This document shows positions 1 through 64,000 of a stretch of 64,000 nt of DNA, piece after piece. The translations under genes and the position numbers were made by a program. The notes below the pieces were generated by a model, which worked only from the letters and a program-made list of their open reading frames with translations, made no database searches and had not been told where the DNA came from. Source of the stretch: Antechinus flavipes (lineage: Eukaryota); NCBI RefSeq assembly GCF_016432865.1, contig NC_067401.1, positions 111,104,001 through 111,168,000 on the forward strand, given 5' to 3'. Each line of letters begins with the position of its first letter. Position 1 is the stretch's first letter.

Positions 1-759
1 CACCCGACACTCCAATTCAGAGTAGCCAAGGGGAGAGCTCCCCCCCTCAGCCCAAATCGCCCCCACTCCCACACTGGAATTATTACCTGTGCTCAGGTGG
101 GGGAGGCCCTGACCTTCCCACCACCAACCCTTTAGGATCAAATCCTGCGTCCCCCCACCATTATCATCTCCTTTCAAAGCGGGCGGGCCCTTAAGGGCAG
201 CGGGGAGACCCGAGAGCCCCCTTACCTACGCGCTCCCGACTCTCCACCAGACTCTAGAGGGGCGGAGAGGCGTGCGTGCCCAGGGGTGGGGGAGAGAAGA
301 GAAAAGTGGGGAGGGGGAGCCATCTTACCACCCCCCCCATCATTTCCTCTAGCCTTTCGAAGCGCTCCCCTTCTCGCTGAGGGAGGGGGCACGCCAAGAG
401 ACAAATGCTCCACCACTTCATATTTCCAAGATTGGGGGGGGTGTTGGCTCATCCCCACCCCACCCCCCAGTCTGACACTCCGGGCGCTAGGAGGAGGGGG
501 AGCCGCTGAGCCCAAAACAACAAAGAACGAAGCCGCGCGAGGCAGCCCCTCCCCTGGGAGGTTGGGGGTCGGGGCTGCTCTGCTCTCCAGGGCCCCCTCC
601 CTCTAGGGCATTACGGTTTGCTCCCCAAGCCGTCCTCTTCCCTTGGGCGGGGGGGGAGGGGGGAGTAATATCCAGAGCTTCTCCCGTCGCCGCCCAAGCA
701 GGTGTGACAGCGAGCTCCCCTTATACTTCCTTCCCCCCCCCCCCCCGCGCCCCTAGGGA

Positions 760-1290
760 CAGACCCCCCACCCCCACATACACACTCAACACTCAGAAGA
801 AGCGAGGGCGATACACACAGTAGCTCCGTGGGGAGGAGGAAACAAGGGCAGCGAAGAGTGAGGGAGAAGCAAGGACTGACATACAGAACCGGGCCACACA
901 ACCACACGAAGATGAATAGCCAGGGCACAGCAGACACATAGTGACAAGCCCAGCCGAAACACACAACCAAAAACGTCCAGCATACACACCCGAGGAAAAC
1001 ATACACAACCTGACCCAGACGTACCACACACGTATCCCGGAGACCGAGACACTGACAACCGCACGAACTCAGGCATAACCACACACTTCCATTCTCCACA
1101 CACAACCCTAAATGGACCCTGACCGCCCCTTCCCCAACAGGCTGACAGCCCCCTCCTGCCATCACCCCCACCCTACCCCCAGACACCATCGTCGACGCAG
1201 ACACACAAATCACACACTCAGACACACGCACATTGACAGCGGCGCACGCCCGCTCACACTTAGAGGCACACACACACACACACCATCTCC
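760..1290. repeat. CA-rich low-complexity tract in EFNA3 intron 1
   Basis: Many acacac runs. Confidence 0.7.
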
Positions 1291-2205
1291 AAGCTGAGTG
1301 TGTTTGTGACATGACAGCCCCCCCTCCCCAACGCTTCATCCTCCATATCTCTCTATCTTTCTATTGCCCCAGAGCTCTCATTCTAGAGCGAACAGCGAGT
1401 CCAGGCAAGGTACCCCAAGTCAGCGACACAACCCACACACTCAGAAGCTGACATTCACATAGACACCATAACACACATTTTTCCTGTCCTCTCCGGAGGA
1501 TTCAAAGATAGAGACAACTCAACCCCCCACCCCAGTCCCTCGCTCCCCACTTTGAAGAAATGAGACAGAAAGAACCCCAAACATGGTTCTTAAACATCCT
1601 CCTAAATAAAAACAGGTCAATGGCCTTCTGAAATCTGCTTTCCCCAAGTTGGTTTCTCCTTCCAGGGCTTCCCAGACACCCCCAAATCCGGGCCCCCTGA
1701 CCAAGCGCGGGGGCGGGGAAGGAGGGTGGGGATGTAGGACGGGGGCGTGCGACTCCCGCTGTGTGGTGCCGGGAGAAATGGAGAGGGAAAGGGGTTCCGG
1801 GGATCTGAACAGCTTCCTTAGCACATCCCCCTACGCTATGCTCCCCAACCTCCTAAATCAGCGCCCTCAAATACTCCCCTTGAGTCTTCCCAGACGCCCC
1901 CAGCGCCCTCTTCCTCTCTCCCTACGAACCGGCCCCGATTTCTCCAGCGCTCCCATCCCAAGAACCCGCTGCCCTGCTCTCCAGGATTCTCCACCCCGCG
2001 CCCCCCCAATGTCTCCAGCGCCCCCTTCTTTCCGACCTACTCCGACCCCCCCCAGGCCTCTCTTTGCATCCCTCCTAGACTCCCGATGCCCCTCACCCCC
2101 ATCTTCCAAGATTGCCCCCGGCGCCTCCCGATCTGCCCTTCTCCGGGCCCTAGCTTCTCCCGAACCCCCGCCCTCCCCGGGGTCCCCGGGTTCCCTCGGA
2201 CTCAC

Positions 2206-2256
2206 TGCTGGTTGGAGCTGTTCCAGTACACCGCATGCCGGTTCCCCAGCGCCCCC
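2206..2256 (-). CDS. EFNA3: Ephrin-A3, visible 3' part of coding exon 1 (start codon in N gap 2257-2450; remaining exons left of the window)
   Basis: Minus strand reads GALGNRHAVYWNSSNQ-Q, matching the end of ephrin-A3 exon 1. Ends in phase 2 at CA|GTGAGT (2206/2205). Synteny next to EFNA4. Confidence 0.93.
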
Positions 2257-2450
2257 NNNNNNNNNNNNNNNNNNNNNNNNNNNNNNNNNNNNNNNNNNNN
2301 NNNNNNNNNNNNNNNNNNNNNNNNNNNNNNNNNNNNNNNNNNNNNNNNNNNNNNNNNNNNNNNNNNNNNNNNNNNNNNNNNNNNNNNNNNNNNNNNNNNN
2401 NNNNNNNNNNNNNNNNNNNNNNNNNNNNNNNNNNNNNNNNNNNNNNNNNN
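2257..2450. other. Assembly gap (194 N) hiding the EFNA3 ATG
   Basis: N run. Confidence 1.
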
Positions 2451-2700
2451 CGCCCCCACCCTTCCCCCTTCGTTGGCCCGGCGCGCCCCCGACGCCCCGC
2501 CCCCGGCGCGCGCCCACCCACCCAAGGCCCCGCCCCTCTCCTTTCCCCGCTCGGGCTCGCGCGGCGCGTGGGAGATGTAGACTCGGGCTTTCCTCCCCTC
2601 TCGAGAACACGCTCATGCTCCTCCTTCTCTTCCCCTGCCTCGGTTTGAGATGCTGCCGAAAGGGCTCGCAGACCGCCGCTTCCAAAAAGGAATTCCCCAA
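2451..2700 (-). promoter_or_regulatory. EFNA3 CpG-island promoter
   Basis: CpG-dense, with several GC boxes (CCCCGCCCC) immediately upstream of exon 1; the island extends to about 1650. Confidence 0.7.
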
Positions 2701-5457
2701 GGGAAGAGATTGGGAGCCTAGAAGCCAGGACTCTCTCTCCTCCCCTCCGGGACTGGGTGGATCTGAGCTAATTCAAGATTCAGCCCTAAGATTGAGTTTG
2801 TCCCTCTGCTGTATTGGAAGATCTGAGTGAGAGAGGCAGGAGAGAGCTCAAAGGTCTCTACTAGGAAATGACTGGGAATGGGAAAGGGATGTCTTCTGGG
2901 GACGTAGAAAAGCAGAGCAACAAAATCGGCAACAACAGCAATAACAGCTTACTCCTTTGTAGTGTTTTAAGCTTTGCAAGGCGCTTTACAAATGTTAACA
3001 GAAAAATCCTCCCCTTTCTGTTTTCTCCCTTTGCCAATCCTTAGAGGGCAGAGGGCAAAATATAGGGAGGCCGGTGGACAGATACCCTGGCACAGGAGAA
3101 GTTGCTATATGCCATTGGCTGGCACCGGGGCCGAGAAGCTGATGACCTGGTGGCCTTTCTCAGACAGATGGGCAGGAGGTGCAGGGGTGGGAGAGGGAAA
3201 GCCAGGACATTAAGGTCAACTGGAGCCCCAGGAATGTTAGGATTGAGGAGAGGAGACCCCCATGACAAAGGGGTACAGTAGTGATGGGAAAGGAGGAGGG
3301 AGCTCTAAGCTCCCATTCCGGGTCAGAGTCCTGGGGTAAAAACATGCAAAAGGTGTCATTAAGAAGATTCACCCAAGTAGTTAGTCTCACACCAACACAG
3401 GCCTCTTACATTCACACATTGGGCTCCCCCTCCTTCAGGTACAGTCAATGGTACCTCGACTTTCCACACACACACACACACACACACTCACAGGCACCCA
3501 AATGCATACGTACAAAGGGCAGAGCACAGGCCACAAATCAGGTCTTTTAACACAGTCCCTGTACACAGAGTTATGCTGAGACATACATTTCCTCTCACAC
3601 AAAAACACACACATGCCCACAGCTGGCACACACTTGTGTTTGCCCCGCTCTTCCACCTCCCCCTTTTCTTCCTTTTCCTCTTCTCTCCCTTTCTTTAACC
3701 CAAGACGCTAAAGTTAGGGAGAAGAATGAAGAATATGGAATAGGGATATGCCCCACTCCCCTTATGGGGAGACTCGGGCTAATGGGTGAAGTGATATGGC
3801 TCTTAGAAACCTAGACAAGCCCCTGTGCACACAGAAGTTGGCACTGTTCCCAGCTATCCCAAGAAATAGGCACACATGGATACCCCTGACCCTGATGCCC
3901 ACAATTAAAAAGCGTCAGGATCAGGGTGTGTGTATCACGTGCCTTCCATAAGTGCCTGGTAGGCAGTGCCAACCAGAATGGGCACTGTGCCCAGTTGCTG
4001 CCCAGCAAGCAGGCAAGAGCTGACAGTGTTGTCCCTGGACTCTCCCTTACCTCTAGGATCTCCTTTCCCTCCTAAGAAATCAGAAGATAAATTAGGCCCC
4101 TTGGGATGATTTGGAGGGAACTTCACAAACAGCCTCCCCTTCCCTCTCCTGAGAACTTCTTATAGTTTTTCCCAAGACAGGTGGCTATAGTGGAAGGAGA
4201 ACTGGACCAGGAATTAGACCTGAATTCAAGTTATGTCAGTGATACTTACTATCTAGGTGCCATGGATTAGTTATATCTCTGGGTCTCAGTTTCTTTCTGC
4301 ATAGTGATAACAAATAATAAAAATAAAAATGATGATAACACTTACACAACCTCCTTTGAAGGATTGTTAGGGGGAGACCATTTTGTAAATATTAAGATAC
4401 TGTGGCAATAAGACATTGTCTTTTTTTTTTTTTCTTTTTTGTTAACAGCTGCCAGCTGTAATATAGCTTACCTCTCAAGAGTCCAAGACCTTCAGCAATG
4501 GAGCTTCACTTCTCTCCTTACTCCTATATCATCTCTTCCAGATGATAGAGAGGAGAGGGAAGGAGGCCTTTTTCTACAGGGGTTGAATTCTCTCTAGGGA
4601 TTGGGCTCATTGCCATAGGTTTTAATATCTCTCTGTGAGATTGGAGATTTCTTTGGGTCTGGCCCCATGATTAACTAGGTTAGATCCCTCTTTCTAGGAC
4701 CTGGAGTCTTCCCTTATAGAGTTTCAGCCTTTTCCAAGGTCTAAGACTTTTTTCTATAAGGTCTGGGCATCTAGCTATGAGAGTATCCCCTTTAACCATC
4801 CTCAGGTCTTCTTTTCCAACTTTCCTGACTCCAAAACCTTCAAGGCATTCTTCCATTTTCCTCACTTCCCACCTAGAATAGTGAGAACCTGCTTCCGGTG
4901 ATCTCCCCAGCTTGTGCCTAGAGTCACAAGGAGGTGAGCATGTCTATGGGAGAGAGAAGCTCTCTAGCTGGCATGGCCAGAGGCAGCTCCTGGGACAGCG
5001 GGTGGCAACCGCAGAGCTGAGCCGTGTTCAATAAATCATAGAGGCTGGGGGCTGGGGGAGGGGGAGGTTAGGGGGAAGAGAGGGGGGGCTATGGATAAAT
5101 AATTCATTAAACAAATAAACACAGGCGCTGGAGACAGAGAAGAGCAGGCAAGAGTGTAAGCAGGAGAGGCAGCCGCCAGCTCTGGGCATGAAATATTCAC
5201 AGGCTCTGCACCTCCAACACAGGACCCACACATGCTTACCAATACACAATCACATATGTGTCATAATATGGAGACATGTGTTGGAACACAAGAACAAGAA
5301 GAGAAGCACAAATATCTCCTGACACTAAAATATATATTCAGAAGTGTGTGAGTCCTAATAACGAGATACGCATTTGACTTGGAATTATATATATACAAAT
5401 TTAGGAACTGAAGAATTTTCATACAGAAATGGGTTACTGAGAAGTGGGTAAATGTAT

Positions 5458-5591
5458 NNNNNNNNNNNNNNNNNNNNNNNNNNNNNNNNNNNNNNNNNNN
5501 NNNNNNNNNNNNNNNNNNNNNNNNNNNNNNNNNNNNNNNNNNNNNNNNNNNNNNNNNNNNNNNNNNNNNNNNNNNNNNNNNNNNNNNNNNN
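5458..5591. other. Assembly gap (134 N)
   Basis: N run. Confidence 1.
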
Positions 5592-8500
5592 TTGTTTCTA
5601 GTCATTACTATCCTTCCTATGTAGTATTAAGATTCCTGGAAGACAAGTACTTAGAAATCTAGAGAGAAGAAAAGTACAGTACATTTGGAAAGTGCTAGGA
5701 AATTGTGGAAGATGTCATTTACAAGGTGGTAAGGATGGTTGTAGAACAGTGATCACTCACAATAATAGAGATTTAAGGTTAACAAAGCACTTTCCTCACA
5801 ATAACCACATGAGGAATGGATAAAGATTTTATTGTCCCCATTTTGCAGATGAAAAAACCAAGACACAGAGAAGGTAAGTTGTTTGTACAGAGACACATAC
5901 TTCTACAGCCAGGAATTTAACTCATGTCTCTTCTAGTTCTGGGAAGTTGGAGATTGAAAGGAGGGATAAAGTTTGAGAGTAGGGAATTAACCATTGATGT
6001 TATAATCAGGGGACTACTAACTTTACCCAAAATTATTCTAAATACCTAACTAATTTTTCTAAGATCCCTTCTTTTAGGATTCTAATATTACTTCAACTGA
6101 ATTTCCCTTTTACTCTTTCTGAATTTTCCTAATGGTCATGAGGTAAGGTGATGTATAGTAGATGGAATGGGTCCAGAAAGACAATGGAAAAGACCCCAGC
6201 TGTTTGGATCCCCTGTCTCCCTCAATCCCAGACTGTCCCATCTCCTTGTAAAATTACTCTTCCTCCTAACTTTCTTTTCAGGACACTTCCACCGCTAGCA
6301 AGGCCCTTTATATATCTTCCTTGATACTTCCTCTCCCTGCCCAAAGTCATCATAGGAAATGGTTAAAGGAAAAATGAAGATGAGGAATCAAAGGAAAGAA
6401 GAGGGATCTCTGTAGTAGCACTAGCTCAACTCCCACAAGAATTCTGGCTAAGGGTCCACTGGCAGAGCTTTCAGAGTGAAGCCTGGGAGTGGCAGCTAGG
6501 GGTGGGTGGGGAGAATCCAGGTCTGTGATGTAGGTATAGAGAAGGGGGAGGGGGAGATTGGGACATTGGATTGCTCCTCAGGCTCCTTCCCAGACTGCCC
6601 CAGCATTCCCTTGTCTCACTTGGAAAGGATCTGCTCCTCTGGGGAGGGAGCCAAATGAAGACTAGTTTGTACAGGTCCCAGCTCCTCAGCAGACAGACAA
6701 GTAGCAGAGTTGGGGGAAGGGCCCCCCAATTTTTTCCCGAGGAAATTGGATCCTCTATGCCCTCTTCTCCTCCAACTCTATGTTAAAGGTGAGATTTAAG
6801 AAGATATTACATGACTTTGGAATAAGGAAATCCCATAGGAAACATCAGTTTGGATCCTCATTATTCTCTACCCACAAAGAGACCTCAGAATATTTTGGAG
6901 TCCAAGGTCGCATATGAGGACTAGAGCTACCTCCCTTCTACCTCCTTCTCTTCTCCAACTCCCAGCCCAGGGTCTGACAACAGGGCTTCTCTCACCTCCC
7001 ATCCCCTGGGTCTTTCCTGATTTCCCCTCCCTTGTATTAGGCAGGTTCAGACCAATCCATGCAAGATCTTCACAGTAAAGAATTGATTTGTAATAAAACC
7101 AACGTCATGTATCAGAGTCAGCAGAAGAGTTTCCAGAGATTCAGGGGCCAGGTAGTTTTGACGTGGATACAGACACTGACAGAGACATTGTTGCACTAGG
7201 ATAGACAAAACAGTCCCAGATACACAATTACTCTGGGACATACAATCACATATACAGTCACATCAAGAGATACACAAGATGATAAATACACACAGCATGG
7301 TGGATTTATACTATCTTGGTCTCAACTGTGAGTTTCCTATACCTCCCCCCACTCCTCTCTGGCTTCCAGTCAGGATCCCTTAGGTGCCTCCTCTGCTTCT
7401 AGACACCCTTAGGCTTACTCCACCTCCCTCCTCCCACCCCAGTCTGGACCACAGATTCCAGTTCCACCTGAGGGCTGATGCTTTGAGTTAATGACAGCTC
7501 ATTAGTGTTTAATTGAGGAGGAGGGGGAAAGGAAACAGCCTTGGCACCATTTAGAAGGGTGGGGACTGACCCCTACCAGTATGGGCCATCTAGGATGATA
7601 ATGTGTATGGCACTGGGAGTTGACTTTTGGGAATAGTCTCTGGCTCTGTCTTTTCCAAATATGTCCTCTTATTCTCCATCATTTATTTTGCCAATTAAAA
7701 CTTCAGGTCTTCATTTGTTTTGCCAATTAAAACTTCAGGTCTCTCTGATTTCAGGCCCCTCCCCCAATCCATGCCCAAAGAAGAAAAGGTCCAGGATAAG
7801 TCCTTTCCCCTTTTCCCAGCCTCTGAACCCTCCTCTCCAAGCTGATTTAAAGTTTGTGACTTTTCTTTTTAAAAAGTTTTTTTTTAATTGTAAACAATCA
7901 CAAACTTAACAAACATTAAGAAACAAACATTTTTAAAAATAAAAACAAAAAGTGATGAGAGGATCATGAATGAAACTTGAAACTTCTACTTCATTGGTTT
8001 TTTAAGGGCACATTAAATTTCCTATGATAGTAACAAAACTATTCTGTTTGTCTGTTTCCCCTTCTGATTGTCCTTTTACTCTTTTGCATACTTTTGTGAA
8101 TTTTAAAAATGTTTTATTGACATGAATTTCTTTTCTTGTTCTTTTTGCATCACTGTTGTGATTCACCCACCTTCCCTTATAACAACAAATGGACAAGGAA
8201 ACCAAAATCAACACGTTGGTTAGGTAATAAAATATATCTTTCATTTTGCAACTCTAGTCCATCATCTAGAAGTTGCCAGTTACTTTTTCAGGCATGAACA
8301 ACATGGTCTAGAAAAGGCTAAATGAGGAGCAGTGAAAGAGACAGAGGCTAGGATATACTGAAGAGAGAGGAGGAAACTAGGGGACACAGGTGGAACATCC
8401 ATTGGTAAGAAAGGCAGTAGATGGATGAATTCTAGAGAGGAGAAGCAGGGTCTGGAAGGTGACTGAGGGACAGGGGTTGAGAGGAAACTTCTGAGGGGAG

Positions 8501-11500
8501 AGGTTCTAGGAAAGAAATGTGGCTGGTGGGTAATGGTAGAAAGGACTGGGAAAGTGCAGTTGATTTCTCAATTACAATATAATATAAAGATAAAACACTT
8601 AAAAAGGCATTGGTTAGGATGGAGAGGATACTGGGAAGAGAGGGAAAATACCAGAGAAGTGAAGAGGAAAGATTAGGAGTAAAGAAGAAAGGGCTAAGAA
8701 AATGGGGTTGATTTGTCAATTTTGATATGTGAATAAAATGAAAATCAGCCACAGACGTATTTAAGTGAACACTTAGATCTAAGAACCAATTGTATGGGGA
8801 TGGCAATGCCAGCTCCTCCTCCTGTCACTTCAGGACTACTCCAAGAAGATTCATTTCTTGGATTAACTAGGTCTTTGAACTTCTGCTCTGGAAGTGGGGA
8901 AAGAAGGAAAAATTGGAAAAGATGGGAATACCCCTGGGAAGCCTTCTTCCCCCATTCATGGTACCATTCCAGTACACAATGAAGTTACTAGCAGATAGAA
9001 GTGAAGGAGAGCCACAGTGCCTTCGGGTTTGAGGGCCCCCGAAAGGGAGAAGTGGGGAGGGGGGCTTCCCTTCCTCCACATCTCCACCAATGGGAGTCTC
9101 CACTGATGACCTCATGCCCCAGGCCCCAGGATTCCATTGGCTGTTTGGTGCAGGGACACCCACTCCAATAGCGTCACAATTGGGGATCTCCCGACTACCT
9201 CACTGAGATGAACTGGAAAAAAGAGTCTCCTAGCACCTAGTAGGCTCTCAATGAATATCTGTTGAATGAATCGAGGAATGAATGAATGAATGAAAGGAAA
9301 AGACAAAACGTGTCGGAGTTCAGAAAGAAAGGGTCTAATTTGCATGAACCCTTACAATGCAGAGCGGGAGACTTCACGAAGAGGACACTTTCTAACTCTG
9401 GAAACCAAGGAAATGGGGAGCTGGGCGGGACTTTATCCGAGAACTGGGAAAGAGTATGGAGCAAGATATGGAGGTTCTGATACCATAATGAGACTTCTAG
9501 AGCAGAATATTTGGGGGAACTCGACGACTCCCCCAAACCTGTTTTCCAGCCTCCCGGAACCGAGTTTGGGGAACACACCTCGAAGACTTCTCATGGGCAG
9601 GGCCCAATGCTGAAGATACCTTCTAGCTCTCCTACCTGAGCCTGACCTCTATCTCGGGCTTGGACCTTTAGTTTGAGGCCCTCCCTACAATCTCTCTCCA
9701 GGACGCCCCAAGATACTCGGCTTTCCTTGGCAGTGCATCAGCCCAAGGGATCAAGGAAAGTGGGGGACTGAATGAGTGGGGAAAGGGAAAGCTAGGATCC
9801 GCCGTGTGCTACTGTTTACAGTCTTCATCCCTCCACATCCCCATGCACGGGGACTTTAAAGAATCTCTCTCCCCATCCTCCCATTCCCACCTCTAGGTCA
9901 AATTCAAACCCTGAATGTTGTCGGGAGGAAGGAACTGTATGTCTGTGGGCCTGCATTGTATTTCTGCGGGTTAAGTCTGCCTGGATTTGTGGATGCGTGC
10001 TTTCCTACGTGTCAATGTGTGTCCGAATTTGTGATTGTGAAGCGGCCAAGTGTGTTTATCCGGCCCTGTCCCTATGTGATGTCCGCACACTCATTTCCCC
10101 ACTCCCGGCTGGATCTTTCAGGAACGACCTAGGAAGACGACGAGCGTTGCTGGTTGGCATGGGTAGCCTAGATCTCAGGGTCTCGGTGCCTCCACCTCTT
10201 ACCCCTTCCCCGCTGCGAGTTTGCCAGAGAATAGGACAATCACTAATTCCCGGAGTTTGCCAGGGACCAAGAAGGCTGTGATCCAGCCCCCTATCCTTTC
10301 TCCCATAACCTCGGGCTGAGAAATGTAGTGGGGGAAGGGGGCTGCGAGCAAGCGCTGGGGGAGAGAGAGAGAAAGAGAGATGGAGAGGAGAGAGGGAGGG
10401 AGGAGGGAGAAATTTCCATGGCAATGCCTAGAGATCCTCCCCAGCTGCTCCTCTTAACTGCAGGAGGAAAGGGACTCGAACCCAGCACTGAAGCTTCAAG
10501 AAGCTCGTTCTATGTTTCCTTATCCTCGGCTTTTCCCCTCCACCCACTCTATGGGGACCGTTCTTGTCCAGCAAAAGAGCGAACTGAGAAAGGGATGGAG
10601 TTGGGGGGGGCAGTAATGGGGGGGCACATATACACTCATACACTAATGCAAAGAAGCCACAACCACTTACAGGCAGCAGGGACAATTCCAGACACGCGCA
10701 GGCGTGCATGGATATGCACACAGACACTCAGAGCAAGGCCTAGGTGCGTTGGGGCAGGGAGGCCAGGGCCGGCTGTCTGTGTCTACGTCTGCAACTGACG
10801 GTGCCATTCTCCCAGCCTCAGGACAGAGCAATCGAATTAACACGGAGCTACAGCGGCGGCGTGAGTGCCGAGTGGTCTTGCCGGGAGGAGGCGGGAGACA
10901 GCTGTTCCTTCCTTCGGCGCTCCCCCCTCTCCCATTCTGACTTCAGGGGGATAGACCCAGGTGTCTGACCTGGGGGGCAGCCGAGATGTGTGTGGTGAGG
11001 AGGGATGAGACGGCGGGGAAGGGGCGGGGGAATGGGAGGGGAAAGAGGAAGGGGAAGGGGAGATGTGAATTTTTCCGACTTTGCCTGTTTGTCAGTCTAC
11101 GGTTGGCGCCCCCCACCCCCTTCTCGAGCCCCGCCCCATGTTCACACGCTTTCTCGAGCTGCAGCAGCCAGGCCCGAGCTAATCAGCACAACATCCACTT
11201 ATCGATCTCGGGTTCCACGCCAAGCATCCTGGCAATCTGCCAGGAGAGGCTGGGGAAGAGGGATGGGGAGGCCCAGGGTGGAGAGCCTTGGGCCTGGGAG
11301 ACCCGGACAGGTGGAAGATAGAAGGGGGTGGGAGGGAAGTGGAGGAAGGGCAGAATCTTCCCCTACTAGGGAGGGCACTGACAGGTTGGGGGGCGGGGAG
11401 CTCTGGGGTCCTCCCACCACCGGCTCCATCCCCTTGTTCCAATAAAAGCTTAGAACAAAGGGGACCGAGCTAGTCGAAGGCTTTGATTTGACCCTACCCT

Positions 11501-11964
11501 CTACAATTCCAGACCAGACCTACGCCCCAGGTGCCCTCAGGGAAAGGAGGAGAGATTCTTTAGTTTTTTCTAGGCCTAAGCTTTGAGAAATGAGGCTTTC
11601 TTTTAGCCCCCTGCTTTTCCCCCAAATGGAAGCTCAGGCCTCAGTGATTCACTAGTGCCTAGATAGTGCCCCAAACAGCTCCAGCAATACCAGAGCATCT
11701 GTGGTCCCTTCCACCTGCTTCATACACACAGGAAGCTGAGGAGGGGGCAAGTGGGGAGAGAGGTGCCAACCTCCACAGCTGCTGTTGGCATCCATCCCAT
11801 CCAGGCCCAGTGGGGTGCCCACCAAGGGCTGGCACAGATCACTTGAGCACAGCTGGCATGGAGGTCAGCCAGTGCCAAGGTGGGAGTCCAGGACACTGGG
11901 GTTCTGGCACTAGGGAAGAAGCCAGAGGGCAGAAGGGTGTGGTATATGAGAAGGGGGGAGGTGA

Positions 11965-11970
11965 TTTATT
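11965..11970 (-). terminator. Probable EFNA4 polyadenylation signal AATAAA
   Basis: tttatt on plus, about 660 nt past the stop codon; a second candidate lies at 12221-12226. Confidence 0.6.
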
Positions 11971-12631
11971 GAAGGTTGAGTCCAGATACTTATAAAAATA
12001 CAAATAAATGAAAATCAATCTCATATCAAGTCCGTCTTCCCAGAAGACACAAAAGAGTTCTCAGCTGGAGAACAAGGTACAGTCTGGGGAGCACCTGGAG
12101 TATCGGTGGGCTGGTTGATCAGATCAAGGGACAAATCACTTTGCTCCCAGACTAGTAGAAATCTTGAAGTTCCCAGGAGACCTAGGTGTTTCATCCCCCT
12201 TCTCCAGGATTGAGGTTTGGTTTATTTTCCAGAAAAAAATTCAGTCTGAAGAGAGAAAAGGAACCATGGCCAATTGCTGGCAGTTGGGAGTGATGGTATT
12301 CACTTTAGTGTAAATCCAAGAATTGGTCCAGTCTCAGTATTTGTCTAGGTATCGGTCCATGCATTCAGAAATTGTAGGGATAACCCCAGCTAATTCTGAT
12401 CCTCTCCTCAAAAGATCAGAAGGAAAACTCCTGCAAAGCTCCACACCAAGAGCAATGCATTACAGTCCTGGAGTCTTTCAACACTTCAATACTTCCTTGT
12501 CCCCCAAGCACTGATCCTTGCACCCCTTTTCCAGCAGCTGGAGCCTCTAGGCTGAAGCCAGGTCAGGGGCATGCACAAAGAGGCTAGATTTGGGGGTGAC
12601 AGCCAAGAGTATGATGAGATCAAGGCCAGGC

Positions 12632-15600
12632 TCAGAGTCCCCGAAGGAGGCGAAGAAGTGGCAACAGCAGCAAGAGGAGGAGGCAGAGGGGACTTGGGGC
12701 CCGGCCTCCTTGCCATGCGGGCATGCTGCCCCCACCTGGACCCAAGGACTCTGTAACACACAGGCAGGGGGGAGAGGGTTGGAGGGTGATTCTACCACAC
12801 TTAATCCCATCTCCCCTTCCTATTCCTCCCACTCATAATTCTGCCCCTAGTTTAAGAGCCTGTGGCTTCATGGATCTGTTTTCTTATTCGTATAATGAGG
12901 GGATAGTGTTATCTCTATTTTACAAATGAAAAATCTGATGGACTCCCAGGTCACACAGTGAGAATGGTCAGATTTTGAACTCTGGTCTCTAACTTTGAAG
13001 TCCATTTCACTCTGTAGATAATCTCTAAAGTACTTCATGTATTCCTCCTATTTATTCATTTTCATCCTGCTATCTCTTCAACTTCCTATTCAATTCAGCT
13101 GATCCTTCAAAACCAATTATCAGTAGAACACACAACTTTTTTGCCTTTACCCAACCCTTTAGTCCACCCAGAGTTTGCCATTAGTGTTCTACAGTACATC
13201 AAAACATGTCATGCCTTTGACTTACCCTTGGAGACCCCATTTCCTTGTGGAAGCACAAAAGGAGATGCAGTGGTCGGCTTCTCAGCTACAGACAAAGAAG
13301 CCAGTTAGGGACAGATTCCAAATATTCCAGTTTCCCAGAAAACTTCATTCCTGGCGATCATCCCATAAAGTCCCTGCAGTCCCACCTCTCAGACACCCTG
13401 CTACCCTCTAAGAAGTAATTCCCATTCACCGAAGAAAAGACCCATCAAAACACTTACTGGTTTCTTTGCAACACACTGATACCTGCAGCCTCAGACATCG
13501 GACAGAGCTTTCCTGGGTTGGGACAGCTATGGTAGGTAAGCAGGTGGGCAGGAGAAAAAAAGATTTCTTCATGCTTTTTGACATTGCTTCAGACTCTCAC
13601 ATTTTTCTCCCTCTCTTTTCTTAACTTTCTATTTATCAGTCTCCTTCCCAAGATATGGAGCGCTCTAATTTCTCCTTTTCTTCTGGCCACAAATTATCCA
13701 GAAACCTTCCTTTTGCTTCTTTTATTTCACTTTTAGATCTCTCTTCTTTTCCTCCAACTTGCCTACGACCATTCACTATTGTTTCTTTAGGGGCTGTTTG
13801 TTCCCAAATTCTTGACACTTATTTTTCAATACATGAAATCTAGGTCCTTTTTCTCCTTTCTAGACGTCTTTTCTTGGACCTAGATTGTGTCAGGCTTTGA
13901 GGTGGAAAGACATCTCTACTAGGTCTGATTTTTTTCACCCCCTAATCCCCACAGTCTTCTCACCATGGCCCCTCCATTTTACTTACATATCATCTTTACT
14001 AGGTCTGGTTTTTCCCACCCCTAACTCCTACAGTCTTCTCATCATGGCCCCTCTATTTTACTTACATATGTAGTAGTAGGTTTCCCCTGGCAGGAACTCA
14101 AAACCCAATGAGAAAGGTGTGAAGCGCTGGATTTTCTCTGAAAATCGGACTGGACCAAAAGGAGCAAAGGGGCGGGCACACTCCCATCGCTTGTAAGTTT
14201 TTGGGCCCCCAGCTTGGCATGCCTTATACCCATCCAAGTCCACCATGAAAAGAGCAAAAGTCTCAGGGCCCTCAGGTGGCCCTGGACCATCATAATGTGG
14301 ACAGAAGATGTCCAGATAATCGTTAAGGCCCAGCTCTACTGCTGCGTCTCCTCGAAGCAACCTGTGGGGCATGGATCATGCATCAGGATTTTAAGGAAAG
14401 TCTCAGGGGATGGCAGCTAAGGTACCCCTAAATGACCAGGCTTCCCTTTTCTAAAGGGCTCAATCTCCCTTTTGTATATAACTATCCACCATTTATGCCT
14501 GAACATACACTTACAGTCTAAAGGCTCTCTGATCAATCATCAAGCTGCTCCTCCTTGGCAGACAAAGGAAAAAAAAAAAAAAGGCAGAGCAAGAAACAGA
14601 AAAGGAAATAAAGACATTCCTAAAACTACACAATGATTGAAGTATGGAGAGACAGAGATGGGATGAAAATAGAGACCGGAACAGGCAGACTTTTGGACCT
14701 TGACCTGAAACGGTAACAGAAAAACAGTGAGAGACAGATTGGATAGTGACTGACATGGGGGAGGGGGAGTCATCCAGTAGATACCACCAAGGATGTTTGT
14801 CCTTCCTGTCGGTCTGGCTCCATCTGGTAAGCCAGTACCCCACCCCCACTCTAGACCTCCCATTGCCCTTCCCTCTGGGCCATTTAAATTATTCTGGAGC
14901 CCCCTAGACCTTAAAAAGGTGGGAACTAACCCTCACAAGCTCTTATATACTTGAACTTAGGTTAGGCAGGTTGACCTGTTGGAATTCTAGATATTGACAG
15001 ATATAGAGAGAGGGAAAAGGAAGAGAGTCTTCCAGAGAAACAAAGAGAGCAGAGAGACCGAAAAGGCTAGAGCGGTGTGGTAGGAGAGGTATAGGAAGAG
15101 AGACAGACAGTGAAACAAATACAGAGACAGAATAAACTGAAGAGAGGGAAAACTCGAGACAGATGAAGTTGGACAAGGAGGCAGAGAAAGAAACTTAAAA
15201 GACTCAGTCCGACACATTCTTTCACATACACACACACACAATATTATAGTCTGAACACCCTAGATCTCCTTCCTTTTTCTCCATACATCGAACCCTCTGG
15301 GGCCAGCTAGAGGGTTGGGGGGACGTGGAATTAAGGGGCTAACAAAGGGGGCGGGACCTGAAATCTAGGAGATGGGGGCCCCCTCCCCAGCCCCCAGAAC
15401 TTATGTCTGTATCTCACCCTGGGGCTTCACCTCCTCCCGCCCCCTCCCCACGTGGGGGCCAGGGAGTACCTGGGCGGGGGTACTAGCAGTGATGGGGGCG
15501 AGCTTCGCCCCTCCCCCCCACAACCAGCTCAAACAAAGGAGCCCTAGCGCGCGGCTGTCCGGCCCTGGCGGGGACTCGAGAGGAGGGAATGGAGAGTGCA

Positions 15601-15771
15601 CGCCCTGTCCCAGAAGCGAGCTGGCCCGGCTTGGCTAAGCCCGATTTGTTCCGGCTACCTGGGGTTACTGGAGTTCCAATAGACGGCGTGGCGGAGGCCG
15701 GACCCCCCCCGGAGCGGGGACCCAAGGAGCGAGGCCCAGAGGACTGTCCGCAGCAGAGGCAGAAGCCGCAT
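12632..15771 (-). CDS. EFNA4: Ephrin-A4 (GPI-anchored), 198 aa
   Basis: Exons 15771-15659 (MRLLPLLRTVLWASLLGSP...YWNSSNPR), 14361-14066 (LLRGDAAVELGLNDYLDIFCPHY...FSEKIQRFTPFSLGFEF), 13526-13458 and 12750-12632 (hydrophobic GPI signal PSPLCLLLLLLLPLLRLLRGL*). All GT-AG and phase-consistent, 597 nt. Confidence 0.97.
13911..14069. repeat. Tandem duplication (80+79 bp) overlapping the EFNA4 exon-2 donor
   Basis: Two copies at roughly 85-90% identity, both ending ttttacttacatat. Confidence 0.92.
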
Positions 15772-15779
15772 CGCCCCTG

Positions 15780-16050
15780 GGTCTGGTCTGGCCCGGCTCG
15801 GCTTGGCCGGGCTCCGGAGTCAGGGCGAGGAAGGTACAAAGTAGACCCGGGCTGGGGGGTGGGGGGAGGATACAGGGGGAGGGGGGGCATGACGGGAGGG
15901 GGGGGCAGAACAGAATGAGAGGCCACGCCCCGGGTAACTTTCCACCAATTGGGAGGCGACTCCACCTAATCCGACCAACTCCGAGTTAACTCTTCACTAA
16001 CCACAGGCTTCCCCAGACACGCCCCCAACTAAGATTGAGCACAATTTCTC
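15780..16050 (-). promoter_or_regulatory. EFNA4 GC-rich promoter
   Basis: CpG-rich, with KLF/SP GCCACGCCC (~15921), a CCAAT-like element and further GC boxes upstream of the ATG at 15771. Confidence 0.6.
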
Positions 16051-16057
16051 GTGTCTC

Positions 16058-16079
16058 GTGTGTGTGTGTGTGTGTGTGT

Positions 16080-16118
<39 letters not shown>
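16058..16118. repeat. (TG)n microsatellite upstream of EFNA4
   Basis: About 30 units with one interruption. Confidence 0.95.
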
Positions 16119-16119
<1 letters not shown>

Positions 16120-17057
16120 GGGCCAGCTACAACTCCCTGGAGAGGCACATAGGATAGGGTTGCTTTTAGGGGCCTCGACACAACCCCATTGCCCGGAGAA
16201 AGAGAGAGAGAGAAAGGGATGGAACGAGAATCAAGGCTTTCTGCTCCGTCTGGGTCCCAACTCGCGCCCCTCGCTCCTCACCCACGCCCCTTTTTTGCTG
16301 GGCTGCGGCCGGTGTCAGTGAGACCCGAAGGAGCACCAGATCTCCTCCACCACCGCCCTTACCTAGGGCAGGAGGGTGGGGGGAGGGGGGAAAGGGAGGG
16401 GGGAAGTTGCCCCAGTCCGGACTTTGGTGTAATGAGGAGGTGTCAGCGGCACGGTACAAAGCACCTTTGTTCGCGAGCCCTCGGGAAGGGGCGGGAGGAA
16501 AGGGGAGGCAGGTGCGCAGCCCCGGGACCGTGGGAGCCGCCTCACCCCGTCCCGCCCCGCCTCCAGGCTTTGAGAACCCCGTAGCCTCCCCCCTTGTCCC
16601 TTTGCAGACCTCCACTTATGTAGGGGCTCATGGAAGGAGAGGAACAGTGCGGGCACTTTAGACCATCACAGGGCATCTTGACTGCCCCCGGGGCGATCCT
16701 CAGGGCAATAATAGCCAGTAGTTCCATTGCGCTATAATTCCCAATCATGCAGTGGGGAGGGTCAGGGAAAGGGCTGAAGCATCAGTCCAAGCCTTCAAGC
16801 CCACACAGGCTGTGTTGAGGCAGATCGCAGATCGCCGACCGTGGCGTCCGAATTCCACCTCAGACAGGTGGAGGCAAGCGAAGAAACCCAACTACTTTCT
16901 TCCCCCTTCCCCCGCCTTCTCTCGGAGCCATTCTCCGGCCGGGGCAGCATCGTCCTCTGGCGGTCGGAACGGGAACCTCCAAGTTCCCCTCGCGGGACTG
17001 CAGAGGGGATGGGCCCAAGCTTCTCAGAGCAGACGGAGGCTCGGAGGCAGGTCGCAG

Positions 17058-17063
17058 TTTATT
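17058..17063 (-). terminator. ADAM15 polyadenylation signal AATAAA
   Basis: tttatt on plus, about 290 nt past the stop codon. Confidence 0.75.
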
Positions 17064-17349
17064 GTGGCTGAGCCCAAGCAGCACCGGGCCCGCTCCCACC
17101 CCTCCACACCTGGACCCTCTCCCCGCCTCCCCCATCCCAGAGTCAACAGTGCGGGTTCCGTCTCGGGCTTCGCCTTCAGGAACCCCAATAGTGCCTTAAG
17201 AATGCTGCTCCTCCGCTTCTGGACTCGAACCTTCGGAGTCCTAGCAGAGGGTGGGCAGGCTTCCCTTTCACAGGCTCCTCAGGTCCGATGTTGGGGAAAC
17301 GGGGGCCACGGTGACTTATCCAATGTGAGATCACTGTCCCAGGATGAAG

Positions 17350-20300
17350 TCAGACGCGTAGAGCTGCCCCAGAGGCCGCGGGGGGCGGGGGTGCAGGCCT
17401 TGAGATAAAAGAAACGGGGCAGAAGAAAAAGGGGGAAATGTGTACACCTCGCCACCAAAGCGACTTCTCCTTCCTCCTCATCCCCAGCCCCTGCCCTCAC
17501 CTACCTAGAGGGGACGACCAGAGGCACGGAGCTTTCTTCAGCCGGCCCTTCATCTGAGAGGTGCCGTCCCTGGGGGTAGGAGGGCAGCGGCTTCCTTGGA
17601 GGTGGGGGTTTAGCAGGCCCCTGAGACTGACGGAGAGAAGGCAGGATTTATCAGGGGAATGGCCCCAAGAGGTCACCCACCATCCCCGAACAAACCTATT
17701 TCTGCCGACGGTACCTCCTGAGGGGGTACCTCCGCTAGGGAAGGGCCTGGAATTGTGCCCAAGGGGCACCAGGAGCACCTTGCTCCGGCAGCCATTGCTA
17801 CAGGCCATCAGTGCTGCCGCCCCGGAGGGGGAGGGGCTCTGCCCGCCCCCACACCGTTACCTGTGGGCTCCTCACCACCGGGTCGGCGGGTAGCGGACGG
17901 GTGGGGGGGTTGGGTCGGTCGGTCAGTGCAGCCTGGACAGAGAGAGCAGTGCCAGTGAGGAGGAAGCCAGTGGGGAAGTGGGCATGCCGGGTTGTGGGGG
18001 TGGGACACTGCCTTCGATGGGGTTCTGTGCCAACGTGCAGCTTTCGGCTAGTTTGGGGACATGCGCAGGGGTGAGAGTGCATGCGGCCACAGTTTGGCTC
18101 TAGGGATTTCAGGGGCTAGAGTCGTGGGAGAAGGAGAAAGGGGGGGAGGGTGTAATTAAGTCATTTGACGGCAGGTAGGCTGTAGTACCACAGCACACCA
18201 CCAGGTGGCGATACAGACCAAATTAGAAACTACTCTGCCTTAAGGGGCACAGAAGGGTGCCCTTGTCCACCCAGAAGCACAGCCGGGAGGGCAGGGCTAG
18301 GTGCCTTCTTGCTTGTTCCTCATGGAGGTGGGCAGAAGCTGGGCTCCCTAAATCCCTCGGGCCCTCTGCTCAGATTTACCTGTAGTCTCTTGGGCACAGG
18401 GTCCGGCGGGAGCGGCCGGGAGGGGGGGTCAGGGTGACCGAGAGCGCCAGACTGCGGAAAGATCAGGAGAAGCAGAAGGAGCACAGAGAGAGACAAAGAA
18501 GGGGGCGGGAGGAGGGAACAGTGGTGGGGGAGGATGGATCAGAGTTAGAGTCGGAGATATCGAAGGTGGGGGCAGCCAGGGCCTGAGGAGAGCAGGGGCA
18601 TCATGCAATTACTCAGCCGCATTCACGAGTGGGGCGTGCCAGGCTGTGGGCATGCAAACCAATCCCCCACCGCATGCGGCCACTAAGGAGTATCGCCTCC
18701 AGTGCACTCCGGACACAGGAGCACTTGTCAGTCCCTGCAAGAGTCGGGCTGTGCACGTGGGGCCCCAAGGGGCACCGATCCTTTTTACCCAATCTTGCAG
18801 CCAGAGGGCATCTGGGCCTCCGGATCCAGGATGGCATCCCTGAAGTGCCAGTGAGTAGCAGGCACAACACCCTCATCTCAATTAATGGGTTGTGCTAAAC
18901 AACACTTCCACTGGTCACCCATCTTAGGTTTCCCACCCCAGGTAGGATTTGACTCCTCAACCTCCTTGGAGCCGGCAATTGGGCCTCGGGACAGTGTCAG
19001 CCACTCTCAGACCGTCCAGAACCTGCTGAAATAGGCACTAAGAACCCCGCTGGGGCCACGGCGGGGAGGGCAGCTCAGTTGGACTTGGGGCAGAGTGGGC
19101 CGGTCTCCCTGCCCCTCCCTCCACAAAGCCCCGGAGCTCACCTTGGTGCTGGACAGCAGCTGGAGTTCTGTGGCCTGAGCCCTCTGAGGTGGACCTGGAC
19201 GTTCAGGGGGGCCAGATGGGGACGTCCTGGGGTAGTTGAAGGGGAAGCAAGTATTATCTACTCAGAAACAATCTCGTGAGAGGGTCTGCCCTTTGTGAAA
19301 TCTGTAGAGACCAAGGAGGGGGTGTGGAGGCAACATCCCATGGTGAAAGAATGGAGAGGAGCAGTCTGACAGGGCCCACTTAGGCTGGATGTGAGGGAAG
19401 GGCCCCGCTTACCTGTACCCATTGGCACAGACACCCCCGTGGAGAAATCGAACCTGGGCCTCTGCAGTATCCCTGGAGGGGGTGGGAGTCGGGTCAGTGC
19501 GGGAAGGGGAAGGGCAAGAGGTTTTGGTGGCGCAGGGGTCAGCACCAGGGACGAAGGCTCAGAGCCAGAGGTCTTAGGGGATCCATGGGTCCCATACCTA
19601 TACTGGGAACTGGTCCCCTTAAACTGGCAGAGTCTGCGGTGGAGATGGGTCCGGTGCCAATAGCAAGCTCCGAGAAGCATCAGCAGGGCCAGGAGGAGGA
19701 GGCTGAGGAGCAGTCCTGTGGTCAGGCCACCATTTGCTGTTGGACATAAAGCCAGAGCCAGGACGAGGAATGGAGATAGAGGTCAACAGGTCAGAAAAAG
19801 TAGGAGTGGCCACTACTAACTAGCCAGGGGCACCCTTAGTCTTCCTAGGTCTCACTCCGGAAGCCCCCCCTTGCTCCGATATCCTGGAGATCTCAAATCT
19901 AGGTTGGGATCAGTCTCTTTCAGACATGTTGCTCCTCCTCTGCCCTTCTGCACCCTCATTCCCACTGAATACCTTTGGGCTGCTGGCCCAGGGCCCCACT
20001 GTCCACACTGCCCCCAAAGCCTTCCTTTGAGCAATCTGGAGGCGCCCAGCCCTGGTCACAGTGGCAATGTCCATTGCTATTGCAAACCTGAAGAGGAAAG
20101 CAAAGGGAGGAAGGAATTAAGCACGTATTAAGTCCCTCGGTGTGTTGGGCACTTTACAAATTTTAGGTCACTTGATCCTCACATCAGAACCCGAAGAAGT
20201 GGGTGCTATTATTGCCTCAATTTAGAGTGGAGGAAACTGAGAGACGGTGCCCAGGGTTACACAGCTAATAGGTGTCTGAGATAGGATTTGAACTCAGCTC

Positions 20301-23300
20301 TTCCTGGCTGCCTCTAAAGGTGCTTCAGGGAGGAAGGGCCCTTAGGAAGCATTTTCCCCAATGTCATTCCAGCTTTAGCAAACATAAAAATGTCCAAACA
20401 TCAGGAGTTTTGTGGAGGTCACGAAAAGAGGGATTTGCAAGAACAGAGTGCACAGAACTAGGGAACCAGTTCTAGCACCTCCCCAGTCCCCTTCAGTTTT
20501 CCCCAGTCTGCTCTGGGGAGCAGCCCCCCTCCCCTCTGCTCACCCCATGCCCATGGCATTTGCTCCGACACTCCTCTGCTCCCAGAAGTGCCACTGGCTG
20601 GCACCGCTGGTCAATGCAGACCTGCAATGGATGGAGGAGACAGCCCTTTAACATTTCACAGAATCTCAGCATAGAGAAGGGTTTCGAAGGTCATTGGGTC
20701 TAATGCCCACAGGATGTCTGACTCACTCACCTGGCCAGGGGCACAAGCAGTGCCTGTCAGAGCCAGAAAGGGCTGGGCCACATCGTTGCCCAGGTCTAGG
20801 TGTGTCCATCGGCAGGTCTGGTGTGTTCCATTGGCCTCAATGGTCTCTGTGATTGTCTCCTGAGCAGTGCCCAATAGAGGGTGGACACTACCACCTTGGC
20901 ACTGGAGTTGCCCACAGTTGGCATCTCTATGAGGGATGGGCTAGAGAGTCAGGGGAAGGGAAGGAACTGGAATCATAGGGGGGGAGGGGGAAGGGTCAGA
21001 AAGATGGGGGAGCAAGGGCCGGGGTTGGGGTGGGAGGTACTCACTCACCGAGGGGCACATGGCACATAAGTACCATTGTACTGTTTCCCACAGTTCCCAA
21101 AGCCATCTCCTCGTGTGTTGGCAGCTTGGAGACAGGCAGGGGTTGCAGAGCGGGCACCAGGACCCCAGAGTGCCTGGCACTGAGCAGCGTAAGAGGCACA
21201 GTGCCCAGCAGCACAGACAGCTTTGCCCCCTGCACAGGGCTCACCATCCCCTAGGCTGACATCCGAGGGACACTGGGCACTATCCCCTGAGCAGAATTCA
21301 GGCAGGTCACAATCCCCCCGTACTGGGCGGCATAGCCATCCCGCCGGGCGCAGCTGCGGGGAAAGAGAGCGCCAGTCAGAGGAGACCCTTCTGGTCTGAT
21401 GCCATTTCTCCATCACTACACTCCCACCCCCAGTTACACTCCCAGCATTCCCCTCTGCCAGCCCTAGGCCCAAACCTGGCAATCTTGACAGCAGAGACCG
21501 TCGGAAGCACATTGAGCCCCGGGCATCAGCTGGCAGCTGGAGGCATTACAGCAGGGATCAGAACATTCCTGGGTGTGGAACAGAAAGAGACAGAGCGGCA
21601 AGGTGGGGGGCGGGAAAGAGCGCAGATGAGGAAGATGGAGAAGTAAACCTGAAATTGTGGGGGAGAAGACTCGGGGTTCAGGGGAGACAAGTTCCAGAGC
21701 ATTGAAAGACAGCCCTCTGAGAGTCTGGGGCCAAGGAGCGGCAATGGGGGAGTCCCAGGGAGAGAAGGAAAGGTGGGAGCCCCTCACCTCCCAGAAGCCA
21801 CAGTCACACTGCTCGCCAGGCTCTACAAATAAATTCCCGCATCGAGGGGGGCGAGGGGCCAGCTGAGCAGGCCGAGAAAAGAGGCAGCCCCCTGCTCCCC
21901 TCAAAAGCGCCTTCTCCAAAGCTTCTCTGCTGCAGCTGCTAAAACTCAGACCAGGCAGGAACCTGGAGATGAAGGGACAAGGGGACCAAGGTGAAAGGGA
22001 GCCCTTTCCCCTTGTCCCCCCCCACCCAGGGCCCTTCCTCACTCCCTGGTTTGGAGAGCAGGGTGTCACTCACGCTGTGGCAGCCTCCATGATACAGCTC
22101 TTGGCAGGCGGCTGGCCTGGGCATGGGCAGTTGCCTCCTGGGGGATCATGTGCCAGGCCCAGGCTGTGCCCCAGCTCATGGGCCATGGTGGATGCTACAC
22201 CCAGGATGCTCACTGAGTGGTCCTAGGGGAAGAAGGAGTCAGGGTGGACAGGTGAATGCATAGACTCAAGGGAAAGGAGGTAAGAGGGGGCCACTCTGGA
22301 ATTTTGATTCATTGTCCACTTAGATGTGGAAGGAAGCCTTTGGGAGAGAAAATAGCTCCTCCTTGAAGCCATCCTATACAGGGTATTCTCATTTTCCCTT
22401 TACCGTCTCACCAATTCATTATGGGTTTGAAATGAAAGGGACCTTAGGTCACAGAATGTCAGTACTGGTCATACTACAGCACTGTAACATCTGCTTATGT
22501 TAAAAATAATAGATAATAATAATTAAAGTTGGAAAGCATTAGAGATCAGCTGGTCAAACACAGATCTCTTTAAAAATGAGGGAAATGATGCCCAATAAAG
22601 CTCTGGCCCAAGATCATATTGGCTCCCCTTCAGTCAGGACTTCTGACTTGATGCTGTGATCTGTCCCCTACATCTTTCTATTTTCTTTCTGGTTCCCCAA
22701 ATGTCATGAAGACAGAATCCATTATCTTATACTTCCCTTATATCCAAACTGGGCCCACATCAGAGGGCACAGAGGATATACATGCATCCAGAGCTAAAAG
22801 GGATCTAAGAAACTATCTAGTCCAAGCTTCAGCAAACTACTGGGGCAGCAGCTGGGTGGCCCAGTGGATAAAATGCTAGGCTGAGCATCAGGAAGATTCA
22901 AATTCAAATATGACCTCAGGTACTAGTTGTGTGATCCTGGGCAAGTCATTTAACCTGTGTGCCTCCGTTTCCTTATTTGTAAAATGGGGGGGGGGGCAAT
23001 TAATAATAGCACCTACCTCCAGGGTTGTTGTGAGGCTCAACACAGATAAGCACAGTGCTTGGCATATAGGGAGCACTATATCAAGGTTAGCTATTATTTT
23101 TTATCATTATGACCCATGGCCTACAGGCTGTTTTTGTAAAATCATGAGTTAGGGTATTACATTTTTAAACATAATAAAACTTTATCTTAAAATGAAAAAA
23201 AAAAACCTTCTTCTGTACAAAAACAGATGGATTGTAGTTTGGCAACCTTTTCATTTTACAGATGAGGAAATTAAGGCCCCCCAATGAGATCATTTGTCCA

Positions 23301-26300
23301 AGGGCAGTCTGGTGTATAACAGAGGGGAGATTTGAACACACGTCCTGTGATGCAGAATCAGTTCTCTTTGTCCAGTATCTTATTTTCAGTCAAAGGCACT
23401 AAATTGACTGAATTGAATAGTCGGGGGTACAGGTGGGGGTTCAAAGGACAGAGAATAGAGTCATGAAAACTTACCACATTCACACCCCCTGAAAGGGCTG
23501 GGGAGCAGATGGAGTTCTGTACTGCCATGCCCACTGAAGAGTTCAGGAATAGGCTGGTCCTAAGGGGAGTAAGGGAGCCAAAGGTTGGGACCCTCCAAGG
23601 GCCTCAAGCAGCCACATCCTGATAAGCGTGTGGTCAGAACAATGGCCAAAGGAGAAGGGCCCTTACGTGACCAGCTGGGCACTGTCATGCGGCAGTCGAG
23701 GGAGCAGGTCTGTCTGACGCCAGCGGAGGAAATTTTCCAATGTGACGCCCGCATCTCCGTCCACTGAGATCAAGTCCTCCTGGCTCCAGACCTCCACGCC
23801 CACCAGTGCCACGCGCACATTCAGGAACCTAAAAAACTAATTGGGAAGAAGAGTCAGGCCCTGTCTGTATCCTGTGCTCAGGCACAGCAGCTCCCATGCT
23901 CTCCCTGCCACCCTCCTTGGAAACTCACCGCGTCCACCTGGTTAGCCACTTCTAGCATTCGGGTCTGCAGCTGGTGGAGGTCTGGGTATCTCTGGGCCTC
24001 CTTGTGGTCAGCTACAATCACCAACTCCACAAACTTTGTCTCTGACAAGACATCCCGTTTACTCTGGGAGGAGACCAAAAGAAGGGTCAGTGATGGCCAA
24101 GAAACAGCTTCAATTTGATAAGCACTTAAATATGCAACCTTTGAGTAAGACGGGCAGAATATCATTTCTATTTAAATCTTACCCGATAAAGACTATGCAG
24201 GCCCAGTTTGAGCTCTGACTGTGCTTGGATGAACGAATGGGGTCCTGGGTTCAGGGCACAAGTGCCTCCTGTTGGGTGAATATCTTCTACTTTGGAGATA
24301 TGGGTGACTCCCCCTGGCCTGGGATCTAAGGTATATATTTTCTCTGGGGAGAGGACAAGCAGCCCTCTAGGGAGAGAAGTAGGAATTCAGGATGGGACAT
24401 CAGCTCCTCAAGCCCACTTGCCCTAGTTCCCCACATCTGCCACTCTCTACCTGAGTCCAGAGCAAGTGCAAACAGAGACCCAGGAGTTTGGGTGATCCTG
24501 TACAATCCCCTGGTAGCAACAATTCTCCTGCAAGAGAGAACCAAATTTAATGAGTATCTGAGAGAAGGGTCATAAGAGTGCTAACAAAAATCTACTCTTT
24601 CAACTCAGATAAGGCACCCTCTTCCCACTTCTCTCTCAGGGAAATTTAACCAAAGAGATCCAGTCACTCCCTGAATAGTCAATGAACCCTGGCCCATTAG
24701 GGTCTAACTCACCAGAGTGTTCCCCTCATTTACCACCTGGGTGCCATCAGGCTGGTACCACACAAGAGTTGGGGTGTCTGGGACCAGCTCCCTAGAGACC
24801 AAAGTAAGGAAAGGGACAGAGTCAGAGGCATCTTCTGGTCAGGAGGGATTGGCTCAGCTGCTAATGGTTATGATGATGTAAAGACAACCGTGGGTCAGGG
24901 AGCTGTCACCCTTTGCAGTGCTAAACCCCAGGAGCACTGTCTTTATGTGACCCTCTGATGCACTCACCCATTCTGTTGCAGCTCCAAGATGTGGTTCTTA
25001 CCCTCCAGTTCTAGTTTGATCTGTAATTTCTGGGGGAGCCTGTCCTGTAGAGGAAGATACTATCACCCACCTAGCACTCCTTGCTATGCTTACCAACCCT
25101 CCAAAAGCCAGAAAGACTCGGGCTCTCAGGGGAATCCTGAAGGTTAGATCATGAGGATGGGGGTAGGGAAGTCTCAAGGGAAAGATCAGGAAGCTCCACC
25201 TGGCTGGGATCATTGTTTAGGGGGGGCACATGGGGGTCAAAGGAGGTATCTCAGCCGCCCCCTTCTCGGCTTCCTGCCCAAAGAGGAAATGGTAAGGAGG
25301 ACCCACTCCCGGCCCCAGCCCTTCCTCTGACTCAGCTTTGGGGTGGGGGATGCAGTGAGAAGCCCCTCCTCTCTAAGTTTCCTTCAGGGTCTTGAACAAT
25401 CTCATCTAGGATGGGAACATGAGGGTGGAGATTCCGAGTGGATGAGAAGAACATTAGTTTGAGTTAGAATTCTTCTAATAGACACAAAGTTTTAGGGTTG
25501 GGGTGGGGGGAGCAAGCAAACAGATGTTTACTTAATGGGGAGGGGGGGTACATAAAAGTATCCTTAAATGAAATTGGTCACTAGGGAAGATATAAAGGAT
25601 TCAGTAAGGAAATTTTGTAGGGGGGCAGGCAAAAATAAATTTCAGCTTCACAAAGCGTTTTCCTTCTAACAGCTATGAGAAAAGTAGCGTAATTTTATCT
25701 TTCTTTCCCAGATGAGGAACTGAGACTCAAAGAGGTTAAGTGAATTGTTTAAGATCACACACTATTAAGAGTCAAATTAGGGATTCACATGCAAAAGTCT
25801 CCTGATGTAAACCTAATAGGAAAAATCCATTATACTATCTGCAGCGAAGGAATACACAGCCTAAGTCCCAAGGTCAGGGGGAAGATGAGAACAGAGGCCC
25901 ATTTTACCTGGAGTGCTTCTGAGAGATTGAGGGTGAGGTGGCCCAAAAGAACCTGGGGCTCTGGGTATCCTCTAGGAAGTCCCTCTGACAGTGGCAGTTG
26001 CTCCCCCATTTGACCTGAAACAACAAATGGTCCTCCCAAGTGTGAAGCAAAGGAAGTCCTAGATCCTAAGGTTTGGGGGACTGCTGGTGTTCTATCCCCC
26101 GTTGCTGGATACTTAACTTGCTTCTTTCTGAGGACCTTCCTTGCTTAGGGAAGGGGGACTTCCAGTGCACGTTGGGACGTACTAAAAGTAGACTGGACGT
26201 CTCTCCGCGATCTCTTCCTCTCCATTACCTCCTCAAAGAGTTCCTCTCCTAGGGGCCTTTTCTCCCCCTTCTCGGCACCTTCCCCTCCTAATTTCCATAG

Positions 26301-27319
26301 TCCCATCCCCCTTCCTTAGAAGGAACTCTCTCATTGAGTAAGCAGGCCCCTCCCCCTTCTCCCAGGCAATGGTCCGCAGCCACCAGGGTGGCCTGGTGCC
26401 CACCTCCCCTCCCTCCCTCTCCCCCCGTGGCATCTTGGAAGGAAACACCCATCTCCAGGCGGCAGAACAAACACTCCCACCTCCTCCCCAAACACCCCCC
26501 TCATCCCCACAGCAGGCACGCCCGACGAAGCTAGTCTTGGTTTCCTCCTCACACACCCCCATACACAATGGACCTCTCTCCTCCGGACACTCCACCCCCT
26601 CGGTCGTCTCCCCCCACCCAAGCCCAGTCCAAGACACTGAATAGGAAGTGAAAGTTCGGAGAGCCAATAAGTCTCCCTCCATGCTCCTCCCGTGGCTCCC
26701 CCTCCTGGTTCCCAAACTTTGGTGGCATAAGCGTTCTGACACCTGGATTCCCGCTCCCCTCGGCCCCGCAGCTGAGAGTCCCAAGGCCCGGCCCGCTGAC
26801 ATTCCCGGCCCCTTAGATGGCGAGTGACCCTGGTCCAGGGCAGTAAGGCCACCTGGTCCCTAGTGGGAGGGGCGGCACGTTTGTCTCGCAGAGGGGGGGG
26901 GTGACTGATGACTTGCGATCCCGGACAGGAAAGAACTGGGGATGTACTGCCTGGCACCAGGGGCCATCTCTTGGTGGCCAGTCAGGGGAATCTGGAGATA
27001 CAGCCCCCAGAATCGGCCTTCGGAGGCTGCTGTCACCCCTCTCTCCCGCTCCCCACCGCTGAGCTCCCAGCTGCGTGTCAATATCCCGCCCCTGCCTCGT
27101 CCCGGCCCTCCAGGGCAAGGGATGCAGGATGGACTAGACTCCTGCTGGGAGTTGACCCCCTCTTCTCCTTACGCACCCCATACCTCCGGGCTCCATCGCC
27201 CCAAGTTTCCTTTCCAAGGGCTCCCCAGGCCGGAGCTCACCTGTGTCCAAGAGGGGCCCCGAGGGCATGGGACTCCCGGCGCCCAGGAGCCCTAGTGCCC
27301 AGAGCAGCGCCAGCCGCAT
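17350..27319 (-). CDS. ADAM15: ADAM15 (metargidin) disintegrin and metalloproteinase, 880 aa (900 aa with the candidate cassette exon)
   Basis: Exons: 27319-27241, 26014-25908, 25044-24968, 24791-24713, 24527-24451, 24366-24183, 24063-23929, 23836-23667, 23559-23475, 22222-22074, 21962-21788, 21568-21476, 21353-21049, 20926-20731, 20621-20544, 20087-19973, 19736-19598, 19226-19142, 18451-18380, 17932-17861, 17626-17505, 17398-17350 (2643 nt, all GT-AG, in phase). Contains signal peptide [17 protein letters not shown], furin site RSKR|DV, zinc motif [11 protein letters not shown] (22180-22148), CIM Met-turn, RGD loop, a transmembrane helix and a proline-rich SH3-ligand tail. Confidence 0.97.
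20128..20315 (-). mobile_element. MIR/CORE-SINE
   Basis: gaggaaactgag...cccagggttacacagctaa...ggatttgaactcag. Confidence 0.7.
22842..23080 (+). mobile_element. MIR/CORE-SINE in the ADAM15 intron
   Basis: tRNA-like head, gtgtgatcctgggcaagtcatttaacc, MIR tail cagggttgttgtgagg. Confidence 0.8.
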
Positions 27320-27760
27320 GGCAGCGGTGCCCGGGGCCGGGCGAGGGCAGCAGGTGCTGGGCAGCGAAGCTGCGGCAGCCGCTGTGGCAGCTAAGGCGCC
27401 GGCTCTGCTGAGATCTCCCGGCCGAGGCGGCCCAGCGCCTCTCCCAGGCCCGGCCCCGCCCCCGGATTTGGCCCCACCCCGTCGGCCGCACTCCCAGCTC
27501 TGACCCCAGCCCAAGCGACGCCCACGAGTCTAGCCCCGCCCCTTCAGGACGTGGTCCAGCTCCTAGACTCAACTGAGACCCCGCCCCCAAATTAGGTTCC
27601 GCCCCCTGGAGCCAGGCTCCCAGCTCTGACTCCCGCTAAGGCCCCCGCCCCTAGCTGAGACCCCGCCCCTAGGCCCAGATCCCGCCTTAGCCCCACCTCC
27701 TATGCCAGATTGCAGGCCCCGGCTTCTCGGCCAACCCCCGCAGTGGGCGATCCCGGGGGC
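27320..27760 (-). promoter_or_regulatory. ADAM15 TATA-less CpG-island promoter with a dense GC-box array
   Basis: About ten CCCCGCCC/CCGCCC boxes; repeated blocks ctgagaccccgcccc and tcccagctctgac. Confidence 0.75.
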
Positions 27761-28022
27761 GTGACCCAGAGTTGCTTCCCGGTCAGACCGGCTCAGGAGG
27801 TAACCGCTCCTTTCGCCCGGCCCAGGTGTCCCTAATCCCGTGTGACTGAGCTTCCCACAGCGTCCCCCTATCACCACGGTGGCTCCCCAACCCGGCCCAG
27901 CCCGCTCCAGCGCGGGCGGGGTTAGCCAGAGAGCCCCAAGGGATCGGGACCGGTTAGGCGGCGCCTTTGGGAGCCCTTCCCCTGTTCTCGGTTTGACCAG
28001 ACCCGCTTTGCAATTAGGCAGT

Positions 28023-28028
28023 TTTATT
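28023..28028 (-). terminator. DCST1 polyadenylation signal AATAAA
   Basis: tttatt on plus, about 100 nt past the stop codon. Confidence 0.75.
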
Positions 28029-28129
28029 GAGAGGGGTTTGGGAGAGAAGGCAGGGCAGGGCCGACCCGGGCACGTGGGGAATGAGGACGACACACGAGGG
28101 CGACTGGTCTTTTCCTGCCCAATGCCCCC

Positions 28130-31100
28130 TCAGTCCGCATAGTTGGCGTTGTCTGAACTGTTGCTGTAAGCCGAGGAGGACAGCTCGTCGCGGGGAGTGC
28201 ACGCCGGGCACTTCTTCCCCATGTCTATCCAGCACGGGGCGCAGTACACAGCCCCGCAGTCCGGGGTCGGACAGACATAGGACTCGGACGTCTCGGAGGC
28301 CTGGCATACCACGCAGCGCCTGCGCAGGAGGTACCTCAAGAGAGGGCAGCGGCGGTAACACAAGTCCACCAGATGGTGGCGCTGTCAAGGAGATAAAGAG
28401 CGGCTTCTCATTGCCCTGCGATGGCTGACTCTCATAGGAAAGGGACAGAGCCCCCTTGTGAAGTGGCAGATAGGAATCACTGAGATCTGGATTTGAATTC
28501 TACTTCCCACATTTTCCAGCTATGAACACGCGCTAATGTTTTCCAGTCTCTCAGCCTTTTTCTTCCCCTGGAGACAATGACACTTGCAAATCTAGTATTA
28601 ATCTCTAGTCCTCACCTTACACATTTCATTAGTGGTCAAATTAAAATCCAGCCTCAAATACTTTCTATATGACCCTGAGCAAGTTATCTTACCTTAGGCA
28701 GACTCAGTTTCCTCATCTGTAGCATGGGAATATTAACAGCACCTAACTCTCAGGGTTGTTGTGAGGGTAAAATGGGAAGATATTTGTGAATCACTTTGTA
28801 AAATTTAAGTTTTATCTATCCAGCTCTCTCCAAAAGAATCAAGAATCTCTTTGTTAAATAGAACACATGCTATGTTCACTTCTTTTTTCTAATTTTCTTT
28901 CTGTTTTTCTCTTTTGTTCTGATTTTTCAGTGTATTAAAATGTGTTTTAATATGTATTTAAAAAAAACAAAATAAAACAAAATAAAATCCTCATCCTTGA
29001 CTTCTTTGTGGTATCTGACACTTTGTCCTGAATATGTCATTTATATGTAGTTATTTTCATATTGTTTCCCCTATTCGATTGTGAGTTCCTTTAGGGATTT
29101 TTTTTTTTTGGCCTTTCTTTGTATGCCCACACTAATAAGAACAGTGTTTGGCACCTGGTGTGTGTTTAATACATGCTTATCTTCCTTCTCTAAGTTTTTG
29201 TGACCCTTCTTTCCAGGTTCTCCTGTCTCTAGCTCTCTGACTGCCCCTTCTCTGTCTCCATGTCATATTCAGCTAACTATGAATGTCCTCACGGCTTGGA
29301 GGCAATGCCTTTGTCATTCTAACTTTAGCTTGACTCATGTCTTCTACACATAGCCAAATCTTGTCATTTCTGGTTTTATAACATCTCTGTGCACACATGT
29401 ACACATGCAAGCACACAAATATACACCTGTGTGCACAAATACATGCACATACACAGTGTATGCATGCATGCTTATTCCCTTCTTAGCACTCAAGAAGTCA
29501 CTATTCCAGTTCAGGCCATCTACTCCTTTTGGATAGACAGTGGCAAGAGCATTCTAATTAGTCCTTTGCTTTGGATCTCTCCCCACTCTAATCCATCCTC
29601 TGCTTAGCTGCCAAAATGAATTTCCTAAAATGTAGGCCTGACCGAATTTCAGTTCCTCTTTTTTCCCTACTTCTCCAGGAATCACATATAAAGTCTTGTT
29701 TGGCGTACTCCACATCCTGTCTTCAAGCCTTTGAACTGTGTCCTCCATGCCTCAGATGCTCTACTTTTATCTCTTGGTTTTTCTGGCTTCTTTAGGGATG
29801 AAGTTTTTTCAATCATGTCCAGCTTTTTGTGACCCTCCCCCCCACAGTTTTTTTGGCAAAGATACTGGAGGGGGGGAGGGGGGTTGTCATTTCCTCCTCT
29901 CGCCCATTTTACAGATGAGGAACAGGCAAACAGGTTTAGGTGACTTGCCCAGGATCACACAGCTCCTAAGTGTCTGAGGCCGGATTTGAATTCTGGAAGC
30001 TGAGTCTTCCTGACTTCAGCCGGCATCCTTTACACTATGGCGCCACCTAGCTGCCCCTGAGACAACCTCCCACCTACTCTGCTTCTATCAGCTATGTGCC
30101 TAATTAGTCCCATATGTTTTCCATGTTAGAATGTGAACTCCTCGAGGGCAGGAACTGTTTCCTCAGCACTAACACAGCACTTAATACTTATGGATTGAGT
30201 TTAATTGGGGCCTAATAACTGCCAACAAGTCCTGAGGAAAGGTCGTTTGAATCACATCAACTTTCACATGGAGAATAAAAGTGGCTAAAAAGTTACCATA
30301 GATTATCTCCTTTGATTCTCCTAACACGCTTTTGAGATGGGGGTTGTCATTTTACAGATGGGGAAACTGAGAAGTGAGAGAGATTCAAGTGATCTGTCCA
30401 GGGTAAGAACAGAGCTATTGTGTCTGAAGCGGGGTTTGAACCCGGGTTTTGCTGACTCCAGTATTCTTTCCTGCCAAGCTACCATATGTCCTGTGCCTTC
30501 TCATTCCCTTTCATTAAACTGCAAACTCCTAGAAGAAGGGACAGTAGGGAGTGTGGGAAGAAAGAGGAAGTTTGGACTGTCAGGCTTCTTTTGTATCTCT
30601 AATTTTCAGTGCTAATGTACCAGAACAAGTATTCCACGGGGAATCAGAAGACCTGGATTCAAATTTGGGTTCTGATACTTGCTTCCTTTTATGAACATGG
30701 ATAAATGACTTCCTCTTTCCTCTCCTGTAAAATGTGAGACTGGAGTAGGTGATTTCTAAGGGTCCCTCCCAGCCCTAAATCCTGTGGTATATTTGCTGAT
30801 GCTTGCTGAAACATGGACAGTAAGAATCCTCTCTTATACAATCCTGGTCCTTGCAGCCCCACCCAGGGAGGAGGGAAGAAAATGGAAGTTGTGCACTCAC
30901 AGGCCTCCCCTGCCTCTGAGCCCTCTGCATGATGACAGTCCTCCGAAGTTTGGTGAAGACCAGCCTTTTCTTCAGGAGCTCATTATAGAAAAATAGGATT
31001 CGCCTCTTCTCTCTCTGTGCATGAGAGATGAAAGTAGCTTGGGTCTCCCCCACAACTCCCAGTTTCAGGAAGCCAAGATCATCCTTAGCCTCTGTCTTAG

Positions 31101-34100
31101 GGTGCTGGAGAGATACTGCTTCCCACCATCTTGGGGTATGCTCAGGACTGGAGAGATACAATTTGAGGCCTTCAAGGAAAGGGGTTCAAGTCTGTTACAG
31201 GCTAGGGAAGTGAGGGTCTCAGGCTTAAGAATTGGGGGCCCTAGTCACCTTGGGGAAGTAGAAGGCTGCAATGACCCTTTGGAGTCGATAACTGTAGGCC
31301 TGTGTCAGGCAGAGTAGCACCAGCAGGCCAGCAGGCAAAAAGACCTTCATGTAGTCTTGGGAGTTCATGCCTATGGGCTTGGGTAAGCAAGCTGTAGGAG
31401 CAGGAGTCCAGGATATAAAAGTTTACCTAGGAGAAGTAGTCTTTCCAAAAGCCCTGCCAAAAGGACAGCTTTTGAAGCAGTATTTACATCCTTTCCCAGA
31501 AGAAAAACAGAACTGTAGGCCTAGACCTAGAAGGCACCTCAGAGGCCATAGGGTTCAGGCCCCTTACTGTTTTTAGAGGAGAAAACTCAGCCCCACAGAG
31601 AAGGCTTTCCCTAAAATACAGATAGGATTCAACCAGCTCTGTAGTCTTCTTCCTACTTCACCACAATTTGAGGAAGGAAAGAGGGATCTTGATCCCCTAC
31701 TTACTAGAACCAAGATCCTGGAGCTGGTCATGTTGATACCCTATTTTCTTGCCTGTAAACTACTCGGTTGTTGCTCTTTAAACTCAGTATAGTAAAGGAA
31801 GTGTGGAAATTTAGTGAATCACATTGACTCCAATCTTGTGACTCAAATTTGGAACTAACTAAGCTCCCTTTCTATTCAATTATGAGTCTAGTCCAATTTC
31901 TATCTTGTGAGAAAAACCTTATTGAATTATGGGAACTGTGAAAAAACTGTGCATTGTTTGAACCTAGCCCTGCGTGACTAGAAAAGTGGACCACCTCTAC
32001 CAGTTGCTAAGAGATGCTTAGATAAGGATCTAGATTATGCTGATCAGAAACTCAGTTAGATCTGAAGATTGAGGCAAAGAGTTTTCTTATAATTATATAT
32101 CTCAAGCAACCCAGGTGTCTTATCTGAAAAATGGCCTGTACTGATCAATTAGTTCTGTTTCCCTTTGATTGAATACAGATACTTGGGGGTTGTGGTACAC
32201 TTCTGTTTTCTAGTTTCAGGAAATTGCATCTGTTTGCTCTTTTCCCTAACTTAGCCCATAATTTTTCCTTCAATTAGAAATCAGATTACCTAATTCTGTG
32301 GCCTGGTTAACCATTTTTAAAAATTAATTGGTCTTTTTGATTTATTGTTTTTAATGCAATGAAATTCTCTCTCCCTGTATTCGTGGTCTAGTACCAAAGT
32401 TGAGGAACTTGGTCCTGATTTGTTATGCAATTGGTATGCAATAGGAGTAAATCGATACGTTCAGAAGTTCCAGTCTTTGTTTCCTCAGTTATTTCAGATT
32501 CCACCCCTCACAATACTTTCCAGCCTGGCTAACTTTGGCCTGAGTGCTCCTCTACCCACTCACCTATGTTGCTTGACTCTATCAGAATGTCAGAGGATGT
32601 GTTTAAGGCCCCAATCGTTTTTCTTAGGAGCTTGGCCAACATGGTATCTCCTCCTACCTTCACTTCCAGATGGTGACTACCTGGGAGTAGGATTAGAGTA
32701 AAGGGAGAAAAGAATCAATGTTTGAGAGTATCTGTGAGGAGGGCAAAGTTATCTGTGCTGCTGGGAGCTATGCTGCTTAACACTGAGGGGTGGAGAGAAG
32801 TGGGGATAGGGCAAGAGAAGGTTGCTGGGTTTCTTAGAGTAGCAATATCTTGGTCAAAAGAGTGAGGAGCGGGGCAGCTAGGTGGTCCAGCCCTGAAGTC
32901 AGGAGGATTTGAGTTCAAATGTGATCTCAGACACTTAATACTTCCTGGTTGTGTGACCCTGGGAAAGTCACTTAACCCCAATTGCCTCATGGAAAAAAAA
33001 AAAAGAAAAAAAAGTGAGGAGCCAGTAAAGACACCCTAGGATTATCAGGCTAGAGTTTCCAAGGAGTGGGAGAGGGGGAAGAGGGCTTACTGCTGAAGGT
33101 GTATTGTAGGAAGGAGTGACTGCGGATGGTGTCAAAGATGGTATAGAAGGCCCAGTCCAACACACACAGAATCAGCAACAGCATCAGCACTGGCAAGGAT
33201 TCCAGCAACTCCCGAAACTACAAGATTACATGGCTGTGAAGACCACCAGAGGGCTTGCCAGAATTGGGGGAGCACCAAGATCAGAGCCCAGGACTTTGAC
33301 TGTCTCAGTCTTGGAGACCAGTGGTTGAAGGCCCGAACCTTCAAGTTGCTCCTCCATCCCTCCTATCCCTTTGGGGGTCTTTGGTACCTACCAGCTAGAG
33401 ACAAGATCCCCCCTTCTCTGCCTAGGCCTGGAGGTACCTAGATCTGGCAGTGCCCTCCTCACCACATTTTTCATCTCAGTTGCCTGAATAGTCAGCTTGC
33501 AGGGGAAAATGACGGTGGCCCTCTCAGCTTTTCGGAGAGGCAAGAGACTCCTTCTGCCCTACAGAGCAACACCAAGGGACATCAGGGGTCGTTTTAGCCC
33601 TCTGAACCCATCCCCACCCACATAGAAATCATCCCAGAGCACACAGAAAGATTTCTGGAGGTTTCTAGGGTCCCGAATCGTATTTAAGCCTGACCAGGAG
33701 GGCAATATCTGCTCACCAGCTTCTTTCTTCTATGATCAATCTGGTGGAAGTAGGTACTGATGTAGATGTTGTCAAAACGGATGTCTTGGCAATAGTTGTT
33801 CGTGTAGGAGAAGGCCCTGAAGATCAGAGAATAACTCATCTCCTTCCTTGCTTCCTTTTCCCAGCTGTTTCCTAACTTTATTTCTAAAGTGAAGCCCTTC
33901 TCTCTCTTCTCTCTCATTCTCCTTGGGGGATCTCATTTGCTCTCATTTTTTCAGTTATCTCTTTAAGGCAGTTGGATTCCAAAGCTATGCTCTCACTCTG
34001 ATCTTTCTCTAGATTGCTTGCCTTCCTAGATTCTAGCTAAACATATCCATAGAACCATTCTACCTGTACCACCAACTTTTTTTTTCCTAAATTTTTATAG

Positions 34101-37100
34101 TATTTTATTTTTCCAAATACATGCAAAGATATTTTTCATCTTTTCAAAACTGTGTGTTTCAAATTTTTCTCTAAAGGAGCCATTCCTAGGGTTAGGGAGC
34201 TAACCCTAAGAACTAACATCCCAAACACCCCCACACAGCATCCGCAATACTTAAGGGTGAAGAGTAGTGTCCAAGAGGGGAACAGTGAGAGTTGAAGGTC
34301 AGAGATTCCAAAGGTCTTTGAGAGGAGTGAGGTGGGTGGAGGGAGAAACCCAAAGCAATCTCCCAGGAACAGCTTGCTTCCAGGTGGGTGTGGTGCCTTG
34401 GTGAAGAGCCCAGGACTTTGGTCCAAATGGAGGGAAAATTGCTGACCAGTCATCATTCAAGAGGAAATGAAAGCAGGCTTTGGACATTATAGATGAAACA
34501 GAAATCAAGACAAAAGAAGATTCCAAGGATTATTTTTTTTTTAAAGTAAATGGAAGAGTGGCCAGCATCCAAAATAAGGAATAAAGGCATTGGATGCCAT
34601 CAAGTAGAGGCAGTTTGCTATAGTAGGAAAAGGACTGGAATTCAGACTTAGAAGACCAGGAGTTAACTTCTGAGTTTCCTACTTAGATTCATGACCTTGA
34701 ACAAGCCAAGGAGCCTTTATAAGTCTCAATAAAATGAGGAGATTAGTCAGTAGATGATTTCAATTTCCCCTTAAGCTCTAAAGATCAATGATTAAATGAT
34801 TCCATGACTGCTAGAATAGAATTCAGAAGATCTGGGTTCTCCCTTCCTGATCTGTTGCTCAGGAGCTGTGTGACCCATAGCAAATTATGGATTCCCCTTT
34901 CTAGGTTTCTGATCTCTGTTGTGTTAAAATGAGAGAATGAGACTTAATGGTCTCTGAGATCTCTCTCAGCTGCAAGATCTCCTGGTTCTGTGACCCTCTG
35001 CAGGGTGGTGGGGGACCTTGAGACAGTCTGTTCGGCTTTGGATTGTCTAATGCAGGTCTCCCAACACGCACAAGCCTGCACGTACCTCCCCCTTTCCCTC
35101 CCTGAGGTCATAGGACTGCTCCTCTGTACCCACGAGGTTGTGGGTGTGAAGGGACCAGGAGAAGAGAGAAGATCATGCACAAGTGAGGGGTTCTGGTGCA
35201 TGTGATGGTTATACTATGGATGATGATTGTCTCACGCCTGGAAAACCAACAGGAACGTGCAGGAAAGCAGGATCCGAAGCAGCCCCAAGGCTCCATCCAG
35301 CTGGGACATTTGATACTCAACATAGTCCCGCACTTCCTCCCTCAGCTGGGCCTTGCTCACATTGATGCCCAACAGGGCTGTTTGCTTCTCTTTCTAGGAT
35401 AGAAAGGGAGGTTTAAAGAGGCTGAGGAGTAAAAGACAAATTGGTCCAGCCTGAGATGACCCCTGGTCCCTCCATTCCTTTGAATGTTTATTCCTTGAGA
35501 CAACTGGGCATGTGATGGGTCTGGACTCAGGAAGGCCTGAGACACTTGCCAGCTGTGTAACTCTGGGGATTCACTACACCTCTCAGTTTCCTCATCTGTA
35601 AATGGGGATGATAGCAGCATTTACCTCCCAGGGTTCTTGTGAGGATTAAAGTAAATATTTATAAAGTGTGTTGTAAACCTTAAAGCACTAGATAAATGCT
35701 TTTGTCTGATTCTTCATGACTCTATTTGGGGTTTTCTTGACAGCTCACCATTTCCTCTTCAGGTCATTTTACAGATGAGGAAACTGAGACAAACAGGGTT
35801 AAGTGACTTGCCCACAGTCATACAATTAATAAGTGTTGGAGGCTGGATTTGAACTCAGGAACATGAGCCTTCCTGACTTCCGGCCAGATACTTTATCCAC
35901 TAGGCTGCCACTTAGCTGCCTCATAGATAAAGGCTGGTTATTATTATTATTATTATTATTATTATCACTCCTACTCCTATCTATCTTGTTTATCTGTTTC
36001 CGTGTTTCATTCCCACCAGGTCACATCACTCACCCTACCTCCCTTTTCCTCCTCCATTACCCCTCACGCCCATCACCAGGCTGATCTCTTTTCATTCTTC
36101 AACAACTACCTTGATATTTATCTGGGCAGAGAACTCCCCTTTCATCCCTTGCATGGACTGGTTGAGTGAATCATAGGTCTGGCCAAAGTTGCCTTCCACC
36201 GGGATTCGCTTCTGGCACCAGGGACTCATTACTGATGAGGAGAGGAAGCAATGCGTGGGAAAAATAAGTCAGGGAGCTACCTTCCACGCTGGGGCTCTGC
36301 TGCTGCATATCTCCCCTCATTCTCTGCCCCCAGCTCTCTCGCCCTCCTTTCTAGCCATCAGGCAAATATCAGGGTCTGGATGACCAGTTAGGGAGGATTA
36401 TATAATTGGCAATCATGCTTTAGGGAGGAGGTTGGAACGGATGAGAACCTGCCCCCCATCCCTTTTCACCCTCAACATCTCTACCACCATCATCACCCCC
36501 CCCCACACACATATACAGAATTTCCAAGGGCCCCACAAACCCATTCCTGGCTGTTACCCTTCTGGCCCCATGCCCTAGTGACCCCCTCCTTTGCACTGAT
36601 CGCCCCACATCCTAACCCTTAGCGATGCTGCACAAGAACTTGAACATCATGGGGAGACACAGGAGGTGGTTAAGGAGTGGGACTTTGATGGTCTGCATGC
36701 ACTGGGTATGCTTACGATCGAACCATTGATGGCATCTTCGAATGGCTGCATCCACGATATCTGGAGGAAAGGGTTGAAGGGGGTGGTGGAGGGAAGGCAT
36801 ATTTCAGAGATTGTCTGGGTCTCTAATATAAACCCAGGCCCCCGTCCCCACCCTCATCTCCTCCCTTGAATCTACAGTTTCCCCCCGGGGATGGACGATG
36901 CCCCCAGACCCTCAGTCACCATCCAAGGCTCAGAAGACCTGCCCATTATCTCCTTCCATGTACGATCGGAGACCAACACCGGAGCGCCTTCTGGCCTCCC
37001 CACTCACAGTGACAACGGAGCTTGGTCTTGATTTCATAGAGCTTCTGAGTGGAGAAGAGATTCATTGCTTTAAATACTCTTCGGACCTCAGTGTCCTCGT

Positions 37101-40100
37101 TCTTTGTTTCCCCGGATGCCTCTGGGTCGTAGCCCTCAGTACTCTTTATTTGGGTATCCAGTTCTTTAAAGGACTTTGAGATATTTTGCGCCTCCAATTT
37201 CAGCTCTTCTTTTTTACTCTGGGAGTGGGGAAAACGGAGGTGAGACTGAAGGGAATATTCAGAAGTTTAAGTTTCCCACTCCTGCTCCCCTTGCCTCCAA
37301 ACACCTCCCTCTCCTAACCTCTACACAGAGAACCTTCATCTCCTTCCCCAGACTCCTAGGGGCCTGACTCAGCTACTTATTCCTCTAGCTCTCAACCCTT
37401 TAAGAGTTCCCAGGCTCTTATATCTCCCTCCTGACCTCCAGTCTCCCCATCTTAGGCCTGAAGCTCTCAGAAAGTTCCAGTCCAAGTTCCACTGATGGGA
37501 TTCCATCATTCCTTTCCCCTAATTCTACCATCACCCGCCACCCCCCCCCAAAAAAAAAAAAAAAAAAAACCTCTCTTGTTTTTTCTATTTCCAGTCTCCA
37601 CCTGCAGAGTTCCCAGTCCTCCTAGCCTCCCCTGACCCTTCCTACTTTGGGAGATAGCTTCAGCCTCCCAATTCCTCAACAATCAATTAGGTCAATTCAG
37701 TGAGCACTTACATATTAAATAACTATTGTGTACCATCTGTACTACCAAATATTAGGGACAGAAAACCAAACCGTCCTTACCTTCAAGGGCTTTATTTCCT
37801 TATATCTTTTCTAGACTATTCTCCCAACTCCTTCCAATTCTGAAATCCCTCTATTCCTAAAGTCCTAACGATCTATTTGCTCAGGTTTCCAGATTCCCAG
37901 GATTTCAACTCTGTCGTTGTTGAGGGTTTTTTTTTTTTTTCCAGTTGTGTCTAACTGATACAACTTGCCTCTCTCTCTCTTTGTATATATATATTTGCAG
38001 ATCTATGGGAGTGGTTTTCCATTTCCTTCTCCAGCTCATTTTATAGATGAGATAATCGAGGCAAACAGGATTAAGTGACAATTTGTTTGGGATAACACAT
38101 CTGGTAGGGTAATCCAGAGTGAAAGTGGATTTGAGCTTCACTCTTCTTGATACCAGACCCAGCCCTCTATCCATTGCACCATATCACTGTCCAACTTTAG
38201 CCCCATCTTAAGTCCTCCAGATCCCCCATCTCCTAAACTTTATATCCCCTTAGGCTTACAAATGCCCTCTCTCCCAGAACTCCCAGCCCTCCAATATCCC
38301 ACCCTTCCCAGCTCTGTGCCTCTGGTCCCCTGACCAGAAGGTCTTTGAACACAGATCTCAGAGGAGAAGTGGAGACTCTCCAGGCCATTCGAGTATGGTT
38401 GATCTGTAGTTCTACTGTACAGCCCAGAGATAACACCACTTCGTTCAAGTTGTGCCGCAGATTGGCCACAGGCCCTGAAAAAGGAAAGGAGCAGAGGGAG
38501 AGGGGCTAGAATTCTTACTTCAGCTAGCTACAGCCTTGACCTTGATCCCTGCCTCAGCACCCCGGGATACTTGACCCTGGGGTACAATATACTTTGCATT
38601 TCTTCAAATCTTGTCAGAAATGTGACCCTGGCCAAATCTCTCCTGCTCTCATTTTCCTCCCTTGTGAAATGAGCGGTTTGGATTCAAAGACTCATAATAT
38701 AGAAATATAATTTCTAAGATCTTATGATCCTGATGATTTCTTTACACAGGTAGGAAATACAGTAGAGAGCATCCACAAGAAGCATGCTAGCTAAGTCACT
38801 CTGGGCAAGTCAATAATTTCTGGCTGTCTGATTACCTCAATTTCTTCATCCGTAAGATGGGGGTAATAACAGCAGGTTGTTATAAGGATAAAATGAAATA
38901 ATATTTCTGAAATGTTTTGTAAAATTTTATTTTTTTCTTTGTAAATTTTAGAAAAATAAGGGATGCTAACGCTAGTATTATTCCATCTTTGTCCCACTGA
39001 ATGCTCTCTCAGTGACTGCCCACTGCCTGACCGCACGTCCCATCTGAATTTCTGGGAGACACTCACCTTCATAGATAGCAGCCAGTACATAGCCAAGCAT
39101 CAGTAGCCTTCCCTCTTTGCCCAGAATTTTGGGGACCAGCAGAATACTGGCACAACGAATATAGGAGGAAGTGCCCCAGCCCAGGACTCCCAGGCCTGTC
39201 CAGAGAGTAGACAAGAGAATAGAGTTGGGGAGGGTGACAAATATCTGCTGGACCATCTACAAGACACCTCCTGAGCTTAGTCATCCCGCACCTGGTCTCG
39301 TTCCTTGGCTATTTCAACCAGCTAAGAGCTCTCCCTTATCTGACCTAGCACTGAAGTAGGGGAGGTGTTTTCTATACCTCCTTTAGTGTAGAGTACAGTT
39401 CTAGGCACAAAGGACCATAATCAGTAGATTCCACAGACTCATGGATATGGACATTCTCTCTGACCATACGGATCACTTCCATCCTGGGTATAGCCATATG
39501 CTCTGATTAATTCCTCCACATGGAATCCACCCCAAATGCTGGAAGACTGCTTCTTCTTCTGGCTACACAGTTCTCTCATGAAATTCTACTCCATTAGGAG
39601 CTCCAATTTAAGTTCTCTATCCCAGGCAGGAGAAGCTAAACTTCATACACTCATTTCTGTTATCTGTCTTCCCCAAGGCATACCTCTTCCTCCTCTCTTC
39701 CCTTGTCTGATCCCTTGTTCACAAAACTGTTCTCCATTCTCATTGCCTAAGAACCTTTCCCTCATTATTTCTTTCTCCCACCCCAGAGGTGTCTCGGGGT
39801 GGATTTCAGACAAAACAACCTGATTTCAAGTCCTACTTCAGAAATCTGACCAGCTGTATGATCTCGGGCAAGTCACTTAATCCTGTTTGCTCAGTTTCCT
39901 CATTTATTAAATGAGCTGGAGAGGGAAACAGCAAACCACTCCAGTATTTTTCCCAAGAAAATCCCAAATGAAGAGACAGACACAACTGAACAAGAGCCTA
40001 GCAAAATCGTTTTGAGGATCAAATAAGCTAACATGTGTAAAGTGAAAGCACTTAAATGTTAACCTTGAATGTTGTCCCTACTACTACTACCACCACCACC

Positions 40101-41452
40101 ATCGCCATCACTTATCCAGTTCAATCACTTGTTCACCCATGATTCTGCCCTTCTTCCAGTGTTCCACTGTGTTTTAGGCAGAAGTGTTCTGTCACTCCTA
40201 TCAGATTGGGAGCTCCCCTACGGCCTTCTGTCTTTGGACATCTGGATGCCCCAGATCACACACTAGAGGAGGTTTTGACTCAGGAAGGGTACTCATGGCT
40301 AAGTGCAGATTTGCTGCTTTGGGCACTGCTGTCATGACATGGGCCCTTCCAGACCCTGTCTTTTTTGCACTCACCCACTATGCCGTACGTCAACATTATC
40401 TTCTGCTCTTCGTAGAGGTTTATGGGGGTCAGCAAAATATGGGTGAGACCTGAGAATCAGAGGGTCAACATTCAAAGGAAACCAGCCCTGTCTGCTGTTT
40501 ACTTAATCCTCCTCCTCTGCTTATAAATAATCCCTAGTGGGATGAGGAAGAGGTTTAGGGATGTTTTAAGAAGGAAATTGAGAACTTGCAGAATGTTTAG
40601 AGGACATCCAAGATGAAGAGTCTTTAGTTCATGACATAAAAGGATAGGCAGAAACAAATGGACAGAAGGCATTTGGAGAACAGAAGACCCAGAGACTCTA
40701 GCTGTCTCTAAATATTTGAAAAGCTGCTGTGTGAAGGGCAGAGGGCATAAATAGAAATAAAGGGTAGCAGTTGCAAAGTGTTCAATTTAAGCTTGATGTC
40801 AGGAAAGAACTTCCTAACAATCAGTGAAAAGTAGAATTGATTGAAGTGGTAAGTTTCCCCCTCATTCGAGGCCTTGAAGTGAATGATCATTTATCACATA
40901 TATTATAGTAGGAAGGCCTTTTGTTATGTGCTGGATTAGAGGGAAACTTAGGTCACTTCCAGCTCCCAGATTCTTGGATTCTGTGGTTCTGTGACCTACT
41001 TACCCACAGCTAGGAGCCCTCCAGTGCCAGCTCCCAGTAGGAATGAAGTGACAGGAAATTCTCCTGGTTTTCTCCATACAAACCGGGCACAGGGAACGGG
41101 CAGCATCCAACTCAGGAATCGATTCACAGCTATGAAGGAATGTTTTGCTAAAATGCCCCCTCGTTTTTCTCATGGGCATGTCAGCTAAAGTACACAACTA
41201 GTGACTTTTCTTTGCTTGGATGTGTCCAATAAAACAGCTAGAGATGCTGTAGGTAAAAGTGTAAGCACCCAGACACAGGGGCTAAGAGAACACCCAAGGA
41301 AAAAGGGCAGGGGCTGAGGGGACATTAGTAGACAGTATCAGGAGAGGAAGAAGAGGAGAGTGTCATTGAGAAGGTGACTTACTGGTATTGGGTGGTTTCT
41401 TTTTCTGTCTTTTCAGGCCAGTTTCCTTGGCTTGACTCAGTTTACCTCCCAT
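28130..41452 (-). CDS. DCST1: DC-STAMP domain-containing protein 1, 707 aa
   Basis: Exons: 41452-41383, 41129-41004, 40449-40375, 39195-39067, 38474-38335, 37218-37008, 36760-36617, 36231-36110, 35393-35236, 33816-33717, 33558-33463, 33217-33091, 32680-32564, 31391-31249, 31014-30901, 28381-28130 (2124 nt, in phase). Motifs [31 protein letters not shown], and a C-terminal C4C4 RING-like finger. The start exon is the least conserved part. Confidence 0.95.
28458..28810 (+). mobile_element. Degraded MIR fragments
   Basis: ctcagtttcctcatctgta and cagggttgttgtgagg. Confidence 0.6.
29480..29760 (+). mobile_element. L2 3' fragment
   Basis: ctctaatccatcctc...gctgccaaaatgaatttcctaaaatgtagg is typical of the L2 3' region. 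Confidence 0.55.
29805..30057 (-). mobile_element. Marsupial CORE-SINE (Mar1-like)
   Basis: Reverse head ccacctagctgcccc, core cattttacagatgagg, tail ggcaaagatactggag. Confidence 0.8.
31719..32496. mobile_element. Possible solo LTR in a DCST1 intron
   Basis: TG...CA ends, near-TSD gatcc/gattc, TATA-like stretch near 32090; family not identified. Confidence 0.3.
32871..33012 (+). mobile_element. Young marsupial tRNA-derived SINE (WSINE1-like) with A-tail and target-site duplication
   Basis: Head GGGGCAGCTAGGTGG, B-box-like GAGTTCAAAT, 3' aaccccaattgcctca plus polyA, flanked by agtgaggagc on both sides. Confidence 0.88.
34230..34530 (-). mobile_element. L2 LINE ORF2 endonuclease remnant
   Basis: The degraded frame [12 protein letters not shown] resembles the L2/CR1 endonuclease xLILGDFN motif. 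Confidence 0.5.
35520..35920. mobile_element. Two oppositely oriented CORE-SINEs (plus about 35520-35700, minus about 35745-35920)
   Basis: ctcagtttcctcatctgtaa, followed by its reverse complement cattttacagatgaggaaactgag. Confidence 0.75.
37905..38192 (-). mobile_element. Mar1-like SINE
   Basis: gagtggttttccatttccttctccagctcattttatagatgag. Confidence 0.75.
39815..39993 (+). mobile_element. Mar1-like SINE
   Basis: ggcaagtcacttaa...aaatgagctggagagggaaacagcaaaccactccagtat...acaactgaacaa. Confidence 0.75.
40570..40960 (+). mobile_element. CR1/L3 3' fragment
   Basis: cttgatgtcaggaaagaacttcctaacaat...ggtaagtttccccctca. Confidence 0.6.
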
Positions 41453-53713
<12,261 letters not shown>

Positions 53714-53785
53714 CTATGGACTCCTCAGCTTCCCAGTCCCTGGTCCATCCCCTTCGAACCAGCCTGTTCTCAGTCTCCCACCCCC

Positions 53786-53791
53786 ATTAAA
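53786..53791 (+). terminator. Probable DCST2 polyadenylation signal ATTAAA
   Basis: About 70 nt after the TAG. Confidence 0.6.
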
Positions 53792-54599
53792 GAAGGAAGA
53801 GACCACCAAGACAACTGCGAATCTTAAATTATTATTATTTTCTTTCTGTTGCTTACACCCGAGGGGAGGGAAAGGGAATGGGGCAGGAGAGGGGGAACTG
53901 CCCCCCCCAACCCTAAGGCACTGACTGGAAAAGCCAAGGGAATGAGGAGGGGAGGCCCAGGTGTCCCCAGTCTCCCTCCCCCCAGCCCTGGGCCCCCCAC
54001 CACCTGAAATGCTAAGATGGGGCCCGGGGCACCCAACCCCCCCAATATATTACATCATCACGCCTTAAATAGATACAGGGACTGGTCCCGCTACCCTCTC
54101 CCCTGACCCCCCTAGCCCGGGGGGAGAGGCCTGAGCAGCTGTGCAAATGGGCATGGGGCATAGTGGGATGGGAGGGGGAGGAAGGGAAGACAGCACCGGC
54201 CCCTGAACCTGCCCCCCCGGGGAGGGGGAGGGGCCACTAGGCCAGGGAGGGGGAATAGTGCAAGGCAGAGTTGGGGTGGGAGAGGGAGGGACCCTCCCCT
54301 TACCAGCCCAATCAGCAGAGCCCAGGCCACAGTGGGGGTCCAGCACCCAGCGAGGAAGAGGGCTGGAGAGAGTCCCCAGCACCCTCCCGTCACCCCAGGA
54401 AATCAAGAGGGAATTAAAATTTTCAAACTAGATTTCAACAAGACCAACAGAAGATACTATGTACAGAAGGATGGGTGGATTGGATCCTAATGGAGGAGGG
54501 GGGTGGGGAGAGGGCGGGAAGAGACCCCCTACCTAACACAGGAGAAGCCCCCAAGAAACGGGGCAGAACAGGGACAAGTTATTTGTGCAGCCCCTCCAG

Positions 54600-55150
54600 G
54601 GACCTGCAGCACATTCAAGCCATGACGTCGCCGCCGCGAGGGGGCGCCCGCCCCCAGGCAGCGGGGGTTGGGGACGGTGGAATCTACTCGCCCAAGGCGG
54701 CCGCGAGGGGCGCTCGCGCTCGCTCACCAGCCCGCCGCCAGGTGGCGGCCGCCAGCCCGCCGCGTCTCCCCTCCCCCGCCCCCCGGCCGGCGGCGGCGGC
54801 GGCAGCAGTAGCAGCTGCAGCGCCAGCCCGGGGGCGGCGTGAGTCAGGGGCGCGGCGGCGGCTGCACCACGGGCAGCGGTGGCGGCGGCAGCTCGCACCT
54901 GGGCGGGGAAGGGAGAGAGCCCGGGAAGGGAGGGCAGGGCTAGGACGGGACGGAGCCCGGCCCGCCCAGCCCTCTGGCCCCGGGCGGGGAGCGGCGGGAA
55001 CAAGACATTCCCTGCCTGGGGACGCGGGAGGGAGGGGAGCGGGTGGGGCCCCTCCTGCTGCCCCCGGGGGCGGGTGAGAGGCTCTGGGCACCCCGCCCCC
55101 TTCTTGCTCCTCGGACCCCGTGACTCAGCGCTGGGAACTGGGCGGAGGGA
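54600..55150. promoter_or_regulatory. CpG island inside the ZBTB7B 3'UTR
   Basis: Very high GC and CpG content, (GGC)n/(GCA)n runs, AP-1 sites at 54840 and 55121. Confidence 0.6.
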
Positions 55151-55563
55151 CGGAGGGGGAGCCGCCTTCCCTCCTGCCCCACTTTCCCACTTGTGCCCCC
55201 AGCCCCAAGGCCTTCCTTTCCTGCCCTCTCCCACTCAACTTCCCCTGCTTCCATAGCCTATTCCTTACCGCGATTCCTCCCCACCCCAACTTTTGCATAA
55301 TCCACTGCCGGGAAAAGGGGAACAGAAACCAGGAAGGAGGGGTCGGGAAAGGAGGGGCAGCTTCCCCACCCCAAGCACACAGCCCTACCCCCAGGGTGGG
55401 TGGGGCCGGGATTTGGTCCCATACCCTCACCCCCCTAAAAACCCGCATAGCCGAAAAGGGAACCCCCCTACAAATCAGAAATATATTATTGCTTCTAGAT
55501 CCCTGGGAAGACCCAGGGTTTGGGGAGGGGAGAACCCCACCTTTTACAATAGAGCTGTGTGTA

Positions 55564-55596
55564 TGTATATATATATATTATATATACAAAATATCA

Positions 55597-55629
<33 letters not shown>

Positions 55630-55630
55630 T
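55564..55630. repeat. (TA)n-rich tract in the ZBTB7B 3'UTR
   Basis: Direct observation. Confidence 0.9.
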
Positions 55631-55841
55631 TATCACCCCTTGGTGGGAGGGAGTCTGCCCCACTCTGGGGGAGAGGAAACTTTCCCCAGGAGCTGCCAAG
55701 TTACAGAGGAGCCCAGTCTGGTACCCTTGAAGACAAAAGTTCCCCCGACCCACACAGTACAGTCTGTGCTCCAGAGCCCTCATATTCCTTGGCATAGGTG
55801 CCCACCCTGTGACTCCACCCTAGTCCAGCTCCTTTTCCCAT

Positions 55842-58130
55842 TTAAGAGGATTCCATGGCACCCTCGGCCTGGGGTGTGGTTGGTGCCCCCTCCTCCTCCT
55901 CTTCTTCAGGAGGCCCTGGGGGAGGAGGAGGCGGCACAGCCCTTGCTGGCTGCTCCCAGAAACGCGCCAGAGAGAGGCGGAAGTCGTCCAGGTGCCCGTT
56001 GGAAAGGTCAAGGCCAGGGCCAGCTGGGGTGGGCGCCTGGGGTGGGGGATAGTGGGGAGGTGCATCATCTTTTCTTCGTCGGCGGGTCCGGACCTCCAAG
56101 CAGTTTTGGCCCTTCAAGTGGCGCTGCAGGTGGTCCTCCTTGGCGAAGGCCTTGTGGCACAGGTGGCATTCGAAGGGCCGGTCGCCTGTGTGCAGGTGCA
56201 TGTGGTTCTTGAGGTCATAGCTGTGGAGGAAGCGTGCCGGGCAGTGTGGGCACGAGTATGGCCGTTCACCAGTATGCTTCCTCATGTGGATCTTCAGCTT
56301 GTCATTCCTGGGGAGAGGGGGTGGGGGTGAGGGGGGTAGAAGAGACAGAGTAAGTGTCTGCAGGTAAGACTAAGGCCTGGAAAGTCCTCGTGGCCTCCCC
56401 ATGGGCCTGACTAACCTGACTTCTGTAGGTGGCTACCTTCCCCCTCAGCCCACTCTCACTTCTGCTCCCACCCCTTCCCTTCTCTCACCATCCCTGCAGC
56501 TCTGTCCTCAGGCACTGGGCTCCTTATTTCCCTCCCATTTTGGCCTCAGTTGTACCTAGCCTTAACCCCTGAAGGGGCATTGCCTCAAATAAAGCGAAAT
56601 CTGGGGAAGACCTCCTTTAAAAAGGCCGAGGTCTCCCCCTGCATCCAGGGCCATGAGCAATCGTCCTGATGTCTCCCTGGCCACCGGAGTGGGCGGCTCT
56701 GGAGGGGAAAGTGAGGCCGGTGACTTAAGCCCCCAATTTGCATATCATGGCAATGCCTCCCTGATGTCCTGCCCCCCTTGAGAATGAAGGATAAACAATC
56801 CAGTTTAGCTTCATTCTGTTCTTCATCTGCCTGGGACCCATCTGCCCTATTGCAGTATCTCTGAACTGTTCATCTGGCCTTTTCGCCCCCTCCTCTGCCC
56901 ATCCCTCCACTGCCACTGGATCCCGCCCAGGGCCCCTCCCCTTCCGGTTCTCAGTGAGTATGGCCCTCTCCTGTGCCCTCTTGCCCACTGCACCCCCGGG
57001 GAAATTCACCTGGTGAATCTGACGCCACAGACTTCGCAGGCAAAGGGCTTCTCACCAGTGTGGGTCCGCATGTGTCGGGGTAGCTTGCCCGCCCCGTGAA
57101 TGATCTTGTGGCAAACTGGACATTCTTGGGGCATCTGGGAACGACGCTTGCGTACCAGTTTGTCCTGGCCATCTATCCCCGGTGTGAGGGCTTCGTGGTT
57201 CAGGGAACTCAGATAGGCCATCAGGTCGGGGTCAATGGCATCTTCGTCTGAGCCCAACTCTTCGGGGGACAGGGGGGGTGCTCCGCTCTGAGCCAGACCA
57301 TAGGTTGGGGGGTACACCAGATCTTCCTCCTCTTCCTCCCCCTCGTATCCTTCATAGCCCGGGTGCCCCTCGGGGGGTGATCTGGCCCCACCAGGGGGGC
57401 TGTAGCCGTCGCCTAGCCCCATGCCACTTGGTGCCTCTTCCTCATCTGGGTAGGTAAAGGGGTGGGGGGGGATGGCAGCCACATCAGTCGCCAGATGGTT
57501 GGTTTGAGGCCTCTTTGTCTGCAAAAAGGCTTTTCGGGGCTTTCGGCTTCGTCGAGGAACAGGCCGCGTCGGGGGTGGTGGCGGTGGAAGGGGGGCTGGT
57601 AGGGGGCTGTCATCCCCATTGGGCACCCGAGTGCCCACAGTTGCAAAGGCCTCCAGGTACTGGCGGGCTCTCTCACAGTCATCTTCATCGGGACCAGGGG
57701 CTTCCAGCCCACTCCCCTGCAGGATTTCCACACAGGCAGCGATGACGCAGGGGATCTCCAGCAGTCTTGCCGCCTGCAGGACAGCGGGCATGTTGGCGCT
57801 GCTGGTGGTGAGGGTGGCCGTGTAGGCAAACTCGAGCAAGGCCCCCAGTGCTTCCGGGCCCACAAAGTCCAGCTCACAGACGCCAGCACCCGAGGAGGTG
57901 GCCATTCCGCCGCTGGCCCCCGTGCCCCCCCCTCCCTCAGTGAAGAGTTTCTTAAAATAGTGGCTGCAGGCAGCCAGCACCGCCCGGTGGGTTCGGTACT
58001 CCAGGCCTTGGGTTCGGATGGTGAGATCGCACAGCTGGCCCAGCTGGCGCTGCTCATTCAGGCAGCTGAGGAGCTCGCTGCTGTGATCTGGGAAGGGAAT
58101 CCCAATGAGGTCGTCTTCAGGGCTCCCCAT
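55842..58130 (-). CDS. ZBTB7B: Zinc finger and BTB domain protein 7B (ThPOK/cKrox), 528 aa
   Basis: Exons 58130-57010 (exon begins 58136; [24 protein letters not shown] domain, ZF1-2) and 56307-55842 (rest of ZF2, ZF3-4, ending AEGAMESS*), 1587 nt. Confidence 0.98.
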
Positions 58131-59427
58131 CCTCACCTGCAGGGGGGATGGAAACACGGGGTTAGCAGAGGGAGCTTTTGAGGGAAGGAGTGAGTGTAGG
58201 GGAGTTTCTTCAACCAAACCCCCAGCTTCAGCAGCTCCATTCATTCCCTCTCCCTGTGAGAAACCATGGCTTGAGAATTCCTGGGGAAAAATACTGGGCA
58301 AAAACAAGAGTTGGAATCTAACCCCAGCTCCGCCACAAATTCAGTGGGATGTTTGTCCAGGTCACCAAAACTCAAGGTTCCTCGTCTGTGAGCCACCATG
58401 GGATCGCAGCTTTAGAGGTTAATAGTCCAACTCTTTACAGATGCAGAAACTGAGGTACAAAGGTGGCCCGTGCGGCGTCCCACAGATAACAAGCGGCTCT
58501 AGGTGTGAGCCCGCCCGGAGCGCAGGACTTTCACCTCTGGCTGCGCTTCTGAGGGATCTCTAAGCTGTTTAACTGAGACTTCCATGCAGTGTGATCTCTG
58601 CTCTCCCAGCCTCCCTGCAGATACCTCACCTCTCCCACAGGCTGCGGCAGCTCAAAGGAGCCCATGGACGCAGAAGAAAGGCCGCAAAAGGAGTCACAAA
58701 TCGAATGGCGTTTTACCCTAATTTTTTCCCTCCACCAGGTTCTCCCCATCTGGAGCGCCCCTCCCTATCTAGTGGACGGGAAATGTGCAGCTCCCAGGGG
58801 CCCCCCTACATCCTCTCCCCCCTCCAACAATGGGGCCCGGGGAACAGCCACCAAGGGCGCTGGGGTGTCTCTGGTGCTTCCTGCCCAGAAGATAAGCATC
58901 TTGCCCGACCCCTCCCCCACTGACAATAGGCTAGGCTCCCGGCTCCTACCCCCTCCTCACAGATTCCATCTCCCCCTCCCCCATTCCCAGGCGGGCCCTG
59001 GAAGCGGCCACACAAGCACCACTTTATCCTCTTCCCCTACGTTAGCCTAGGTAGGTGAGGATTAGCTGGGGGCAAGACGCCTTCCCACGCCGGCCCTGAG
59101 GGGGCACCCGCGGGGTGGGCGCAGAGGCCGGCCTGCCTGCCGGGAGTCAGGTAGGAGGCAGGCCAGGTCTCCTGTTACACAGATAGTGTCGGTTCCCAAG
59201 GTGCTTTCCCCACAGCGACCCTGCCAGGCAGCTTGCATAAGGGTTCCTAGCTCATTTTGAAACTGGGCCTCGGAGAGGCGGCCTGCCTTGCCCAGAGTCA
59301 CTCAGCAGAGCAGCGAGCGAGCCGGCCCTCTGGCTCCAAGCTTGGCCCTCTGCTTGCCTCCGCTCGGGTGCAGAGAGGGCCCCCGGCTCTCCCCACCTCC
59401 CACCACCCCGGCTCTCCCCACTGAAGC

Positions 59428-59628
59428 GCAGGGAGCCGCGGATCCCAGAACCGGCCCAGGAGCGGCGGATCCCAGAACCGGGCATGGCGGATCCCAGAAC
59501 CGGGCATGGCGGATCCCAGAACCGGGCCGGGAGCCGCGGATCCCAGAACCGGGCATGGCGGATCCCAGAACCGGGCATGGCGGATCCCAGAACCGGGCAT
59601 GGCGGATCCCAGAACCGGGCCGGGAGCT
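59428..59628. repeat. CpG-rich minisatellite: 8 invariant 17-bp cores with 5-bp or 10-bp spacers
   Basis: GCGGATCCCAGAACCGG at 59438, 59465, 59487, 59509, 59536, 59558, 59580 and 59602. Confidence 0.97.
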
Positions 59629-62600
59629 GCGCACAGTGTGACCTTGGGCCTGTCGATTGCTCTCAGCGAGCCAAGGCCCGGAGGCCTTGATGGCCAAGGT
59701 CCCTTCCCGCCCCACGGTTTATGTCCCTGTTACCTCCGCCCCTCCCACAGCAGCTGCCCGGCCGAGGGGACTCGGTTATTTGGGGGAGGGGGAAGGCGGG
59801 GCCCCAAGTTTCCTCGTTAAGACACAAGAGCAGCATTGTGTCGGTGCCGGCTCTCCTGTGCACCTCCCTGACTGCAGAGCCCAGAGCAGGGAGGCTCTCC
59901 CGCCCCCGAGCCTGAGCAAGCGCTGCCCACATGGGCTCTGGGGGTGAGGGAGCCTCCGCAGGTACCCTTCCCCAGGAGGGGCGCGTCGGGGGCCCTCCCT
60001 GCCCCGCTGTGGCTCCGTAAGGCTCTCGGGCCCGAGGCCGGGCAGGAGCAGAACACACCCAGAACCTGAGGTGGGCAGCCACAGGGGACCCGGCTGTCCT
60101 GGGGGTCCGCCGGCCATGAGCTGGGGCACCGAGGGCCCTGGGCTCTTTCCATTCCCTTACTTCTGCCATCCCCCCAGGTTCCCTCCCTCCTTCTCCCACC
60201 CCAGGGGCGATCTCCTTGGCAACCTGGTGTGGCGGGGGTGCTGATTGGCTGACCCCGCTGTCAGGTCACGGGCGCAGCTTGGTTCACCACGCAGCTCTCA
60301 CAGGCTCAGGCAAGAGTGGGTGTTTAACTCCTTAGTGCCACACACTGCCCATTCTAAGGGGATGCTGGTTACGGGAATGAGGGGCAGAGCGAGAGAGGGG
60401 GAGGCCGCATGAGGAATAAGGTCGTTCCTACGCAGGGAGATTCCCCCAGAACCCTGGCACTCATGCCAGTCTGAATGATACCTGGTGCCAACCAGGCGAA
60501 GGGGGCACAGTCCCGGTTTCTGGGACGTGTATGGCCACCAGAGACCTTTCTTTCTCCCGGGCAGGGTGTTGGTGCCCGTGTGCCCACTCCCCCTCGGGCA
60601 CCCTGCCCACCTCTCCGTCCCGAAGCACCCAGCCCCCAACGCCCCATGAGGGCGGCCCCATCCCCACCCTGCCTGGCATGCCCCCTCTTGCTAAGACCTC
60701 GTGGGCATGGACGGGTGTGGTGGTAGTTGGGGGGTGGGGAGGGCAGCTGTGCTGGGGGTGCCAGGGAACCAGGCGAGGTCTGTTTGGTCTGTTTGCCTTG
60801 GGGGGGACGGGAAGCTGGGGGCCCCGCCCCAATCTTCCCCCCTTGCCAGCCACCCCCCACCCCCACCCCCCCAGGCTCCCCTCACTGTCAGGCCTGCTCG
60901 ACCGGCCGGGCAGGTGGGCAGCTCTCTTGAAACTGGGCCCTGAGTCAAATCTGCCCCATCTTGGTTTGGGGGGGGGTGCAATAAAGAGATGAAGTGGGGG
61001 AGACCAATATCACCAGCTAGCCTCCTGGGTGCCAGTGGGCACTAACCAGGGCACGCCGACTTCCCCGGAGCCAAAGGGCAGAGGCCACGGGCCCCGGATT
61101 TGGGTAAAGCAAAGTTTCGTGTCCTGCCCCAGGTGCCAATACCAGGCAGCAGGGACTTGCGGGTTACAATAAAGAGCAGGGCCAATGATGCCAGTCGGTG
61201 CCAGCTGATGGGCAGGTTTAGGAAGCTCTGCGGTGGACAGTTGAGTAAAGCAAGCTGACCACCACCTCCCCCACCTCTGGGATTAGGGGAAACAGCTTAG
61301 TGGGGTGGAGCCGGGATTATGGGGTGAGGGAGAAAATAGACACTGGACTAAGACACAGCATCCATTCCTCCCTCGTTCTCCCCCACCCCCCAGTATTGTC
61401 AGACTCTGGGATGAGGCTGGGCTGGAGGACGGGGCGGAGGCAGGGACGGCAGATTTAGCTCTGGAGTAGCCAGCTAGAGCTGCCTGGTTTCTCCGAGAGA
61501 AGTGTTTAAGATCCCACAGATTTGGAATAAAAACATGGAGACCCTCAAAGAGAGCAAGAAAGATTAGAGCTGGGAGCGCCTGAGCACCTCTTCCCCCGAG
61601 CTCCTCTCCCCCCGCCCCCACCCCATCCCCAGCTTCAGGTTTTCTTCCTGTTTTTGAGGAGTCGGCTCGCACGAAGCCCAGGCTTTGGCCTGCGGCTGGA
61701 CGGGGGGATAGGGTGGGGAGGAGGGGATGACCAAAGAGCCAGACTCGTTTCCCCTAAGACCTGCGGGCCCATTGCCTCCCCGAGACCTTTCTGACCCGTT
61801 CTCAAACCTTGGATCTCAAGGTTGCTCGGTAAGATGGAGAAGCCCGAGGAGAAGAGGGGACGGAAGGCTCATCTGCTGCTCTGCTTGCCATGGCTGCTTC
61901 AGAGAAGGCCTTTTTATCCCAAGGGGCGCGGAGGAGCAGTGCCCTCCAGCTTCTGCCTGCTTCCCCCCCCATCCCTTCCCCCTCCTAACCTCACCACCCC
62001 CAGAACTCACACTTCCTGGGGGCCAAGACAGGGAGGGGAGAGACCGCAAGCCACGAAGGGGGAAGGAGGTGAGAGGAGCTGGCTGCTTCCCGGTGCTGCT
62101 GGGGGGGAGCCCACCTCCGCCCGAGCCCCTCGTCCCGGGCTCCAAGTGCCCCCACTTGACTCTCTGGGTGACACGAGCCCAGGCAGCCTGGGTTCCACCG
62201 GGGAGATGGGAGGGAAGAGGAGGGTGGTGGGATGGGAGGGGGTGCCCAGGGAAAGAAGGCCCCCTTCTCTGAAACGGCCCCCATGGAGGACTTCTTTAGC
62301 CCGCAGCGTCCCCCTGCCCACTTCCCATTCCCGCTGTCTCCCCTGACATACTCTTCTCCCTCCGTTTTCTGCCTCTGGGGCTGATCCCTGTTGTAACCCT
62401 TCTCCCCACTCCTTCGGAACACTCTATCCCCCTCAGGCCCTTCCTGAGACCCGGCCTCGTGTTTCCCACCGACTCCTCCACAGGGTCCCCAGGCCCATGC
62501 AGTTCTCCACTCGAGGGCAGAAGGCAAGAGAAGAACGGAGCACAGCACAGAAATCAAACCGAGCCAGAAGCCTACTTTCTTCAAGAGCCGGCAGTGCCAT

Positions 62601-63348
62601 GGCAGGCGATGCCCCTGTCCAAAGTCCTCCCGACGGCCTCTTGGATCGAGGAAGGGATAGAGGAGGGGAAGAGAAAGAAGGATAGAGGGGGTGGGGTAGG
62701 GTGGGGAGCAGTGAGAGCGGATGTGTGTGGGGGGTGGGGACACGCTGAGACCGTCAGATTTTCCAACCCTGGAACCACCGGACTTCCCCGGGGGGCGCCC
62801 CACTCTGCCTGTTATCCCCTCAGGAAGACCCCAGGATTCGAGGGGCACGTCTGGCTACGGAGGGCACGCCGGCCGGCTCTCTCCAGGGAGGCTTAGCAGG
62901 TGTGCCCAAGGTGCCAGGGTCTGCCCGCTGCCCACCCCCACCCCTTGAGGCTCGGCGTCTGTGGGGCGGGTAACCGAGCCGCCTGGTAACCCCACACCCG
63001 CCATGCTGCCGGCAGAAACCTGAGCCCCCCAGCCCCAGAAGACACCCCAGCCCGGTCCCCTGAGCCCAGCTCCTTGGCCCGCTCGGCCTGCCAACCCCAT
63101 CTCCCCACCTGGCAATCTCCTAGTCCCACTCCCTGAGGGTCCATGTTTCTGTTCTTTCCCGCTTCTCCGGTCCCCTCAATCTTCCCCGGACATCCCGGTC
63201 CCCTCAGTCCCTTCATTTACCCCATCTCCCCCGGAGCGGCTTCTCTTCGGCTCCCCTAGACTGCTTTCCAAGTCTTTGTCGACCCCATTTCTTCCAAGAC
63301 TCCCTAGGGCCTCGGCCTCCTAGTCCCTGGGGAGCGGGCCCCACTCAC

Positions 63349-63389
63349 CTGCACGCTGAGGGGCGGTGGCTGCAACTCCTCCTGGGCCC
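63349..63389 (-). other. ZBTB7B: Probable non-coding 5'UTR exon of ZBTB7B
   Basis: Strong donor GTGCAG|GTGAGT at 63349 in a CpG island. The 5' boundary is uncertain (ccccccag acceptor at 63390, or a first exon). Confidence 0.5.
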
Positions 63390-64000
63390 CTGGGGGGAGC
63401 GGGCAGGGGGGAGGCTGGGCTGGGGGGGTGTTGATGGGCGGGTTGGGGGCGGGATGGGGGGAGCCCGTTCCCCAATCCCGCTCCCTTCTTCAAAGGGGCC
63501 GCCCACGACCCGGCCCAACCCCTCCCCCAGCAGCCTTAACCCTCTGGGTGCCGGCCCTCCCCCCACCTCGGGCTTGGAGGGAGGGGCCCCGGGGAGGGCC
63601 GGCCCTGTGGGAGAAGGCCCCGGGAATCTGGCAGAACCCTGCCTTTGGCACCACGCTGCGCCTCCCGGTCTCCCTCCCTCCTTCCCCCCAACCCTGGAAG
63701 CAGGTGAGGGGGCAAGGAGGAGAAGGAGCCGGGGGTGAGCGGAGGCCGGGCCGCAGGGAGCCCACAAAGCGCATCAGGGCCTGGGCCAGCCAGGGTCGGA
63801 CCGGAGGAGGGAGAGCCGGCTACCTGGGACTTGTGGGGCCCGCGGCAGACCCTCCGCGGCCCCATTCGGGAGCGGGCCCCCCGCCCCGTGGGAGCTGGCC
63901 AGACCCTCCCTCCCTGGTGACAGGCTCGGGCCCTCAGGGGCCAGGCGGGGCGGCACCCCGCCCTCCCCACAGCCTCACCCCAAACCCACTCACATACCAC

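What the first reader, a model, noticed from the sequence alone, without database searches (positions are those of the whole stretch)
19413..19472. Candidate novel 60-nt cassette exon in the ADAM15 cytoplasmic tail
Seen (minus strand): branch CTGAC with the A 21 nt upstream, a pyrimidine tract, acceptor ctccag|G, 60 nt, and donor CAG|GTAAGC. It is phase 2-2, exactly matching the flanking exons, with introns of 125 and 186 nt. It adds [20 protein letters not shown] after QYR, giving a second YR motif and a juxtamembrane Cys. Known: human tail isoforms (exons 19-21) set SH3/Src-family binding; I recall no human exon at this position. Inference: a marsupial-specific, or placental-lost, signalling module.
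Basis: partly seen in the sequence, partly recalled or inferred. Interest (0 to 1): 0.7.

Follow-up and report, generated by a model that had tools for sequence, protein, structure and literature searches.

The report
Old ADAM15 tail exon, lost in placentals
The 60-base segment is a real, spliced-in coding exon of the marsupial ADAM15 gene, but it is already in public gene models and is an ancient tetrapod exon that placental mammals lost, not a marsupial novelty.

Summary
On the minus strand, 19472..19413 is a 60-nt in-frame exon. It has an ag|G acceptor and a CAG|gtaagc donor, and it is flanked by introns of 125 and 186 nt.

RNA contigs from four runs in four studies of a related dasyurid splice it in at exactly these borders. 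Their variants match the Tasmanian devil genome 40 of 40 times.

The exon is not novel. RefSeq, Ensembl and GenBank models of Antechinus (exon-core matches 100% identical to the window), devil, dunnart, koala, wombat, glider, bilby and opossum already contain [20 protein letters not shown]. Bilby and devil models without it show that it can be skipped.

It is not marsupial-specific. A homologous cassette of 45-63 nt sits at the same junction in birds, crocodilians, squamates, turtles and salamanders, with a shared core AE-x-x-VRFL. I confirmed it as a separate phase 2-2 exon in alligator, owl and gecko DNA.

All 120 placental protein clusters examined lack it. The matching intron of elephant, cow and pika holds no frame, splice sites or significant similarity.

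Interest is modest.

The parts
19598..19736 (-). ADAM15 transmembrane and juxtamembrane exon (equivalent of human exon 18). It ends ...[10 protein letters not shown] + AG, phase 2.
   Evidence: RNA-contig pieces cover 19597-19736 in all four runs. 100% match to Antechinus ADAM15 P0382.
19473..19597 (-). Upstream intron of 125 nt, with a branch-like cactgac (A at 19494), a pyrimidine tract and an ag acceptor.
   Evidence: Joint 19471->19597 'skips 125' in four of four runs.
19413..19472 (-). The 60-nt phase 2-2 cassette exon, encoding (R)[19 protein letters not shown](R).
   Evidence: The peptide is present in marsupial models. Identity is 59/60 to devil and 55/60 to koala, against 69-78% in the flanking koala intron. 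Homologous exons occur in alligator, owl and gecko DNA.
19227..19412 (-). Downstream intron of 186 nt. It contains an alternative acceptor (ag at 19303-19302) that is used in devil and dunnart models. In this window that extension is closed by an in-frame TGA at 19264-19262.
   Evidence: Joint 19225->19412 'skips 186'. Devil X1/X4 and Sminthopsis X3 peptides. Devil DNA has TGG where the window has TGA.
19142..19226 (-). 85-nt exon, the equivalent of human exon 19. It carries the first SH3-type proline cluster, [28 protein letters not shown].
   Evidence: Human exon 19 behaviour is described in PMC2148059.
18380..18451 (-). 72-nt alternative tail exon (equivalent of human exon 20), [24 protein letters not shown].
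   Evidence: Joints 18451->19142 and 17626->19142.
17861..17932 (-). 72-nt alternative tail exon (equivalent of human exon 21a), [24 protein letters not shown].
   Evidence: Joint 17626->17861.
17505..17626 (-). Penultimate tail exon, [15 protein letters not shown]...VVPSR.
   Evidence: Joint 17398->17505 in four of four runs.
17350..17398 (-). Coding part of the last exon, [15 protein letters not shown] followed by a stop.
   Evidence: Identical to the C-terminus of P0382.

Best explanation
Window 19472..19413 (minus strand) is a genuine protein-coding exon of ADAM15, and the window's exon cores match Antechinus ADAM15 models. The exon is 60 nt long and phase 2-2, so both inclusion and skipping keep the reading frame. 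When included, it inserts 20 residues ([20 protein letters not shown]) between the juxtamembrane ...[11 protein letters not shown] and the first proline-rich SH3-binding cluster. In dasyurid tissues inclusion is the dominant assembled form, and skipped isoforms exist in marsupial gene models, so it behaves as a mostly-included cassette. It is the marsupial orthologue of an ancient tetrapod cassette exon of 45-63 nt at the same junction and in the same phase. The shared core is AE-(T/A/S)-(R/Q)-V-(R/Q)-F-L. The cassette is retained in salamanders, squamates, turtles, crocodilians, birds and marsupials. On the placental stem it decayed into ordinary intron. This much is shown. What follows is inferred. 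Because the conserved half is a short acidic-then-hydrophobic stretch in a disordered tail, it most likely acts as a short linear motif for partner binding or sorting, or as a spacer that sets the distance of the SH3-binding clusters from the membrane. The marsupial-only Cys and YR are lineage decoration.
For: Gene identity: Reprolysin, Disintegrin and ADAM_CR hits on exon translations, with an ephrin gene downstream and a RING-finger-containing ORF upstream. Exon-core matches to Antechinus ADAM15 XP_051849856 (P0382) are 100% identical.

Splicing: contigs in four RNA runs from four studies carry both joints of the exon at the depth of the main transcript. All 40 of the 40 listed contig variants equal the devil genome base.

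Annotation: the peptide is present in models of Antechinus, Sarcophilus, Sminthopsis, Phascolarctos, Vombatus, Petaurus, Macrotis, Monodelphis and Gracilinanus. Skipped isoforms are Macrotis X3 and X7 and Sarcophilus 10-T10.

Selection: the exon is 59/60 identical to devil and 55/60 to koala, with 4 synonymous and 1 non-synonymous change and no indels. The flanking koala intron is 69-78% identical with many gaps.

Deep homology: isoform pairs with and without the cassette exist in birds and crocodilians, and the cassette is present in squamates, turtles and salamanders. It is a separate phase 2-2 exon with ag and gt borders in alligator (60 nt), owl (54 nt) and gecko (51 nt) DNA. By my count, 11 of 20 residues are identical between marsupial and alligator without gaps, and an invariant nucleotide core appears in alignment A3.

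Placental loss: all 120 placental ADAM15 clusters go straight from QYR to AAQSGPP.... The introns of elephant, cow and pika have no matching frame or splice sites, and local alignment to the exon is not above shuffled controls.
Against: No raw reads and no RNA from the window's own species were available. The RNA evidence is assembled contigs of a sister genus, which cannot give inclusion levels and tend to drop minor isoforms. Skipping in marsupials rests on gene models only. No monotreme model was retrieved, and the insert-centred search scored only 11 candidates, so it is blind beyond marsupials. Anuran models lack the cassette, and I did not check whether that is loss or missing annotation. 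Only the best 120 of 285 placental clusters and three placental introns were inspected. The functional part (linear motif or spacer) has no direct evidence, and no known motif class fitted all lineages.
Confidence: 0.9

Rival explanations
1. The exon is effectively constitutive in dasyurids, including the window's species. On this view the 'cassette' label is wrong here, and the skipped forms in bilby and devil models are rare splicing noise.
For: Only the inclusion joints appear in the contigs of all four RNA runs, and no 19225->19597 joint is seen. Both Antechinus isoforms retrieved (X2, X3) include the exon. The donor CAG|gtaagc is strong.
Against: Contigs drop minor variants, as the tool text states. 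Skipped isoforms are annotated in Macrotis (X3, X7) and Sarcophilus (10-T10), and both forms are widely annotated in birds and crocodilians. Only 15 of the 75 cluster members were listed.
Confidence: 0.3
2. The exon is a marsupial-specific exonisation of intronic sequence.
For: No placental protein has it. The Cys and the second YR occur only in marsupials.
Against: Homologous cassettes at the same junction and phase occur in alligator, owl, gecko, turtles and salamanders. By my count 11 of 20 residues are identical between marsupial and alligator, and there is an invariant nucleotide core.
Confidence: 0.02
3. Placentals still have the exon, but it is unannotated or used only rarely.
For: Only the best 120 of 285 placental clusters and three introns were inspected. 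Kleino et al. note conserved sequence in the introns that flank the alternative exons (PMC2148059).
Against: The elephant, cow and pika introns show no open frame with the motif and no ag...gt pair at the aligned position. They have frame-breaking indels, and identity in the exon columns (39-49%) is no higher than in the surrounding intron columns. Local alignment scores are within the shuffle range.
Confidence: 0.03

Closest known systems
Annotated marsupial ADAM15 isoforms, for example Antechinus XP_051849856.1 and XP_051849857.1, Sarcophilus XP_012403632.1 and Monodelphis UniProt F6U405
   Same: They carry the identical 20-residue insert at the identical junction. Exon-core matches between the Antechinus models and the window are 100% identical.
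   Different: Nothing differs. This is the same exon, so the finding is a rediscovery of an annotated feature.
The cassette at the same junction of sauropsid and salamander ADAM15. Examples: birds AETRVRFLGPEAPDGWS, crocodilians TEAETRVRFLGAGVSADQS, geckos AEAESRVQFLHPSEQR, salamanders EGSAETRVRFLGDGASVDRP.
   Same: It has the same position after ...CQY, the same phase 2-2, and a length that is a multiple of three. It shares the AE-x-x-VRFL core, and isoforms with and without it are annotated.
   Different: Length ranges from 45 to 63 nt. The C-terminal half is not conserved and has no Cys or YR. In sauropsids the junction codon changes from R to S on inclusion.
Human ADAM15 alternative tail exons 19, 20a/b and 21a/b (Kleino et al. 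2007, PMC2148059)
   Same: These are also modular alternative exons in the cytoplasmic tail. The marsupial equivalents of exons 19-21 are present, and exons 20 and 21 are alternatively joined in the RNA contigs.
   Different: This cassette lies upstream of exon 19, in what is intron 18 in human. It carries no PxxP cluster and has no placental counterpart.

Membership tests
ADAM15 (metargidin) orthologue | Reprolysin metalloprotease, disintegrin and ADAM cysteine-rich domains | tested here: met
   Pfam hits on exon translations: PF01421 at 1.3e-10, PF00200 at 4.1e-08 and PF08516 at 4.1e-18.
ADAM15 (metargidin) orthologue | Proline-rich tail with the [27 protein letters not shown] and [11 protein letters not shown] clusters, and best matches to named ADAM15 proteins | tested here: met
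   Exon cores are 100% identical to Antechinus ADAM15.
ADAM15 (metargidin) orthologue | Conserved neighbourhood, with EFNA4 downstream and DCST1 upstream | tested here: met
   An ephrin domain lies at 14061-14375. The alligator locus has DCST1 directly upstream of ADAM15. Synteny with EFNA4 is described in PMC3055250. In the window itself, the upstream ORF showed only a weak RING-finger hit below the curated cut-off.
Cassette (alternatively included) exon | Canonical splice sites and a length divisible by three, so both forms stay in frame | tested here: met
   ag|G ... CAG|gt, 60 nt, phase 2-2.
Cassette (alternatively included) exon | Transcripts that include the exon | tested here: met
   Both joints are present in four of four RNA runs.
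Cassette (alternatively included) exon | Transcripts that skip the exon in the same lineage | tested here: inconclusive
   Skipped models exist for Macrotis X3 and X7 and Sarcophilus 10-T10. No skipping joint appears in the contigs, and no raw reads were available.
Human ADAM15 alternative exons 19-21 | Position downstream of exon 18 at the exon 19, 20 or 21 slots, and PxxP content | tested here: not met
   The exon lies between the exon 18 and exon 19 equivalents and has no PxxP motif.

The most novel reading that the evidence does not exclude
The AE-x-x-VRFL cassette is a functional juxtamembrane linear motif for sorting or partner docking. It has been kept for more than 300 million years in non-placental tetrapods. 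Its loss on the placental stem changed how the ADAM15 tail is read by its SH3 partners. This evolutionary event and the motif appear not to be described in the papers I could search.
Probability: 0.3. Interest if true: 0.5.

Novelty: already known. Interest (0 to 1): 0.3.

Why it matters
The exon itself adds nothing to what the databases already hold. It is annotated in the same species and in eight other marsupial genera.

The comparative result is of modest interest. Work on ADAM15 tail splicing has been done in human and rodents, which have lost one tail module that salamanders, reptiles, birds and marsupials all keep.

The cassette lies between the membrane and the SH3-binding clusters that determine ADAM15 partner choice. 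This gives a simple testable contrast: the tail with the cassette against the tail without it. It is also a clean example of a coding exon decaying to intron background in one mammalian lineage.

Tried and rejected
1. An alignment of P0026 with 17 window exon pieces (A1), meant to reach marsupial proteins. MAFFT scrambled the short pieces, so I discarded the alignment and never searched with it.

The joined step was left out.

3. The first tail search with a placental query listed only placentals. Marsupials were reached only with a bird query.

4. The insert-centred search with the Antechinus protein had only 11 candidates and 3 marsupial hits. It therefore says nothing about monotremes or distant lineages.

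5. Locus look-ups failed or gave no DNA for sloth, devil X2, bilby and Gracilinanus.

6. Elephant, cow and pika were used instead.

7. Motif ideas I considered and rejected because they do not hold across lineages:
- [DE]xxxL[LI] sorting signal: the spacing is wrong.
- RxR retention signal: present in birds, crocodilians and salamanders, absent in marsupials and geckos.
- LIR motif.
- NPxY or YxxPhi motif.
- Palmitoylation of the Cys: the Cys is marsupial-only.

8. A regex search of 150 ADAM-family representatives found no paralogue with the motif.

9. Rfam gave no hit in 17000-21000.

Full report
**Observation.**
- The transmembrane exon ends ...CAG TAT AG|gt at 19598.
- A 125-nt intron follows (19597..19473). 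It holds cactgac with the A at 19494, which leaves 21 nt between that A and the exon, and then a pyrimidine tract ending ctccag.
- The exon runs 19472..19413 (60 nt) and ends CAG|gtaagc.
- A 186-nt intron separates it from the next exon, which starts at 19226.
- The split codons AG|G on both sides give R. The exon reads [19 protein letters not shown] plus the shared R.

**The gene.** Open stretches on the minus strand between about 27300 and 17350 carry Reprolysin, Disintegrin and ADAM_CR domains. An ephrin domain lies downstream. A tblastn of a placental ADAM15 (P0026, Aotus) lays out the exons in order. Exon-core matches to the Antechinus ADAM15 model XP_051849856.1 (P0382) are 100% identical. 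The window is therefore Antechinus or something nearly identical. The tail exons are:
- TM exon, 19736-19598
- the cassette, 19472-19413
- an 85-nt exon-19 equivalent, 19226-19142
- two 72-nt exons, 18451-18380 and 17932-17861
- 17626-17505
- the last exon, from 17398

**RNA evidence.** I laid four of them, from four studies, on 17300-20200. In every run one contig carries both joints: 19225->19412 (skips 186) and 19471->19597 (skips 125). The depth is that of the main ADAM15 contig (25 to 217). No contig shows the skipping joint 19225->19597.

The contigs differ from the window by 1-6%. All 40 listed differences equal the base in the Tasmanian devil locus L004. The RNA therefore behaves as devil RNA. 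That makes it cross-species support for the splice sites, not expression data for the window's own species. Contigs cannot give inclusion levels and tend to drop minor forms.

The same table shows alternative joining of the exon-20 and exon-21 equivalents (17626->19142, 17626->17861, 18451->19142). This parallels the human pattern described by Kleino et al. (PMC2148059).

**Is it novel?** No. I searched exon by exon and by reference, and I built no joined model.
- A representative search with the disintegrin/cysteine-rich exon gave a placental ADAM15.
- A tail search with that protein listed 120 placental clusters.
- A tail search with a bird isoform reached marsupials.
- Cluster listings show the same 20 residues, with E->V in Diprotodontia and G->V in bilby. 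They occur in models of Antechinus (X2, X3), Sarcophilus (X2), Sminthopsis (X3, X7), Phascolarctos (X1, X4, X5), Vombatus (X1, X4), Petaurus (X3, X4), Macrotis (X1, X2, X4-X6) and Monodelphis (UniProt F6U405), plus an unnamed 557-residue "-like" model.
- Gracilinanus appears.
- Isoforms that go straight from QYR to the exon-19 peptide exist for Macrotis (X3, X7) and Sarcophilus (10-T10). The exon can therefore be skipped.

**Is it marsupial-specific?** No. The same junction carries a related insert in the following lineages:

| Lineage | Sequence at the junction | Skipped partner annotated |
|---|---|---|
| Many birds | QYS AETRVRFLGPEAPDGWSG ISQ | yes, QYR ISQ |
| Crocodilians | TEAETRVRFLGAGVSADQSR | yes |
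| Geckos and other squamates | AEAESRVQFLHPSEQRG; python ADPESRVEFLHPAGR | yes (Paroedura, Crotalus) |
| Turtles | T(KPGP)QVQLLSAGVSADPNG | yes (Pangshura isoform 6-T6) |
| Salamanders | EGSAETRVRFLGDGASVDRPR; DELAETQVRFLGEGAASNKNW | none among listed isoforms |

Anuran models lack the insert.

At the DNA level it is a separate exon with ag and gt borders and phase 2 on both sides. It is 60 nt in alligator (L005), 54 nt in owl (L006) and 51 nt in gecko (L008). By my count, marsupial and alligator peptides share 11 of 20 residues without a gap. An alignment of six amniote exons has an invariant nucleotide core under AE..VRFL. The conserved part is the N-terminal half.

**Constraint within marsupials.**

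| Comparison with the window | Exon identity | Substitutions | Flanking intron identity |
|---|---|---|---|
| Devil | 59/60 | 1 synonymous, at 19466 | 89-94% |
| Koala | 55/60 | 4 synonymous, 1 non-synonymous, no indel | 69-78%, with dozens of gap columns |

**Placentals.** All 120 placental clusters listed go directly from QYR to AAQSGPP... One goat model with a retained intron is the only oddity. I fetched the intron from elephant (L001), cow (L002) and pika (L007).
- In the MAFFT alignment with three marsupials, the columns under the exon are 39-49% identical. That is no better than the surrounding intron columns.
- Those columns contain frame-breaking gaps, and there is no ag or gt at the borders.
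- No frame in any of the three introns encodes the motif.
- Local alignment of the marsupial or alligator exon to the introns scores within the range of shuffled exons.

The exon has therefore decayed to background in placentals. This supports loss on the placental stem. Monotremes were not reached: the last protein search scored only 11 candidates.

**Mechanism.** The following is shown: this is an in-frame, mostly included cassette. It inserts 15-21 residues (20 in marsupials) between the basic juxtamembrane segment and the first SH3-binding proline cluster.

The following is inferred. The AE-x-x-VRFL core has persisted in an otherwise fast-evolving, disordered tail. That points to a short linear motif for partner docking or sorting, or to a spacer of constrained composition. 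None of the standard motif classes I tried fits all lineages, so the function is an open guess (about 0.3).

**Literature.** Three papers either describe only human exons 19-21 or compare ADAM15 across vertebrates without mentioning this exon in the passages I read. They are Kleino 2007 on the human gene (PMC2148059) and the two vertebrate ADAM surveys (PMC3055250 and PMC4550289). Two further keyword searches found nothing on it. The exon is therefore in the databases, but as far as I could search it has not been discussed in print.

**Verdict.** It is an already annotated feature with a modestly interesting evolutionary history. Nothing else was found on either strand here, and Rfam gave no hit in 17000-21000.

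Noticed in passing
window 19227-19301 (minus strand); in-frame TGA at 19264-19262: An alternative acceptor 75 nt upstream of the exon-19 equivalent is used in devil (X1, X4) and Sminthopsis (X3) models. It adds [25 protein letters not shown]. In this window the codon that is W (TGG) in devil is TGA, so the extended form would end the protein here.
   Followed up: partly
window about 18960-19022 (minus strand), inside the intron after the exon-19 equivalent: An alternative exon follows the acceptor ttcagcag and reads [10 protein letters not shown]...QGG then a stop. The same short-tail ending (...STK(Q)[21 protein letters not shown]) is annotated in wombat, bilby and glider isoforms. One RNA run (X12) shows the joint 19020->19140. 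This isoform would lack all proline clusters downstream of the first one.
   Followed up: partly
window 21048-21356 and 22073-22222 (minus strand): The marsupial ADAM15 keeps both the RGD in the disintegrin loop ([14 protein letters not shown]), as in human but unlike mouse, and an intact HELGH zinc motif. The zinc motif is unlike the HQxGH reported for frogs and some birds (PMC3055250, PMC4550289).
   Followed up: no
window 17626->19142, 17626->17861 and 18451->19142 joints: The devil RNA contigs join the exon-20 and exon-21 equivalents alternatively, including skipping both. The modular tail splicing known from human ADAM15 is therefore shared with marsupials.
   Followed up: partly
window about 16030-16130 (minus-strand translation THTHTH...): A CA/TG dinucleotide microsatellite lies between ADAM15 and the ephrin gene.
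   Followed up: no
Protein P0213 (goat ADAM15, UniRef): This model reads through the exon 18 donor into intron 18 (QYSTNTSLPTSVFLLPPP...). It looks like an annotation artefact and not an extra exon.
   Followed up: no
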